The notes under the pieces were generated by a model, which was not told where the DNA came from, did no database searches, and saw nothing but the letters and a program-made list of their open reading frames with translations. A DNA stretch of 64,000 bases. Origin: a virus. Its lineage: Duplodnaviria; Caudoviricetes. This document shows, piece by piece, positions 1 through 64,000 of the stretch. Location of the stretch: IMG/VR virus record IMGVR_UViG_3300032007_000027, one strand, 5' to 3'. The translations under genes were made by a program, and so were the position numbers. How positions within the stretch are numbered: the stretch's first letter is position 1; every line of letters starts with the position of its first letter.

Positions 1-324
1 AGTCTTGAAACCTAAAGATTCTACTCCATACGTAGTAAGATAATGTAACATCTGCTGGAAAACAAGTTCTTCATCAGATGCATTTTTAACTTTTGCCAGT
101 GATTTATGTAAACACTGATTCATCTGTTTTGATGTAATTCCGTATGATGTAATTTCATCAATCAGATTATATTTATAGATTAATTCAAAATCGACATCCG
201 GCGATATGAAAAGACCGTATGTGATTGCACTCTTGTTTAAATCTTGTTGATTCTGTTGCGGTGTTTTTGCCTTTGGCAAAGCTTTGAAAAGTCTAAATAT
301 TGATAATACTACATCTGAGTTCAT
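1..324 (-). CDS. conserved hypothetical protein, 5' part (runs off window edge)
   Basis: ATG at 324 with AAGGTG RBS; open frame MNSDVVLSIFRLFKALP...QQMLHYLTTYGVESLG. Confidence 0.75.
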   Translation of the reverse strand, partial: MNSDVVLSIFRLFKALPKAKTPQQNQQDLNKSAITYGLFISPDVDFELIYKYNLIDEITSYGITSKQMNQCLHKSLAKVKNASDEELVFQQMLHYLTTYGVESLGFKT

Positions 325-345
325 AATTCACCTTATTCAAAAATA

Positions 346-504
346 AAAAAAACGCAAATCAGATAATCTGAATGCGCTCTTAGGGTAGGCGAGAAGTAAT
401 AAAATTCCCAAAATTTAAAAAAGGAACTCCTTTATGCCAAACCTCAGAAAAGCTAAGAGTAAAATGCTATATGGTTGCCTGATAAAAGGAACTCTTTTAT
501 GCCT
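346..504 (-). ncRNA. candidate tandem cis-regulatory RNA leader ending in an intrinsic terminator
   Basis: Two copies of GGCATAAA(A/G)GAGTTCCTT (486-503, 421-438), each with a covarying 3' partner; hairpin plus T8 at 346-377 before the ORF. Confidence 0.5.
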
Positions 505-518
505 ATCTGATGTTTCTT

Positions 519-561
519 ATAATACTACATCCAATTTATAAAAAATGTGATGTAGATCACA
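519..561 (-). promoter_or_regulatory. -10 box plus CRP-like site at the class II position
   Basis: TATTAT at 519-524; TGTGA-TGTAGA-TCACA at 546-561, centred about -41.5. Confidence 0.6.
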
Positions 562-567
562 GAATTG

Positions 568-948
568 TTATTTTCTTAAATCAAAATCAGTACATTCAAA
601 ATCACTGAACGCTCTTGTTGTTCGACTCATTGCAACAGCAAAAACACCGGCATCTGCAGTAATGTACTTTAATACAACCTCAATTGTATTTTTCGGGTCA
701 TAATCCGGCTCATTCCATCTTGAACGGTCTTCCTCAGTTGTAACAATATTTCCGTCCGGGTATGCATGACTGTAGAATTTGCGGTCTGTCACCGGAACAA
801 GAATGATTTCCTTGCGATACTTCTTTTCCAATTCTTCAATCAACTTGAAAATTGCCCTATCAAACAAACGGGTTTCTCTTATATTGATGGTATCAAGAAC
901 CGGAAGTTCTTCCTCATCTTCAAGCCATTCACAAACATTAAATTTCAT
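568..948 (-). CDS. hypothetical protein
   Basis: 126-aa ORF with AGGAGA RBS. Confidence 0.7.
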   Translation of the reverse strand: MKFNVCEWLEDEEELPVLDTINIRETRLFDRAIFKLIEELEKKYRKEIILVPVTDRKFYSHAYPDGNIVTTEEDRSRWNEPDYDPKNTIEVVLKYITADAGVFAVAMSRTTRAFSDFECTDFDLRK

Positions 949-957
949 TTTTTCTCC

Positions 958-1641
958 TTAATTTGAAATCCATAAATTGTATATATCATCATACGGAATA
1001 TGAAATTTTTCAGACATCATCGCAAAAATTCTTTCACGAATGATGGAATCAATTTCATCACCAACGATTTCATAAAAATCTTCACCTTTCTGCATAGCAT
1101 TCCACACACTTTTGAATGTCACCCTTGGATTAATTTCAAGCCCAAGTTCATCATCAGGAAACTTTTTAATATATGCATCACGAACATTATCATTTTTGCT
1201 TTCTGTGATAGGCTTGCGTGAAGTCCAAGAATCTTCTAAGTTATCTAGGTCAACGCAAAGATTTGTAATTTCGTATTTTGCCTTTGCAATCAAATCATCA
1301 TCCTGATTAGGAATTGCACTTCCGGCAAGATTGCGAACAATCTTGACTGCAGATTCTAAAGCATTTACGGCTGTTTTTAACGCTTTTCTTGCATCGTATG
1401 CATTGCAAGAATCTTTCATTTTTGCAACACTCTTGAAAACACCGTTTGCTAAATCTTTTAAATCATCGAGCATATCACGGATATCAAGTACATTATGCAC
1501 AGATCTAGGTGTATTAATATAGAGATAACCTTTTCTCATCTGATAAGAATCCGAGATTAAAACTTTTGCATCTTTGAGCAATTTTAAAGCATTTCTCTTT
1601 AAATTCTCAAACTCTTTTAAAATCATTGAACAATCTGACAT
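958..1641 (-). CDS. hypothetical protein, two domains joined by PITES linker
   Basis: 227-aa ORF with RBS and upstream promoter. Confidence 0.75.
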   Translation of the reverse strand: MSDCSMILKEFENLKRNALKLLKDAKVLISDSYQMRKGYLYINTPRSVHNVLDIRDMLDDLKDLANGVFKSVAKMKDSCNAYDARKALKTAVNALESAVKIVRNLAGSAIPNQDDDLIAKAKYEITNLCVDLDNLEDSWTSRKPITESKNDNVRDAYIKKFPDDELGLEINPRVTFKSVWNAMQKGEDFYEIVGDEIDSIIRERIFAMMSEKFHIPYDDIYNLWISN

Positions 1642-1675
1642 TTTTTACTTCCTTTCCTCATTTCAAATTAGTTAT

Positions 1676-1737
1676 ATTATATTTATAATAATTTGAAATG
1701 TAAAGTTCCTTACTTAAATTATGTGAAATATATCACA
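1676..1737 (-). promoter_or_regulatory. sigma70-like promoter with upstream CRP-like box
   Basis: TTTACA-17-TATAAT (1699-1704, 1676-1681); TGTGA-N6-TCACA at 1722-1737; module duplicated at 2811-2894. Confidence 0.7.
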
Positions 1738-1740
1738 AAT

Positions 1741-2295
1741 TTATTTCCTTAAAGATTTTCTTCTATTGCGAATAACTAAAGCATCTGCATAGCTTGATGG
1801 GGTTGCTTTATTGTATTCGGAAATGCTTTCAAATACAAACGGTTTCATCTTGACTCTAGTCATGTAATCGTTAATACGATTAGGATGGAAACGACCTAGA
1901 TTGCTTATTTTGTTTCCGTTTTGGTCTACAAGACTCACATATCCATCTGAATCTTTATACACAAAGCATTCCTGCTCATACTTCTGGCACAGATAACATG
2001 AAAGATTAAATAAATCTTCTTCTGATTCTGAGGATGATATGATGATCGAACTATCATCGATGTGTGAAATTTTTCTACCCTCATATTCCTCAGGATAATG
2101 ACCTTCAGCTTTTCGATATCCGAAACCATACTTCCTTAGAATTTTTCTAAGTTCAGCATTATTTATATTGTTTTGTTGATCGGACTTACTGTTTCTTGAC
2201 GCTGTGATGATTACCATAATTCGGTCATCATCTTTCACAGATGCAAATATCTTGCTAAGTGGATTACCCTCGTTTAAGTTTGACCGATGAATCAT
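1741..2295 (-). CDS. conserved phage protein (DUF3293-like IITA...N..L motif)
   Basis: IITASR...NNINNAELRKILRKYGFGY motif; LNEG near the N-terminus. Confidence 0.55.
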   Translation of the reverse strand: MIHRSNLNEGNPLSKIFASVKDDDRIMVIITASRNSKSDQQNNINNAELRKILRKYGFGYRKAEGHYPEEYEGRKISHIDDSSIIISSSESEEDLFNLSCYLCQKYEQECFVYKDSDGYVSLVDQNGNKISNLGRFHPNRINDYMTRVKMKPFVFESISEYNKATPSSYADALVIRNRRKSLRK

Positions 2296-2348
2296 TTTTT
2301 AATCTTCTTCCCAAATAATTATAATTATGTTATATCACAAAATTATTT

Positions 2349-2804
2349 TTACAAATCATCATGCTTTTTAGTGATCATTCTTGCATCATGGGATGCATTA
2401 TTAGCTTGCTGTGATTCAAATTCAACAAATTCAATGGTTTCCTGAATATCATGAATATCGGTGGAATCCTTAATCTCGCTGGTTGCATTTGAAATTGAAG
2501 ATAAAGCCATGCTCATATCATCGTATGCTTTATTCAGCATTTCAAGCAGCATTACTGCATCATCAACTGAAATCACATGTTCACATACATCATAATGAAT
2601 ACTGTATATTTCAGATTTTGTTGTGGCTATGAAAACTTTGCACCATTCTTCCGCACGTTTACGAGCAAATAAAAATCTTGCAATTGCACGTTCATCAATC
2701 AGAGGATTTTCAAGCAACATAGATTTTGTCTTTCTTGCAGTAAATCTAAGTCTTTTTGGCAAAACCCTTAACAATGCAGATAAATTCTTAAAATTCAAAT
2801 CCAC
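2349..2804 (-). CDS. hypothetical protein
   Basis: 151-aa ORF with GAGG RBS and promoter. Confidence 0.7.
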   Translation of the reverse strand: MDLNFKNLSALLRVLPKRLRFTARKTKSMLLENPLIDERAIARFLFARKRAEEWCKVFIATTKSEIYSIHYDVCEHVISVDDAVMLLEMLNKAYDDMSMALSSISNATSEIKDSTDIHDIQETIEFVEFESQQANNASHDARMITKKHDDL

Positions 2805-2889
2805 AATTCATTCCTCATTTCAAATTGATTATATTATATTCATAACAATTTGAAATGTAAAGTTTATTACTTAAATTTTGTGAACTATA

Positions 2890-3369
2890 TCACATTTTTT
2901 GTTCAGAACAAACTTTAAGCAATGCATTATATTTAACAGCTAATTCGTCTGCTTCTCTTGCGAGATCCAGACTTCTTTCAACCTTTCGTAAAAGTTCGGA
3001 TTCTGTGTAACATTTAAGATTGGACTTATTTGAGGTTTTTGCGGACACTCCTGAACTGCCTGTATTTTTGTTTGACACGCACTTAGGCACAGTGACAGTA
3101 TCCCGAAGATTGCTAACTGTAATAAGTTCTTTAGTGTGTTCATCTTTCATATCCTCAATCTGTTTAAGATAATCTGAAACTATTTGATCTTGCTTTGATT
3201 GCATTATACGTTCTTGCTCAATAATCTTGCGTGAATTTTCAATCTGAGCCTGATTAAGTTTTTCAGTGTATTCACGTTCGGTTGCTTTGCAGCCTTTAAG
3301 ATATCCAAGACCGAATACCAGCATACATGCAATCATAAAAGCGGTAAATTTATAAAGTACATCTTGCAT
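2890..3369 (-). CDS. i-spanin (Rz-like)
   Basis: N-terminal TM helix then coiled coil; contains a nested lipoprotein ORF. Confidence 0.8.
   Translation of the reverse strand: MQDVLYKFTAFMIACMLVFGLGYLKGCKATEREYTEKLNQAQIENSRKIIEQERIMQSKQDQIVSDYLKQIEDMKDEHTKELITVSNLRDTVTVPKCVSNKNTGSSGVSAKTSNKSNLKCYTESELLRKVERSLDLAREADELAVKYNALLKVCSEQKM
2940..3143 (-). CDS. o-spanin (Rz1-like lipoprotein) embedded in Rz
   Basis: Signal peptide with lipobox LSAC, Pro-rich tail, fully nested in another frame of the i-spanin. Confidence 0.8.
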   Translation of the reverse strand: MNTLKNLLQLAIFGILSLCLSACQTKIQAVQECPQKPQISPILNVTQNPNFYERLKEVWISQEKQTN

Positions 3370-3385
3370 TTGATCACCTTAAGAA

Positions 3386-4984
3386 CTACAAAACTTCTAA
3401 GACTTTAAGTTCCATTTTTGAAAAATCGACATGAACTTTTTGAACATATTTATTATCATAGAAATTTTCATTTTCATGATGTATTGTGCCGATTTCGGCA
3501 ATAATATTTCCATTTTCATCTAGTTCACTTAATGTTATGTTTATTGTTTTAATTTTATTTTTATTATTATTATAATTGCCAAGCAATATTTCAAAGTTCA
3601 ATTTTGATAGTTCTAATTTATCATTAAACGATATTATAAATGAGTTATTTGAAACGTCCGCCATATAACTCCATAACTCGAGATATTTTCCAGTTATGAA
3701 TAAATCATTTGGTTTACTATCATTATTATTAGCATCTGGTCGTTCAATAACTAAATTAGCACTTATAATATCTTCATTAACATTAAATCTTGCAATTCCA
3801 TGTTTAGGATCTGTGTCAGTACCATTTTTATATTCAAGATTATCAAAAACCATGTTTGCCATAGATGGATAAAAACTATGTTGATCAAATACTGTAGTTT
3901 CATCAAGTTTAGGTGCATTTAAACGTATTTGATATAATGCTCTAGTATCATTTGTTTCTTCATGTCTTTGAATCAAATGCTTACTTACAGTACCGATCCC
4001 CTCATAATTAAAGGTTATATATCGCCCTCTAAGATTTATATTGTTTTGTATAACATTTAATTCCATAACATATAAATCATCTATTTTAATGTTTTTATAA
4101 TAATGAAATACTTCTGATATGTTTTCATTCTTATTATGATTCTCAGATGGGAATGTATATAATCTAAGTACTATTTCATTATTAGTATCATTATCTGTGT
4201 ATTTGAGTTCACATGCAGTATTGTCATTTGCTATGCACTCGGAAAAGGTACAGCCATCAATTGATATATCATTATTGAAAACCTTGAAACCCTGCTGTAA
4301 ATCACTGAAAACCACTCTAAATATGGTTTCCTTTTCAATTACGGAATTGCTGTCAAGTTCCGGGCTTTCAATAGTCAGTTTCATACCGTCTTGAATAATC
4401 TTTACTCTAGGTTTTCTAAACTTTTCATATAAAGTAACACGGTAAAATGAAAGATTAGAGATTTCAAAACTGATAAAATCATCCAAATGTACTAATATAG
4501 TATTACTTGAAGTAGATATAATGTTTTCAGATTTAAAACTTAAAATCTGTTTATTATTGATGATTAAAGTGGTTGTACCGTCAATCCATAACAGTTCAAC
4601 ATTACATAACTCATTGTTCATCAACTCTTCCGGGAACGGATAATAAGCATCATTATCTGCATCGGAAATGGTAAAACAAGGTATTTTAGTTCCGTTTATT
4701 GGTCTGTATTTTATATACAATCCGGCAATAAAAGTTATAATACTGTCTGAATTGCTGTAACTACCTAAACGTAATTTAAACGTTATTCTTGACGGGTACT
4801 GTGTATCATATGTTCTATTGCTGTCAATACAATATGTTAATGCAGCATTGTTATCAGATGATACAAAGTTATTGAAATCAATATTAGTTCCGGTTAACTG
4901 TATTACCGAATCATTATCAAATAAATTTTCCTGAGTGGTAGATTCATTAAAATACCTACCTATACATTCCCATGTCAACATCAA
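3386..4984 (-). CDS. late protein, probable virion or beta-rich structural protein
   Basis: 532-aa ORF behind late promoter at 5005-5012. Confidence 0.55.
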   Translation of the reverse strand: MMLTWECIGRYFNESTTQENLFDNDSVIQLTGTNIDFNNFVSSDNNAALTYCIDSNRTYDTQYPSRITFKLRLGSYSNSDSIITFIAGLYIKYRPINGTKIPCFTISDADNDAYYPFPEELMNNELCNVELLWIDGTTTLIINNKQILSFKSENIISTSSNTILVHLDDFISFEISNLSFYRVTLYEKFRKPRVKIIQDGMKLTIESPELDSNSVIEKETIFRVVFSDLQQGFKVFNNDISIDGCTFSECIANDNTACELKYTDNDTNNEIVLRLYTFPSENHNKNENISEVFHYYKNIKIDDLYVMELNVIQNNINLRGRYITFNYEGIGTVSKHLIQRHEETNDTRALYQIRLNAPKLDETTVFDQHSFYPSMANMVFDNLEYKNGTDTDPKHGIARFNVNEDIISANLVIERPDANNNDSKPNDLFITGKYLELWSYMADVSNNSFIISFNDKLELSKLNFEILLGNYNNNKNKIKTINITLSELDENGNIIAEIGTIHHENENFYDNKYVQKVHVDFSKMELKVLEVL

Positions 4985-5004
4985 AAAATCCTCATTTTTT
5001 ATTA

Positions 5005-5018
5005 TATTTATATAAATA
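5005..5018. promoter_or_regulatory. back-to-back T4-type late promoters (TATTTATATAAATA)
   Basis: TATAAATA on both strands; same arrangement at 42308-42321; single copies at 7685, 9863, 19657, 21085, 30861, 52209, 54663, 62574 ahead of structural genes. Confidence 0.7.
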
Positions 5019-5102
5019 TTATAATATAATGAAATAATTTGTGTTTTTATTATATATATTATATAATAATAAAGATTTTTTATATTTTTAAAGGAATAAA
5101 GT

Positions 5103-5150
5103 ATGAGTGATCATTTGAATGAAATGCTTGTTAAGGAAAATGGGGTTTAT
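5103..5150 (+). pseudogene. 5' stub of a gene resembling the tail-fibre N-termini, cut by a mini-element
   Basis: AAGGAATAAA RBS; MSDHLNEMLVKENGV resembles MILTENGVL; interrupted after TTAT. Confidence 0.45.
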
Positions 5151-5194
5151 AATCCCCACAAAACCTCACACCTTTACGGGGTGGGGTAGTTCAC
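5151..5194 (+). mobile_element. IS200/IS605-type mini element (PATE-like)
   Basis: TTAT|AATCCCC...hairpin...GTAGTTCAC; matches the ends of 16021-16350. Confidence 0.7.
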
Positions 5195-5247
5195 AAAACT
5201 AATGTTAATTAAGCCACTAAAATTGGATTTAATTTAGGAACAGTTCC
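5195..5247 (+). mobile_element. orphan right end of the GGAACTGT-TIR element
   Basis: Near-identical to ~14953-15004; followed by TTA. Confidence 0.8.
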
Positions 5248-5367
5248 TTAGTACCATCAATTTCATAAATAAATGATTTGTTTTTAACGTTATAAGCGCC
5301 GTACTCAATATCATCTAGTTGATGAAATATATTTTTACTATAGAACCACTGTCATTGATAGATTTTA

Positions 5368-5871
5368 TTAATGCTTGCAAATATGAATACTACTTCTGCT
5401 TGTTGAAGTTGATTCGTTGATTTTACTCATTTCTTTAAATTCATTACAAATATTTTCAATAATGTCGTATGCATCATCAATATGAACATCATCAATTGCT
5501 TTTGCTATTTTTGAAATGAATTTTTCAGCAGTGGCTTTATCAGGAAATATTTTTTTAAACTCTTTAATTGGTAATGCCCATAATACACCTTTTTCTTTAA
5601 GTGTATCATTTTTTGTAAGCATACTTAAAGTAAATCCTATACTTGGTATTAGTCCATCCAAGCATTTACCAAACATAATAATGTATAAATACCCACGACT
5701 ATTTTCATACCAAAAACATTCAGCATTCTTATTATAGTAAATTGCATTTATATTAAAATCATTTTTATTAATAATTTGCGAAACAGTTTTTAAGGCTGCA
5801 GTATCATTGTATGGTGATTGATGTACTTCATTAATATTTTTTCTTGTTAAAAAATAACTTTTTAATTTCAT
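5368..5871 (-). CDS. hypothetical protein, candidate internal head protein
   Basis: 167-aa ORF; basic N-terminus ending NINE. Confidence 0.65.
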   Translation of the reverse strand: MKLKSYFLTRKNINEVHQSPYNDTAALKTVSQIINKNDFNINAIYYNKNAECFWYENSRGYLYIIMFGKCLDGLIPSIGFTLSMLTKNDTLKEKGVLWALPIKEFKKIFPDKATAEKFISKIAKAIDDVHIDDAYDIIENICNEFKEMSKINESTSTSRSSIHICKH

Positions 5872-5955
5872 TTTAGTTCCTTTTTAAGTTTTAAATATAT
5901 ATTATAATATTATTTATATTTTTAATATGTTCTGTTGCAGAAAAGTGTTGATGAT

Positions 5956-6002
5956 GTGGACTACCTCCCACCGTAAATGTGTGGTTTTTGTGGGGGGGGA
6001 TT
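5956..6002 (-). mobile_element. IS200/IS605-type mini element (PATE-like)
   Basis: Reverse complement TTAT|AATCCCC...GGTAGTCCAC. Confidence 0.65.
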
Positions 6003-6126
6003 ATAAAAATCGATTTTACCTTTCTGAAAAGTTTCCTCTGCAATATCATCATATAATATCTGTGAGTGCAATCAAAAAAAAAAAGTCTGCAAAGACTGCA
6101 GACTTTTAATACATGTGAGGATAATA

Positions 6127-6417
6127 CTATGAACTACTTTTATCTGAATACGTTTTTTCATTCTTTGCATTGTACTTTGGATTCATTGCAGTTCTGCATG
6201 AACAATCCGGCGGGCAATCGCAATCTGGAAATCCTTTAAATGTAGGAAGTAACGGTTTATCTATTTTTACCAGTGGATGACTTAATAAATTTTTAGGTAC
6301 TGCAATCCCTAAATCTGCAAGTTTACTTAAAACACTCAAATCAAGCATTGAGGGTGCTGACGGCATTTCAGGCAAATCCGGCAGTTTAGGCATGTTTGAT
6401 TCACATTTACAACTCAT
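6127..6417 (-). CDS. hypothetical Pro/Cys-rich protein
   Basis: Coupled ORF in the gp3 operon. Confidence 0.6.
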   Translation of the reverse strand: MSCKCESNMPKLPDLPEMPSAPSMLDLSVLSKLADLGIAVPKNLLSHPLVKIDKPLLPTFKGFPDCDCPPDCSCRTAMNPKYNAKNEKTYSDKSSS

Positions 6418-6628
6418 CGAAAAACCCCGTATCTATAAGGTATTGAAGTTCTTCATCTACATATTCTTCTAAATCAAAGTCACCGAAACTGCGATAAAAA
6501 TAGTTATAATTTATCTCGCTTTCTTCTTTACGTGTTCTGAGTTCATCTAAAACAGCATCGCTGTTTTCACCGTATAAATCATAGATCTCTTTCATCATCA
6601 TCCTCACAAATGCAGTCACATGCTGCAC
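6407..6628 (-). CDS. hypothetical acidic protein (start probably near 6600)
   Basis: Coupled ORF. Confidence 0.5.
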   Translation of the reverse strand: MQHVTAFVRMMMKEIYDLYGENSDAVLDELRTRKEESEINYNYFYRSFGDFDLEEYVDEELQYLIDTGFFDEL

Positions 6629-7244
6629 AGCAGCATTCCGTCACCGGAACTTTTTCCCCATTGAGTTCACAATCTTTAATAATCAGATCTGGGTCTTCTT
6701 CTTCCTCAGATTCTTCTGATTCTGATTCTGTTTCATCATTTATAGTAATGATCTTAAAATCTTTTTTCCATTCATCCGGCAAGCCGGAACGTTTGAACTC
6801 AAACCAGTCATAATCAACACTTATAGTCATGGTATTCGTAAATGTATCATCGGTGGTACTTAACTGAACATCTGACATAGTTTGAATCTTGCAACCGTAA
6901 AACATTACTGTAAATAAATAGTTGCCTTTGCTGTTATGCACATCACAGTAGAATGTAAACTCTCGGTTTGCAAATGAACCACTCTTTTGATCTACCGATT
7001 TTTCCATCCAGTCTTTGAAAGCCTGATAAACTAGAAAATCTTCATCAATCATCACCGTTAAATCAAGTTCACTATGAGTTACCGAATCACCAGTCAAGAT
7101 ATGTTTCATGCCTTGAGAAAATGATTCTATAGAATTTATTGTCAATGACGGCAGATTAAATTCCTGTATATAGAACTCATATTTAAAAACTTCAGATGTA
7201 CCGGCTATGAAGTTACTTCTTTGTGCATAATTTAAACGGTTCAT
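6579..7244 (-). CDS. tail tube terminator / completion protein (T4 gp3-like)
   Basis: NF...F.IQ..NLP...GD....L.L...IDED...Y....WM pattern. Confidence 0.75.
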   Translation of the reverse strand: MNRLNYAQRSNFIAGTSEVFKYEFYIQEFNLPSLTINSIESFSQGMKHILTGDSVTHSELDLTVMIDEDFLVYQAFKDWMEKSVDQKSGSFANREFTFYCDVHNSKGNYLFTVMFYGCKIQTMSDVQLSTTDDTFTNTMTISVDYDWFEFKRSGLPDEWKKDFKIITINDETESESEESEEEEDPDLIIKDCELNGEKVPVTECCCAACDCICEDDDERDL

Positions 7245-7469
7245 CTAGCAACTCTTATTACAATTGTTAAATGCTTTTACACATCCGTCTAAATACCCAC
7301 GGTTATAATCATCAATACAAGACTGTTTCTTATAGGTTATTTCCAAGTCTTGAATGAAGTTAAAGGTAGGTATTACCCCACGTTCATAATACATATTATG
7401 AATATTGTTATACCCTATAGCAAAACCGCTGTCATAGGTTGTATTAGTGTTATTATATACTACTGACAT
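7245..7469 (-). CDS. hypothetical protein
   Basis: Coupled ORF. Confidence 0.55.
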   Translation of the reverse strand: MSVVYNNTNTTYDSGFAIGYNNIHNMYYERGVIPTFNFIQDLEITYKKQSCIDDYNRGYLDGCVKAFNNCNKSC

Positions 7470-7651
7470 TTTTTATCCTCTAAATCTTTGATTTCATCTA
7501 ACTTCTGATGGATCATCTCATTTGTTTCAATCTTGTTCATAAAATCCACTGAAGTTGGATTCTGATTGAATTTATCAGTAAGTATTTGGTAAAAAGAATT
7601 ACGAAACGAATTGTAATCCTTTGTTACATTTTTAATATCTTCAACTTCCAT
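7460..7651 (-). CDS. hypothetical protein
   Basis: RBS and late promoter at 7685-7692. Confidence 0.65.
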   Translation of the reverse strand: MEVEDIKNVTKDYNSFRNSFYQILTDKFNQNPTSVDFMNKIETNEMIHQKLDEIKDLEDKKCQ

Positions 7652-7740
7652 TTTTGATTCCTTTTTTTAAATTTATTATACTTATATTTATATAAAAATT
7701 TTTAATTGTAAACACTTCAATTTTAAGATTGCTGAACACA

Positions 7741-8430
7741 TCACAGTTTTTCTTTAAGTTCCCTGTGTCTGAGAATGTATTCTACTGCATTCTCATAAGA
7801 TGTATTTGAATACTGCATACGCTCTCGAATTGCAGCTTGGTTGATTTTGTACTTGTTTATTATCTCGTATTTAACTCTATATTTTTCCCCACGGATTACT
7901 AACGGCTCAGAAGTAAGGTTATCTTTCACCCAGTTATCAAGGGCTTGTTTTTCGATATAGTATTCAACAACTTTCTCAAAAGTTGAATTATTACGTTTCA
8001 TCATATGGTGAATATCAACAACCCTTAAATTATAATAGTTTGCAGCATCCTTTTTACTTTTAAATTCTTTGCCTCGGATGGTTACATGAATACCGTCTTT
8101 TTCTTTTCTGATAGTTTTAGAACGGCTTTCTAAAATCATCTCAATAGCGGTTTCACATGAAACATTTTTATGTTTCACATAGTAATAAAATGTCTGTGGC
8201 GGTATGTTCAAAATTTTTAATGCATCAGCTTTTGTGTATTCTTTTCCGTTAATTGTAATCATCTCTTTCACCGGTGGATTCAACCGATTTGCTAAAACCA
8301 TTTCAATTGCAGTTTCACAGGAAACACCCTTATGCTTCATGATCCAATATACTCTTTGCTTTCTGATATCAAGAATTTTGAATGCTTTAGTCGGTGTATA
8401 TTCTTTTCCATTTATTTCAATCATACGCAA
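7741..8430 (-). CDS. basic protein with four ~55-aa HTH-like repeats
   Basis: Repeated I.I(N/R)GKEY...A...L.I......S.E.A(I/V)E; TTGACA-17-TAATAT promoter at 8447-8475. Confidence 0.7.
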   Translation of the reverse strand: MRMIEINGKEYTPTKAFKILDIRKQRVYWIMKHKGVSCETAIEMVLANRLNPPVKEMITINGKEYTKADALKILNIPPQTFYYYVKHKNVSCETAIEMILESRSKTIRKEKDGIHVTIRGKEFKSKKDAANYYNLRVVDIHHMMKRNNSTFEKVVEYYIEKQALDNWVKDNLTSEPLVIRGEKYRVKYEIINKYKINQAAIRERMQYSNTSYENAVEYILRHRELKEKL

Positions 8431-8802
8431 CTCCTATTTTTTGAGTATATTACTACATTTTTAACTAAATGTCAAGTACTTTTTTAATCATTAAAATTGT
8501 TTAAAAAGTAATCAAATTGATTAAAAAATAACCATATATTTTAAAAAATGTGATATACATCAAATTTTTTACGAGTTTTTAAGCAAAAAATATAAATAGG
8601 TATATATGTGATATAAATCACAGTTTTGAAATAATGGAGAATAATATTATGTTTACATTTACATTGTTACGTAAAAATGCCGTACGCTCAGTACCACCAT
8701 GCACAAAGAAGTATCATTTTTATTATGAAAGATGATTGTGATTTTGAGTTTTTAAAAATGCGGCATAAAAAAGCCATTCAAGTATTTGAATGGCTTTTTA
8801 GT

Positions 8803-17397: not shown

Positions 17398-17763
17398 ATG
17401 TTAAGAAGAAGAAGACCTTTAAGGGAAAATGATCAAATTTCAACCCTCAAAACAATCAAAAATGCTTTGAATGCTGATATTGATAGATCAAAGAATCTTG
17501 ATAAGATTGTTAAAGTTATCAATACTTATTGTAAAGCATCAAAAGCATTACCAGCACTTAAACAAAATCATGATGGCGATTATATGTTTACAGTTGATTA
17601 TGCTGAATATAATAATTATTATGATAATTTCAAGGATAACTTGAAAGCATTTATCAATGATTTGATTGATTCAGCGATTTCCGATTGCAGAAAAGGTGAT
17701 GAGCAGACTGCAGATGATTTTATCTATTGGATATCATCAACCAGAATGTACGGTAAGTTTTAA
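17398..17763 (+). CDS. hypothetical protein, candidate internal head protein
   Basis: MLRRRRPLRE N-terminus. Confidence 0.65.
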   Translation: MLRRRRPLRENDQISTLKTIKNALNADIDRSKNLDKIVKVINTYCKASKALPALKQNHDGDYMFTVDYAEYNNYYDNFKDNLKAFINDLIDSAISDCRKGDEQTADDFIYWISSTRMYGKF

Positions 17764-17797
17764 GTTTTGAAAGCTGTCCCTTTTAAGGGACAGTTTT

Positions 17798-18031
17798 TTA
17801 AAATAAATAATCACCGTCATGTGAACGCAATTTAAAGAATACGTTTTTGCCGTTTTTAACGACCTTAACTACATCATTCTTTTTTAATGATTCCCAGAAC
17901 ACCATCTTTTTAAGTTCATCAAACCTCATTGACATACTGTATAGATATGATATTTTCATATATTTGTCATAGAGCATCCAAGTTATTCTATCATCATGTT
18001 CGAGGTTTTCTGAATAGTGTTCTAGATCCAT
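17798..18031 (-). CDS. hypothetical protein
   Basis: Coupled to gp53. Confidence 0.6.
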   Translation of the reverse strand: MDLEHYSENLEHDDRITWMLYDKYMKISYLYSMSMRFDELKKMVFWESLKKNDVVKVVKNGKNVFFKLRSHDGDYLF

Positions 18032-18035
18032 TTAG

Positions 18036-18638
18036 TTAATCTCCGTGTTCATATGACTGTAATTCAAGTACTTCCTGATGGGTAGTAATTAAATCTTTTA
18101 AATCATTGATTATCTTATAAAGATACTGCGGTTTAGCAACTTTCAAGAACAATCTGTAAGAATTTAACTGATTATACTTGTACCCTAGGAATATTTTTAA
18201 TCTTTGATAAGGTCCTAGCCGCCTTTGCCGTTTAAGTTCATCAGGATTGCTTAAACGGTTTTGATTGTATATTTCAGGCTCTATAGTAAAGGCATTGAAT
18301 GCAGTACCTTGATTAAACAGTTTAATATTGTATTCTTCTAGGTCACTGTTTATATCATTGATGATTTTATCATTTGAGTATGGAATATCATCAAGAAGAT
18401 TCCTATAGTTTAATAATAGTATTAAATCATAGTAATCTTCTGATTTATAATAAGAATATAAAACGCTTTCAATAGTTTGATCTACCCCGATTTTAACATA
18501 TTCAAACCATGATTCATCTATGTTATCGAGGTAGTTATGCAAGGTATCAATATCAATACTTGAATACTGCTTGATACTGAATATCTTTTTAAGTGTTTCA
18601 TATTCAAATGAATTGAATGTTAAATTTGCTGCTTTCAT
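18036..18638 (-). CDS. baseplate wedge protein (T4 gp53-like)
   Basis: LysM-like ESVLYSYYKSEDYYDLILLLN. Confidence 0.7.
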   Translation of the reverse strand: MKAANLTFNSFEYETLKKIFSIKQYSSIDIDTLHNYLDNIDESWFEYVKIGVDQTIESVLYSYYKSEDYYDLILLLNYRNLLDDIPYSNDKIINDINSDLEEYNIKLFNQGTAFNAFTIEPEIYNQNRLSNPDELKRQRRLGPYQRLKIFLGYKYNQLNSYRLFLKVAKPQYLYKIINDLKDLITTHQEVLELQSYEHGD

Positions 18639-19633
18639 TACATGTTGTTCAGTTTAAATTTAATAATCATCGGATCATTCTGTGAATGTGCCGGATTCAA
18701 TACAATTCCATATCTATTGAATAAGAAAATCTTCTGCTCTGCAGTTTCATAAGCAACGGCAGTTCTAATGCTTTCCTGATATGCACCAAAAATACCGCAT
18801 GAACAAGCCGGATTCAATCTTGAACGTAATGCAACATATACATAATCATCGTTGATATCAGGATTGATATAGTAATCGGTTAAGATTTCCCTAGCAACTC
18901 TATAGGTACTGATAATAGGGGTATTATCAAGTTTATGCTGCTGATCGCTCACAATAGAGTTGATATAGTCCAGACCGGAAACAGCACCGCATGTGATGTA
19001 CGGAACAATCGCAAATGCTTCAAAGGTTCTTTGATGTTTCATATTCATTTCAAATACATACTGCTGAATACGTTTTGAAAGTTCAAAATGAATAAGTTCC
19101 GAATTCTGCGGCTCTGTAAATGTCAATGGATTCTTTACAAGGGCATTTGAACTTAAAAAGTTTATAAAGGTCTGATTTTCTTCAGCATTTGCTTTATCTC
19201 TTAAAAAGTTTGCAATCAGCTTGATTCCATCAAGACCGTGTACGGAAAACATGTCCTGCAATGCTTCTAAAGTTACAGATACACTTTTAACCGGTGTTTC
19301 CTGTGCTGTTATACCACGTTTAACAATCTCAATTCCGGTATCATCGCTTTTCGGCTGAATGGTGAAAAAGAAGTTTGTATTACCAACCATGTTGGTGATA
19401 TTCAAAGCATCTCTGGCTATTGACGGTATACCGCGTTCCATATAATAAGAAAGTAAAATCTCATTTAAGGAATTCTCGGTGTTTGCAATATCTGCGGTGG
19501 TAGTACCGCCCATCGGTGCATATTCTTCATGAATAAAACGATATGCTTTTTGAAGTAGTTCCATTGAATTACGGGAATTGTTCTTCATTAACAATTCTTT
19601 GTATTCTTTTTCTAATTCTGATGTATTAATCAT
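18638..19633 (-). CDS. gp23/gp24-family capsid paralogue
   Basis: C-terminal NRYGIVLNP; EALQD....HG motif. Confidence 0.7.
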   Translation of the reverse strand: MINTSELEKEYKELLMKNNSRNSMELLQKAYRFIHEEYAPMGGTTTADIANTENSLNEILLSYYMERGIPSIARDALNITNMVGNTNFFFTIQPKSDDTGIEIVKRGITAQETPVKSVSVTLEALQDMFSVHGLDGIKLIANFLRDKANAEENQTFINFLSSNALVKNPLTFTEPQNSELIHFELSKRIQQYVFEMNMKHQRTFEAFAIVPYITCGAVSGLDYINSIVSDQQHKLDNTPIISTYRVAREILTDYYINPDINDDYVYVALRSRLNPACSCGIFGAYQESIRTAVAYETAEQKIFLFNRYGIVLNPAHSQNDPMIIKFKLNNM

Positions 19634-19667
19634 TATATAAATCCTTTTTTTATATATATTTATACTT

Positions 19668-21059
19668 TTAAAAAATTACAGCACGGTTGATAGCTGATTT
19701 CACAAAGTTTTTAACTGCATCTACTTCATTAAGTGTTTCTCTAATCGGCTGTGCAATCATTTCAACGGTACTTCTTGCTTCATTGATAGTTTCCCTAATC
19801 GGTACTAAAGATTCTTTAACACTTTTAGTTACCTCGGTGATGTTAGCTTTAGCAGATTTAAGGGTATCATTAACATTCATAGTTGCAGTATCAAGCAATC
19901 CGTCTTTCTTGCCATCGGCATTTGGTGGAATGAGATTTGCGGATTTCATATTTCCGGCAACATTTGCTGACATCGGAACATTCTCCGGCAAAGATTCATT
20001 CTTTGTTCTTAAGATTTGATCTTTCTTAGTATCAAAACTCATACTTGCAGTAGTATTGTTGCTTTGTGTTTCAAGATTTGCCGTTGCATATTTATCATAA
20101 AACTGTAAATCCATTTCAGCAAATGATAAAGATAATGAAATCATCTTAGGCATACCATCCTCAAAAGTATCATATTTACCGTTGCTGTACTGTACCGATA
20201 CGTCAGTACATGCACATGTATAAATCTGTGATAACTCTCGTACACGGTCATTAAACATTACAATATGCCATACATAAGGTGACATTTGAAATGGACTGAA
20301 GTTTTTATTAACATAATCCCATGCTTTACTGCCATAATGTAACGTTTTATCAAGCCAGTCACCCGATGCTGAACCGTATTTTTGGCTTTCTGAATCCATT
20401 CCAGACTGTAATGCTGATTTATATTCTGCATTGTCCATATCCATCTGTAACTGTTTTTCATCACTTGAATCCCAGTGCAATCCCTTTTGAGGTGATGAAT
20501 ACTGTTTAAAAGCCTGAACAATTTTAGTAATCTGCAAGGCTTCATCAGAGTTCTTAGGAATGAAATCATAACTGAAATTAAAGTTTCTTAATCCAGAGCC
20601 GGTATAATTCTGAAAGTACCCCGGATTTAACATAGGTTTTCTAACCCCTAATGCATCCGATGCAACACTTGCAATCTCATTGATTTTTCCAAGAATGTTA
20701 AATCTCATACCCATGCCGGAACTGGTTTTTTGGGTTGGTGCATTTGTTGATGGTGCTTCTGCACCGCCAAAACTGACAACATCTAATAATGCACTCTTAT
20801 AGTCTGTTTCAGACCAGTTATGTCTTTGATCGTCCTGCAAAGAATTAGGCATTGGCAAGGTTATCAGGCATCTTGCTTCTTCTGAGCCGTCACCTTGAAA
20901 GGTATTATTCTTTGTATCGTAATAATATTTGCCACGGTCAACTAAAGATTGACCGTTTATAGCCATAAAAATTATCTTACGGTTCTTATAAAAGGCATTG
21001 TCTGAATTTGCAATCCCCTTGGGATATTGCAGCATTGTAATATATTGCATAGCTTTCAA
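19668..21059 (-). CDS. baseplate tail-tube cap (T4 gp48-like)
   Basis: NP....Y.G..LRNFNFSYDFIPKNSDEA..I motif. Confidence 0.8.
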   Translation of the reverse strand: MKAMQYITMLQYPKGIANSDNAFYKNRKIIFMAINGQSLVDRGKYYYDTKNNTFQGDGSEEARCLITLPMPNSLQDDQRHNWSETDYKSALLDVVSFGGAEAPSTNAPTQKTSSGMGMRFNILGKINEIASVASDALGVRKPMLNPGYFQNYTGSGLRNFNFSYDFIPKNSDEALQITKIVQAFKQYSSPQKGLHWDSSDEKQLQMDMDNAEYKSALQSGMDSESQKYGSASGDWLDKTLHYGSKAWDYVNKNFSPFQMSPYVWHIVMFNDRVRELSQIYTCACTDVSVQYSNGKYDTFEDGMPKMISLSLSFAEMDLQFYDKYATANLETQSNNTTASMSFDTKKDQILRTKNESLPENVPMSANVAGNMKSANLIPPNADGKKDGLLDTATMNVNDTLKSAKANITEVTKSVKESLVPIRETINEARSTVEMIAQPIRETLNEVDAVKNFVKSAINRAVIF

Positions 21060-21101
21060 CCGGAAATGTTAACATCATCAGATATATTTATATTTTTGAG
21101 T

Positions 21102-21640
21102 TCAAAGTATGCATAAACTATTGAGGTTTGGGGAAAGTTTATTAACAGTTTGAGGGGGTTTTGATTACTTTTTAACCGATTGTATGAGCCTAGAACACAG
21201 TTCTTGATGGTTACAGACCTTAAAACATGCTCAAAATGCATATAAACTATTTGGATTTGGTAAAAGTTTATTAACAGTTTGAGGGGTTTTGTTTACTTTT
21301 TAACCACTTGTAAACCTTTAGAACGAGGTTCTTTCATGGTACAGTATCCTAAAACATGCTCAAAGTGCTAATAAACTATTTGAGTTTATGGAAAGTTTAT
21401 TACATGTTTGGGGACTTTTGATTACTTTTTAATCAGTTGTAACCTTATAGAACGAGGTTCTTGACTGTTACAGACCCATAAAACCCCTCAAAATGCATAT
21501 AAACTATTCGAGAATTGCAAAAGTTTATTGCTAGTTTGAGGGGTTTTTTGAAGTTTTGTTGATTTTTTGGGGTAGTTTTGATGGTTCTTGAACTGGTTCA
21601 AAACCTATAAGATTGCTTTTGAAACACTCTGTAATGCATG
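21102..21640 (+). repeat. array A of the ~128-bp repeat (3 units, a partial unit and a terminal segment)
   Basis: Units start ~21102, 21231, 21360, 21488. Confidence 0.9.
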
Positions 21641-21723
21641 AAAATAAAAATTTTTTTGATAAATATGTATATATAATAACTATAATAAATTAATAAAAAT
21701 CTTATATAAAAAGGAATAAAATT

Positions 21724-22576
21724 ATGATTTTAACCGAAAATGGCGTTCTAAAATTGATGCAACGCATCAAAAGTTTTATTACATCTCAACTAAATACAAA
21801 AGCAGCTAGTGTTCATACCCATACTTTATCTGAAATAGATGATTTATCAAACCTATCCATGGGGGGGGTATATTCTAAATCAGAAGTAAATACCCTTTTA
21901 AATGACTATATCCCTAAAGTGGGGGGGGGTGATTAGTGGAAATGTTCTAGGACGTATTTCATCGGCAAGTTATTTACATCTATGTGGCGGAACTGGTTTT
22001 GGTGAAGGTGCAGTAGTTGCACTTAATGGAAAAGGAACTACATCTGATTATGCTGGTGTAGTTACAATATCTCTTAATGATGGTTCACGGTCAAAAAGCA
22101 TGAACATTAAACCTGATGGGACTTGGACATGGAATGGCACAGCTTGCCAAATCACATCAGACCAACGTTTAAAACAACAAATCACTCAAATAGATAACGC
22201 ATTATTAGATGCATGGGAAGATGTAACCCCATGCCAATTCAAATATAATGATGCTGTCAATGAAAAAGGCAATGCAGCTAGACTTCATACAGGATATGTA
22301 GTTCAACAAATCGATACAGCTTGTAAATCTCATAACATTGATATATCTGAATATGGCTTATACTGCCATGAAGAATACCCTCAGGAAACAGAGGAAGTTG
22401 AAGTCAAGCAAGATGATGGTACAATCAAGAAAGAAACTAAAGTCATAAGAGAAGCATCTGAGCATTATTCATTACGCTATACTGAAACTTTAGTGGTTGA
22501 ATGCGCTTACTTAAGAAGAGAAAACTCTCGTTTAAAAGAACGTTTAAGCAAGATTGAAAATCTTCTAAACATATAA
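21724..22576 (+). CDS. tail fibre / RBP 1 with C-terminal S74 chaperone, frameshifted at G9
   Basis: G8 (21861-68) in frame, G9 (21921-29) out of frame; TSDQRLK motif; G8 at the second tract would give 283 aa. Confidence 0.8.
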
Positions 22577-22615
22577 ATGAACTGTCACTAAAAATATGAC
22601 AGTTCTTAACACTTT

Positions 22616-25558
22616 TTAAACTTTTGTATATTTTGAACCTTTATCTGACAATGTAACAAGAATATTATTGTCAGATAATTGTTCATTATTCATTCCATGA
22701 ATGATTAAGAACACTTTATCAACTTTCATATCATTTATAATATCAATGCCGGTATAAACTGCATCGGAACTGAAATATTTAAATGTTTCATCCATAAACA
22801 ACACAGATACAGAGCCTAAAGAATTTGTTATACCTTTTAAGAATCTTAAATCCGCCTGCAATCTCTGACCGCCGGAAAGCATGGTATAATCAACGTATTT
22901 GTTATACTCTTTCACAAACAGTTTAATATTTAAGGTAGGTTTCAAAGAGCCGTTTTGCATTGTATGAACGGTTTCAACCTGTAAAAGTTCATCTGTATTA
23001 AGGTATTCTGAAACACGCTGCAATAATGATGCAACCAGCAAGCCTTTATCACTTAAAATTTTGGTATTAAATTTAGATAATTCATCAATAACATTCTTTT
23101 GATCAAGAATATCAGCTTTTAAACTATCTAATTCAATGTTTAAATTTTTTATTTTTTCATTATTATATATAATAGTATTATATATTTCATTATTAATTTT
23201 CGCAATTCCGATTTTTTGATTGAACTCATTCATTTCATTTTGAACATTTTGAATCTGCAGATCTAAATCTGCAATATTCCCATGCATAGCCGCAATATTG
23301 ATTTTCAAGGATTCTGTATCATCTTTCTTCAATCTGATTGAGGTAATAAGATTGTTTTCAAGGGTGTATTCAAAATCAGAAAGTTTTTCAAAGTTTGCTT
23401 TCAAACCCTCTTTGAGTTCAAGAATTTTATTCTCATTCATAAGAATAGTATTCTTAATATTCATTATCTTATTGTTTGAATCAATAATCCTGTTATTCTC
23501 AATAATTCTTGTTTGTTCATTCTGTTTCAAAGTTTTGAAATTTTCAAGTTCAGAATTAAGCTTGTTTATACCCTCTTTAAGTACTGTAATCTTATAATCA
23601 AGGTTATCAATATGCCATGGCTGTTTACATGTAGGGCAAATATCAGGATGATTTACAAGTGAATTAAGTTTATCATTACCAAGACTGATTTTATTAGAAA
23701 GTTCTAAAATCTTTGTATCGTATTCTGCAATCTTAGCATATACATCATCAATCTTTACAGTTTCTTTAAGTTCTAACGGCTGGGTGGAAAGCCTTTGATT
23801 TTCTTCCTTTAACTCTGTAATCTTTTTAAGGGCATTGTTAATAACAATAATAAGACTTTCAGCATTTTTCTTCTTGTTTTCAATGCTGATAATTTCACTG
23901 TTTGCCTTGATAATGTCATTGTTCAAAGATGTTTTAACATCATTGAATGTTTTAATTTTTTCATTACACTTTTCAATATTTGACTGCAAGGAAGTTAGAT
24001 CTATAAAGGTACTGTGTTCCTGATTACTTGCATTGTACTCAGTTAATGAGTTCAACTGTGTTTCAAGCTTTGTTATTGATATGTTCTTTTCTGCTGTATT
24101 ATCGTTTAATTCTTTAATCTTACTTGAAAGATTATCAGTCCATAATTTGATAGTATTCAAACCAATCAGCTTGCTTAAAAATGATACACGGTTTGTATCA
24201 CTCATATCAGAGAATATACCGGTGGAACTCTGTTTAATGTAGATTAAATTCCAGAAGTCAAGGAAACCAAGTTCTTCCTCTAAATCTTTCTGCAAATCAT
24301 TTTTCTTGTTGGATTCAACGTATTTTCCGTCTTTGCTGTATTGCAGAGTTGATAAGGTTCTTTCAATAAGGTATTGACTTCCTTTATACTCAAAACTTAA
24401 AGAGCCGGAAAATTTATCAGTATAAACGCTTTGATAATCACTCTTATTATAACCGCTTAACTTGCCGAAAAACATAAATTCAACAAGGTTGAACAAAGTA
24501 CTCTTTCCAGCACCGATTTCGCCTTTAATGGTGGTTAAACCTTTGTATTCATTAAAGTTAAATTCAAGTTCTTTAATAGATAAGAAGTTCTTACATTTAA
24601 GTGTATTCAAAGTTATTCTTAAATCAGGAACACTTGATTGTATAGTGCAGTCTGAAATAACTGTATTAACAATTGATTTTGATTTATCAGAAAGATTTTC
24701 GGTAAACTGATTTATAACATTCTTAGGATCAATATCTAAATCTGAGATAGAAACGTTTTTGAGTTCATCATCAAGTTTAACTTCCTTAACCTTTACTACT
24801 GCATCTTGATTATTGTCGGTAGCGGTCTGCTGCATTTCCTTTGCTTCATCATCGCTTTCAGCATACTTGAATTCAAGAAACATTCCTTGAGTTGAAATTC
24901 TTGTTAATGTATCGCTATCTAAATCATACAATACAAATCCCACATCCGGGGAATCCGAGAAAGAATGCATCAACGGTGTTCCAAGTGATACCAGATTGTC
25001 TATACATTTATAGATATGGATATGACCGCAGAAAACCTTTTTATAACCTTTACAATCAATATAATGCTCACTGAACGGACTCAAAGATTTATGAGCATCA
25101 CCGTGACATACAAGATAATCCGCATCTTTTCTCTCAAAATTGTTCGGAGTCCATGAATGAAAATAAACTTTTTTATTATTGATCTCTATTATATTATCAT
25201 TATAGATATTAATATTGTTTACATCATCTAATAATGAAATCAATGTATAGTTATTGTATTCAAGAATATCTGTTTTATCAGTCCTTACCACTAAATCGTG
25301 GTTTCCAAGAACAAGTCTTATGATTGCATTGCTGGCAATATCTTTTAAGAAGTTCTTAACAACTGCCATAACCTGTGGGGTACTTTGTGCTGTTAAGAGC
25401 AAATCACCGGCAATCCATACCTCTTTTACATTATTCTTTTGTATTGTATCTATAATAACATCTTTAAGTTTTAAAAACTGATTGAGTCTGAAATCATTCT
25501 GATTATAGTTCCGGTATATACCGATATGAATATCTGATAAAACGAGTACATTAAACAT
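22616..25558 (-). CDS. fused gp47-gp46 (Mre11/SbcD plus Rad50/SbcC) recombination nuclease
   Basis: SDIH, GDL, GNHD, GHIH then GEIGAGKST, CPTC, LSGGQ, MDE in one ORF; ATG at 25558 has an RBS. Confidence 0.88.
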   Translation of the reverse strand: MFNVLVLSDIHIGIYRNYNQNDFRLNQFLKLKDVIIDTIQKNNVKEVWIAGDLLLTAQSTPQVMAVVKNFLKDIASNAIIRLVLGNHDLVVRTDKTDILEYNNYTLISLLDDVNNINIYNDNIIEINNKKVYFHSWTPNNFERKDADYLVCHGDAHKSLSPFSEHYIDCKGYKKVFCGHIHIYKCIDNLVSLGTPLMHSFSDSPDVGFVLYDLDSDTLTRISTQGMFLEFKYAESDDEAKEMQQTATDNNQDAVVKVKEVKLDDELKNVSISDLDIDPKNVINQFTENLSDKSKSIVNTVISDCTIQSSVPDLRITLNTLKCKNFLSIKELEFNFNEYKGLTTIKGEIGAGKSTLFNLVEFMFFGKLSGYNKSDYQSVYTDKFSGSLSFEYKGSQYLIERTLSTLQYSKDGKYVESNKKNDLQKDLEEELGFLDFWNLIYIKQSSTGIFSDMSDTNRVSFLSKLIGLNTIKLWTDNLSSKIKELNDNTAEKNISITKLETQLNSLTEYNASNQEHSTFIDLTSLQSNIEKCNEKIKTFNDVKTSLNNDIIKANSEIISIENKKKNAESLIIVINNALKKITELKEENQRLSTQPLELKETVKIDDVYAKIAEYDTKILELSNKISLGNDKLNSLVNHPDICPTCKQPWHIDNLDYKITVLKEGINKLNSELENFKTLKQNEQTRIIENNRIIDSNNKIMNIKNTILMNENKILELKEGLKANFEKLSDFEYTLENNLITSIRLKKDDTESLKINIAAMHGNIADLDLQIQNVQNEMNEFNQKIGIAKINNEIYNTIIYNNEKIKNLNIELDSLKADILDQKNVIDELSKFNTKILSDKGLLVASLLQRVSEYLNTDELLQVETVHTMQNGSLKPTLNIKLFVKEYNKYVDYTMLSGGQRLQADLRFLKGITNSLGSVSVLFMDETFKYFSSDAVYTGIDIINDMKVDKVFLIIHGMNNEQLSDNNILVTLSDKGSKYTKV

Positions 25559-25634
25559 TGAAACTTCCCTTATTTTGATAATATTTTTTGTATTGTACAA
25601 AAACATTATGCAGACTTCAAGTTGTTTTATGCTT

Positions 25635-26400
25635 TCAAAATGATGATAAACTATTTGAGTTTTAGGAAAGTTTATTAGCACTTTGATGGGGGTTTCCAGT
25701 AGTTCTTTATAGACTTAGACTTTAAAACATGCTCAAAATGATAATAAACTATTTCGATTTTGGGAAAGTTTATTAACAGTTTGAAAGGGTTTGGTTACTT
25801 TTTAACCGTTTGTAAGGTACTAGAACACAGTTCTTGATGGTTACAGATCTTAAAACATGCTCAAAAATGCAAATAAACTATTGAGGTTTTGGAATAGTTT
25901 ATTAGCAGTTTGGGGGATTTGTTTACTTTTTAACCGTTTGTAAGGTACTAGAACACAGTTCTTGATGGTTACAGACCTTAAAACATGCTCAAACTGTGCA
26001 TAAACTATTGAGGTTTTGAAATAGTTTATTAACAGTTTGAGGGGTTTTGATTACTTTTTAACCGTTTGCAAGGTACTAGAACACGGTTCTTGATGGTTAC
26101 AGACCTTAAAACATGCTCAAACTGTGCATAAACTATTGAGGTTTTGGAATAGTTTATTAGCAGTTTGAAAGGTTTTGATTACTTTTTAACCGTTTGTAAG
26201 GTACTAGAACTAAGTTCTTGATGGTTACAGAATCCTAAAAGTGGCTCAAAATGCTAATAAACTATTTGAGAATCGCAAAAGTTTATTAACAGTTTGAGCA
26301 TATTTTTGAAGTTTTGTTGATTTTGAATGCTGTTTTGAGGTCTTGAACCGGTTCAAAACTGTCAGAGTAACGATTTTGGAATCATTCAAATGAGCATGAA
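25635..26400 (+). repeat. array B of the ~128-bp repeat
   Basis: Units start ~25733, 25861, 25989, 26117, 26246, then the terminal segment. Confidence 0.9.
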
Positions 26401-26682
26401 AAAAAGCTATGTTGTAAAGGTGTATTGATATGAGTTTATAACATAGTTCACCCAAATTTTAACACACATTATAATCTGTAATTCTTTCTATCTCAGTTAA
26501 TCTTTAAACAATCATTTTGACTGTATATAAACATATTTATATATTTAACTCTATTATCATACCTGACATGTATTAACGTTTCTAAAAATATATTAGTGAT
26601 CTACTTCATACATATAGCTTCATTGCATTGATTTATAACATATATTATCGTATACTATTTATACATTCAAATGAGGTAAAGT

Positions 26683-27720
26683 ATGGAACTGTCAAATATG
26701 GTATCAATCCTTAAACAGATGTTTAAAAGTCTAAGTGCTGATGAACAGCAAAGCTTTTTAGACTCATTAAAGAATGAACCTAAAGACATTAAAGGATTTG
26801 AATCATTAAAACAAGCAGTAATCAAACACAATCCAAACCCGTTACCTGATAGATGTAACTGTCCTCATTGTCAAAGTACTCATGTTGTTAAAAACGGCAA
26901 TAGAAACGGTGTTCAAAGATTCATGTGTAAGGAATGTAATAGAACATTTACCTACAGTACCAATACTATAGTTTATAAAAGTTCTAAATCTATTGAAGTT
27001 TGGAAAAAATACTGTGAATGCTTTCTTAATAAGTTTCCGTTAAGAAAATGTGCATCTATATGTGGTATTAATCTTCATACCGCTTTTAATTGGAGACATA
27101 AAATCCTTGATGCACTTCAGAATATGCAGTCAAGTATTACTTTAAGAGGTATTGTAGAAACCGATGGTACTTATTATGCTTTAAGTTTTAAAGGTTCACA
27201 TGAAATGCCTAGAGAAACCCATAAACGTGGACATTCCGTGTCTACACGGGGTTTATCTAAAGAGATGGTTTGTGTTCCTTGCATGGTTAATCATTCCGGT
27301 TTTTCACTTGCTAAGATTTCAAGTTTAGGTAAACCGTCTTTAAATGATTTAGGAAAAGTAATAGACAATAGAATAGAAAAAGGTTCAGTATTTGTAACCG
27401 ATTCATTCAGAGGGTATCAAAAAGTTGCTAAAGATAATGATTTAACCCATATCAGAATTTTAAAAGGTAAATGAACCAACGGTTCATTTAATATATAGAC
27501 TGTAAACAGTTATCATTCACAGTTAAGACAAATGGTAGATCTCCATTTCAGAGAGGTTGCAACTAAATACCTTAACAACTATATTGTTTACAATAATTTT
27601 GTTAATATTGCTAAGAATACATTTGAGAATAAACTGAATAAGTTAGAAGATTTTGTGTTCAGCACAAAATGTTTAACCAGATGTTTATTGATTAAATTAA
27701 GACCGGCAGTGCCAGTATAA
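26683..27720 (+). pseudogene. IS1595-family DDE transposase with two in-frame stops
   Basis: CPHC...CKEC zinc ribbon, VETDGTY, VTDS, NSYHS, VATKYLNNY; TGA at 27472 and TAG at 27496. Confidence 0.88.
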
Positions 27721-27852
27721 CTTTTAGTTATAAATATAGATAAAATTACAAAATAAGGAATAGATTATGCACTCAATTACTCACTTACTTAGAAGCCTAG
27801 CTTCTTCAAGTATTTTTCCTAAGATAAATATAGCCATGAGAGGTATTTAATC

Positions 27853-29739
27853 ATGGCTAACGAACAAAATACAGAAGCTTTAACAAGAAAAAACATGAAT
27901 TTTGAAGTTGGTGATAATGTTGATTTTGTAGTATATGCACAATCAATAGATCACTCATTAACTGATATTTCAGATTGCTTATCAAAAGCTGGTGGTAAAC
28001 CTAAAGAATTTTCTTTAGAACGTTTAAATGATGCAGCGTATAAGCCAAAAGGCAAAGCGAAACCAGAATACATAATAACGTATAAAGATGATCCAAATAC
28101 AATTCTTGTTATAGAGTGTAAATCAAACATTAAAATGCATTCTTCATCAGAAAACACAACTGATTTTCCTTATCCTAGAGGTTATGCAGTTGATGGCGTT
28201 TTATACTATTCATATTTTCTAAAAGAAAAATTTAATGTTATCGCTGTCGCTGTCAGTGGAAATGAAAAGGCATATAAAGTAAATGAATATTACTGGGTAA
28301 AAGGTCAGCCTAAACCGCTTGAACAAGAACGTACTAGAAACACTTTTCTTACACCTAAAAACTATAAGGATTTAATAGACAATAAGAAACTTGTAAAGAA
28401 GTTTTCTTATATTGAAATCAAAGAAAAAGCTATTGAGTTTAATGAACATCTAAGAAACACTCTTAAAATTGAACCATCAAAGAGAATTATGTTTATTGCT
28501 GGGTGTTTACTTGCATTAAAAGATTCTAGTTTTCAGCAATCGTATTCAAAAGGATTACCAACAAAAATGATAATCCAGCAGATGATACAATCTATTAAAA
28601 ATGTTCTGAGTGAACATAATATCCCTCAAACTAAAATCAACTTAATTACAAAATCATGCAGTTTTATAGAAGATTATAAAGAGATAAACGAAATTGATCC
28701 TCAGTTACAAGGTTCATTATTGTATTTTTTAAAACAGTTGGATTTATGTATTATTCCGATGATTAATGATGATACTAATCATCAAGATAGTTTAGGTCTT
28801 TTCTATCATGAGTTCATAAAATATACTGCTGGTGGTACTGGGAATGAATTAGGAATAGTCTTAACGCCGCCTCACCTATGCGATTTTATGTGTGAATTAG
28901 CAGAGATAAGCAAAAATGACTATGTAATAGATACTTGCTGTGGAACAGGAAGTTTCTTGATTTCAGCAATGAAACATATGTTTGCAAATGCAAACGAAAA
29001 TGAAATATCAGAAATAAAACAAAAGCATTTATACGGTGTAGAAGTAACACCGGATATTTTTGCCATTGCAGTAACAAATATGATTATTAGAGGTGATGGT
29101 CAGTCACATATCTATAACGAAAATTCATTTAATTTATCCAAGGATTTGCTTAAGGATGTTCAATTTAATATTGGATTGATAAATCCTCCGTATTCACAAA
29201 AAGATCATTGTGAACTAGAATTTGTTGAAACAATGCTTAATCTATTATCAGTAAAAGGCAGAGGGGTTGTAGTAGTTCCGATGTCGTGCGCTATCGGTAC
29301 TAAGTTCAAGGAAGTAAGAAAGAGACTGTTTGAAAAACACACTCTCAAAGCAGTGTTCTCAATGCCTGATGATATTTTTTATCCAGTTGGGACTAATGTT
29401 TGCGTAATGGTATGGGAAGCTCATACACCTCATGATTGTTCTAAGAAAACATATTTTGGTTATTACAAGGATGACGGATTTAAGAAGAAAAAGAAACTTG
29501 GTAGAGTTGATTATCAGAACAAGTGGGAATTCATCAAAAAAGAATGGGTCGATAATTACATAGATAAAAAGGTGATTGTCGGTCAAACTACATTAAAAGC
29601 AGTAAAACATTCCGATGAATGGCTTTGCGAAGCTTATATGGATACTGATTATAGTAATTTATCTCAAGATGATTTTCAGCAGACTGTGAATGATTATCTT
29701 GCATGGTTAGTTAAAGAGGATAATGAATATGAATCATAA
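27853..29739 (+). CDS. Type IIB (BcgI alpha-like) restriction-methylase subunit
   Basis: N-terminal PE...IECK nuclease motif; DTCCGTGSFL and NPPY N6-MTase motifs; 628 aa. Confidence 0.82.
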   Translation: MANEQNTEALTRKNMNFEVGDNVDFVVYAQSIDHSLTDISDCLSKAGGKPKEFSLERLNDAAYKPKGKAKPEYIITYKDDPNTILVIECKSNIKMHSSSENTTDFPYPRGYAVDGVLYYSYFLKEKFNVIAVAVSGNEKAYKVNEYYWVKGQPKPLEQERTRNTFLTPKNYKDLIDNKKLVKKFSYIEIKEKAIEFNEHLRNTLKIEPSKRIMFIAGCLLALKDSSFQQSYSKGLPTKMIIQQMIQSIKNVLSEHNIPQTKINLITKSCSFIEDYKEINEIDPQLQGSLLYFLKQLDLCIIPMINDDTNHQDSLGLFYHEFIKYTAGGTGNELGIVLTPPHLCDFMCELAEISKNDYVIDTCCGTGSFLISAMKHMFANANENEISEIKQKHLYGVEVTPDIFAIAVTNMIIRGDGQSHIYNENSFNLSKDLLKDVQFNIGLINPPYSQKDHCELEFVETMLNLLSVKGRGVVVVPMSCAIGTKFKEVRKRLFEKHTLKAVFSMPDDIFYPVGTNVCVMVWEAHTPHDCSKKTYFGYYKDDGFKKKKKLGRVDYQNKWEFIKKEWVDNYIDKKVIVGQTTLKAVKHSDEWLCEAYMDTDYSNLSQDDFQQTVNDYLAWLVKEDNEYES

Positions 29740-30733
29740 AACAAGACTGTTCAAAATCAGTGATTTATTCATTATAAAATACGGTGTAAATTTGGAATTA
29801 TGCAATTGCGAAGAATGTGATAAAAACGATGTTGATGCTGTAAATTTTGTTTCTAGGACTTCTATGAATAATGGTGTATCTGGATACGTTAAACGAATAG
29901 ATGAGATTGAGCCTCAATCTAGTGGTTTAATCACGCTTGCTGGCGGTGGTAGCGTTTTATCTACTTTTTTGCAAACCAAACCTTTTTACAGTGGGAGAGA
30001 TCTATATACATTAGAATCCATAACTAATATATCTAATGAGTGTAAGTTATATATCATAACTCTTATCAAAGCAAATCGTTATAGATATGCTTACGGTAGA
30101 CAAGCAAATAAAACCTTTCCAAACCTTGAAATTGAATTGCCTATTGATGATTCTAACCGTATTGATTGGCAATACATGGAAGACTATATTAAGTCATTAC
30201 ATCACAAACCATTAACTACAAAGAATAAAGCAGACAACGTTTCTGGTTTTGATGTAAAGAATTGGAAAGATTTTAAGTTATCTGATTTATTTAAAATAAG
30301 TGGTTCAAAAACAACTCCTTTGGAACAACTAGAAGAATATGGTGTAGGAAAATATCCTTATGTAACTACACAAGCCGTAAATAATGGTATAGAAAATTTT
30401 TATAATTACTATACAGAAGACGGGAACTGTATAACAGTTGACTCTGCTGTATTGGGTTATTGTGCATATCAAGAAACAAACTTTTCTGCATCAGATCATG
30501 TTGAAATTTTAAGACCGCAATCAAAATTTAATAAGTATATCGGTTTGTTTATCGTTACTATCTTAAATAAAGAACAATATAGGTACTCATACGGCAGAAA
30601 ATGCAGTCAAACCAAACTTAAAAATACAATAATCAAACTTCCAGTAATAACAAAAGAAGACGGAACATATGAACCTGATTGGGAATACATGGAAAATTAC
30701 ATAAAATCCCTTCCATATGGTGAACGGATATAA
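29723..30733 (+). CDS. R-M specificity subunit (BcgI beta / HsdS-like)
   Basis: Two TRD repeats, each ending LP...DW.YME.YIKSL. Confidence 0.85.
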   Translation: MNMNHKTRLFKISDLFIIKYGVNLELCNCEECDKNDVDAVNFVSRTSMNNGVSGYVKRIDEIEPQSSGLITLAGGGSVLSTFLQTKPFYSGRDLYTLESITNISNECKLYIITLIKANRYRYAYGRQANKTFPNLEIELPIDDSNRIDWQYMEDYIKSLHHKPLTTKNKADNVSGFDVKNWKDFKLSDLFKISGSKTTPLEQLEEYGVGKYPYVTTQAVNNGIENFYNYYTEDGNCITVDSAVLGYCAYQETNFSASDHVEILRPQSKFNKYIGLFIVTILNKEQYRYSYGRKCSQTKLKNTIIKLPVITKEDGTYEPDWEYMENYIKSLPYGERI

Positions 30734-30756
30734 TTCCCAAATCCTTTAACTCATTT

Positions 30757-30799
30757 TAAAATAACCCCCGAATGTTGAAAAACATTCGGGGGTTATTTT
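30757..30799 (+). terminator. intrinsic terminator
   Basis: AAATAACCCCCGAATGTT...AACATTCGGGGGTTATTT hairpin. Confidence 0.75.
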
Positions 30800-30933
30800 A
30801 TGTGGTTGTAAACTCATATCAATACACCTTTACAACATAGCTAAAAAAAATAATTTTTTGTATAAATACTATATATAATAATAACTATAATAATAAAAAT
30901 ATTAAAAATCTTATATAAAAAGGAATAATAATT

Positions 30934-32066
30934 ATGATTTTAACAAACTCTGGTGTTCTAAAATTGATGCAGCGCATAAAAAGTTTTATAACAGCACAAT
31001 TAAATACAAAAGCTAGTTCAGTTCATACCCATTCTATCTCTGAAATTGACAATTTAGCATCTCAATTGGTGGGGGGGGGGGGTACACTAAAAGTGAAGTT
31101 GATACCCTTTTAAATGGCTATATCCCTAAAGTGGGGGGGGGGGTGTTAAATGGGCGAACATATTCACGTACAGTTGATAATGATTATTTAGTCATAAATG
31201 GCTCTTCTACCGAAAATAATGGGGCTTTTCTTAGACTCCATGGTAAAAATTATGATGATACACCATATGCTGGAACAGTTCTCATTCGAGCAAAAGATAA
31301 TTCAAATGTTTTTGATTTACTTTTAAAACCAGACGGCACTGCAACTTGGGGTAATAAAAACCTAGCTATGCAAGAAGATGTTGTTCCGAGAAGTGGTGGA
31401 TATACATTAAGGGGTGAATATTTAGGTAGAACTGACAATAATCGCAATTTTGATATATGCGGTGGAAATTTGGTATCCAGTAGCGCAACTCTTTCGCTAC
31501 ATGGTGGGGAACGCTCGCAAAATCCCGGTAACTTCTATTTACATGCAAGAACTGCAAATGCAGACAAGGTAATAGTAGGCTACCCTAACGGCACTCTAAC
31601 ATGGAATGGTCAGGCTATGCAAACTACATCAGACCAACGTTTAAAACAACAAATCACTGAAATTGATGATAAACTTCTTGATGCTTGGAAAGATGTAGAA
31701 CTAAGCCAATTCAAGTATAATGACGCTGTTAATCAAAAAGGAACTAAAGCTAGACTTCATACCGGTTATGTAGTTCAACAGATTGACGAAGCGTGTAAAT
31801 CTCATAATGTTGATATTTCCGATTATGGATTATACTGTCATGAAGATTATCCTGAGGAAACTGAGGAAGTTGAAGTTACTCAAGATGATGGTACAACAAA
31901 GAAAGAAACAAGGGTTATAAGAGAATCATCTGAGCATTACAGTTTAAGATACACAGAAGTTTATGCGGTTGAATGCGCCTACCTAAGACGTGAAGTATCA
32001 AGGCTTAAACAGCAAAATGAAAACTTTGAACAACGTTTGAAAATGCTTGAACAATCTGTCAAGTAA
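30934..32066 (+). CDS. tail fibre / RBP 2 with S74 chaperone, frameshifted at G12
   Basis: N-terminus paralogous to 21724; G12 (31071-82) out of frame, G11 (31133-43) in frame. Confidence 0.8.
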
Positions 32067-32267
32067 TTTTTAATAAATCTGTGACATACGTCACAGATTT
32101 TTTAATCTTTTTTGAAATAACACTCAGTACTTGTTCCCACTTTGCAATCAATTGAATAATGCTCATAAACAGAAAGCCTGCCTTGGGTATACCCAAAAGC
32201 AAAAACTAATATTGCAATAATAATGAGTGCTACTAATTTTAGAAGTATTTTCATATCATCATCCATT

Positions 32268-32753
32268 TTAATCCTCTACAATGCTTAAAGGGTTGTGAAT
32301 AACGTGGCTTTTAATGCTATCACGTATCATTTCATTTTTTAAAAGTTTACTAAGAACTTTTTTCAAATTCTTGATTTTGCTCAAAATCTTATCTTCCATG
32401 ATTTCAAGAACAAAATCATATTCATCTTCAGGATTAACAATAGCAATATCAGACATTACAGCATGGCTGCCATCGGGCATGATTTTATCATAGTTTTCAA
32501 GCATACATAATGCATCAACGTTGCCGATGTTATTTAAATGTTCCTGTTCTTCTGCATCACAGTCAAGTTCTAACATATAGTTCATACACTCAACACATGC
32601 CTTACACTCTGAGCCGCTATCGAATAATATGCATGGTTTATCTGTATGCTCGAACAATTTGTTTATAATATGTATATATGCAAATGCCGGTAATCTTGCA
32701 ATTTCATCGGTAGTTACAATATGATAGAATTTATCAAGTAAAGTAGTATGCAT
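32268..32753 (-). CDS. hypothetical protein, paralogue family 1
   Basis: LLDKFYHIVTT motif. Confidence 0.7.
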   Translation of the reverse strand: MHTTLLDKFYHIVTTDEIARLPAFAYIHIINKLFEHTDKPCILFDSGSECKACVECMNYMLELDCDAEEQEHLNNIGNVDALCMLENYDKIMPDGSHAVMSDIAIVNPEDEYDFVLEIMEDKILSKIKNLKKVLSKLLKNEMIRDSIKSHVIHNPLSIVED

Positions 32754-32765
32754 AGTTAAAATCCT

Positions 32766-33362
32766 TTAAAGTGAATCATCATCAATAAATAAATCATCAA
32801 TAACATCATCAATGACTATATCTTCAACCTCATATTTTTTAATAAATGCTTTAACATCTCTATCTTGTAATAATCTTTTTAAAACTTTTCTTAGATTTAT
32901 ATTATTATTATCTATTATCATATCATCAAGGATTTTCATCATGAAATCATAATCTGCATATTCATCATCACATGAATTAACATCAAGATTAACCGTACAC
33001 CCATCATCATTCATTGTTATTGTGAGCATACATGCATTATTTTTGATATTTTCAGAATGATCAATCAATTCGTTAAAATCAATGGCATTCTCAGTTTTTG
33101 AGTTCATTGAATCGATAAATTGTTTGCAATTATCTACATTTGGGAATACAAAATACTTGATTTTTTCAGTGCCGATTTTTTCAAGTAATAAATTCAAAAT
33201 GTTTGCTGCAAGTCCGAGTTCCATATTACATATTTCACCTGTTAACAATATATAATGAAACTTATCAGTCAGTGAATTAAATTCCATACAACGTTCCTCA
33301 TATTTATTTTTTAGTTCAGTTATCAAGTTCAAATAATGTATTATACATATAATTAAAATCAT
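32766..33362 (-). CDS. hypothetical protein, paralogue family 1 (start probably at MEFNSL)
   Basis: SLTDKFHYILLT motif. Confidence 0.7.
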   Translation of the reverse strand: MILIICIIHYLNLITELKNKYEERCMEFNSLTDKFHYILLTGEICNMELGLAANILNLLLEKIGTEKIKYFVFPNVDNCKQFIDSMNSKTENAIDFNELIDHSENIKNNACMLTITMNDDGCTVNLDVNSCDDEYADYDFMMKILDDMIIDNNNINLRKVLKRLLQDRDVKAFIKKYEVEDIVIDDVIDDLFIDDDSL

Positions 33363-33370
33363 TAAAAATA

Positions 33371-33826
33371 TTATATATCATATTTTTTAATGAATGATTT
33401 AATATTATGATCTTGCAATAAAGTTTTTAAAATTTTTCTTAGATTTATATTCTTATCGATAACTCGATCTTTGATAATATATTGTAAAAATTTTACAGTA
33501 TCATTTCCATTTGGATTAACTTCTAATTGTACTGTGAAATGTTCATCATCTTTGCACATTGACAGTATACAAGCATTGTTTTGAACATCATCACTATCGT
33601 TTAGCAGTTCATAAAAATTGATGGCAGTTTCGCATTGTGAATTCATCAAATCAATGAACTCTCTGCACTTGTTCACAGTTGGAAATAACATGTAGTTTGA
33701 ATTTTTATCTGCAGTATCCATATATATTGATGCTACTATATTAATTGCTAGTTCGAGTTCTATATTATACAATTCATTTGTTGTTAATATATAATAAAAC
33801 TTATCTGTCAATGATTTAAATTCCAT
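33371..33826 (-). CDS. hypothetical protein, paralogue family 1
   Basis: SLTDKFYYILTT motif. Confidence 0.7.
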   Translation of the reverse strand: MEFKSLTDKFYYILTTNELYNIELELAINIVASIYMDTADKNSNYMLFPTVNKCREFIDLMNSQCETAINFYELLNDSDDVQNNACILSMCKDDEHFTVQLEVNPNGNDTVKFLQYIIKDRVIDKNINLRKILKTLLQDHNIKSFIKKYDI

Positions 33827-33844
33827 ACTCTTTACACTCCATAT

Positions 33845-34366
33845 CTATAAATATTCTAAAATCTCAAAACCATTTGCATATATTGATTTTTTAGTTCCAT
33901 CATCGAGATAAAACCATCTACCTTTGATTAACCCGATGCTTTCATACTCTTTAGGTCGTATTTTACTGTTTTTATTTGCCCTTGACCATATTAAGTATTT
34001 ACAACGTGCCTTTTTGCCTTGTTCTTCTTGCTTTTGTTTAATTTCCTTTGCTTTATTCTCTTTATGCCGTTTGGCAAAGTTCTTAAACTCATTTATATCA
34101 AAGCTTTCAGGTTCAAAATAAACTTCATAATAATCCGTTTGACGGAAATATTTGCCGGTATGATGCCATTCACCAAAACTTTTCAAAAAGTAATCACGTA
34201 AAACCGAAAGTGATTCACTGGATATGATTGATAATTGTTCTTCCGTTGCACCTAAAGATTTAAGACCTTTTGAAATCATCTCTTTTGTGAATCTTGATTT
34301 TGGGTATCTACCCTCTTTTTCTGCATGAACGGCTCTTACAGATTTCCGATTACCAACATAACCCAT
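33845..34366 (-). CDS. hypothetical basic protein (EWHHTGK motif)
   Basis: 173-aa ORF with RBS. Confidence 0.7.
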   Translation of the reverse strand: MGYVGNRKSVRAVHAEKEGRYPKSRFTKEMISKGLKSLGATEEQLSIISSESLSVLRDYFLKSFGEWHHTGKYFRQTDYYEVYFEPESFDINEFKNFAKRHKENKAKEIKQKQEEQGKKARCKYLIWSRANKNSKIRPKEYESIGLIKGRWFYLDDGTKKSIYANGFEILEYL

Positions 34367-34376
34367 ATCCCACCCC

Positions 34377-34622
34377 CTAGCAAGCTTGGATTGTTACTTC
34401 CTGTTCTTCTTTTTCTGAAAGATTTGCAAGACGGTAGATTTCCGTCAAAAGGTTCTTAATATTACCGGTCTTATAGAGTCCTGAAAAATCTTCCCCACGG
34501 ATGCAGTACATTCCGTATTCAATATGAAACTTTTTAGAAAGTTTTTCAATCTCTTCAGTTGCTTTGTTCTTGTTTGTAGTAATCATTAATAAATCCATAG
34601 TCTTTTCCTTATTTCCGGTCAA
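34377..34622 (-). CDS. hypothetical protein
   Basis: ORF in the early cluster. Confidence 0.55.
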   Translation of the reverse strand: MTGNKEKTMDLLMITTNKNKATEEIEKLSKKFHIEYGMYCIRGEDFSGLYKTGNIKNLLTEIYRLANLSEKEEQEVTIQAC

Positions 34623-34692
34623 AAATATTCAATTTTTCATGCTGTACAGAGCATTAAAATCTCAATCAACTCCGTACAGCACGTATCATTTA

Positions 34693-35034
34693 TTAATCAT
34701 CATAGTAACGGTCATCATGCTTGAGGGAATCTTCATAAACCCCATCTTCAACGTACTGACAGTATTCATCGAAATACCGGTTAAAGAATTCATCTGACCT
34801 GTTATCCTCTGTCTGCATCTTTTCATCAAGGAAAGCATCCCATTTTTCAGGGTTTTCACCGTTATTGCTGATTGTATTGTACTGATCATCGTACTTCTCA
34901 TCAAGAAACTCACGGAATTTATCATCATCGTAAAAACATTCCGCATAGTCGCTTTCAAAACCTTCTTCGATAATACAAGCGGCGATCTCTGGTACTGGAT
35001 CTTCTGCATCCGGTTCAATATCCCAATCTAACAT
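34693..35034 (-). CDS. very acidic protein, paralogue family 2
   Basis: AAGGAG RBS; shares LDEKYD.QYN.I.NNGE...TEDNRSDEFF with the neighbour. Confidence 0.75.
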   Translation of the reverse strand: MLDWDIEPDAEDPVPEIAACIIEEGFESDYAECFYDDDKFREFLDEKYDDQYNTISNNGENPEKWDAFLDEKMQTEDNRSDEFFNRYFDEYCQYVEDGVYEDSLKHDDRYYDD

Positions 35035-35068
35035 ATCTTTATCTCCTTAATAACTTTTGCATTCTGCT

Positions 35069-35386
35069 TTAAAATTCTTCTTCATAATCATCTTCATCAT
35101 CGCCCAGTAAAGCATCATAAAGAAAATCCTCATACTCGGTTTTATAATGATCAAAGAATTCGTCAGAACGATTGTCTTCTGTTTTTGCTTTCTCATTAAG
35201 GTAATCATGCCATTTTTCAGCATGTTCACCGTTATTTGTGATTTTGTTGTACTGATTGTCATATTTTTCATCAAGATATGACATGAATCTGTCTTCGTCA
35301 TAAAATTCTTCTGCAAGACCTGATTCAAACCCGTCTTGCATTATACATTTTACAATACCGTCAACATCGTCATTTTCGTCAATCAT
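35069..35386 (-). CDS. very acidic protein, paralogue family 2
   Basis: About one third Asp/Glu. Confidence 0.75.
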   Translation of the reverse strand: MIDENDDVDGIVKCIMQDGFESGLAEEFYDEDRFMSYLDEKYDNQYNKITNNGEHAEKWHDYLNEKAKTEDNRSDEFFDHYKTEYEDFLYDALLGDDEDDYEEEF

Positions 35387-35398
35387 AATATATTCTCC

Positions 35399-35773
35399 TT
35401 AAAAAGCGTTTAAATCCATGTGTCGAAAGTTTTCGGTAGCATTTGGGCATTTATCCATTGCAGCCTTAACAATGAGTTCTAACTCTGTTTGCGGCAAATT
35501 GAGCAATGCAATTGCACTGAATAAGCTGTAAGCCTTTTCTAAACCGTAATGACGCTTGCCATAATAGAAGTTTCGTTCAGCCCATGGCTTATTGATGTTG
35601 CTGATTTCGTATTCCTTGCCGTCAACCCAGATGTAACAGTTAATTCTACCGTCTTGGAAACCTACATTTTCCGGGGTGATAACGTATTGCTTGCCGTTGA
35701 TTTCAACCTCATAGCATCTCTTATGCATGTTCCAATATTCTTCAGTATCAGCGTGTTTGTTATATTCTTTCAT
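35399..35773 (-). CDS. hypothetical early protein
   Basis: Behind TTGACA-17-TATACT at 35807-35835. Confidence 0.7.
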   Translation of the reverse strand: MKEYNKHADTEEYWNMHKRCYEVEINGKQYVITPENVGFQDGRINCYIWVDGKEYEISNINKPWAERNFYYGKRHYGLEKAYSLFSAIALLNLPQTELELIVKAAMDKCPNATENFRHMDLNAF

Positions 35774-35854
35774 TTTTCAAATCCTCTCTCAATTTTCGAT
35801 ACACTTAGTATATTACAATAAAATTCATTTGTCAAGTACTTTTTTCAATTATTT

Positions 35855-36082
35855 TCAATTATTTTCTATGTGCCATTCAAGTTCCTCAATCTTTTTCTTT
35901 TCAACCTGCTTCGAATCCTTTGTACCCTTATAAAATGATACTAATTTTGCAATTTCAGCTTTCGGTACACCGGAAACGTTTGCATCTGCAGTCATTTCAA
36001 GCCATGTGATAACAATTTCGAGTTCCTTTATATCATCCTCAACGGCATTCTTGTATCGTTGAAATTCGGTTTTAAAATTCAT
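35855..36082 (-). CDS. hypothetical protein
   Basis: Coupled ORF. Confidence 0.6.
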   Translation of the reverse strand: MNFKTEFQRYKNAVEDDIKELEIVITWLEMTADANVSGVPKAEIAKLVSFYKGTKDSKQVEKKKIEELEWHIENN

Positions 36083-36267
36083 TTTGACTCCAAAATCTTT
36101 AGACTTTCTAATAACAGTTCATTATACGATAAACTCTCAACCTTTGAGATATACTCTACAATCTCTTTCTTGCTGCAAGTATGGGTCATAAAGTTAATTG
36201 TAAAACTTATCACATCCCATGCTTTTCCCAAGATGGGTTCTAAATCATTACTCATCATCGCACTCAT
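36079..36267 (-). CDS. hypothetical protein
   Basis: Coupled ORF. Confidence 0.55.
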   Translation of the reverse strand: MSAMMSNDLEPILGKAWDVISFTINFMTHTCSKKEIVEYISKVESLSYNELLLESLKILESK

Positions 36268-36571
36268 TATCTTCTTCCTCTATGTAGTTATTGATGTAAT
36301 CTACAAGCCAAACCCAGCCCATCGGGCGATATTCGATACGTTTTAAATGGTTCACAAAACCGTTTTCAACTTTAATCACAATATCAGTTCTTTCAAGACC
36401 TGTTTCAACCACATCAAAATCTGTGAATTCTGTATTTTTATTTGTGAAAAATCCAACTTCTTTCGCCCATTCGTTCATGTCTTTTAACAATTCTTCCTTA
36501 TTGTCGTATGAAATACCCATAAGAACAATTACGTGATGGTCTTTAATATTATATAATTCTTCAATTTTCAT
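36248..36571 (-). CDS. hypothetical protein
   Basis: RBS, coupled ORF. Confidence 0.6.
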   Translation of the reverse strand: MKIEELYNIKDHHVIVLMGISYDNKEELLKDMNEWAKEVGFFTNKNTEFTDFDVVETGLERTDIVIKVENGFVNHLKRIEYRPMGWVWLVDYINNYIEEEDNECDDE

Positions 36572-36583
36572 AATTCAAATTCC

Positions 36584-36868
36584 TTAATACATTTCAGTCA
36601 CAGTACAATCAACAATATCATTCAAAGTCACACATACCAAGAACCCTGCATCCTCTGCAGAAAATGCTTTAACGGTTTTTACGCATGGATATCCGTTATG
36701 CTTATAATCAACACAGTAGTTGCGTTCTTTCTGTGTCGAAATGTGAATATATCCTAATTCCTTGCATTTTGCCTTGACATGGGTAGCTTCTGCAAGGGTT
36801 CTTGCAATATAAGAATGTGGTACATTCTTATCATTTGCTGTAGGGATTAAATAATTGACTTTGTACAT
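36584..36868 (-). CDS. hypothetical protein
   Basis: First gene after promoter TTGACT-17-TACTAT (36903-36931). Confidence 0.6.
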   Translation of the reverse strand: MYKVNYLIPTANDKNVPHSYIARTLAEATHVKAKCKELGYIHISTQKERNYCVDYKHNGYPCVKTVKAFSAEDAGFLVCVTLNDIVDCTVTEMY

Positions 36869-36991
36869 AATTTTCGCCTTTTGTTGTTTGATTTATGGCT
36901 ATATAGTATTATAAAAATTATTAAAAGTCAAGTATTTTCTAAAAGAAAAACCGTGATATATATCACGGTTTGAAATATCGATGTTATAAAT

Positions 36992-37455
36992 GGTTAAAAA
37001 AGACCCCAAACATGCAATAAACTTTTGCGATTCTTAAATAGTTTATTGATACTTTGAACCCTTTTTAGGACTCTGTAACAGTTCAGAACCTAGTTCTAAA
37101 GGTTTACAACTGATTAAAAAGTAATCAAAACCTTTCAAACATGCAATAAACTTTTGTGATTCTTAAATAGTTTATTGATACTTTGAGCATCTTTTAAGAC
37201 TCTGTAACAGTTCAGAACCTAGTTCTAAAGGTTTACAACTGATTAAAAAGTAATCAAAACCTTTCAAACATGCAATAAACCTTTGAGGATTCTAAATAGT
37301 TTATTGATACTTTGAACCCTTTTTAGGACTCTGTAACAGTTAAGAACCTAGTTCTAAGATGATTACAAGTGGTTAAAATCAGTCAAACACCCCCCAAACA
37401 TGCAATAAACTTTTACCAAATCCAAATAGTTTATCGCTATTTTGAGCATGTTTTG
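36992..37455 (-). repeat. array C of the ~128-bp repeat (inverted relative to A and B)
   Basis: 3 units plus a partial unit. Confidence 0.9.
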
Positions 37456-37600
37456 ATATGCAAAACATTCAAAAACTGCTTGCACATGCAAGAAAACCGT
37501 TGTACAATGCTCATGAATACCAATATTGTGTGCAACCCCGTCATTTGATTTATTTGATGGGGTTTTTCATTATATAAATACAATAAAAAGGCTTTTTGCT

Positions 37601-37807
37601 ATGGTTTCAGAAAAAGAATTACTTGAAATGTTTAATAAGTTTCCCGAAGTGCCGGAGAGATTTAAGGAACATTTAAAATCGCAAATCAAATGGTACACTT
37701 TAAATGGTGAACGATTTACCTATCGAACATGGCTTGAAACCATAAAGATTGAATGTGAAAAGTATCAAGACTGCAAACACGGTTTGTATGAAGTATTCTG
37801 GAAATGA
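37601..37807 (+). CDS. hypothetical protein (MVSEKELL...)
   Basis: Late promoter at 37573-37580; ATG at about 37602. Confidence 0.5.
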   Translation: MVSEKELLEMFNKFPEVPERFKEHLKSQIKWYTLNGERFTYRTWLETIKIECEKYQDCKHGLYEVFWK

Positions 37808-38011
37808 AGTTGTCGGAAATTCCGACATGTTCAAAAGGGGGTCAAAATGTTGAAATACACCTTTTTAGTGTTTTTGGATTAACATTTTCAGATGTTTTGA
37901 TGTTTGAAATTGCAATTTTTGTTGTTTTGAACATCATTTATTTGATATTTTTTAATAAATATTAATATATTATTATATATAATAAGTAAAAATTTTTTTT
38001 GAGAAAAAATT

Positions 38012-39106
38012 ATGAAATTATATCGTGGAATAGTTGTTGATAATAAAGACCCGTTAAAACTCGGAAGAGTAAGGGTGCAGATTCATAATGTAACCCGTGG
38101 TTCAGATTTTGAAACTCTGTACTGGGCGAATGTTATTCAAAGTCCTACTTTCGGGCTGCTAAATGGAATTGGATTTTCAAATGTTCTGAGAAAAGGAACA
38201 AATGTTTATCTGATATTTGAGGAAGATAACCATTGTTTTCCGGTGGTAATCGGAACAATTGTGGGTCAATCTGAAACCTATGAGGATGTTAATTTCCGTG
38301 ATCCGGATGCAGTATATCCTAAAAAGGATTTACAAAAGGTTTCAGACTATGCCACGGAATCAGTACCTAAAGATTCAACCGATTTAAAATCCGATTTTAT
38401 TGATGGTGAATGCGGTGCAAAATCATGGGTGGAAAACACAGATCAAGGATATTATCATCAACAGATTTTCCGTACTGAATCCGGTCATCAAATACTCTTT
38501 GACAATCGAGAGGGTAATCATAGAATTGAATTAAGACATGCTTCCGGCAATGCTGTAATACGTATAGACCCCCAAGGGAATATCTCTATATTGAATGATG
38601 CTCAATGCGGTATAGCAATTAAAAGTTCCGGTGATATCATCATTGAATCCAAACAGAATGTAAGGATTAAAGCCGATGAAAACATCGTAATGGAATCAAA
38701 GGATTTTACAAATCATGTAGAACATGATGAGAAACACTTTGTAGGCAATGACAGTGTTGAAGAAGTCAGCGGTAATACCCTTAAAGCCTATGGGGGTGAT
38801 TACTGCTCAGATACCAATGGAAACACCCAAATCAATACGGCTGGCGATACTAACTTAACATCTAACGGCAAATTTACAGTAGGTTCAACCGGTGCTAAAA
38901 CAACGGTTAGTTCAAGCGGTAATATCTATCTTAATACCCCTAGCAATATATCATTAAATCCGGGGGGTAGAATGTCAATAGATTCAAATCTTGATGTATC
39001 GGGTGAATTTATTGCCAATGGCAGAATCAACTCACCAAATTCAATCCGTTCACCTAATATAAAGGAAAGTTCAACCCCAAATGCTCAAATGCTTGGAGAT
39101 TCTTAG
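38012..39106 (+). CDS. baseplate central spike (gp5-like OB fold plus beta-helix, no lysozyme)
   Basis: YRGIVVDNKDPLKLGRVRV; TESGH. Confidence 0.88.
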   Translation: MKLYRGIVVDNKDPLKLGRVRVQIHNVTRGSDFETLYWANVIQSPTFGLLNGIGFSNVLRKGTNVYLIFEEDNHCFPVVIGTIVGQSETYEDVNFRDPDAVYPKKDLQKVSDYATESVPKDSTDLKSDFIDGECGAKSWVENTDQGYYHQQIFRTESGHQILFDNREGNHRIELRHASGNAVIRIDPQGNISILNDAQCGIAIKSSGDIIIESKQNVRIKADENIVMESKDFTNHVEHDEKHFVGNDSVEEVSGNTLKAYGGDYCSDTNGNTQINTAGDTNLTSNGKFTVGSTGAKTTVSSSGNIYLNTPSNISLNPGGRMSIDSNLDVSGEFIANGRINSPNSIRSPNIKESSTPNAQMLGDS

Positions 39107-40908
39107 ATTTCAGCTATGCTGAAATCGTTAGCAAGTATTTTGAGTTTTCTTTTATCACTTTCGGTATTAAGCCATGTGTTAAAGGTTTCCTCAGATTCTT
39201 CAAAATCAAGTTTAACCAGCATCTTATTGAAACCGTCAACCTTAATGACGGTTTTCAAATCCTCTTTATTCCAAGTTCCAAGACCTTTATAATAATGAGA
39301 AACTTCACCTTTATTTAAAGGTAAAGTATCTTTAAGGCTGTAAGACCATTTTTGAATTTTATCATTCTTAAAAGTGGCTTTTACAGGGGTTTCAAGCATA
39401 TAGATTTGATCTTGCACTTCCGGCAGATATTTGAATACAAAACCGCTTAACAAGGCTCTTATATGATATCCATCCACATCTGAATCGGTTGCAAAGACTA
39501 TATATTGATAGTTTTCATTCTTTATAATTTTATATAATTCAGAAAGTTCTTTATTAGCTATAAACTTGCTGTGAGTACTTGATAAAACATTTAAAGGTTT
39601 GCCTTTTAATTTGTAATATGACATATATTCTCGTCCGAGAATAGGCATTAAACCGCCTTGTGCGGAATCACCCTCAACTATGACTAAATACTTCTTTAAT
39701 CTAGTTGCTGGTGTGTACTTATCGGATTTAATCTTCTTTTGAACCTTATCAAGATTTTTAAGTTCCTGTTTCTTTTTAAATTCTTCCTTGATTTTGAAAA
39801 TATCAATAATAGGTTCGATTAAATCTTCATTCTTTAAAATTGCTTTACTGAATGAATCTAAATCCAAATCCTTAAAATATGAGTTCACTTCTGCAGTGGA
39901 ATTGGTGATTTTTTCTTTAGTCTGTGAACTGAACTTTGCATTGGTAAAGTTCCGCATAAACAGTACAAGGAATAACTTGTTTTTAATGTCTGCAAGCTTG
40001 ATTGTCTTGTATTTTTTAATCAGCTTATCACGGATATTGTTTGCTATCGGATTGATAATACAGTCAATATGAGTACCGCCATCGGGAATTTTCAATCCGT
40101 TTACAAATGAATAATGTTTAAATTCATCATCACTGTTTGTCATAACAGCAATAGAATAATTTTCTGTTTCTATTATATTATACTTAGAACTTGAAAAATA
40201 TTTTACAAAATCATTAAAAGATTTAACTCTTAGAAGATAATCATTAAATTTGACTTTAATCTTAGGAAAACATAAACACATATTCAATAAACGTGTTCGG
40301 ATAAATTCTATATGCTCTCTAGTGATTTCAGTTAAACCGAACTTTTCTAAATCCGGTTCAAAATGAACATATACCCCATGCTTTTGAGATGTTGTAAGAA
40401 CTTCTTTCAAGTCTTTAGCATTGTTTGAAAATTCACAGGTTAAACGTTTCTTTCCATCATCTGAAATGCCGATAAAGATTTTACTAAAACAGTTAGTACA
40501 AAAGCTGCCTACACCGTTTAAACCTAATTGAGCCTGATTCTTTTCATCATTGAAGTTTGAACCTGATTTTGCACTTCCCCAAGCAACGGTAGGCATCCAT
40601 TGACCGTTTACCTCTTTAACCGGAATTCCGGGACCGTTGTCAATTACTTCTACATATTTAGAAGTTATATTAACTGAAATGCTGTTACATTCTTTGAAAT
40701 TTGTCTTGATTGCAATATCAAAAGCATTATCAATAATCTCATTGATTATCTTTAACAATGCAGGAACACACTTGAATGTACACAGTTTAAATTCATTGTC
40801 TTTATATAGATAATCATTATATTCGGTTTCTGAAATACCGCCTACATACATTGACGGTCTTAATAAAATATGCTCTCTGTCGCTTAATACTACAATATTG
40901 TTTTCCAT
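39103..40908 (-). CDS. DNA topoisomerase II large subunit (gp39+60, GyrB-like)
   Basis: EHILLRPSMYVG, EIIDNA, EGDSA, TDSDVDG, YKGLG. Confidence 0.95.
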   Translation of the reverse strand: MENNIVVLSDREHILLRPSMYVGGISETEYNDYLYKDNEFKLCTFKCVPALLKIINEIIDNAFDIAIKTNFKECNSISVNITSKYVEVIDNGPGIPVKEVNGQWMPTVAWGSAKSGSNFNDEKNQAQLGLNGVGSFCTNCFSKIFIGISDDGKKRLTCEFSNNAKDLKEVLTTSQKHGVYVHFEPDLEKFGLTEITREHIEFIRTRLLNMCLCFPKIKVKFNDYLLRVKSFNDFVKYFSSSKYNIIETENYSIAVMTNSDDEFKHYSFVNGLKIPDGGTHIDCIINPIANNIRDKLIKKYKTIKLADIKNKLFLVLFMRNFTNAKFSSQTKEKITNSTAEVNSYFKDLDLDSFSKAILKNEDLIEPIIDIFKIKEEFKKKQELKNLDKVQKKIKSDKYTPATRLKKYLVIVEGDSAQGGLMPILGREYMSYYKLKGKPLNVLSSTHSKFIANKELSELYKIIKNENYQYIVFATDSDVDGYHIRALLSGFVFKYLPEVQDQIYMLETPVKATFKNDKIQKWSYSLKDTLPLNKGEVSHYYKGLGTWNKEDLKTVIKVDGFNKMLVKLDFEESEETFNTWLNTESDKRKLKILANDFSIAEI

Positions 40909-40925
40909 AAAAATTCCAAAAATAA

Positions 40926-40948
40926 GGAACTGTTTTTGAAACAGTTCC
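40926..40948. mobile_element. 23-bp collapsed TIR remnant forming a hairpin
   Basis: TAA|GGAACTGTTT-TTG-AAACAGTTCC|TAA. Confidence 0.6.
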
Positions 40949-40970
40949 TAAAACAATTTCAAAAAATATA

Positions 40971-42287
40971 CTACCAGATTTCAATTCCCGATGGAAGTAC
41001 TAAATGACCTTCATCGTTCAATACTGCAACCCCGTTAGGCACATTCTTTTCGGATTGAGCAACAAAGTCACTCGATGCATCATCTTTAGTTACAAATCCA
41101 ACATCATTCGTAAATTCTGAAAGATTGCTATAGGTTTTAATATCTGTAAGTTTAGCATAATATCTGCCGATGTCAAGTTTTACATTGCAACTGCTGTATA
41201 AATGCCAGTGACCTAAATCGTTACCGTCTAGATCCTCAAAATCTGTAAAATAAACAGGTAATTCAACGGTTAATGCACCGGTTCTAGGGTTGTTATTTGC
41301 AGTTTTAACATAGAAGTCTTTAGTTTCTATGATTGCAGGAGGATCGCTCTGCAAAGCCGGTCTTGAACTTTTCGGTATTTCAAAACTTATTCTTTCTGAA
41401 ATATCATCAAGATTTACATTTCCACCAGAACCGCCGGAACTTTGAGATATATTAACAACCGTGGTATCTGCAAACGGATTGTATTTGAACTGATTGTTTC
41501 CTATATTAAGTATTAAGTTATAGGTATTCAAATCAGATGAAACCCCGGTATTGAAAGATTGAACAGTTGTAAAGACTGGATCACCGTTCAAATCATCGTA
41601 ATCCTCGGACTTTTTAATAAAGATATCTGCATTTGTTGCTGAACTCGATTTAGGAATATCAATAGTTAAATCATCGGTATTATCAAATGTTCCGATTGGA
41701 TCACCATCATAGGTGAATGTAATTGCATAATGAGGCTCTTTCGGAATATCAATAGTTACATTATCGGTATTGTCAAATGTTCCGATTGGATCACCGTCAT
41801 AGGTGAAACTGATTGCATGTTGAACCTCTTTCGGAATATTGATAGTAGCGTTCTCGGTGGTTTTAAATTGCCCGATAACTTCATCATCATAGGTGATAAT
41901 TAAGGTCTTTTCATCAATGCTTTTCGGAATACTTATAGTGCTGTTACTTGCAGGATTGTAAGTACCAATAACATTGTTACCGCTTTTTAAGGTTAATATA
42001 CCGCTGGTATTAGGTATCTGCGGTATTGACTGCCGTGGAAGTTTAACCAGAACATCAGGACCGTCAATGCTGTATGTCCAGTGAGTTGACAGCATTGTGT
42101 TCTCTTCAACATCACCATATGTGATAATTAACTTTGCACGTTTGTTCAACTGTGAAAGTATTTCAAAGTTATGGTTTAAAACACCACCCCACTGGGAATC
42201 ACCATCTTTAACAACATAAACACCGTTGTTTATTTGCGATGTTGTTTTATATGTATTTTCAATATTTGCCATATTATCAAACCCCAT
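40971..42287 (-). CDS. tail-fibre-like virion protein with ~31-aa repeats
   Basis: Repeated TYDGDPIGTFDNTD..TIDIPK; late promoter. Confidence 0.65.
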   Translation of the reverse strand: MGFDNMANIENTYKTTSQINNGVYVVKDGDSQWGGVLNHNFEILSQLNKRAKLIITYGDVEENTMLSTHWTYSIDGPDVLVKLPRQSIPQIPNTSGILTLKSGNNVIGTYNPASNSTISIPKSIDEKTLIITYDDEVIGQFKTTENATINIPKEVQHAISFTYDGDPIGTFDNTDNVTIDIPKEPHYAITFTYDGDPIGTFDNTDDLTIDIPKSSSATNADIFIKKSEDYDDLNGDPVFTTVQSFNTGVSSDLNTYNLILNIGNNQFKYNPFADTTVVNISQSSGGSGGNVNLDDISERISFEIPKSSRPALQSDPPAIIETKDFYVKTANNNPRTGALTVELPVYFTDFEDLDGNDLGHWHLYSSCNVKLDIGRYYAKLTDIKTYSNLSEFTNDVGFVTKDDASSDFVAQSEKNVPNGVAVLNDEGHLVLPSGIEIW

Positions 42288-42341
42288 TTTCCGTCTTTTT
42301 ATATATATATTTATATAAATATAAGAAAAACCTTAAAATTT

Positions 42342-44051
42342 ATGATAGAAGATTTATTTGATAAACGATTCGGTTATGAATCAATAGATTTATACTTAAA
42401 TGATAAAATAGTACCATTTGAGTACATTCAGCATTTCATCTCGAAAATCGAGATGGACAGCAATCTTATGGTTTGCGGTATCAGATGTATACTGATTGCC
42501 GAAGATGGACTGTTTAAATATACCATTGCCAAAACAGTTCAGGAATTCGGTCCAGATGATACTATAAGAATTATTATTAAAGATAAAGATAATAATACTA
42601 TAGACCGAAGATTTAATTTTGTGAAAGCAACCGATATGGGGTTCGATCACGCACAGGGTAATCAATACATTATTGAGTACATAGACTGCTATACTTTTAT
42701 CACAGTTAATTCAGAATACACCAAATATATAACTGCACACGGATATAAGGGAACACCTTTAAACATCGTTAAAAGTGCCTTAACCGATGCATTTGTGCCT
42801 ATTGTTGAAATCAATAAAACACGCAAAGAAAAAAGTATAGAACTTGATTTAAAACGCTTTAAAAGCAATATGCCAGCAAGCAAGGAAACCACCGATAGAT
42901 TTTCCATGGATAAAACCATTGAAAAGAACATCAAAGAATTTGCTGATTTAAATAATATTATAATATTTCAGGATTTTCAAAAACTTCATATCTGGCAGCA
43001 TATTTCGGTAGACCAGTTAACACAGATTAACGATCAAGACGGTACTGAACTGTTTTCCGAAGAAAGCCATCAATTATATGCAAATCATATTTGTAATAAA
43101 GTTAAAATGCCAAGTGGTACTGATACCTTATCAAGAATAAATTTCAAAGCATATAAAAACATTGACGGTATTCACCATGAAATGCAGCAACTTGATTTTG
43201 ACAGCTTTCTACCAATGATCACTATGAATAATAATGCTGATGTCTATAGGAATCTAAGACAATCATTAGATACCTCATCATCATCAAAACGTGATACATT
43301 AGAGTTTCTTGTTAGAAGAAGTTTTGTTAAATATATATCTAATAATACTTTAATAATTTTTGTAAGACCGTTTTTCAAGAATATAAATGTAGGTACTAAA
43401 GTTTCTGTAAGAATCCATAATAATACCGAATTCCAAGGTGATCAGATGGAAGGTGATTTGGAATATAACGGTAACTGGCTAATTACTCAAAGTACTGTTT
43501 GTACTATCGGTCAGCATTTAATCTGCAGACTTGTTCTAAGACGTTTTGATAATCAGAAACGTACTGAAACATCTATGAATAAAACTAATAGTCAGTTTGA
43601 TAACAATACTGCATTCTCATTGAATAAACCTGTTAATGCACCATCAAATAAACTTAATGAAACTTCAAGAGCAAATCTTGACAGAGATTTGAAGAAAGAC
43701 GTTGAATCCCGTGTTTCTAAAACAGGGGTAAATGCAAACTCAAATAATACCCAACGTAAAACATGGACTGAAAAACCATCTGAAATGAAAACTGAACCGG
43801 CAATCTACCGTGTTAAAGAAAATACTAAAACTTTAGTATCTGAGTATGAGGAAAAACGTAAAACATATCTTGAGGCTAAAAAGGAAATACTTTTACAGGC
43901 TCAAAGAATTAAGAACGGTATTGATGCTGTTAAAAACATCAAAGACCTTGCAAAGAATATCCGCAGTGTCGATGATGTTTTAAACCTTGCTGATAATATC
44001 GATAACTTCACAAATGATGTTATTGATGGTTTTACAAAGAACGATAACTAG
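42342..44051 (+). CDS. baseplate hub (gp27-like) with C-terminal extension
   Basis: G.WLIT...H....L.L.R motif; ATG at 42342 after the late promoter. Confidence 0.55.
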   Translation: MIEDLFDKRFGYESIDLYLNDKIVPFEYIQHFISKIEMDSNLMVCGIRCILIAEDGLFKYTIAKTVQEFGPDDTIRIIIKDKDNNTIDRRFNFVKATDMGFDHAQGNQYIIEYIDCYTFITVNSEYTKYITAHGYKGTPLNIVKSALTDAFVPIVEINKTRKEKSIELDLKRFKSNMPASKETTDRFSMDKTIEKNIKEFADLNNIIIFQDFQKLHIWQHISVDQLTQINDQDGTELFSEESHQLYANHICNKVKMPSGTDTLSRINFKAYKNIDGIHHEMQQLDFDSFLPMITMNNNADVYRNLRQSLDTSSSSKRDTLEFLVRRSFVKYISNNTLIIFVRPFFKNINVGTKVSVRIHNNTEFQGDQMEGDLEYNGNWLITQSTVCTIGQHLICRLVLRRFDNQKRTETSMNKTNSQFDNNTAFSLNKPVNAPSNKLNETSRANLDRDLKKDVESRVSKTGVNANSNNTQRKTWTEKPSEMKTEPAIYRVKENTKTLVSEYEEKRKTYLEAKKEILLQAQRIKNGIDAVKNIKDLAKNIRSVDDVLNLADNIDNFTNDVIDGFTKNDN

Positions 44052-45502
44052 CGCATTGTAAATAAATAACTTCCGAAATTTAATGTATATAAATATATAT
44101 AAAAATATTTAAAATTTTTATTGCATTATTACATATAGTATAGTATCATAACAATTATGACAGATAAAAACAAAGAAGTACGTGTACGTAAATTACAAGT
44201 AAAAAGCGGAAGTCAAGCTGAACAAGAACTTGACCACAATATGTTTTTATCTAAAAATTTATCAAACACATGTATCTATATTCAACGAGGTACTTTTTTC
44301 ACAAAAAGAGATTGTCAAGACCCTAAATTAAAAAGCGAGATGAAGTCATTTTTAACTTTTGTTGAACTTATTAAAATGCTTCAGGATTCCAATCAAGTTG
44401 ATTATAGGGCTTTACCGGTTGCTGTTGCTCAACAAGTATGCATTCAAGTATGTGATGAATTTATATCATTCTTTAAAAAATTAAAGAATGGTGATAAAAC
44501 AGCTAGAATACCTAAATATAAAGATAAGGTAAAAGGTCGTAACAAACTTTCTTATACGAAAAATGCTATATCAACTAAGGAACTTAAAAACGGATATATA
44601 AAATTATCCGGTATAAATACCAAATTCAAAATTCCTGATGGTATTGACTATAAAGATATTCAACGTGTTGATGTTGTTAAAAAATCATCTCATATTGAAG
44701 TTATTATAATGTATAAAGTTCCAAAAGTTGAACTTAAAGAAAAGAATAACCGTTATATGGGGGCTGATTTAGGTTTAAACAACCTAATTACTGTAGCATC
44801 AAATGTCAAGGGGATAACCCCTATGATATTTGATGGTAGACCTGTTAAAGCAATAAATCAGTTTTATAATAAATATGTATCAGAACTGCAATCTAAATTA
44901 ACTAAAAAGGGGAAAGAAAAGTATACATCGAATAAAATTTACTCGATAACGAGAAACCGTTATAACAAAATTAATGATTATTTTCATAAAATATCTACGT
45001 ATTTAATCAATCAAGCAGTTTCCAATGGTATTACTGCCATATTCATTGGATTGAATAAAGAATGGAAACAAGAGATTAAACTCGGAAAGAAAAATAATCA
45101 AAAATTTGTTGAAATACCTTTTGGGATCTTAATTGATATGATAACTTATAAAGCTAAAGATAAAGGTATAGATGTTATAACAACTGAGGAATCATATACC
45201 TCAAAATGTTCATTCTTTGATAATGAGGAAATGTGTCATCATGATAAGTATCAAGGAAAACGAATTAAAAGAGGATTATTTAGGACTTCAGATAGAAAAA
45301 CCATTAACTGTGATGTTAATGGGGCTTTGAATATTATTAGAAAAGTAATTCCTACGTTTAGCTGTGAAACAGCAAAACTGGAAGTAGCGGATGTGGCTAA
45401 TCCTGTAAGAATTTCGTTTAGAAACGGAAATTTATTTCAAGCGTCTAAACGATTGAGCTTATAAATGTAAATAAATTTCGGAAGTTATTTATTTACAATG
45501 CC
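44052..45502 (+). mobile_element. TIR element carrying only tnpB
   Basis: 30-bp TIR GCATTGTAAATAAATAACTTCCGAAATTTA; CTAGCGCA direct repeat at 44048-55 and 45503-10. Confidence 0.85.
44157..45464 (+). CDS. tnpB: TnpB RNA-guided nuclease
   Basis: GADLGLNNL, EESYTSKCSFFD, RIKRGLF, INCDVNGALNI. Confidence 0.92.
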   Translation: MTDKNKEVRVRKLQVKSGSQAEQELDHNMFLSKNLSNTCIYIQRGTFFTKRDCQDPKLKSEMKSFLTFVELIKMLQDSNQVDYRALPVAVAQQVCIQVCDEFISFFKKLKNGDKTARIPKYKDKVKGRNKLSYTKNAISTKELKNGYIKLSGINTKFKIPDGIDYKDIQRVDVVKKSSHIEVIIMYKVPKVELKEKNNRYMGADLGLNNLITVASNVKGITPMIFDGRPVKAINQFYNKYVSELQSKLTKKGKEKYTSNKIYSITRNRYNKINDYFHKISTYLINQAVSNGITAIFIGLNKEWKQEIKLGKKNNQKFVEIPFGILIDMITYKAKDKGIDVITTEESYTSKCSFFDNEEMCHHDKYQGKRIKRGLFRTSDRKTINCDVNGALNIIRKVIPTFSCETAKLEVADVANPVRISFRNGNLFQASKRLSL

Positions 45503-45629
45503 CTAGCGCACTATCAAAGATTTTTAACTTTTGAACCTTGCGTATTATCAACTGTTCGGAAATTCCGAACAGTTGATAATGCTTTTTAATTCGTTCACGG
45601 TTTCTTCAAGCTGCTTGAGTTTATTATTT

Positions 45630-46268
45630 CACGTCTTGAAACGGTTCAAGAACCCCCAAACTACCCCCAAAATCAACAAAACCTCAGAAACATGCTCAAA
45701 CTAGCAATAAACTATTCCAAAACTCAAATAGTTTATTGCATCTTTGAGGGGTTTTTAGAAGTCTGTATGGATTCAGAGCCATGCTCTAGGTATCTTACAG
45801 TTGGTTAAAAAGTAATCAAAAGTGTTCAAACTGTTAATAAACTATTTCGATTCTCGAATAGTTTATTGCATCTTTGAGGGGTTTTTAGAAGTCTGTATGG
45901 ATTCAGAGCCATGCTCTAGGTATCTTACAGTTGGTTAAAAAGTAATCAAAAGTGTTCAAACTGTTAATAAACTATTTCGATTCTCGAATAGTTTATCGCT
46001 ACTTTGAGGGGTTTTTAGAAGTCTGTAACAGTTTAGAACCGTGTTCTATGTTCATACAGTTGGTTAAAAAGTAATCAAAAGTGTTCAAACTGTTAATAAA
46101 CTATTTCGGTTCTCGAATAGTTTATTGCATCTTTGAGGGGGTTTTTAGAAGTCTGTATGGATTCAGAACCTAGTTCTATGTTCATACAGTTGGTTAAAAA
46201 GTAATCAAAAGTGTTCAAACTGTTAATAAACTATTTCGATTCTCGAATAGTTTATTAACACTTTGAGC
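45630..46268 (-). repeat. array D of the ~128-bp repeat (inverted), with terminal segment
   Basis: 4 units plus a partial unit. Confidence 0.9.
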
Positions 46269-46383
46269 CACATTTGTATAAGTGTGATTTGATTTCACTC
46301 ACATTTTTCTTAGATTTGCATTGACAATAAGGGTTTTCTATATATAATAAGTATCATTGTTTTGTGTGATTGAGGAATATATT

Positions 46384-46641
46384 ATGATGAGTTTTGAAGA
46401 ATGGGAAAATAAGAACAATGCTGCATTAAGACGTGAAAAAATTTTAATTGCTATGATATATACAGTTATTTCAATTCTTATAGTGGCAATTTTATCTTGG
46501 ATTATGTTCAATTCATTGAATACCCCGGAAGTTGAAGTATCTTGGAGTACAAAACAGTGCATCCGTGTAGTATATATGGATGGAACAACTGATACATGCG
46601 ATAATAAACCTGAGAAGTATGATATTGTTTGGGTTAAATAG
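46384..46641 (+). CDS. small membrane protein
   Basis: GAGG RBS, one TM helix; TTGACA-16-TATAAT at 46321-46348. Confidence 0.6.
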   Translation: MMSFEEWENKNNAALRREKILIAMIYTVISILIVAILSWIMFNSLNTPEVEVSWSTKQCIRVVYMDGTTDTCDNKPEKYDIVWVK

Positions 46642-46645
46642 TTAA

Positions 46646-48178
46646 ATGGAATATAAAAAGGTAAATGAATCGTATTATGCGATTCAAGGTTCAAAGGAAG
46701 AACATCTAAATATCTATAACTTTCTAAAAGCCGAAAGAAGTAATGCAAAGTATGATAGAATGGTACAGCGTGGTTTCCGTTCACGTTACACATACTTTAC
46801 AAAGAAAATCATAAACAACGGTCAGGAAACTTTGATTGTTTATTACGGTCATGTTCAACTTTTGCATAATGCAAAATTTAACATTCTGCCGGAAAACAAT
46901 GCAACCGCTTATACAAAAGATGAGATTTTAGATTTCATTTCACAATATAAATCTATCTTACCTTTTGAGCCGTATGATTATCAAATAAACGGCATTGTCA
47001 ACGGATTGACAAATTTCAAGCTGATCCAGCAGTTATGTACATCATCTGGGAAAAGTTTGATAATCAGTATGATTATTGAGTTTTTCCGAATTCATAATAA
47101 GAAAGGCTTATTGATAGTACCAAACATCAATCTTTTAACCCAGTTCAAGAATGATATTAAATCTTATAATCTTATAGACTTATATAATGAGGTAGATATT
47201 TTAGGAAATGGCAAAAAGAGTGATTTCACCAAAGCATTAACAATATGTACATGGCAAAGTCTGCAGAAAATCCGAACGGACTTAAAAGATATCAATCCTG
47301 ATTACATTATATGCGATGAAGTACATAGAATGTCATCTGATGTTACTTCAGATATTCTGCTGCAATCAATCAACACTAAAATCAAACTTGGATTCACCGG
47401 AACTTTGCCGGATGATGCATGTGCAAGAATGATTTTATTAGGTTTGTTTGGAATACCTAAAGTAATTATCACTTCTAAAGAACTGATTGAAAGGGGTCTG
47501 GGTACACCTATTTATGTGAACTCAATTATTTTCAAACACGATCAAAGTACATGTAATATGCTTACAAGTACATCTGACTATCATGCATTGTTACAGATTA
47601 TCAAGGATTGTGAATCAAGAAGTAGAATGCTTTATAAGATAGTTACAAATGCATTTCATAAGACTAAAACCCAGCTTGTTTTATTTTCACATACTGAGCA
47701 TGGAAAGAAAATTTTTATTGATTTATATAGAGAATTATATAATATAAATATAGAAGAAAAAAATATTGTTTCAAAGGATTCTTTAGAATTTCAAAAACAG
47801 TATAAAATTTATTTTATGAATGGTGAAACATCGGCTAAAGACAGAGAATGTATTCGCAATTTGATGGAAGAGCAAGATGGTGCATTATTAGTTGCAAACT
47901 ACAGTTTAATGTCAACCGGTGCAAATATAAAAAGACTTGAAGTACTTACATTTGCATCGCCATTGAAAGCATTTACAACTATTGCACAGTCAGTAGGTCG
48001 TTTAATGCGTTTGCATAAAGATAAGGAAAAATCTATAATCTATGATATAGTAGATGATTACGGTGACAGAAAACATTCAGGAATATTTTATAATCAGTAT
48101 AAGAATCGTTTGAAGACATGTTATACTTTAGAAGGATTTGACATTAAAGAGATTGAAGTTAAATCTGATAATTTTTAA
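46646..48178 (+). CDS. uvsW: UvsW-like SF2 helicase
   Basis: TSSGKS, DEVH, GFTGT, QSVGRLMR. Confidence 0.9.
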   Translation: MEYKKVNESYYAIQGSKEEHLNIYNFLKAERSNAKYDRMVQRGFRSRYTYFTKKIINNGQETLIVYYGHVQLLHNAKFNILPENNATAYTKDEILDFISQYKSILPFEPYDYQINGIVNGLTNFKLIQQLCTSSGKSLIISMIIEFFRIHNKKGLLIVPNINLLTQFKNDIKSYNLIDLYNEVDILGNGKKSDFTKALTICTWQSLQKIRTDLKDINPDYIICDEVHRMSSDVTSDILLQSINTKIKLGFTGTLPDDACARMILLGLFGIPKVIITSKELIERGLGTPIYVNSIIFKHDQSTCNMLTSTSDYHALLQIIKDCESRSRMLYKIVTNAFHKTKTQLVLFSHTEHGKKIFIDLYRELYNINIEEKNIVSKDSLEFQKQYKIYFMNGETSAKDRECIRNLMEEQDGALLVANYSLMSTGANIKRLEVLTFASPLKAFTTIAQSVGRLMRLHKDKEKSIIYDIVDDYGDRKHSGIFYNQYKNRLKTCYTLEGFDIKEIEVKSDNF

Positions 48179-48187
48179 GGGGGCTAT

Positions 48188-48427
48188 ATGATAGTTGAAA
48201 TTCGTGATATGCCGAATCAGAATATCAAAAGCGTAGATATACATATAGATTTTCAGAATTCAGAAAACAATCATACTTCTGTAAATTTTTCAAAAAAGAA
48301 TGAAAAAAGTGTTGACGTTTCTGAAAAAATATTAGAAAATGGTCATCAAGTTAAAATTGAAGATATTACTGAAGAAGATATAAAATCTACAGAGATACCG
48401 AAAGAGATGCTTGATGCATCGTTTTAA
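48188..48427 (+). CDS. small protein, paralogous to the next ORF
   Basis: I..(V/I).I.IDF N-terminus; ends ML..SF. Confidence 0.6.
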   Translation: MIVEIRDMPNQNIKSVDIHIDFQNSENNHTSVNFSKKNEKSVDVSEKILENGHQVKIEDITEEDIKSTEIPKEMLDASF

Positions 48428-48444
48428 GTTTTGAGAGTTAAAAA

Positions 48445-48723
48445 ATGTTTGAGTTGCATATTACATCGACAAAAGATATTGATAAAATACAGATTGATTT
48501 CAGCGATGGAAAAAGTTGCGTTGCAAGCAAGCCGGATAAAACTGATAAACTGGATAAGCCTTGCAGAAAAGAAAAAACAGAAAAAACATTTAAAAACTCT
48601 AGGGACAGTATTGAAACGTATAACGATGACGAACAAAGTTCGGTGATAGTTGAAAAGCCGGAAATACCGGATGCACCGAACACACCGAATGTTGAAAAAT
48701 ATTTAAACGGACTGGAATTTTAA
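48445..48723 (+). CDS. small protein upstream of ParM
   Basis: IDKIQIDF; ends YLNGLEF. Confidence 0.6.
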   Translation: MFELHITSTKDIDKIQIDFSDGKSCVASKPDKTDKLDKPCRKEKTEKTFKNSRDSIETYNDDEQSSVIVEKPEIPDAPNTPNVEKYLNGLEF

Positions 48724-48734
48724 GGAAAAATTAA

Positions 48735-49718
48735 ATGCTAATACTTGGATTGGATATTGGATACGGGTCAACCAAATGTATTTTGATGGAAAATGACCAA
48801 ATCCTTAAGAAGTTCAAAATTGAATCTGTTATAGGAATTACACAAAAGAATTCATATATTAAGGATTCAAGAACTTTTGAATACAAAGATCATTCATATT
48901 ACGTTGGTGAAGATGCTTTATCCTTGCCATCGGAAAATCTTATTGATATTACAGAATACAAAAACCTTGCATACTATGCACCATTGTTTATTGCAAAGGT
49001 TTTAAAGATTTTAGAAACTGACTTGCAGGGCAAGATGCCGGATATACTTGTTTCGGGTTTATCAAAGGCACAGATTCAGTTCAGCGGTCATTTCAGAGAA
49101 GCTATTTCATCATTCGATGTTAATGAGCGTCATTATGAGTTTCCGAAGATTTACATCATTCCTCAAGGTGCTGGGTCTAAGCTGTGTATTGACAAATACG
49201 GCAGAGATTTCCCAAATCCACAAAGGGAATTCACCGGTAATTCATCATATATCGGTGTTGATATCGGGTTCAGTACCCTCGATATGTTCCGTGTTGTTGA
49301 CGGAAAAACAAGTGCATCCGTGTTCGAGGGTATTGAGCATGAAGGCATTATGAAGATTGCATCTAAGATTTCACAGTTAATCAAAGAAAAACATAACCGT
49401 GAAATATCTTTACATGAAGCTAAAGAGATTTTAGATACAGGAATATACAAATTAAGAAGTAATCAATATGATTATAAATCAGATATTGATAACATCAAAA
49501 AAGAGTATATAATAAACTTAATGAAACTGATTGAAACAAAGTACGGTAAAATTCTTGATAAGTGTGATTTCATATTCTTATCCGGTGGGGGTTCAGCTTT
49601 CTTCAATTCAGCTAAGTATGAAGATAATGAGATTAGAGTACCGAAAAGCAATTATGAATACTATAATGCTTTAGGCATGGCTTTATTTGGTTTAGAGAGA
49701 TCGAAGTTAACTAATTAG
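48735..49718 (+). CDS. ParM/StbA-family actin-like ATPase
   Basis: GLDIGYGSTK, IPQGAG, VDIGFSTLD, LSGGGS. Confidence 0.85.
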   Translation: MLILGLDIGYGSTKCILMENDQILKKFKIESVIGITQKNSYIKDSRTFEYKDHSYYVGEDALSLPSENLIDITEYKNLAYYAPLFIAKVLKILETDLQGKMPDILVSGLSKAQIQFSGHFREAISSFDVNERHYEFPKIYIIPQGAGSKLCIDKYGRDFPNPQREFTGNSSYIGVDIGFSTLDMFRVVDGKTSASVFEGIEHEGIMKIASKISQLIKEKHNREISLHEAKEILDTGIYKLRSNQYDYKSDIDNIKKEYIINLMKLIETKYGKILDKCDFIFLSGGGSAFFNSAKYEDNEIRVPKSNYEYYNALGMALFGLERSKLTN

Positions 49719-49726
49719 AGGTTATA

Positions 49727-50452
49727 ATGTTTAGTACTGAATTAACTAATTTTTTAAAAAGTGTAAGTAAAATATCAAATTCGATAATTTTACGTTCACC
49801 GGTGACTTATGGTAAATCCGAAGTTAATGATATTTCATTTTCTTTCAATCTTACCTCAGTAAGTGAAGATGAAAATGATACATTCGATGGTGATATCGGT
49901 TTGTTCAACTTGAACGGTTTTTTAAATGTTCTTGGATTGTTCGGTGATAACTCGGATGAACGTGATGTGGTAATTGAAAACAACTGCATCAATATCTCAA
50001 ATGAACATTCAAAAGCAAGATACCTGATGACTGCACCGCAGTTGTTATCAGCTTTTGAGTTCAAGCCGGAACAGATGGATATTGTTGACAGCAAGCCTAG
50101 CGTTGCTGAATTTGTATTGACTCAGGATGATATTAAAAAGTTACGCAGTGCATCTGCTGCACTTGATGAACTTAAATTTATCGAGTTCAAGGGCGAGGAT
50201 GGTGTTGAAATCTCCTTATCATCAGTAGGCAAGTTCAATGCATCTTCTAATACATATACATTAAAAAAGTCTTGCGATACACATAAAAACTTTGATATAC
50301 TTATATCATTAGAAACATTTATGCGTATTCCGTTGCATGACTATACTGTATGTGTTAAATACAATGAAGCCCGTGATGAATTTAGAATTTTAATGAAATC
50401 TAATAATGTAAAAAGTTTTAGATTACAAGTGACCGTAAAACCAAAGCAGTAA
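49727..50452 (+). CDS. sliding clamp (gp45-like)
   Basis: LKSVSKISNSI...IGLFNLNGFL pattern; size and context. Confidence 0.75.
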   Translation: MFSTELTNFLKSVSKISNSIILRSPVTYGKSEVNDISFSFNLTSVSEDENDTFDGDIGLFNLNGFLNVLGLFGDNSDERDVVIENNCINISNEHSKARYLMTAPQLLSAFEFKPEQMDIVDSKPSVAEFVLTQDDIKKLRSASAALDELKFIEFKGEDGVEISLSSVGKFNASSNTYTLKKSCDTHKNFDILISLETFMRIPLHDYTVCVKYNEARDEFRILMKSNNVKSFRLQVTVKPKQ

Positions 50453-50468
50453 TATAAGAGAGGAAAAA

Positions 50469-51482
50469 ATGAGTATAGATTTGAATAATTTAGACTTAAA
50501 TGCTTTTGATTTCAATCAGATTGAAAAACAGACCGGTGTAAATCCTTTTGAACAGGATAAGAAAAGCTATGTAGATGAAAGATTCTACACCTTAACAAAA
50601 GATAAAGATATGAAAGGTCAGGCAATTATTGCATTTTTGCCGGATATGAAGTTTCATACCTTGATTCAGATGTATAAAATCAATACAACTATTACTAAGC
50701 AGACCATTGATGCTACAACTAAAGAGCCAAAAACTCAAAAACGTTATAAATCAATCTGGTCCCCTAAGAGTATTGGTCTTGCAGATCCGTTCCATGAAAC
50801 TTATGTTTCCATGTGGGAAAAGGATTCCGATACTGCAAGAAAATATAAACCTCAAAAGAGATTTATTGCAAATATAAAGATAATCAAAGATCCGGCAAAC
50901 AAGGATAATGAGGGTAAAATTTTCCTTTACGAGTTTTCACAGTCAATGGCTAACAAGCTTATGGAAGCCTTGAATCCGTCAGAAACCGATTTGCAGATGG
51001 GTGTAACACGTAAAGAGATTTTCAATCCATTGAAAGGCTGGGTATTTGTTCTGAAATGCCAGAAAGGAACTAACGGTATCGTAACATATGATTCATCACA
51101 GTTCCAGTTCATGGGTGATGGAAAGTCTATTTACGGTGATTTAGCTAACTTTGATGATGTGAAAGCTAAGTGTGCTGAAGATTTGAGAAAGACTTATGAT
51201 TTGGATGAATTCAAAGATCCGGCAAACTTCAAGTCATATCAGGAACTTCAGAATGACTTATACTATGTGAGTTACGGTGAGTTCGGTGTTCCGGCTCAGG
51301 GTGAAACCCCGAATATTAACATCGAAAAACATGCTACCGTTGAGCCAAAAGCTGAAGTTAAAGATTCACAGGAAGTTCAAGTTGCACCGGTGCAGACAGT
51401 ACAAGCTGTTTCACAGCCAGCACCGCAACCGCAAACTACTGCAAAATCTGAATTTGATGACTTGCTTAACTCTCTAAGCTAA
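50469..51482 (+). CDS. single-stranded DNA-binding protein (gp32-like)
   Basis: DERFY, ANIKIIKDPAN..NEGKIFLY, FKSY.EL, acidic tail. Confidence 0.9.
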   Translation: MSIDLNNLDLNAFDFNQIEKQTGVNPFEQDKKSYVDERFYTLTKDKDMKGQAIIAFLPDMKFHTLIQMYKINTTITKQTIDATTKEPKTQKRYKSIWSPKSIGLADPFHETYVSMWEKDSDTARKYKPQKRFIANIKIIKDPANKDNEGKIFLYEFSQSMANKLMEALNPSETDLQMGVTRKEIFNPLKGWVFVLKCQKGTNGIVTYDSSQFQFMGDGKSIYGDLANFDDVKAKCAEDLRKTYDLDEFKDPANFKSYQELQNDLYYVSYGEFGVPAQGETPNINIEKHATVEPKAEVKDSQEVQVAPVQTVQAVSQPAPQPQTTAKSEFDDLLNSLS

Positions 51483-51589
51483 TTTTTAATTTTTCACATG
51501 GATGTGAAACGTTAAAAATATAAATATAAGCAAAAGCATTTGAAAGGATTTTGAATGTCTTTTGCTTATTTAGTTTAAAGGGCAAAATT

Positions 51590-51904
51590 ATGAAGTTTTC
51601 AGATTTAGTAGCAAAGCCGAAAGTTGAAAATTCTGATACTGAAATAGCAACCAAGCTGTTACAAATCCAGAAGTCTAACACACCGGCAGCAAAAACCCCG
51701 GTAGTAAAAGCTACAAAAAAGAATCTTAAACAATATTCTATCATGGATATTTTAAGAGCATCTAATATTAAAATTAAGAACATTACACCTGATAATAATG
51801 CAGTATCAATTGAATTGTATTCAATACCTGATAATATTGATATAATTCTAAGAGATTTAAACTACACTATTGTTGGAAATTCTATTATCGTTGAGATTGA
51901 ATAA
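51590..51904 (+). CDS. hypothetical protein
   Basis: ATG at 51590. Confidence 0.6.
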   Translation: MKFSDLVAKPKVENSDTEIATKLLQIQKSNTPAAKTPVVKATKKNLKQYSIMDILRASNIKIKNITPDNNAVSIELYSIPDNIDIILRDLNYTIVGNSIIVEIE

Positions 51905-51909
51905 GGACT

Positions 51910-52203
51910 TTGACTATGAGTATTACATTAGACAATGAAGTTAAAAAATTAACATCTGAATATGCATTACGTTATCTTAACCTTGAACTTGAAATGAAGA
52001 AAATCAAGGAAGATATGAAAGCATTAAAAAGCGAATACGAAGAGCAGGGTCTTGAAACATCGGTGGTTCTTAAAGCATTGAGAATGTACAAGACAGACAG
52101 AAAACTTGCACCGAAAATCGATGAACTGATTGCATATAAAGATTTACTTGCATTCGATGATAGCATCGTAGATAAAATTGCTGAATTAGAAGCAAAAAAT
52201 TAA
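51910..52203 (+). CDS. DsbA/GapR-like dsDNA-binding protein
   Basis: E.K.IKEDMKALK.E...QG......KAL pattern; near gp32. Confidence 0.6.
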   Translation: MTMSITLDNEVKKLTSEYALRYLNLELEMKKIKEDMKALKSEYEEQGLETSVVLKALRMYKTDRKLAPKIDELIAYKDLLAFDDSIVDKIAELEAKN

Positions 52204-52249
52204 AAAATTATAAATATATAATAATATATTAATAATTTGGAAAAATTTT

Positions 52250-52873
52250 ATGTTTGTAACATTAAAAGAATTTTTTGATAATTTCAGAATTCGCAACGGT
52301 GATAAACCGAACGAAACGGTTTTTAACCGACCGCTGTTTCGTTTGAAACGTGAAATTCGAGAATTGAAAAGCGTTCTTGATATTTTAACCGGTGTTCCGA
52401 TTGAAACTTGGAGTACTGTTAAATTCTATGAACGTGATGAGTACGTTTCATACAATGGCGGTTTTTATCGTTCAGCAATTGACGGCAATGTAGGCAATCA
52501 ACCGGACCAGTCTGATAAATGGGTTCTTGAGCAGATATCCGCCGGTGGTTCTTCTATTCCTAAATTCCGTATTAAAACTGTTTCAAGCGGTTACAGTACT
52601 GTCGATACAGATTTTGACGGTAGAACCTTGTTGCGTGTTGAAAGTTCAAATAATGCAAACATAACAGTAACCAAACCGGCAAGCGAGGATTTTGTCGGTT
52701 TGACTTTAACTATTAGAAAAGTAAGCGGTGATAGTTCATCTTTAACTATCAAAGCCGGAACAAATGTAACAATCAGCCCTAACGATTTAACTACATTAAG
52801 ACGTATCGGAAGTACGGTTACATTGTTGTATATCGGTAATGGTGTATATGATGCATTTGGTGAATTACCATAG
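52250..52873 (+). CDS. virion protein with CBM5/12-like module
   Basis: W....Y..DEYVSYNG..Y......P......W; late promoter. Confidence 0.6.
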   Translation: MFVTLKEFFDNFRIRNGDKPNETVFNRPLFRLKREIRELKSVLDILTGVPIETWSTVKFYERDEYVSYNGGFYRSAIDGNVGNQPDQSDKWVLEQISAGGSSIPKFRIKTVSSGYSTVDTDFDGRTLLRVESSNNANITVTKPASEDFVGLTLTIRKVSGDSSSLTIKAGTNVTISPNDLTTLRRIGSTVTLLYIGNGVYDAFGELP

Positions 52874-52876
52874 GAT

Positions 52877-53218
52877 TTGCCATATGACTATACTGCAGAC
52901 ATTGATGGGGGTAAAATCGGTTGCGGATATTCTGAGAACAATTTAACCATATTTTATCGCCCAGAAGACCTAGATTACTTGAACTTCAACAAATGGAAGT
53001 TTACATTCGATTTTACGGCACTTTCAATCGAAAATAAGCCTATGTTTTACATTCTGTATAGGGATGTAAAGGTCTTTGAATTTGGTGCGAAATATTGCAA
53101 ATCTGAGGGGGTTCTGTGCAATTATAATTACACCGGTTCACATCATTGTGAATTATCTGCAAACATTCAAAACATGACATTAAATAACATAATCGAATTA
53201 TTGCGAGGTTTTGTATGA
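52877..53218 (+). CDS. hypothetical protein
   Basis: Coupled ORF. Confidence 0.45.
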   Translation: MPYDYTADIDGGKIGCGYSENNLTIFYRPEDLDYLNFNKWKFTFDFTALSIENKPMFYILYRDVKVFEFGAKYCKSEGVLCNYNYTGSHHCELSANIQNMTLNNIIELLRGFV

Positions 53219-53514
53219 AAGCATGGGAAAAAAGAGAAAAAGACAAAGAACGTACAGTTCTTGTATGCTTTGAATTGCTAGATGCAGTTATCAATAACAT
53301 GGACTATACACCTTTAGTCAATGAATTGAAAACAATAGACTTGAATACATTCAGAATAGGCAGAGAAAACAAATTTAAAGCGTTGTTTCACTGGGTTTTC
53401 CCAACAAACTGGGATGAAGAAGGGATTAAAAATTATAATTCTAAGGCAGATTATTATTATATATATAATACAATCAAAAATATTTGTAAAAAAGTGGTGA
53501 AAAATGAGATTTAA
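53215..53514 (+). CDS. hypothetical protein
   Basis: GAGG RBS. Confidence 0.55.
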   Translation: MKAWEKREKDKERTVLVCFELLDAVINNMDYTPLVNELKTIDLNTFRIGRENKFKALFHWVFPTNWDEEGIKNYNSKADYYYIYNTIKNICKKVVKNEI

Positions 53515-53580
53515 TAATATCAGTTAAAACCCACCTACATTCAAAGGTGGGTTTATTATAATTTTGTGATATAGTTCACA

Positions 53581-54633
53581 TTATCTAAATCTACGGCTTA
53601 ATCTTCTCATTCTTCCGAACCTTGAAAATCTATAGCTTTCGTTAGCTACTTTCTTATCATCTTTTTTAGCATCCTTTGGTTCATCATCCGTCATTGCATT
53701 TATGGATTTATCAGTATTATATTGGTCATGAACTTTCTTAACAGTATCAATAATGTACTCTAAAGACTTAGGACCATACTGTAATGAAATCAAGCATAGA
53801 TGTTTATAGAATTTGGATTTTTCCATAATCGAAACATCTCCTGCAGATACATCTTTTGACCATGTAACCCCTAGTTTCTTTTTTTCTTCATCTGTCATGT
53901 TTGGTTTTGCTTTGAGTGCCTTTTTGCTCCAGATTGATTTAATCTTATCTGTATTGCACTCTTTGCCCTTTTCGGATTTGAAAATAGATAAAAGCTTGTC
54001 AGCCCATTTGCCAATCCATCCGGCAATGGCTTTTGCATATTTGCTAATAGCACTTCGTATTCCGGCTGTGCTATCCCATGCGGTTTTTGCGATACTTTTA
54101 ACTTTACCCAATACTTCCTTTACACCTTCATCAACAATAGCAATTCTACCGTTTTGCATTTTTAAAACATTATCCAAACCGGTTGCATCAAGTTCCTTAC
54201 TGATAGTGGTTATCTGACTATATGTATCAAGTAGATGTTTGTTTATTTGATTGTCTGATTTGCCTTTTAAGTCATCAAGTACAATATCTTGAGTCTTAGA
54301 ATCATTTGTGAGGTTTTTATTTATTACATCAATCATTTTGGTTAATCTTGTATACCCAAGATACAAAAAGCATGGATATGTAATAAGCATAATAGATTCT
54401 AATTGCTTTTTAATAGCTTCTGAATTATCTTGTTTCTTATCTGTAGTTTGTTTATCGGTATTATCTTTGGTTTCTGCATCGGTTTCTTCCGGTGCATCTT
54501 CCTCATACAGATATTTTTTATTGAAGTAATCTGTATTATAAAAAGCATTATGTTTTAATTCATAAATACTTTCTCGAATAAACACTTTGCTTTCACGGTC
54601 TTTAACTCGGATAAATTCTTTGAATGACTGCAT
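53581..54633 (-). CDS. candidate internal head protein
   Basis: MQSFKEFI N-terminus like the T4 capsid-targeting sequence; IRES and ANES sites; late promoter. Confidence 0.65.
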   Translation of the reverse strand: MQSFKEFIRVKDRESKVFIRESIYELKHNAFYNTDYFNKKYLYEEDAPEETDAETKDNTDKQTTDKKQDNSEAIKKQLESIMLITYPCFLYLGYTRLTKMIDVINKNLTNDSKTQDIVLDDLKGKSDNQINKHLLDTYSQITTISKELDATGLDNVLKMQNGRIAIVDEGVKEVLGKVKSIAKTAWDSTAGIRSAISKYAKAIAGWIGKWADKLLSIFKSEKGKECNTDKIKSIWSKKALKAKPNMTDEEKKKLGVTWSKDVSAGDVSIMEKSKFYKHLCLISLQYGPKSLEYIIDTVKKVHDQYNTDKSINAMTDDEPKDAKKDDKKVANESYRFSRFGRMRRLSRRFR

Positions 54634-54746
54634 ATGGAATCCTTTTATTTAAAATTTTTATATATTTATATATTATATATAATAAAAATAAAAAAAGTTC
54701 CTTTTGCAAGGAACTTTGACATTTATGAGATATTTTATAGAGATAA

Positions 54747-55355
54747 TTAAAATCTTTTACGAATTTGCTTCAATTTATTAATGAAACGTGGATTAAGTTC
54801 AGCATAATCCAGCACTGCATTTTCAAATTCATCTAAATGTCTGTCTAATATGCACCAAAAAGCCGGATTACCGTCTTCATCTGCATAATCATCGAGATCA
54901 TCTTTTGCAATCCGCTTTTCCATATAGCTTGCAATGGCTTCCCAGTTTGAATAAATATCAATATCAATTGCATCAAATGTGCTGTCGTAGCCGATTTCAA
55001 GATATTCTTCACTTTTATTATATCTCAGGAACAAACCGGTATCATCATCCTCATACCAACCATGTTCAGCTTTTTTAAGATTTAAAAGTAAAATTGATTC
55101 TTTCCAATCATCTTCATAAACATTATTGATACGAAGACATTGACGTTCAAAATCTATATCAAAACCTAAGTTTGTAAGCTTGCGTATCATATCATTGTTT
55201 AGCAATCTTATGAACCCGTTATTGTCATCCGGCATTGCAAGTTCATCCGAACGCATAAAAACTTCTTGCGTCAAATCACCGATATCTTCCAAACTAAGTT
55301 CAAAATCTGCAGACTCATACATTCTGCGTGGTGGTTTTCTAAATTTGCGTATCAT
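54747..55355 (-). CDS. candidate internal head protein
   Basis: Basic leader ending MYES. Confidence 0.65.
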   Translation of the reverse strand: MIRKFRKPPRRMYESADFELSLEDIGDLTQEVFMRSDELAMPDDNNGFIRLLNNDMIRKLTNLGFDIDFERQCLRINNVYEDDWKESILLLNLKKAEHGWYEDDDTGLFLRYNKSEEYLEIGYDSTFDAIDIDIYSNWEAIASYMEKRIAKDDLDDYADEDGNPAFWCILDRHLDEFENAVLDYAELNPRFINKLKQIRKRF

Positions 55356-55406
55356 TTTGTTTTCCTTTTAAATTAACCCCCCTCAAAGAGGAAAGAGGGT
55401 TATGGG

Positions 55407-56693
55407 TTAAAATAAATCTTCTGTATTTGCAAAAATCCAATCTGCAATATCATTTGAAACAATATTTTCATATTGTTCTTCAAATGCTTTTTCTTCTTCC
55501 TCAGGACTATCATATTCATCTTCATAAGATTTGAATGAATCCCAAGAATCGTTCATTAAGTCATAGTAGAAAAGTTCTTTATTGTAAACTTCTTCCCAGT
55601 CACCATCTTCGTATTTTTCAACTATGAGATTAACATAAAGATTTGTGGTTGCCATATTGGTATGTTTTCTGAACACCAAAGAATACATATAATCGCCTTC
55701 TTGGTATTCTAATGTTTCAGAACCATTATAACGGCTTCTAAGCAGTTTCTTAACAGCTTTTTCAATAGCATCGTATGAGAATAATTCTTTGTTAATTTCA
55801 CTTTCGAATTTAGGTGCTGGGAACTCTGATTCGCATACAAATGATTCATTCAGTTTGCCTTTACTTAAACGAATAAAGTATGTCTTAAATGGTCTTTCAT
55901 CGATATCCCAACCGGTGAAAACTTTTCTAATCTTTGGAATATAGTTTGCAGTTTTTTCATTACGCTGATATTTGTCTTTGCCGGTCTGTTTGCCTTTACC
56001 TGATTTATCACCTTGATAAATCTTAAAGATGATTTCAGATACATCTGCACGTTTTGCAACTTGTTTAATTTCAGTAAGAATATCAGTTAAATCATCATCA
56101 ATAACATTTAATACGTTATTGCAGCAAATCATTTTCTTAGGATTGCTAGATGCAATGAACTTTTGTCTTTCATCTACATGAAATTTAGGGAATGGTTCAT
56201 AGTTGAATACTTTAGTACCGGCAAAGCGATCTTCTTTATTGTGTGCTTTGATATATTCTTTGCCTGTTCCAGTTCCGCAACCGTAATCAAGAATATCATA
56301 ACCGGCAAAATTAAAATCTGCTTTTGGTTTATATGTGGCTGGAACCTGTCCCGGAACGATTGTTCCACCGCCTGAAATATTCTGCTTTTCGTTTAAATAA
56401 CGTCCAAATCTTGATTCGGTGATACGAGATTTGCGTTCTTGATTTTTAGCATATCTTTTTATTTGCTTAATTGCTTGTTCATAGCTGCAAGTTAACAATT
56501 CGTATTCTTCTTCTGTCCAAATATCGGATTTACCATACCCACGGTGTTGTTCGATTTGATAAACATTACCGTCAGTATCGAGGATTACGTCATAACGATA
56601 CTGTGCAGATGCACCATCAAACTCAAAACTTTGATGTTTAGCAGTTCTGCCAATATCATCATAAATATTAAAAAATTCTTTCTTTTTCATCAT
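55407..56693 (-). CDS. multidomain protein with a central class I SAM methyltransferase
   Basis: ILDYGCGTG and NVLNVI; domains separated by ITES/LNE and LNES/VCES. Confidence 0.7.
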   Translation of the reverse strand: MMKKKEFFNIYDDIGRTAKHQSFEFDGASAQYRYDVILDTDGNVYQIEQHRGYGKSDIWTEEEYELLTCSYEQAIKQIKRYAKNQERKSRITESRFGRYLNEKQNISGGGTIVPGQVPATYKPKADFNFAGYDILDYGCGTGTGKEYIKAHNKEDRFAGTKVFNYEPFPKFHVDERQKFIASSNPKKMICCNNVLNVIDDDLTDILTEIKQVAKRADVSEIIFKIYQGDKSGKGKQTGKDKYQRNEKTANYIPKIRKVFTGWDIDERPFKTYFIRLSKGKLNESFVCESEFPAPKFESEINKELFSYDAIEKAVKKLLRSRYNGSETLEYQEGDYMYSLVFRKHTNMATTNLYVNLIVEKYEDGDWEEVYNKELFYYDLMNDSWDSFKSYEDEYDSPEEEEKAFEEQYENIVSNDIADWIFANTEDLF

Positions 56694-56889
56694 TTTTCCT
56701 TTATTTTTGAAAACCGCATTTTACTATTATTTATATTTTTCAAAAAAAAATAATCAAGATTTTGAAACATGTATTTCAAGTGAATTGGGATTATAAAGAA
56801 AACAAGCAATTATCACAATCAATCTGTTTGAAAGTCTTGTAATTTGTCAACCAAGTGATTAGATTGCAATAATTGCTCATTCTAAATGC

Positions 56890-57369
56890 CTACAGATAAT
56901 CTTCAATCTTTGCTTTGTCTAAGAACTTGATTAAAGAATCTTTATCTTCTTCATCATCTGCAATATCATCAAACAGATTATCAGCAAGTTCTTCAACGGC
57001 AGAACCGTAATCATAGCTGTCATCGTTGAATGCATCGATAAAGGTTTCTTTTAAAGCATCCTTATCAAATTCTTCTTCAAAATCATCATAATTACGGATT
57101 TCATCTTCTACTGCTGAAATACCTGCATCAAATCTTTCTTGAGCAAGGTCTGGAATAATCTTACCAATTAAACTTGCAACAAATTCCGGCTCAAACCAGA
57201 ATAAATCGTTTACTGCTGTATCTGTCCAACCGCCCTCAGGTGCATATCCATCATTTTCAAGGATTTCACCAATTTGATCTAATTCCTCAGATGTGAACTC
57301 TGCAGCCCATGTTTTTGCACCGGACCAGAATTCAAAATCTGATAAATTGATATCCTGATAAATTTTCAT
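56890..57369 (-). CDS. acidic hypothetical protein
   Basis: FEFWSGAK...TAVNDLFWFE motif. Confidence 0.7.
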   Translation of the reverse strand: MKIYQDINLSDFEFWSGAKTWAAEFTSEELDQIGEILENDGYAPEGGWTDTAVNDLFWFEPEFVASLIGKIIPDLAQERFDAGISAVEDEIRNYDDFEEEFDKDALKETFIDAFNDDSYDYGSAVEELADNLFDDIADDEEDKDSLIKFLDKAKIEDYL

Positions 57370-57474
57370 TTTTTGTTTCCTCTTTTTTGAACTTATGCTT
57401 GTATTATATAATATTTAAAATGCAAAAACAGTGATATACTTCACGTTTTTGCATTTTTCTTTTAAATATTTTAA

Positions 57475-59004
57475 TTATCGCCAGTATTCGTAAAAATCAT
57501 CAACATCTTTGCAGAATTTTTTGATTGCATCTAATGCTTTAGGGGTGAATGTTACTAATTCTGAAAGCATGAATAAGCAATTTCCCAAATCCCTAAGAAC
57601 TACAGCGATAATTGCATTTTTAATAACATCAGGTGTTATATCATCTGCAGATTTAAGTCTATAGTTTTCTTCAATATAGTTTTGAATAACGTCTATACCT
57701 TGATCTTCTGCAATGTCTTCAAGCAACCTTGTTGCAAATTCTAAATTATCGATACCGGATGCTTTCTGCCATACGTTTTTAATAGCTATATCTTCTAATT
57801 CAACAAATAAAGAATCATAGCCATAGTCATAAACATTTACATCGTAATAAGTACCTAAATCATTCTTTAGAACACTTTCGATGCTTTCACCGCCATAGTA
57901 CTCATCGAATCTTTCATAATCAATCGGTGGAAGTTCCGTACCTATGATTGTGCTGTAACGCATATAAATTGCATCTAATTTAATACCGTTTTTCTTAAAC
58001 AATGATTTGAAAGGTTCATAGATTTGATCTTCACCGGCAATAAAAGAATCTGCAATAGATGCAAGACTGCAGTTATTCAGATTTTCAACAACAATCATGT
58101 TATAAATATCTGCAAGCTGTGCATCACTGCATTGTGCAAGTACATCTTTTAAAAACTCTAAATCATAGGTTTCAGATTCTTTCAATGCTTTCTTGCAGTT
58201 TTCTTTTAAATTGAGTTTCTTTTTTCTTGACTCATACCAATCATTTGCAAGAATAATTGCAATAGCCTGAATATCAGATTTTTTAACTTTTAATCCATCG
58301 TAATAATATTTTTTTCTGGATATAGCCTCTTTGAATCTTGTAATACCGCCATGCCATACTTCACCATATTTTTTAAAATAATCATCAAGATATTCTGATG
58401 TTTTTGTAACAACATCGTTATAGATATTTTCATCATTCATAATGATATTATATATCTCATCACCATCATCTGACAATTTAATACCTTTTACAATATCAGA
58501 TGTTACAAATCCATTTGAACTTACATATTTTGAGTCATCTTTCAATGCGCCTTCATGTAATTCAGATTCTTTTAATGCTTTCTTGCAGTTTTCCTTTAAA
58601 TTAAGTTTAGCTTTTCTTGACTCATACCAGTCGTTAGCAAGAATAATTGCAATAGCCTGAATATCAGATTTTTTAACTTTTAATCTGCCGTAAGGATATG
58701 AATCTTTTACACTGGATACTGCGTATTTGAATTTTAAAATACCTCCACACCAAAATTGTAAATTACCCCATTTTTTAAAATAACTATCAAGATATTCATC
58801 TGTTTTTGTAACAACATCGTTATAGGTATTTTCATCATTCATAATGAAATTATATAACTCATCACCATCATCTGATAATTTAATATTTTTTACAATATCA
58901 GATGTTACAAATCCGTTTGAACTTACATATTTTAAGTCATTTTTCAATGCGCCTTCATGTAAAGGTCTTGATTTTGAACGGTTAACGTATTCTGAAAATC
59001 TCAT
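57475..59004 (-). CDS. candidate internal head protein with a tandem ~130-aa duplication
   Basis: LHEGALK...CKKALKES repeated twice. Confidence 0.75.
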   Translation of the reverse strand: MRFSEYVNRSKSRPLHEGALKNDLKYVSSNGFVTSDIVKNIKLSDDGDELYNFIMNDENTYNDVVTKTDEYLDSYFKKWGNLQFWCGGILKFKYAVSSVKDSYPYGRLKVKKSDIQAIAIILANDWYESRKAKLNLKENCKKALKESELHEGALKDDSKYVSSNGFVTSDIVKGIKLSDDGDEIYNIIMNDENIYNDVVTKTSEYLDDYFKKYGEVWHGGITRFKEAISRKKYYYDGLKVKKSDIQAIAIILANDWYESRKKKLNLKENCKKALKESETYDLEFLKDVLAQCSDAQLADIYNMIVVENLNNCSLASIADSFIAGEDQIYEPFKSLFKKNGIKLDAIYMRYSTIIGTELPPIDYERFDEYYGGESIESVLKNDLGTYYDVNVYDYGYDSLFVELEDIAIKNVWQKASGIDNLEFATRLLEDIAEDQGIDVIQNYIEENYRLKSADDITPDVIKNAIIAVVLRDLGNCLFMLSELVTFTPKALDAIKKFCKDVDDFYEYWR

Positions 59005-59470
59005 GTTTATTTCCTTTTAAAAATTCACCCCCCCCCCATGGGGAGAGTATTAAAACTTTTTATTTGTATTTATATTTTATTTCAAATTCATTTAAAATTC
59101 ATAGTTTTTCTAACTTTATTTGTGAAAACAATCACAAATTTATTTCAAAAATGTTTACATTAGATCTATAAATTAATAATATTCAAAAATAATATTCAAA
59201 AGGAGTTAAAATGAGTAAAGATTTAAAAAATTTTGCAAAGCAATGTATCTGGGTATTTTTGTTCCTTTTCATCATTGGTTTAATATTTTGCTAGAGGTTT
59301 CACATGGGAGATTTTCTAATGGACGAATTTTTAGATGATGCTGATTTTTATGATTCAGATGATTTTGAAAACAGCGGTTGCATTGTCAATATTTCACGTT
59401 ATAATAATAATATTGATGATGATTTGGATGCTGGAGATGCACCCGAATTTGAATCTGAGGAAAAATAGAG

Positions 59471-59689
59471 ATGTTGTCAAAGAAAGAAAAGATTTTGTAC
59501 TGGCTTTTGTGTCTGCTTGCATCCGGTGCAATCCTTGCAGTAGGTCTTGAACATAAAAAGTACAGACCGGTGTTCAGAAACAACAATGTGACAATTCTGT
59601 GTGTTGAAAATACCACAGGTTCATGTGAAAACATCAGAGTGAAAGACAAAACAAAGGAAGTGAAAAGTGAAACTGGACAAGAGAATTAA
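59471..59689 (+). CDS. small membrane protein
   Basis: N-terminal TM helix; early operon. Confidence 0.55.
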   Translation: MLSKKEKILYWLLCLLASGAILAVGLEHKKYRPVFRNNNVTILCVENTTGSCENIRVKDKTKEVKSETGQEN

Positions 59690-60251
59690 AAGTATTGAAG
59701 ATGTATATTCCGTTGGAAAAGTGTGTTATGAGATTCCGGCACTCAATAAATATATAGGTGAATATGCATATTGCAACAATAATATTGAATCATTTGAAAA
59801 TCTTGCTAATTTAAGAACGTCAAATTATGGCACTTTTGGTGCTGTTTCCGACCAAGATGGACATGTGGATTACGTCATATACAAGAATAACGACAAAACA
59901 AGTCCTATTTACAATCCGCAGTATATTGTCTTTGTACGTGATTTAGAACCGGTGTACCGACCTTTCACCTTGAAAGAATTTGAGGAACATTTTAAGATTG
60001 GTGATACTATCAGATATCAATATAATAAAGATGTTTCAATGTATCGGCATTTAAAAGGTAATCCATTGATCAAAATCGGTCAGATTACAGCATATGAGTA
60101 TGATGCAACGGATATGGATGATTCTTTGAGAGTTTATATTTCCGGTCTTGAAACCCCTTTGAATACCACAGATTTGCTTAACTACATTAAATATCTGCCG
60201 GAAAATGCTCATCGTTGGATACCGTTTGGAATGATTAGTGAGGTTGATTAA
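59667..60251 (+). CDS. hypothetical protein
   Basis: MKLDKRI...YRPFT...WIPFG. Confidence 0.65.
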   Translation: MKLDKRIKSIEDVYSVGKVCYEIPALNKYIGEYAYCNNNIESFENLANLRTSNYGTFGAVSDQDGHVDYVIYKNNDKTSPIYNPQYIVFVRDLEPVYRPFTLKEFEEHFKIGDTIRYQYNKDVSMYRHLKGNPLIKIGQITAYEYDATDMDDSLRVYISGLETPLNTTDLLNYIKYLPENAHRWIPFGMISEVD

Positions 60252-60905
60252 ATGGATTCTAAAATATTTTCTAAAATTGTAAACATTTTGCCAAATTCTT
60301 TCAAAGCAAGATGCAGCCCATTATGTGTATCTGATAGTTCCTTAATGGTCAGTGACGGTATTATCATGGTTAAATACAGTACCGATGAATTGAAAGATAT
60401 TCAATTATCATTATCATATGATGATTTTGTCTATATCAAGAAAAATATTCAAAATGATGTTAAAATCACTGATAAACTGTATCTTACAGATGAAATATGC
60501 TTTAATAATACTAATGATTTATTATTATATAATACATTTTGTAATATATATAATAACATGAAAAAATTTAACATACTTCCTTATGCAGATAAAACAGTTA
60601 AAAACTGTAAATATGTGATTTTCAATAAGAACGGTGCTGTATTTGCGTCTGAAGAACACGAAATCCTAGATGGAATTTCAGTGAATATTAAATTTGATGA
60701 TTTTCCTTATATAATATGTCAATACAAATATTATAAACAGATTATTGATTTGTATAGATATTTCGGATTAGTTCCGACTATGAAATTCAACTCACGCAAA
60801 ATTATTGTTTTTGAAAATGAATTTTTAACGTGCATACTGGCAACGTATTTAACAGATGACCCGAAATGGAATGATGCAACGTATGCCAGCATGACGGATT
60901 GGTAA
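60252..60905 (+). CDS. hypothetical protein
   Basis: 217-aa ORF; its TAA stop is the target of the adjacent TIR end. Confidence 0.65.
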   Translation: MDSKIFSKIVNILPNSFKARCSPLCVSDSSLMVSDGIIMVKYSTDELKDIQLSLSYDDFVYIKKNIQNDVKITDKLYLTDEICFNNTNDLLLYNTFCNIYNNMKKFNILPYADKTVKNCKYVIFNKNGAVFASEEHEILDGISVNIKFDDFPYIICQYKYYKQIIDLYRYFGLVPTMKFNSRKIIVFENEFLTCILATYLTDDPKWNDATYASMTDW

Positions 60906-61083
60906 GGAACTGTCCCTAAATTAAAACAAATTTAGGGACTTTTATAATCCCCCACAAAACCCCACACTTTACGGGGTTGGGCAAGTTCACAAGACATCAT
61001 TTCACCTCCCACGTGGGGAGGCAGCGGATTCTAACCGCTTTATAGCAAACTCACCCAAAAACTTTTTATTTATTTACAATGCC
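60906..61083. mobile_element. composite remnant: TIR-1 left end, PATE-like element (60946-60990), TIR-2 end (61066-61083)
   Basis: Sequence matches to 13082, 5151 and 45485-45502. Confidence 0.75.
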
Positions 61084-61129
61084 TAAAATATATCATATTT
61101 AATAATATTGTCAAGAATTATTAAAAAAA

Positions 61130-61729
61130 TTAATAACCCTCAGATTTCACAGACAAAACAGGATGTATCAATCCGCTGTTATTATCACCGTATGCAAGCG
61201 GTTCAATTTCACTGTAACTGAATGTTACCGGAAATTCTGTTAATTGATCTACCGATGAATCATCAAAATTCACACTTCCGATTGATGATAAAAATACATT
61301 GTTCAAACGTACACCAAATACCGGATTACTCTGCACATCTAATTGATAGATATTCGCATATACCATGTAATCTAGGTTTCCTGCCATGTTACGTCTGATT
61401 GAATCAATGCGTTCAAACCAGTTTGTCATTGATTTTCTTAATGACATATTATTATCATCAATTACAGTACATTCCCATTCACCGCTATTTTCCTGCTCTG
61501 AACGTAATTGAATCTTACGACCTCTGCACCATACTTCCGCTAGGTTTATTCTTCTTTCCGGCAAAGTACTCGATTTTACAAGTATATTAAAAGTTCTACT
61601 GTCAAAACCGTTAATGTTATATCGCATTAACAGTTCAATTCTATAATTGTTCGGTTTTACCGATGATTGTAAAACATGTTTTAAATCATTGACAGTTGTT
61701 ACTAGCTGTCCGTTTGCATTGTATCTCAT
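61130..61729 (-). CDS. tail tube protein family (gp19/gp54-like)
   Basis: LP.R.I....V..RGRKI.L.....GEW..TVIDD....LR....W; F.VTFSY. Confidence 0.8.
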   Translation of the reverse strand: MRYNANGQLVTTVNDLKHVLQSSVKPNNYRIELLMRYNINGFDSRTFNILVKSSTLPERRINLAEVWCRGRKIQLRSEQENSGEWECTVIDDNNMSLRKSMTNWFERIDSIRRNMAGNLDYMVYANIYQLDVQSNPVFGVRLNNVFLSSIGSVNFDDSSVDQLTEFPVTFSYSEIEPLAYGDNNSGLIHPVLSVKSEGY

Positions 61730-61735
61730 ATTTTA

Positions 61736-62551
61736 TCACCAGTTAAATGGATCTTTTTCTGAAATGTCAACTACAGGTTTAATAATTCTGCGGTCTTTAT
61801 TCTTAATCTTCTGTTTCATGGTTTTTGGATTTTCTATAGGTTTACCATGGTTTTCTTCAATAATCTCAGTTCCGGTTTCATCCTCTTTTGATTCTGCAAA
61901 CGGTTCAAATTCAGCTTGATAGTCTTGTTCTTCTTTTTCATTCAACAAGGTATCAAAGTAACCGTCTAAGGAATCAAAAATCTCTTTAACCGAATTGAGT
62001 TCGGCAACATCAACCGGACCGTTGTCTTTAACTTCAACTGTGTTCAGTACCGATTCATTATCAATTTCATCCTGCGCACGTCTTTCGTAAGGTTTCAAGG
62101 TTAATCTGTAAACAGAAACTTGGTCTGAATAAGCCCATAAATTGTTAATCCCCGGAACTTTCTGCTCACAGTCTGAAATTTCCATGATCTGATTAGATGG
62201 AAACACCATCAGATTGCCTGTAAGATTTGTTATATTTAATCCTTCCGGCAAATCCGATGTACTGATATATCCCATGGTGGTATCATAATTATTTAAACCG
62301 AACTCGTTAAATTCATACTGTGATTTATCAATATCCTCTGCATTTTCAGGTAACATATGAATCATAAATGTATCTGAATTGTTGGTTTTAATTGCACTGT
62401 AATCACCAAATACAGATTGATCGAAGTTCACTTTTTGTATTATTACAAATTTGCACGGTATACCATACAAATGAATACACTCTCTAATCATAGAATGATT
62501 TAAGAGATATTCATTTTTGTGTGAAAAATTAAAATTATTGAAGTTAATCAT
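61736..62551 (-). CDS. neck protein (gp14-like)
   Basis: E.I.LYG....F...D.VFGD; ends DPFNW. Confidence 0.75.
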   Translation of the reverse strand: MINFNNFNFSHKNEYLLNHSMIRECIHLYGIPCKFVIIQKVNFDQSVFGDYSAIKTNNSDTFMIHMLPENAEDIDKSQYEFNEFGLNNYDTTMGYISTSDLPEGLNITNLTGNLMVFPSNQIMEISDCEQKVPGINNLWAYSDQVSVYRLTLKPYERRAQDEIDNESVLNTVEVKDNGPVDVAELNSVKEIFDSLDGYFDTLLNEKEEQDYQAEFEPFAESKEDETGTEIIEENHGKPIENPKTMKQKIKNKDRRIIKPVVDISEKDPFNW

Positions 62552-62607
62552 ATATATAATTCCTCTATATAAATATTTATAATATTTTTAAAAAAAGAGG
62601 TTTAAAA

Positions 62608-62919
62608 ATGAAAATATTTATAAGTTCGCCAATGAAAAATCTTACAGAAGAACAAATTCGCAAGAACCGTGAGGAAGCAATCGTTGAAATTAAAAAACGT
62701 TTTGGTAATGAAAAGTTTGAAATCATCGATTCTTACTTTAGAGAATACACATTAAAAGATGCTTCAGTAAATACTACTATTTATTGCCTAGGCAGAGCAA
62801 TTCTTAAACTTTCCGATGCTGATTTGGTAGTATTTGCAAAAGGCTGGGAAACAGCACGGGGCTGCAAAGTGGAATATCTGATTGCATCAGAATATGGACT
62901 TGATATAATGATGTTATAA
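62608..62919 (+). CDS. DUF4406 / nucleoside deoxyribosyltransferase-like protein
   Basis: KIFISSPM...GWETARGCKVE. Confidence 0.8.
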   Translation: MKIFISSPMKNLTEEQIRKNREEAIVEIKKRFGNEKFEIIDSYFREYTLKDASVNTTIYCLGRAILKLSDADLVVFAKGWETARGCKVEYLIASEYGLDIMML

Positions 62920-62975
62920 TCATTTGTAAAGCTGTATAATTTTATATACAGCTTTTGCTGTAAAGGTGTATTGAT

Positions 62976-63434
62976 ATGCCAAAAGAACTCGATATTGACA
63001 TCTATGATTTTGCAGCCTACATAGCCAAACTGTGTGCTATGAAAAATTACTTTGTGAATTTGACTAAACTTCAAAAATTGATGTACTGTGCGTATGGTGC
63101 AGTATTAGTATCTTCAGATACAAGGATTTGCAAGGAACATCCTAGAGCATATCCCCACGGTCCGGTTTTTCCAAAGCTTTATAATTACGCAAAGAACCAT
63201 CATTTTGACTTCATTGATGCACTTTTAAATAGAAAAGAAAATGTAGAAAACAATCTCACAGATCCACAAATCAAAGTTATTGATGCTGTTATAAACTTTT
63301 TCGGAAAGTATAATGCCGGTGAACTTGTTGCTTGGTCACAACATCCTAACGGTGCATGGTTTAAAAGCAGTAAAATGGATCAAATCTCAGATGATTTGAT
63401 TATTGAATACTTTAAAACATTGATTAAAAATTAG
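62976..63434 (+). CDS. Panacea (DUF4065/SocA-like) antitoxin domain protein
   Basis: LTKLQKLMY..YG, AYPHGPVFP.LY, L...S.H....W. Confidence 0.88.
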   Translation: MPKELDIDIYDFAAYIAKLCAMKNYFVNLTKLQKLMYCAYGAVLVSSDTRICKEHPRAYPHGPVFPKLYNYAKNHHFDFIDALLNRKENVENNLTDPQIKVIDAVINFFGKYNAGELVAWSQHPNGAWFKSSKMDQISDDLIIEYFKTLIKN

Positions 63435-63503
63435 CTATGTTGTTTAACAACATAGCTAAACATTTTTAGCTATTCACTGCATCGGCTTGAAATTGAAATA
63501 ATG

Positions 63504-63998
63504 CTACCATAACTCACCATTCTCTTTTAATTCATTTGAAAAGTAATAATCCGGTATTTCAGAAACTTTGATATTTTTAGACTCTAAAATTTGCTTTTGA
63601 TTTGAATCTAACAATATTGTTGATGATATATAAATCTCTTTAAGATTTGGGTTCTTGTTTATAATCGTGATAAGATCACTTAAATCTGCATCATTTAATA
63701 TCATTTTATAATAGTCATCATCTATATTATGATGTGTTTCCAACTGTATTAACTCTTTGATATGATCCTGTAACTTATCGCATAAAGTAACTTCATTAAC
63801 TCCAGAATTTGGACTTATTTGTTGATTAGTTTGTGTTTGATTTTGATTAGAGTTTTTGGGTATAAAATCGGTCTTGTAGTATTTAAGATTTGCTGGGATA
63901 CCATTATATATTTTATAATCTTTTGTACTAGCTATAAGTTGAACTCTATTGTCACTCGTGATTTTGATTTTATAATTAGAATATTCTTGTTTTTGAAT
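63504..63998 (-). CDS. 3' part of a hypothetical protein running off the window
   Basis: Frame stays open to the window end. Confidence 0.6.
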   Translation of the reverse strand: MQKQEYSNYKIKITSDNRVQLIASTKDYKIYNGIPANLKYYKTDFIPKNSNQNQTQTNQQISPNSGVNEVTLCDKLQDHIKELIQLETHHNIDDDYYKMILNDADLSDLITIINKNPNLKEIYISSTILLDSNQKQILESKNIKVSEIPDYYFSNELKENGELW

Positions 63999-64000
63999 AA

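What the first reader, a model, noticed from the sequence alone, without database searches (positions are those of the whole stretch)
21724..32066. Double poly-G switch in each of two paralogous receptor-binding genes
Seen: both genes have two G tracts about 60 bp apart at homologous positions. Gene 1: G8 in frame, G9 out (G8 or G11 restores). Gene 2: G12 out (G10 or G13 restores), G11 in frame. Long G runs are otherwise rare here. Both genes are OFF as assembled, at different tracts, and each gives a 59-70-aa N-terminal peptide. Established: poly-G phase variation of RBPs occurs in Campylobacter Fletcherviruses. Inference: two tracts in series act as an AND gate that keeps ON variants rare and gives combinatorial host-range bet-hedging. 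Exact tract lengths could be sequencing error, but their conserved placement is not.
Basis: partly seen in the sequence, partly recalled or inferred. Interest (0 to 1): 0.8.

Follow-up and report, generated by a model that had tools for sequence, protein, structure and literature searches.

The report
Poly-G switched tail-fibre genes in phage
An uncultured T4-like gut or rumen phage carries two short tail-fibre genes, each interrupted by two slippery runs of G that must both be the right length for the fibre to be made, which extends a host-range switch so far tied to Campylobacter phages to a new and widespread phage group.

Summary
Gene 1 (ATG 21724) has G8 in frame and G9 out of frame. Gene 2 (ATG 30934) has G12 out of frame and G11 in frame. 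The tracts lie 60-62 bp apart at homologous codons.

Both genes are autonomous late cassettes. Each has a TATAAATA-type promoter, a shared 45-aa N-terminal adaptor, a PTR repeat, a divergent middle, a Peptidase_S74 chaperone C-terminus and a terminator. Both alternative frames between the tracts hold stops, so each tract must be in frame on its own: a true AND gate. The downstream frames are under purifying selection (dN/dS 0.17), so these are not pseudogenes.

The same phage has two further fibres with the same adaptor and a tract at the same codon. One is G7 as read from DNA; the other reads MGGGY, implying G10. Both are in frame.

Relatives carry 7-12 G at this site (6-14 inferred from proteins). 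Public assemblies hold 62 clusters of adaptor peptides, nearly all cut off right after tract 1 or tract 2, against 67 longer clusters. This fits hypermutable contingency loci.

Read-level heterogeneity could not be tested. The adaptive bet-hedging reading stays an inference.

This is an analogue, not a homologue, of the Fletchervirus poly-G receptor-binding genes. The one Fletchervirus checked (NCTC12673) has one tract per gene.

The parts
21641..21723 (+). Conserved upstream region of cassette 1: near-TATAAATA motif (GATAAATA), AAGGA ribosome-binding site
   Evidence: Aligns with the region upstream of gene 2 and of six related cassettes. Exact TATAAATA lies 64-74 nt before the ATG in 5 of 8 cassettes.
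21724..21936 (+). Gene 1, N-terminal frame as assembled (70 aa): 45-aa adaptor, tract 1, PTR-like repeat, tract 2, stop
   Evidence: ORF list and sequence. Pfam PTR match at 24.4 bits, below the 27-bit cut-off. The exact peptide is on record in two assemblies.
21861..21868 (+). Gene 1 tract 1, G8, in frame (Met-Gly-Gly-Val)
21921..21929 (+). Gene 1 tract 2, G9, out of frame (G8 or G11 would be in frame)
   Evidence: frame arithmetic read from the sequence
21902..22576 (+). Gene 1 distal frame (224 codons): beta-rich middle domain and Peptidase_S74 intramolecular chaperone
   Evidence: PF13884 at 47.6 bits (cut-off 22); PHROG tail fibre and tail spike families down to E 3e-42. dN/dS against gene 2 is 0.17.
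22579..22605 (.). 10-bp-stem hairpin after gene 1, shared with the convergent gp46/47-like gene
30843..30933 (+). Conserved upstream region of cassette 2 with exact TATAAATA; it starts directly after the right inverted repeat of the IS1595-RM transposon
30934..31113 (+). Gene 2, N-terminal frame as assembled (59 aa): adaptor, tract 1, shifted tail, stop
31071..31082 (+). Gene 2 tract 1, G12, out of frame (G10 or G13 would be in frame)
31133..31143 (+). Gene 2 tract 2, G11, in frame with the distal frame (Val-Gly-Gly-Gly-Val)
31131..32066 (+). Gene 2 distal frame (311 codons): two ~85-aa beta modules and a Peptidase_S74 chaperone
   Evidence: PF13884 at 46.5 bits; PHROG tail fibre families. PDB sequence matches to the phi29 neck appendage chaperone domain 3gud, endosialidase 3gw6 and T5 fibre 4uw8.
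32075..32100 (+). Intrinsic terminator after gene 2 (11-bp stem, T run)
59028..59037 (-). Further G10 tract, non-coding, 24 nt before the ATG (59004) of a 509-aa ORF of unknown function; it forms a mini-ORF ATG-GGG-GGG-GGG-TGA downstream of a TATAAATA
   Evidence: no family match. Whether it belongs to the same switch system is unknown.
5992..5999 (+). Further G8 tract in an intergenic stretch; role unknown

Best explanation
**What the genes are.** They are two of at least four receptor-binding fibre cassettes of an uncultured T4-like phage. Each cassette is a self-contained late transcription unit. Each begins with the same 45-residue N-terminal adaptor, which presumably docks all these fibres to one site on the virion. 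After the adaptor comes a Gly-Gly(-Gly) hinge written as a pure G run (tract 1). In the two short fibres there is also a second Gly-Gly written as a G run (tract 2). This second motif opens the first beta module. A Peptidase_S74 self-cleaving chaperone follows.

**How the switch works.** Slipped-strand mispairing during replication changes the tract lengths. Any length that is not in register shifts the frame and stops translation within 1-17 codons. What remains is a 59-70-aa adaptor peptide. Both shifted frames between the tracts hold stops, so shifts cannot compensate each other, and a short fibre is made only when both tracts are in register.

**Predicted state of this phage.** In the assembled consensus both short fibres are OFF, at different tracts, and the two long fibres are ON. 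Most virions should therefore carry the long fibres. Minority genotypes should add short fibre 1, short fibre 2 or both.

**Shown versus inferred.** Shown: the anatomy, the frame logic, tract-length diversity among relatives, purifying selection on the distal frames, and the fibre identity. Inferred: slippage as the cause, heterogeneity within a population, and a host-range benefit.
For: **Anatomy and identity**
- Sequence, ORFs and domains.
- T4-like context: gp23, tail-tube cap and a gp46/47-like gene.
- AND logic: stops in both alternative frames of the inter-tract segment in both genes.

**Non-random G runs**
- 6 long tracts against 0.04 matches expected.
- GGG is 9% of Gly codons. Other Gly-Gly motifs in the same genes use GGT or GGA.

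**Genes still functional**
- dN/dS is 0.17 over 120 distal codons at dS 0.77. It is 0.31 in the adaptor and 0.45 in the inter-tract codons (only 16 codons).
- No other frame breaks were found.

**Same site in paralogues**
- G7 in frame in the 1040-aa fibre (L036).
- MGGGY in frame in a 552-aa fibre whose longest contig has the same length, 149,689 nt (P0233).

**Same site in related contigs**
- G11 out of frame (L023/L032).
- G10 plus G8, both in frame (L031).
- G12 (L033).
- G11 out of frame (L034).

**Census of public proteins**
- 62 clusters (about 447 distinct sequences) of 50-116-aa adaptor peptides, nearly all ending just after tract 1 or tract 2.
- 67 clusters (about 179 sequences) of longer proteins.
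- About 20 C-terminal ORFs start in a shifted frame exactly at tract 1 or tract 2.
- In-frame alleles differ by whole Gly residues (GG, GGG, GGGG).
- Some alleles have an interrupted run (GDG), as in locked alleles.

**Analogy**
- Fletchervirus poly-G receptor-binding proteins are described in Sorensen et al. 2021, Cell Rep 35:109214. That paper was not held here; I cite it as quoted in PMC10579305, PMC11959909 and bioRxiv 10.1101/2025.10.21.683753.
- I saw the arrangement directly in NCTC12673.
Against: - No reads were available, so heterogeneity within one phage population is not shown.
- All sequences are metagenome assemblies, and runs of 10-13 G are error-prone.
- No near-identical ON allele of gene 1 or gene 2 was found. 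The closest records share the same OFF state, so switching may be slower than in classical contingency loci.
- Tract lengths in the census are inferred from protein sequences, assuming every Gly there is GGG.
- At tract 1 about 65% of clusters are in frame. This is above the one third expected for fully randomised lengths.
- L031 has an extra frameshift at a short G3/G4 site that is not a long tract, so some breaks in this family are ordinary mutations or errors.
Confidence: 0.7

Rival explanations
1. Assembly or sequencing error. The real genes have fixed in-frame tracts and the fibres are made constitutively. The frameshifts are homopolymer miscalls carried into consensus contigs.
For: All data are metagenome assemblies, and G11-G12 lengths are hard to call. 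The JGI and ENA records may derive from the same reads. Homopolymer frameshifts have been sequencing artefacts in other phage projects (PMC3670811).
Against: The break in gene 1 is at a G9 run, which short reads usually call well. Lengths at the same site differ by up to 5-7 bases among relatives, not by one. About half of more than 120 independent clusters are broken only at these two sites. The isolate genome NCTC12673 shows the same in-frame and out-of-frame pair. The choice of the rare GGG codon at these sites calls for an explanation either way.
Confidence: 0.1
2. Recoding rather than DNA switching. The tracts are fixed, and full-length fibre is produced from the out-of-frame alleles by RNA polymerase slippage or ribosomal frameshifting on the G run. 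That would set a low constant dose of short fibre.
For: Long homopolymers promote transcript slippage, and Gly-tRNA can re-pair on G runs (general knowledge, not tested here). OFF states appear stable across slightly diverged records. No ON allele of the same gene was found.
Against: Lengths at the site vary widely among relatives, in both registers, including many in-frame alleles. A programmed site would keep one length. No stimulatory structure or conserved slippery heptamer beyond the run was seen. Slippage is best documented for A/T runs (from memory).
Confidence: 0.1
3. The G runs are mainly a flexible glycine hinge and a recombination junction for swapping distal modules behind a constant adaptor. 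The frameshifts are a tolerated side effect, not a selected switch.
For: Tract 1 lies exactly where conservation ends. Behind MGGG come at least five unrelated continuations: YTKSEV shafts, collar domain, LSTNSIAFHN, IPLSGSNQ and YTFPTKE. The modules are shuffled freely among three adaptor types. A low-confidence model places both Gly motifs in non-regular linkers.
Against: A hinge does not need GGG codons. Relatives with other adaptors write the same Gly-Gly without G runs and carry no tracts of 7 or more. Microhomology of 8-12 G is short compared with the ~250-bp conserved arm upstream. This reading is not exclusive of the switch.
Confidence: 0.07
4. Decaying pseudogenes: two redundant short fibres that the phage is losing.
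For: Both are broken in every record of this phage. L031 and L033 show additional damage or deletion in relatives.
Against: There are no stops or frameshifts other than at the tracts over 224 and 311 codons. dN/dS is 0.17 at dS 0.77. Promoter, ribosome-binding site and terminator are kept. Intact double-tract homologues exist (P0195-P0197, P0202, P0217).
Confidence: 0.03

Closest known systems
Poly-G phase-variable receptor-binding proteins of Campylobacter Fletchervirus phages (Sorensen et al. 2021, Cell Rep 35:109214; seen here in NCTC12673, GU296433)
   Same: The phage is T4-like and AT-rich. G runs of 7-12 lie 30-50 codons into paralogous host-recognition genes. Deposited genomes show one paralogue in frame and one out of frame. 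The run encodes Gly-Gly-Gly. In both phages a switched gene lies close to a gp46-type recombination nuclease gene.
   Different: There is no sequence homology of the fibres: tblastn of the gene-2 distal frame listed no Campylobacter phage among its top organism groups, and the N-termini look unrelated by eye. The major capsid protein is only about 25% identical, and there is no DNA similarity. NCTC12673 has one tract of 8 or more G per gene, whereas here there are two in series with a stop-guarded spacer. Here the tract also marks the junction of a shared adaptor used by at least four cassettes. The likely host is not Campylobacter.
Bacterial contingency loci (homopolymer G/C tracts in Campylobacter, Neisseria, Haemophilus and Helicobacter surface genes)
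   Same: A simple-sequence run inside the 5' part of a surface or host-interaction gene. Frameshift ON/OFF logic. Length polymorphism among relatives. Interrupted 'locked' alleles.
   Different: The carrier is a lytic-type phage that replicates with its own polymerase. The putative host family (Succinivibrionaceae) mostly lacks long G tracts in the genomes checked, while a Campylobacter MAG has about 35.
Phage contingency loci in T2/T4 and other phages (Gomez, Barrick and Waters, bioRxiv 10.1101/2025.10.21.683753)
   Same: Reversible frameshifts at short repeats in T-even-type phages, proposed as bet-hedging.
   Different: Those repeats are mostly 6 or more bases long and sit in many gene classes. 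They are reported as under-represented in tail fibres. Here long runs of 8-12 are concentrated in the fibre genes.
Other phage tropism switches: Bordetella BPP-1 diversity-generating retroelement, Mu Gin and P1 Cin invertible fibre segments
   Same: They generate fibre diversity within one phage population.
   Different: Their mechanisms are reverse-transcriptase mutagenesis or site-specific inversion. Here there is no recombinase or retroelement at the locus, only homopolymer length.
Tail fibres and spikes with a C-terminal Peptidase_S74 intramolecular chaperone (K1F endosialidase, phi29 gp12, T5 L-shaped fibre pb1)
   Same: PF13884 scores above its cut-off. The Ser-Asp-x-Arg-x-Lys motif is invariant. 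Direct sequence matches to 3gw6, 3gud and 4uw8.
   Different: The proteins are very short (about 283 and 377 aa when in frame). They have a different N-terminal adaptor and poly-G interruptions.

Membership tests
Simple-sequence contingency locus (phase-variable gene) | Homopolymer long enough to be mutable (about 7-8 or more G/C) inside the reading frame or promoter | tested here: met
   G8, G9, G12 and G11 lie inside the two reading frames.
Simple-sequence contingency locus (phase-variable gene) | A length change shifts the frame and truncates the product | tested here: met
   Stops follow 1-17 codons after each out-of-register tract. Both shifted frames of the spacer hold stops.
Simple-sequence contingency locus (phase-variable gene) | Repeat length is polymorphic among close relatives at the same site | tested here: met
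   DNA: 7, 8, 10, 11, 11, 12 and 12 G at tract 1, and 8, 9 and 11 G at tract 2. Protein census: inferred 6-14 G.
Simple-sequence contingency locus (phase-variable gene) | Heterogeneous lengths within one population and reversible high-frequency switching | not testable with these tools
Fletchervirus poly-G receptor-binding protein system | Phage belongs to Eucampyvirinae / Fletchervirus | tested here: not met
   No blastn match of the gene 1 region in the phage collection. The capsid protein is about 25% identical to Campylobacter phages and 27% to Vibrio phages.
Fletchervirus poly-G receptor-binding protein system | Fibre proteins homologous to the Fletchervirus phase-variable proteins | tested here: not met
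   tblastn of the distal frame listed no Campylobacter phage among its top organism groups. The N-termini of NCTC12673 ORF117 and ORF116 look unrelated on inspection.
Fletchervirus poly-G receptor-binding protein system | Poly-G run a few dozen codons into paralogous host-recognition genes, with in-frame and out-of-frame states | tested here: met
   Here. NCTC12673: G11 in frame and G9 out of frame at about codon 30 of tandem paralogues.
Peptidase_S74 chaperone tail fibre | PF13884 domain above the gathering score at the C-terminus | tested here: met
   47.6 and 46.5 bits against a cut-off of 22.
Peptidase_S74 chaperone tail fibre | Conserved Ser and Lys of the self-cleavage site | tested here: met
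   S167, D168, R170 and K172 are invariant in 29 aligned homologues. The assignment as the catalytic dyad rests on memory of endosialidase work.
T4-like (Straboviridae-type) myovirus | gp23-type capsid protein, baseplate/tail-tube cap, gp46/47 nuclease | tested here: met
   PF07068 Gp23; PHROG 230 tail tube cap; PHROG 77/100 SbcCD-like.

The most novel reading that the evidence does not exclude
The phage runs a graded contingency regulon of receptor-binding cassettes. One shared adaptor and promoter front at least four fibres. A poly-G hinge at the adaptor boundary serves both as an ON/OFF switch and as the junction where distal modules are exchanged. A second tract in the short fibres lowers their ON probability, roughly one in nine against one in three. 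Long fibres are therefore usually displayed and short fibres only in rare subpopulations. Further tracts occur in a methyltransferase gene (seen in a related phage) and in a 5' leader, which would extend the same stochastic control beyond adsorption.
Probability: 0.3. Interest if true: 0.75.

Novelty: new variant of a known kind. Interest (0 to 1): 0.6.

Why it matters
Phase-variable receptor-binding proteins in phages have been documented essentially for one genus of Campylobacter phages.

This locus shows the same strategy arising independently in a different, uncultured T4-like lineage. That lineage is abundant in public gut and rumen-type assemblies: more than 120 protein clusters carry the adaptor.

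Three features appear new:
- two tracts in series with a stop-guarded spacer;
- one adaptor shared by a family of switchable cassettes;
- tracts placed at module junctions.

If confirmed with reads, switching of receptor-binding proteins by homopolymers would be a general phage tactic rather than a Campylobacter curiosity. It would also warn annotators that 'split' tail-fibre genes in metagenomic phages may be switches, not errors. The system offers a natural test of how the number of tracts tunes the ON fraction.

Tried and rejected
- **blastn of the gene 1 region against phages:** no match.
- **Single-protein and exact-pattern scans of IMG/VR:** nothing found.
- **Profile scan with the S74 end:** this found seven IMG/VR relatives at 53-62% identity. 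All are intact, none has a G/C run of 7 or more, and none carries the MILT-type adaptor (L009 has a related MVLT variant). They say nothing about the tracts except that the Gly-Gly motifs need not be G runs.
- **The look-up of encoding contigs:** DNA of the many ENA and Logan homologues could not be read, and tract lengths there are inferred from proteins only.
- **Host search.** The IS1595 transposase next to gene 2 is 64-67% identical to copies in Succinivibrio and Succinatimonas MAGs, and 46-51% to Campylobacter. One of those contigs may itself be phage. Long G runs are scarce in four Succinivibrionaceae genomes. The G9 runs in one of them are mostly in-frame Gly codons inside ordinary ORFs, two in folate-enzyme-like motifs by eye, and the rest non-coding; they do not look like switches. 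The host stays unresolved.
- **Search for an ON allele of exactly gene 1 or gene 2:** none among the retrieved proteins.
- **AlphaFold model of an intact double-tract homologue:** low confidence (pLDDT 60, pTM 0.35). I used it only as a weak hint that the Gly motifs lie in linkers.
- **Pseudogene reading:** rejected on dN/dS.
- **Compensating shifts between the two tracts:** rejected, because the spacer has stops in both other frames.

Full report
**What the window is.** The window is the first 64 kb, reversed, of a 104-kb IMG/VR virus record. CheckV estimates the record to be 59% complete. GC content is about 32%. The window encodes a gp23-type capsid protein, a T4-type tail-tube cap and a fused gp46/47-like nuclease. 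The capsid protein's only relatives in the phage collection are Vibrio myoviruses of 191-196 kb (26-27% identity) and Campylobacter Eucampyvirinae (about 25%). The gene 1 region has no DNA match in that collection. This is therefore an uncultured, deeply branching T4-like phage.

**Checking the observation.**
- Gene 1 starts at 21724. It reads through G8 (21861-21868) in frame as Met-Gly-Gly-Val. After 16 codons it meets G9 (21921-21929) and stops at 21934-21936, which gives 70 aa. A run of 8 or 11 G would join the frame that continues to 22576.
- Gene 2 starts at 30934. It meets G12 (31071-31082) and stops at 31111-31113, which gives 59 aa. A run of 10 or 13 G would carry the frame through the same 16 codons and through G11 (31133-31143) to 32066.
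- Runs of 8 or more G/C occupy six places in the window, where shuffles expect 0.04 matches. The remaining 40 kb of the record has none.
- There are no G/C runs of length 7 and only four of length 6.
- GGG is the rarest Gly codon (9%). Gly-Gly is normally written GGCGGT or GGTGGT. Later Gly-Gly motifs of the same two genes use GGT GGA. The G runs are therefore not a by-product of composition.

**Anatomy of the two genes.** They are paralogous cassettes, built as follows:
- A shared upstream region with a T4-late-type TATAAATA box. It is exact in gene 2 and in 5 of 8 family members, 64-74 nt before the ATG. An AAGGA ribosome-binding site follows.
- A 45-residue N-terminal domain, 76% identical between the two genes.
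- Tract 1, then a 16-residue segment that is part of a phage-tail-repeat (PTR) match, then tract 2.
- A divergent middle part: about 80 residues in gene 1, and two ~85-residue modules in gene 2.
- A conserved Peptidase_S74 intramolecular-chaperone domain. It scores 47.6 and 46.5 bits against a cut-off of 22. There are strong PHROG tail-fibre and tail-spike matches. There are direct sequence matches to the chaperone domains of phi29 gp12, K1F endosialidase and the T5 L-shaped fibre.
- A terminator hairpin after each gene.

In frame, the products would be about 283 and 377 residues: short fibres or spikes.

**Frame logic.** The spacer between the tracts has stop codons in both alternative frames in both genes. 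A +1 shift at one tract cannot be rescued by a -1 shift at the other.

**These are not dead genes.** Between the two paralogues, dS is 0.77 and dN/dS is 0.17 over 120 codons downstream of the breaks. dN/dS is 0.31 in the adaptor and 0.45 in the spacer, though the spacer has only 16 codons. The spacer includes a TCA/AGT serine switch. Apart from the tracts, neither distal frame has a defect.

**The family is larger than the finding.**
- The same adaptor occurs a third time in the record, outside the window. That gene is an intact 1040-aa fibre with the same upstream region and G7, in frame, at the tract-1 codon (L036).
- A fourth protein with the adaptor (P0233, 552 aa, reading MGGGY) has a longest contig of the same length, 149,689 nt, as the window's own proteins. 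I could not read that DNA.
- So this phage has two long fibres ON and two short fibres OFF, all sharing one adaptor.

**Relatives at the DNA level.** Scanning IMG/VR and JGI metagenomes with the adaptor gave five further cassettes with the same upstream region:
- L023/L032: tract 1 is G11, out of frame. The distal module is different, with a DUF4376 chaperone-like gene behind it.
- L031: G10 and G8, both in frame, but with a later single-base frameshift at a short GGG/GGGG site.
- L033: G12, in a deleted remnant.
- L034: G11, out of frame, with a small unrelated tip.
- L035: no tract; the adaptor runs straight into a collar-type tip.

Fibres with the same S74 end but other N-termini are intact and contain no run of 7 or more.

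**Relatives at the protein level.** Three searches of the public protein collection were used.
- The distal frame of gene 2 has 1557 homologues. Among the best 120, about nine ORFs begin in a shifted frame exactly at tract 1 (for example ...KWGGGYSKSEVD). About ten begin at tract 2 (MTISLKWGGV.SG). Only five intact proteins combine the adaptor with the Gly runs.
- The 70-aa peptide of gene 1 finds 62 clusters (about 447 distinct sequences) of 50-116 residues. Nearly all end a few shifted codons after tract 1 or tract 2.
- The same query finds 67 clusters (about 179 sequences) of longer proteins.
- In-frame alleles differ by whole glycines (GG, GGG, GGGG). Three alleles have an interrupted GDG.
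- Reading each Gly as GGG (an assumption), tract 1 spans 6-14 bases. G10 is the mode. 64 clusters are in register and 35 are out.
- For the double-tract type I count about 9-11 intact clusters. Against these stand about 20 cut at tract 2 and at least 5 cut at tract 1.
- These counts are rough: clustering treats short and long proteins differently, and contigs are fragmentary. Even so, breaks concentrated at two codons in about half of more than 120 independent clusters are hard to explain as noise.

**Comparison with the known case.** Poly-G phase variation of receptor-binding proteins is described for Fletchervirus phages by Sorensen et al. 2021 (Cell Rep 35:109214). That paper is not held here. 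I cite it as quoted in PMC10579305, PMC11959909 and bioRxiv 10.1101/2025.10.21.683753.

I checked one genome directly. NCTC12673 (GU296433) has exactly two runs of 8 or more G. Each lies at about codon 30 of one of two tandem paralogues near gp46. ORF117 has G11 in frame. ORF116/115 has G9 and is split.

The design matches ours, but with one tract per gene, and the proteins look unrelated. The 2025 preprint on T2/T4 contingency loci reports short repeats as under-represented in tail fibres. That makes the concentration of long runs in fibres here stand out. I found no paper describing this system in gut or rumen phages.

**Host.** The host is unresolved.
- An IS1595-family transposon carrying a methylase/specificity pair lies between 38-bp inverted repeats at 26405-26442 and 30805-30842. 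It ends directly before the gene 2 promoter.
- Its transposase is 64-67% identical to copies in Succinivibrio and Succinatimonas MAGs, including a 2.04-Mb chromosome. It is 46-51% identical to Campylobacter copies.
- One homologous fibre is labelled as coming from a Succinivibrionaceae MAG.
- Four Succinivibrionaceae genomes have 0-8 runs of G9 or longer. Where present, these are mostly in-frame Gly codons inside ordinary ORFs, with the rest non-coding. A Campylobacter MAG has about 35.
- The phage's use of poly-G therefore need not mirror a host habit.

**Mechanism and its limits.** The best reading is DNA-level slippage at hypermutable tracts, giving stochastic ON/OFF expression of alternative fibres that compete for or add to one docking site. 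The short fibres are gated twice.

What is shown:
- the structure and the frame logic;
- selection on the distal frames;
- tract diversity among relatives;
- widespread truncation at the tracts.

What is inferred:
- that slippage happens at high rate in this phage;
- that a single population is mixed;
- that the double gate is selected for rarity rather than inherited from module shuffling;
- that host range changes.

Tract 1 sits exactly at the boundary between the constant adaptor and at least five unrelated continuations. A role as hinge and recombination junction is therefore a serious companion hypothesis. A low-confidence AlphaFold model of an intact homologue (pLDDT 60) places both Gly motifs in linkers around a short helix.

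**Verdict.** This is a real feature and a new variant of a known kind. It is well supported by comparative data but lacks read-level proof.

Noticed in passing
G000:C1:101169-104291 (outside the window; L036:370-3492): Third cassette with the same promoter and adaptor: an intact 1040-aa long fibre with G7 in frame at the tract-1 codon. A fourth (P0233, 552 aa, MGGGY) is on record from a 149,689-nt contig, the same longest-contig length as the window's own proteins.
   Followed up: partly
L024 (G001:C1:62067-62076, related 90-kb phage contig): A G10 run, in frame, lies 23 codons into a DNA methyltransferase gene, upstream of its DPPY motif. This is a candidate phase-variable phage methylase.
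   Followed up: partly
window 59028-59037 (- strand): A G10 run lies in the 5' leader of a 509-aa ORF with internal repeats and no family match. It forms a mini-ORF ATG-GGG-GGG-GGG-TGA about 35 nt after a TATAAATA box and is part of a CCCCATGGGG palindrome. This could be leader-level switching. Unexplained.
   Followed up: partly
window 5992-5999 (+ strand): A G8 run lies in an intergenic stretch between two minus-strand ORFs. No function assigned.
   Followed up: no
window 26405-30842: A transposon bounded by 38-bp inverted repeats (97% complementary) carries an IS1595-type transposase, an N6-methylase fusion protein and a specificity subunit. It is inserted immediately upstream of the gene 2 promoter.
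   Followed up: partly
window 21076-21547 and 25635-26305: Arrays of a ~128-bp repeat with internal palindromes precede both fibre cassettes. For gene 2 the array would abut the promoter if the transposon were removed. They may be part of the cassette's regulatory or recombination context.
   Followed up: no
L033 and proteins P0154, P0179, P0180, P0185, P0187, P0191: A recurrent deletion derivative: adaptor plus tract 1 fused to the last codons of a downstream gene. The two frames after the tract give two different short products, one of which ends with the C-terminal tail of an S74 fibre.
   Followed up: no
L031:2940-2965: A related double-tract fibre with both tracts in frame has an extra single-base frameshift at a short GGTGGG(G)CA site in the next Pro-Arg-Ser-Gly-Gly module junction. 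It is either a true mutation or an assembly error.
   Followed up: partly
G006 (Succinivibrionaceae MAG; L083-L090): Eight G9-G10 runs. About half sit in frame as Gly-Gly-Gly inside ordinary ORFs, two with folate-enzyme-like motifs by eye; the others are in non-coding or short-ORF stretches. None looks like a switch.
   Followed up: partly

Follow-up and report, generated by a model that had tools for sequence, protein, structure and literature searches.

TnpB genes are usually carried by IS200/IS605 or IS607 elements. In a 64,000-nucleotide stretch of phage DNA (the window), a tnpB gene is instead tightly enclosed by perfect terminal inverted repeats, which raises the question of what kind of element this is and how it moves. 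A sequence-only reading had proposed that the TnpB was captured by a non-autonomous element of the DDE type, paralleling Fanzor capture in eukaryotes. This proposal holds up: the ends are those of the ISAzo13 family, and the element encodes no transposase. We consider it probable that the insertion is a non-autonomous ISAzo13-type element that carries tnpB and a predicted guide RNA and is moved in trans by a host transposase. According to Pfam matches, the genomic context is that of a T4-like phage (gp5, topoisomerase II, helicase). When GenBank phages were searched with the locus, tnpB alone was matched, at no more than 42% identity.

Layout of the insertion and its target site

A repeat search detected a 35-nt inverted repeat (44048-44082 and 45472-45506, 97% complementary). 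It includes the perfect 30-mer noted before, in which 44053-44082 on the plus strand equals 45472-45501 on the minus strand; 100 shuffles gave 0 matches. The tnpB ORF begins 74 nt after the left repeat and stops 7 nt before the right one. The terminal inverted repeats are about 31 bp long, and their outer 19 nt correspond to the ISAzo13-family terminus. The features of the locus, with the evidence for each in brackets, are as follows.

44048-44050, plus strand: left CTA, copy of the 3-bp target-site duplication (L020 empty site, L135 junctions)
44051-44082, plus strand: left terminal inverted repeat, ISAzo13-type (repeat search, shuffles, L135 comparison)
44083-44156, plus strand: non-coding region at the left end, conserved in both TnpB lineages, A and B (alignments)
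44157-45464, plus strand: tnpB, 435 aa, RNA-guided nuclease family (Pfam, PHROG and structure-profile matches)
45330-45502, plus strand: predicted guide-RNA (omegaRNA/reRNA) scaffold (fold z-score)
45466-45497, plus strand: terminal 11-bp hairpin of the predicted scaffold (right repeat plus inner inverted copy)
45472-45502, minus strand: right terminal inverted repeat, ISAzo13-type, outer tip GGCATTGT (repeat search, other copies)
45503-45505, plus strand: right CTA, copy of the 3-bp target-site duplication (L020, L135)
45506-45541, plus strand: flanking target DNA, putative guide source (L020 alignment; TnpB/Fanzor biology, PMC10711439)
45542-45582, plus strand: intrinsic terminator belonging to the upstream gene, with a 19-bp stem and a T run after it (also in the empty site)
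61065-61083, minus strand: third copy of the 19-nt tip, 1 mismatch, right boundary of a TAA-flanked 178-bp mini-element (60906-61083)

The insertion comprises 1455 bp (44051-45505, one duplication copy included) and targeted a CTA lying at a phage gene's stop codon. Upstream of the element lies a 605-aa ORF whose TAG stop (44049-44051) overlaps the left CTA, the G of this stop being supplied by the transposon tip. Region 44083-44156 probably holds the tnpB promoter and ribosome-binding site, judging from a TTGCAT ... TATAGT-like pair picked by eye; a promoter scan found nothing above chance within it.

As had been pointed out, CTAGCGCA is present on both flanks of the element, at 44048-44055 and 45503-45510, with the left copy overlapping the repeat. 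Its interpretation as an 8-bp duplication has to be revised. The phage contig L020, whose flank is 97.7% identical to the window, carries the empty site (...GATAA-CTA-GCGCAC) with one CTAGCGCA; the window flank differs from this empty allele at positions 8 and 11 after CTA. In L135 and L136 (TnpB 97% identical), the element occupies the same site as in the window. Their left junction reads ...CTA followed by GGCATTGT and their right junction ...ACAATGCC followed by CTA, giving symmetric tips and a clean 3-bp CTA duplication. Compared with the L135 tip GGCATTGT, the left tip of the window (G-C-GCATTGT) has one extra C at 44052. The 8-bp repeat exists because of this 1-nt insertion together with a chance similarity between target and tip. 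As read from the aligned junctions, the true target duplication is 3 bp (CTA) and not 8 bp. The proposed terminus GGCATTG agrees with seven other copies.

Other models of the junctions were considered as well. An 8-bp target duplication (IS6-, IS26- or ISL3-like) is ruled out, since L135 has a 3-bp duplication at the same site, and given L135 an origin of the 8-bp repeat by microhomology or retro-insertion is superfluous. An IS605-style 5′ target motif without duplication, an IS607-style 2-bp crossover and an integrase-style fixed core each fail to fit all junctions.

Insertions elsewhere are flanked by TAA on both sides in L009, L023 and Ga0256405_10005378 and by TAG on both sides in L134. 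The ERZ842401 copy is an exception with unequal flanks (TTG and TAC), and for the copy in the phage contig G003 a near-empty counterpart site was found in G001. TA precedes the phage copies at 6 of 7 sites, versus 5 of 139 in bacteria, a preference that the transposase model alone does not explain.

ISAzo13-type ends and candidate movers

To identify the ends, the 19-nt tip pattern was searched for and matched at least 120 bacterial and archaeal genome stretches. Among the matches listed, TAA or TTA adjoins 138 of 164 ends (84%), the 3-bp flanks are identical within 33 of 40 pairs of ends, and most pairs are MITEs of 154-157 bp. In L250, two repeats enclose a single 420-aa ORF that matches PF07592 (DDE_Tnp_ISAZ013) with an E-value of 4e-120. 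Among the tblastn matches listed, homologues of this transposase adjoin the repeat in 11 loci, near full length and at 42-45% identity, and fragments occur at 6 further repeat loci, including C-terminal pieces at contig ends in two Lachnospiraceae MAGs (L170, L252). The tip of the tnpB element matches the elements that enclose or abut PF07592 with 0-2 mismatches. The ISAzo13 family, with its PF07592 transposase, comprises the prokaryotic relatives of eukaryotic Zator. Both ends of the tnpB element carry the terminal repeat of this family. ISAzo13 elements generate 3-bp target duplications (PMC10045372), and the phage element has them too: CTA here, and TAA or TAG at four further sites, the one exception being the ERZ842401 copy.

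By tblastn, no ISAzo13 transposase was found in the phage contigs G000-G003, and tnpB is the sole ORF of the element. Because a transposase ORF is lacking, we file the element as a non-autonomous ISAzo13 derivative and do not count it among the insertion sequences proper. Searches of the same four contigs also found no serine recombinase, rve or DDE_Tnp_1, and matches to Y1 TnpA were limited to two weak fragments below the family cut-off.

The proposed search with the repeats yielded tnpB copies with other duplications (TAA, TAG), but no autonomous ISAzo13 copy sharing the inner repeat sequence was found. An exact 18-mer from the inner repeat, searched in 241 million metagenome records, recovered only tnpB elements and their deletion derivatives, and none of the at least 120 matches listed with the ISAzo13 terminus holds this tnpB. 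In four of five candidate host MAGs (Lachnospiraceae, Eubacterium, Butyrivibrio) no ISAzo13 transposase was found, and the fifth has only contig-end fragments of it; MAGs tend to lose repeats.

It might be asked whether the element is simply what remains of an IS200/IS605 (IS1341-group) or IS607 element after loss of tnpA, with similar subterminal hairpins mistaken for repeats. These families are the usual carriers of TnpB, a hairpin does occur in the right end, and identical near-terminal palindromes have precedents in IS605-type elements (PMC3119063). However, the phage element's repeat is no palindrome: its two ends carry the 10-nt loop and the tips in inverted rather than direct orientation, and the left end retains the outer 31 nt only, without the full hairpin. 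The 3-bp duplication has a verified empty site, whereas IS200/IS605 and IS607 elements have neither such duplications nor terminal inverted repeats (PMC6188088, PMC13565253). By its true repeats and 3-bp duplication, and with no above-cut-off Y1_Tnp match in the phage contigs, the element is set apart from the IS1341 group, in which hairpins lie subterminally on the same strand and insertion takes place 3′ of a fixed motif of 4-5 nt. No Resolvase-domain match was obtained, and the L135 and canonical junctions show fixed tips with a 3-bp duplication and no fixed 2-bp crossover, unlike IS607. With neither an above-cut-off Y1 TnpA nor a serine TnpA in the four phage contigs and with ends that match ISAzo13 elements, this derivation is very improbable and already largely refuted.

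Alternatively, TnpB itself or some other phage enzyme could recognise the repeats in place of an ISAzo13 transposase, so that TnpB would mobilise a self-contained element. The failure to find a partner transposase whose inner repeats are identical would fit, and since related lineages bear other repeats, repeats and TnpB could co-vary. In L138 (TnpB 68% identical), other inverted repeats and the 4-bp repeat GAGG are present, and csAssE-Sib has a 69-nt repeat with GAT on both sides. On the other hand, the tip is common to TnpB-free elements and ISAzo13 transposase genes across phyla (at least 120 loci), and TnpB is dispensable for transposition in tested systems (PMC3627910). Moreover, the repeats do not follow the TnpB tree, as they are the same at 58% identity but different in L137 (87% identical) and in L138. 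We therefore give this possibility hardly any weight.

Mobilisation in trans by an ISAzo13 transposase also fits the separation of vehicle and cargo. TnpB lineages A and B are 58% identical (about 67% at the nucleotide level), while their 26-nt repeats are identical and the 44 nt of their right ends agree to 95-98%. Judging by this alignment, the terminal ends are constrained independently of the tnpB cargo. Close homologues without these repeats had been named as the finding that would speak against the capture; the homologues at 94-98% and at 58% identity have the same repeats as the window element.

The window holds further copies of the terminus. The third copy claimed before was located at 61065-61083; it terminates in ...ACAATGCC, then TAA. 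Mononucleotide shuffles of the window gave a mean of 0.31 matches of this kind (19 nt, 1 mismatch). A second pairing of repeats with a presumed tnpB, at 13082-15004, had been called unrelated. With the shared tip GGAACTGT and with TAA flanks, it is not unrelated as far as the vehicle is concerned; Pfam gave no match for the 471-aa ORF of this second element. A 438-aa ORF at 40971-42287 was considered as the second tnpB and rejected, having no Pfam, PHROG or PDB support; the second element is 13082-15004.

The nuclease and its predicted guide RNA

The ORF product matches the Pfam families OrfB_IS605 (PF01385, E 9e-19) and Cas12f1-like_TNB (PF07282, E 1e-10) as well as phrog_506 (E 2e-43), and its profile matches structure chains of ISDra2 TnpB and Cas12f (E 1e-10 to 1e-13). 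The concern that the RuvC-II position reads IG rather than Glu was correct as to the canonical position, which is I-G-L-N, but this is no evidence of inactivity. Residues D204, E344/E345 and D386 are invariant across 15 homologues, down to 46% identity, and the alternative Glu sits 6-7 residues ahead of the first Cys. From the alignment, the RuvC D-E-D triad appears complete and matches the known alternative-glutamate (Ealt) arrangement (PMC10711439). The zinc finger is degenerate (C351, C360), and the RuvC-I motif is G-A-D-L-G, lacking the Fanzor D-P-G signature.

The predicted guide-RNA scaffold overlaps the 3′ end of tnpB and extends into the right repeat. Its fold z-score is -3.4 in the window and -3.2 in a lineage-B copy. 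The last 44 nt of the right end are conserved across the TnpB lineages, and an A/G difference between copies in the terminal hairpin retains pairing as G-U; the case for the fold consists of energy z-scores plus this single G-U-compatible change and does not include covariation. An Rfam search of the scaffold region gave no family match. By analogy with known systems, the guide would start at 45503 or 45506 and be drawn from the flanking DNA. The terminator at 45542-45582, which predates the insertion as it exists at the L020 empty site too, is likely the 3′ limit of the read-through RNA.

Proposed homing and relation to known systems

For the spread of the element, we propose two routes. An ISAzo13 transposase of the bacterial host would move the tnpB element in trans; this host is probably a Lachnospiraceae-like Firmicute of the ruminant gut, and MITEs bearing these ends appear to abound in such genomes. 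The RNA partner of TnpB would end in the right repeat and take its guide from the flanking DNA, and the complex would cleave alleles that lack the insertion in co-infecting phages. Recombinational repair would then copy the element into the cut allele. Such homing resembles that of IS605 TnpB and of free-standing homing endonucleases of phages. The extra C in the left tip of the window may cripple further transposition of this copy while leaving homing unaffected.

A different possibility is that transposition is dead and the repeats are relics, the cassette now being kept and passed among related phages solely as a free-standing homing nuclease gene, or co-opted by the phage to compete with co-infecting phages. 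The window and L135 belong to related phages that are occupied at the same site, the left tip of the window has its 1-nt insertion, no transposase was found in the phage contigs searched, and the relatives at 49-54% identity are all solo tnpB genes in phage contexts, for which no convincing inverted repeats were found. However, TnpBs that are at least 94% identical occur at no fewer than three different sites, each with its own 3-bp duplication, which requires recent transposition. Likewise, the repeats have been kept perfectly while the cargo diverged to 58% identity, implying ongoing selection on both ends. For the lineage as a whole we regard the relic state as unlikely; for the window copy alone, it is consistent with mobilisation by an ISAzo13 transposase.

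Compared with ISAzo13 insertion sequences and MITEs, the phage element has the same outer 19 nt in both repeats (starting with GG) and similar TA-centred 3-bp duplications, TAA/TTA in bacteria and TAA, TAG and CTA here (PMC10045372; PMC5718144), and transposase-less derivatives exist in this family as well. It differs in that its cargo is tnpB with a predicted guide-RNA scaffold and no transposase, and in that its genomic home is T4-like phages of the lytic type. With the IS200/IS605 (including the IS1341 group) and IS607 elements it shares the protein family and the expected logic of a guide read across the right end for homing, but those elements use a Y1 or serine TnpA and lack terminal inverted repeats and target duplications, the opposite of the phage element. 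Like the Seg and Mob free-standing homing endonucleases of T4-like phages, this is a small nuclease cassette between genes, here at a stop codon, at a site that is filled or empty among close relatives. Unlike these, it encodes a nuclease of an RNA-guided family within a bona fide transposon with repeats and duplication, and its homing is proposed.

Fanzor1 and Fanzor2* reside in eukaryotic and viral transposons with terminal inverted repeats and target-site duplications (Bao & Jurka 2013, PMC3627910; Yoon et al. 2023, PMC10711439). There, too, a TnpB-family nuclease is the sole cargo of a non-autonomous cut-and-paste element and the RuvC glutamate is at the alternative position; as predicted here, the repeat and probably also the duplication lie within the guide-RNA scaffold. 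In contrast, the phage TnpB has a prokaryotic host and D-L-G in place of D-P-G, and neither introns nor an NLS are expected. It thus has neither the combination of D-P-G with Ealt nor the eukaryotic or eukaryotic-virus host of a Fanzor.

The general kind, DDE-linked and solo TnpBs with inverted ends, is known since 2023, so that the surprise is limited. The main text of Altae-Tran et al. (2023, PNAS; PMC10691335) describes branches of TnpB associated with DDE transposases, solo TnpBs that have the same ends on either side and are inferred to be mobilised in trans, and branches with a rearranged RuvC-II that are enriched in viruses. As in those DDE-associated cases, the TnpB lies within an inverted-repeat element with its 3′ end less than 250 bp from the transposon end. 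Six DDE branches are given there, with IS630 as the sole DDE family named in the main text; what the present case explicitly adds to that text is an empty site, a 3-bp duplication and a family assignment of the ends.

The present case bears on how TnpB-only elements move and on how the eukaryotic Fanzors came to travel on cut-and-paste transposons. It offers a verified empty site, a defined 3-bp duplication, a named DDE family and several cargo lineages on one vehicle in virulent-type phages, and trans-mobilisation and RNA-guided homing could be tested directly with few constructs. More tentatively, and at present somewhat doubtful, an ISAzo13-type vehicle may have repeatedly taken up different OMEGA nucleases in ruminant-gut T4-like phages (lineages A and B and the 13082-15004 element), with the terminal repeat doubling as the last guide-RNA hairpin. 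If true, vehicle and RNA-guided homing module would be interchangeable parts of a prokaryotic system that, given the relation of ISAzo13 to Zator, would possibly be a precedent on the bacterial side for Fanzor capture by eukaryotic terminal-inverted-repeat transposons. Our data suggest that phages spread compact RNA-guided nucleases among gut bacteria.

Junctions, empty site and duplication of the tnpB element

The sequence-only reading had described terminal inverted repeats around a single tnpB ORF, a flanking repeat and a third copy of the end, and all of these are present in the sequence.

Features of the tnpB element
44048-44082 and 45472-45506: inverted repeat, 30 nt perfect, with 0 occurrences in shuffles
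44157-45464: single ORF (tnpB)
61065-61083: third copy of the outer 19 nt

CTAGCGCA is found both left and right of the element. In L020, a contig from another assembly with 97.7% identity across the upstream gene, the site is empty: the stop codon leads directly to the downstream terminator. Since this empty site holds a single CTAGCGCA, the insertion is exactly 1455 bp long. The same site is occupied in two more contigs, L135 and L136 (TnpB 97% identical), where the left junction reads CTA followed by GGCATTGT and the right junction reads the mirror-image tip followed by CTA. In these two contigs the tips are perfectly symmetric and the duplication is a clean 3 bp (CTA). Compared to L135, the window carries one additional C behind the first G of the left tip, and the target DNA past CTA reads G-C-G-C-A; the flanking repeat therefore grows from 4 to 8 bp. 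The direct repeat of 8 bp noticed earlier is thus real, but in view of the CTA duplication and the extra C the target duplication is not 8 bp long. The element went into the upstream ORF's TAG stop, and the transposon's first G restores that stop. The terminator downstream of the element (45542-45582, 19-bp stem) is older than the insertion.

The window shows, on the minus strand, the first 64 kb of an IMG/VR viral contig that is 104 kb long and about 59% complete. It has a GC content of about 31% and contains T4-like genes for the gp5 baseplate hub, the topoisomerase II large subunit and a helicase. In a similarity search of the locus, GenBank phages showed no resemblance to it apart from tnpB. 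An array of ~130-nt tandem repeats, whose units contain internal inverted repeats, lies immediately downstream of the element (45688-46290). Further such arrays occur at about 21100-21550, 25720-26310 and 36998-37456, and many similar ones were seen in three related phage contigs (G001-G003) and other contigs.

Copies of the element and identity of its ends

Copies with an identical 26-nt repeat core were gathered by pattern scans and protein look-ups; they carry window-like (lineage A) or L023-like (lineage B) TnpBs.

Copies of the element, TnpB and left/right flanks
L009 and L010: TnpB 94% identical to the window; TAA/TAA
L134: TnpB 98% identical to the window; TAG/TAG
L023 (in G003): TnpB 58% identical to the window; TAA/TAA
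Ga0256405_10005378: TnpB of lineage B; TAA/TAA
ERZ842401: TnpB of lineage B; TTG/TAC, the sole exception to matching flanks

A near-empty form of the G003 site was found in G001. Incomplete copies, left ends without the full element, exist too. The contig to which the window belongs stops inside a second left end (G000:C1:104342-104401); at the homologous site, L091:1629-3780, a left end and a lineage-B-like scaffold piece are present without tnpB. The L091 left end is followed by a DGR-like cassette with a 148-aa Avd-sized ORF, an A-rich template-repeat-like stretch and a 377-aa reverse transcriptase (RVT_1 match, E 3e-14). At L106:668-900, the right repeat and about 230 nt of lineage-B scaffold, again without tnpB, adjoin a 130-nt repeat array; this module is possibly a stand-alone guide RNA.

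Lineages A and B share only about 67% nucleotide identity in the coding region, whereas they agree fully in the 26-nt repeats and almost fully in the left ~100 nt and right 44 nt. In L137 (TnpB 87%) and L138 (TnpB 68%), the repeats are degenerate or different. Like ends on diverged cargo, together with these unlike repeats, show that the ends do not follow the TnpB tree. By this comparison, the ends are under a constraint from something besides TnpB and its RNA. Two distant solo TnpBs are also bounded by repeats: csAssE-Sib phage (L133, OR575929.1; 2388-3756) has a 69-nt inverted repeat and a GAT flanking direct repeat, and L138 (2439-3834) a 30-nt inverted repeat and a GAGG flanking direct repeat. 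Their differing repeat sequences suggest other vehicles.

Related elements in the window
60906-61083: mini-element, 178 bp, TAA on both flanks
13082-15004: second repeat-bounded element, 29-nt repeats beginning GGAACTGT, TAA on both flanks

On its right, the mini-element bears the 19-nt terminus of the tnpB element as its tip; its left tip (GGAACTGT...) resembles the 13082-15004 element and forms a terminator-like hairpin. Folding is strong in the GC-rich core (z about -4.8) and better still on the reverse strand; the mini-element is kept at the same site in G003 with 95.6% identity. The second element contains one ORF of 471 aa (13318-14733, minus strand) without a match in Pfam; the element's end recurs at about 5247. 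Because an 8-nt tip and TAA flanks are common to this and the tnpB element, it probably uses the same kind of vehicle. At 40923-40951, in terminator position, a tiny palindrome (GGAACTGT-loop-ACAGTTCC) with TAA on both flanks looks like two transposon tips collapsed together.

The 19-nt tip, with two degenerate positions covering the left and right variants, was scanned in one genome per prokaryotic species and found at at least 120 loci. Many of the matches listed belong to Lachnospiraceae, Eubacterium and Butyrivibrio MAGs of ruminant or other gut origin; further ones come from Acidobacteria, Proteobacteria, Bacteroidota and one archaeon. Among these listed matches, TAA or TTA stands beside 138 of 164 ends, the 3-bp flank is identical in 33 of 40 paired ends, and most paired ends are MITEs of 154-157 bp. 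Such MITEs with TAA/TTA duplications are abundant in Eubacterium, Lachnospiraceae and Butyrivibrio MAGs (L146, L167, L178, L179, L195, L221, L223 and others). At locus L250, a repeat pair 1389 bp apart surrounds one ORF matching PF07592 (DDE_Tnp_ISAZ013; E 4e-120). Among the matches listed, tblastn with this ORF gave near-full-length homologues directly inside the repeat at 11 other loci and fragments at 6 further loci; C-terminal fragments lie at contig ends in two Lachnospiraceae MAGs (L170, L252). Eukaryotic Zator is a relative of prokaryotic ISAzo13, and both make 3-bp duplications (PMC5718144, PMC10045372). Given the shared terminus and the 3-bp duplication, the ends of the phage element belong to the ISAzo13 family and its duplication is ISAzo13-type, but the transposase is missing. 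In the four phage contigs, no Y1_Tnp above its cut-off, Resolvase, rve, DDE_Tnp_1 or ISAzo13 transposase was found, and this tnpB was absent from all bacterial loci with the 19-nt terminus among the matches listed.

TA precedes the duplication at 6 of 7 phage sites versus 5 of 139 bacterial ends; in the bacterial MITEs the preceding base is most often C. This TA could reflect a TAM need of TnpB, such as T-A-T-A-R, or AT-rich phage intergenic DNA. A weak Y1_Tnp fragment (17.6 bits, with a stop codon) was seen at G003:C1:15066-16315 and G001:C1:86738-87987, adjoining a 439-aa ORF with sub-threshold OrfB_IS605 similarity; this may be a decayed IS605-type element of the related phages.

TnpB and its predicted guide RNA

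Pfam, PHROGs and a profile that matches the solved structures of ISDra2 TnpB and Cas12f all identify the ORF as TnpB. An IG at RuvC-II had raised doubts about activity. In one TnpB clade and all Fanzors, however, the RuvC glutamate is placed six residues ahead of the zinc-finger region, not about 50 residues upstream (PMC10711439). This known alternative position accounts for the IG: the glutamate is found within the motif T-T-E-E-S-Y-T-S-K-C, and 15 homologues down to 46% identity all keep D204, E344/E345 and D386. RuvC-I reads D-L-G, whereas Fanzor has D-P-G. Like the zinc fingers of some TnpB branches (PMC10691335), its CxxC zinc finger is degenerate. The protein is likely active. Relatives at 49-54% identity, all those examined, are solo genes in phage-like contexts, which fits the virus-enriched, RuvC-II-rearranged branches described in PMC10691335.

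The final ~190 nt ahead of the right tip fold far better than shuffles (z -3.4 in lineage A, -3.2 in lineage B). The two folds share a terminal 11-bp hairpin, in which the right repeat pairs with an inner inverted copy; the single A/G difference between the copies leaves a G-U pair intact. The arrangement matches that of Fanzor1 and Fanzor2*, whose scaffolds include the repeat and the duplication (PMC10711439). An Rfam search of the element gave no match. The predicted guide RNA would run across the right repeat, and the guide would begin at 45503 or 45506. The empty L020 allele mismatches this would-be guide at positions 8 and 11.

Proposed mechanism and comparison with known systems

Observed parts of the mechanism that we propose are the junctions, the empty site and the family of ends. 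A host ISAzo13 transposase would mobilise the element in trans. TnpB and its guide RNA would cut unoccupied alleles, leading to retention and to spread among co-infecting phages. In the window copy, the additional C in the left tip may have abolished transposition competence.

According to reviews, neither terminal inverted repeats nor target duplications occur in IS200/IS605, IS607 and TnpB-only elements (PMC3627910, PMC6188088, PMC13565253). Altae-Tran et al. 2023 (PMC10691335) report six TnpB branches associated with DDE transposases, each with inverted terminal repeats and with IS630 as the sole DDE family named in the text, solo TnpBs with the same ends that are inferred to move in trans, and an enrichment of rearranged branches in viruses. 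To this, the present locus adds a different, named DDE family for TnpB-bearing ends, an explicit empty site with a 3-bp duplication, residence in T4-like phages, and one vehicle with several cargo lineages.
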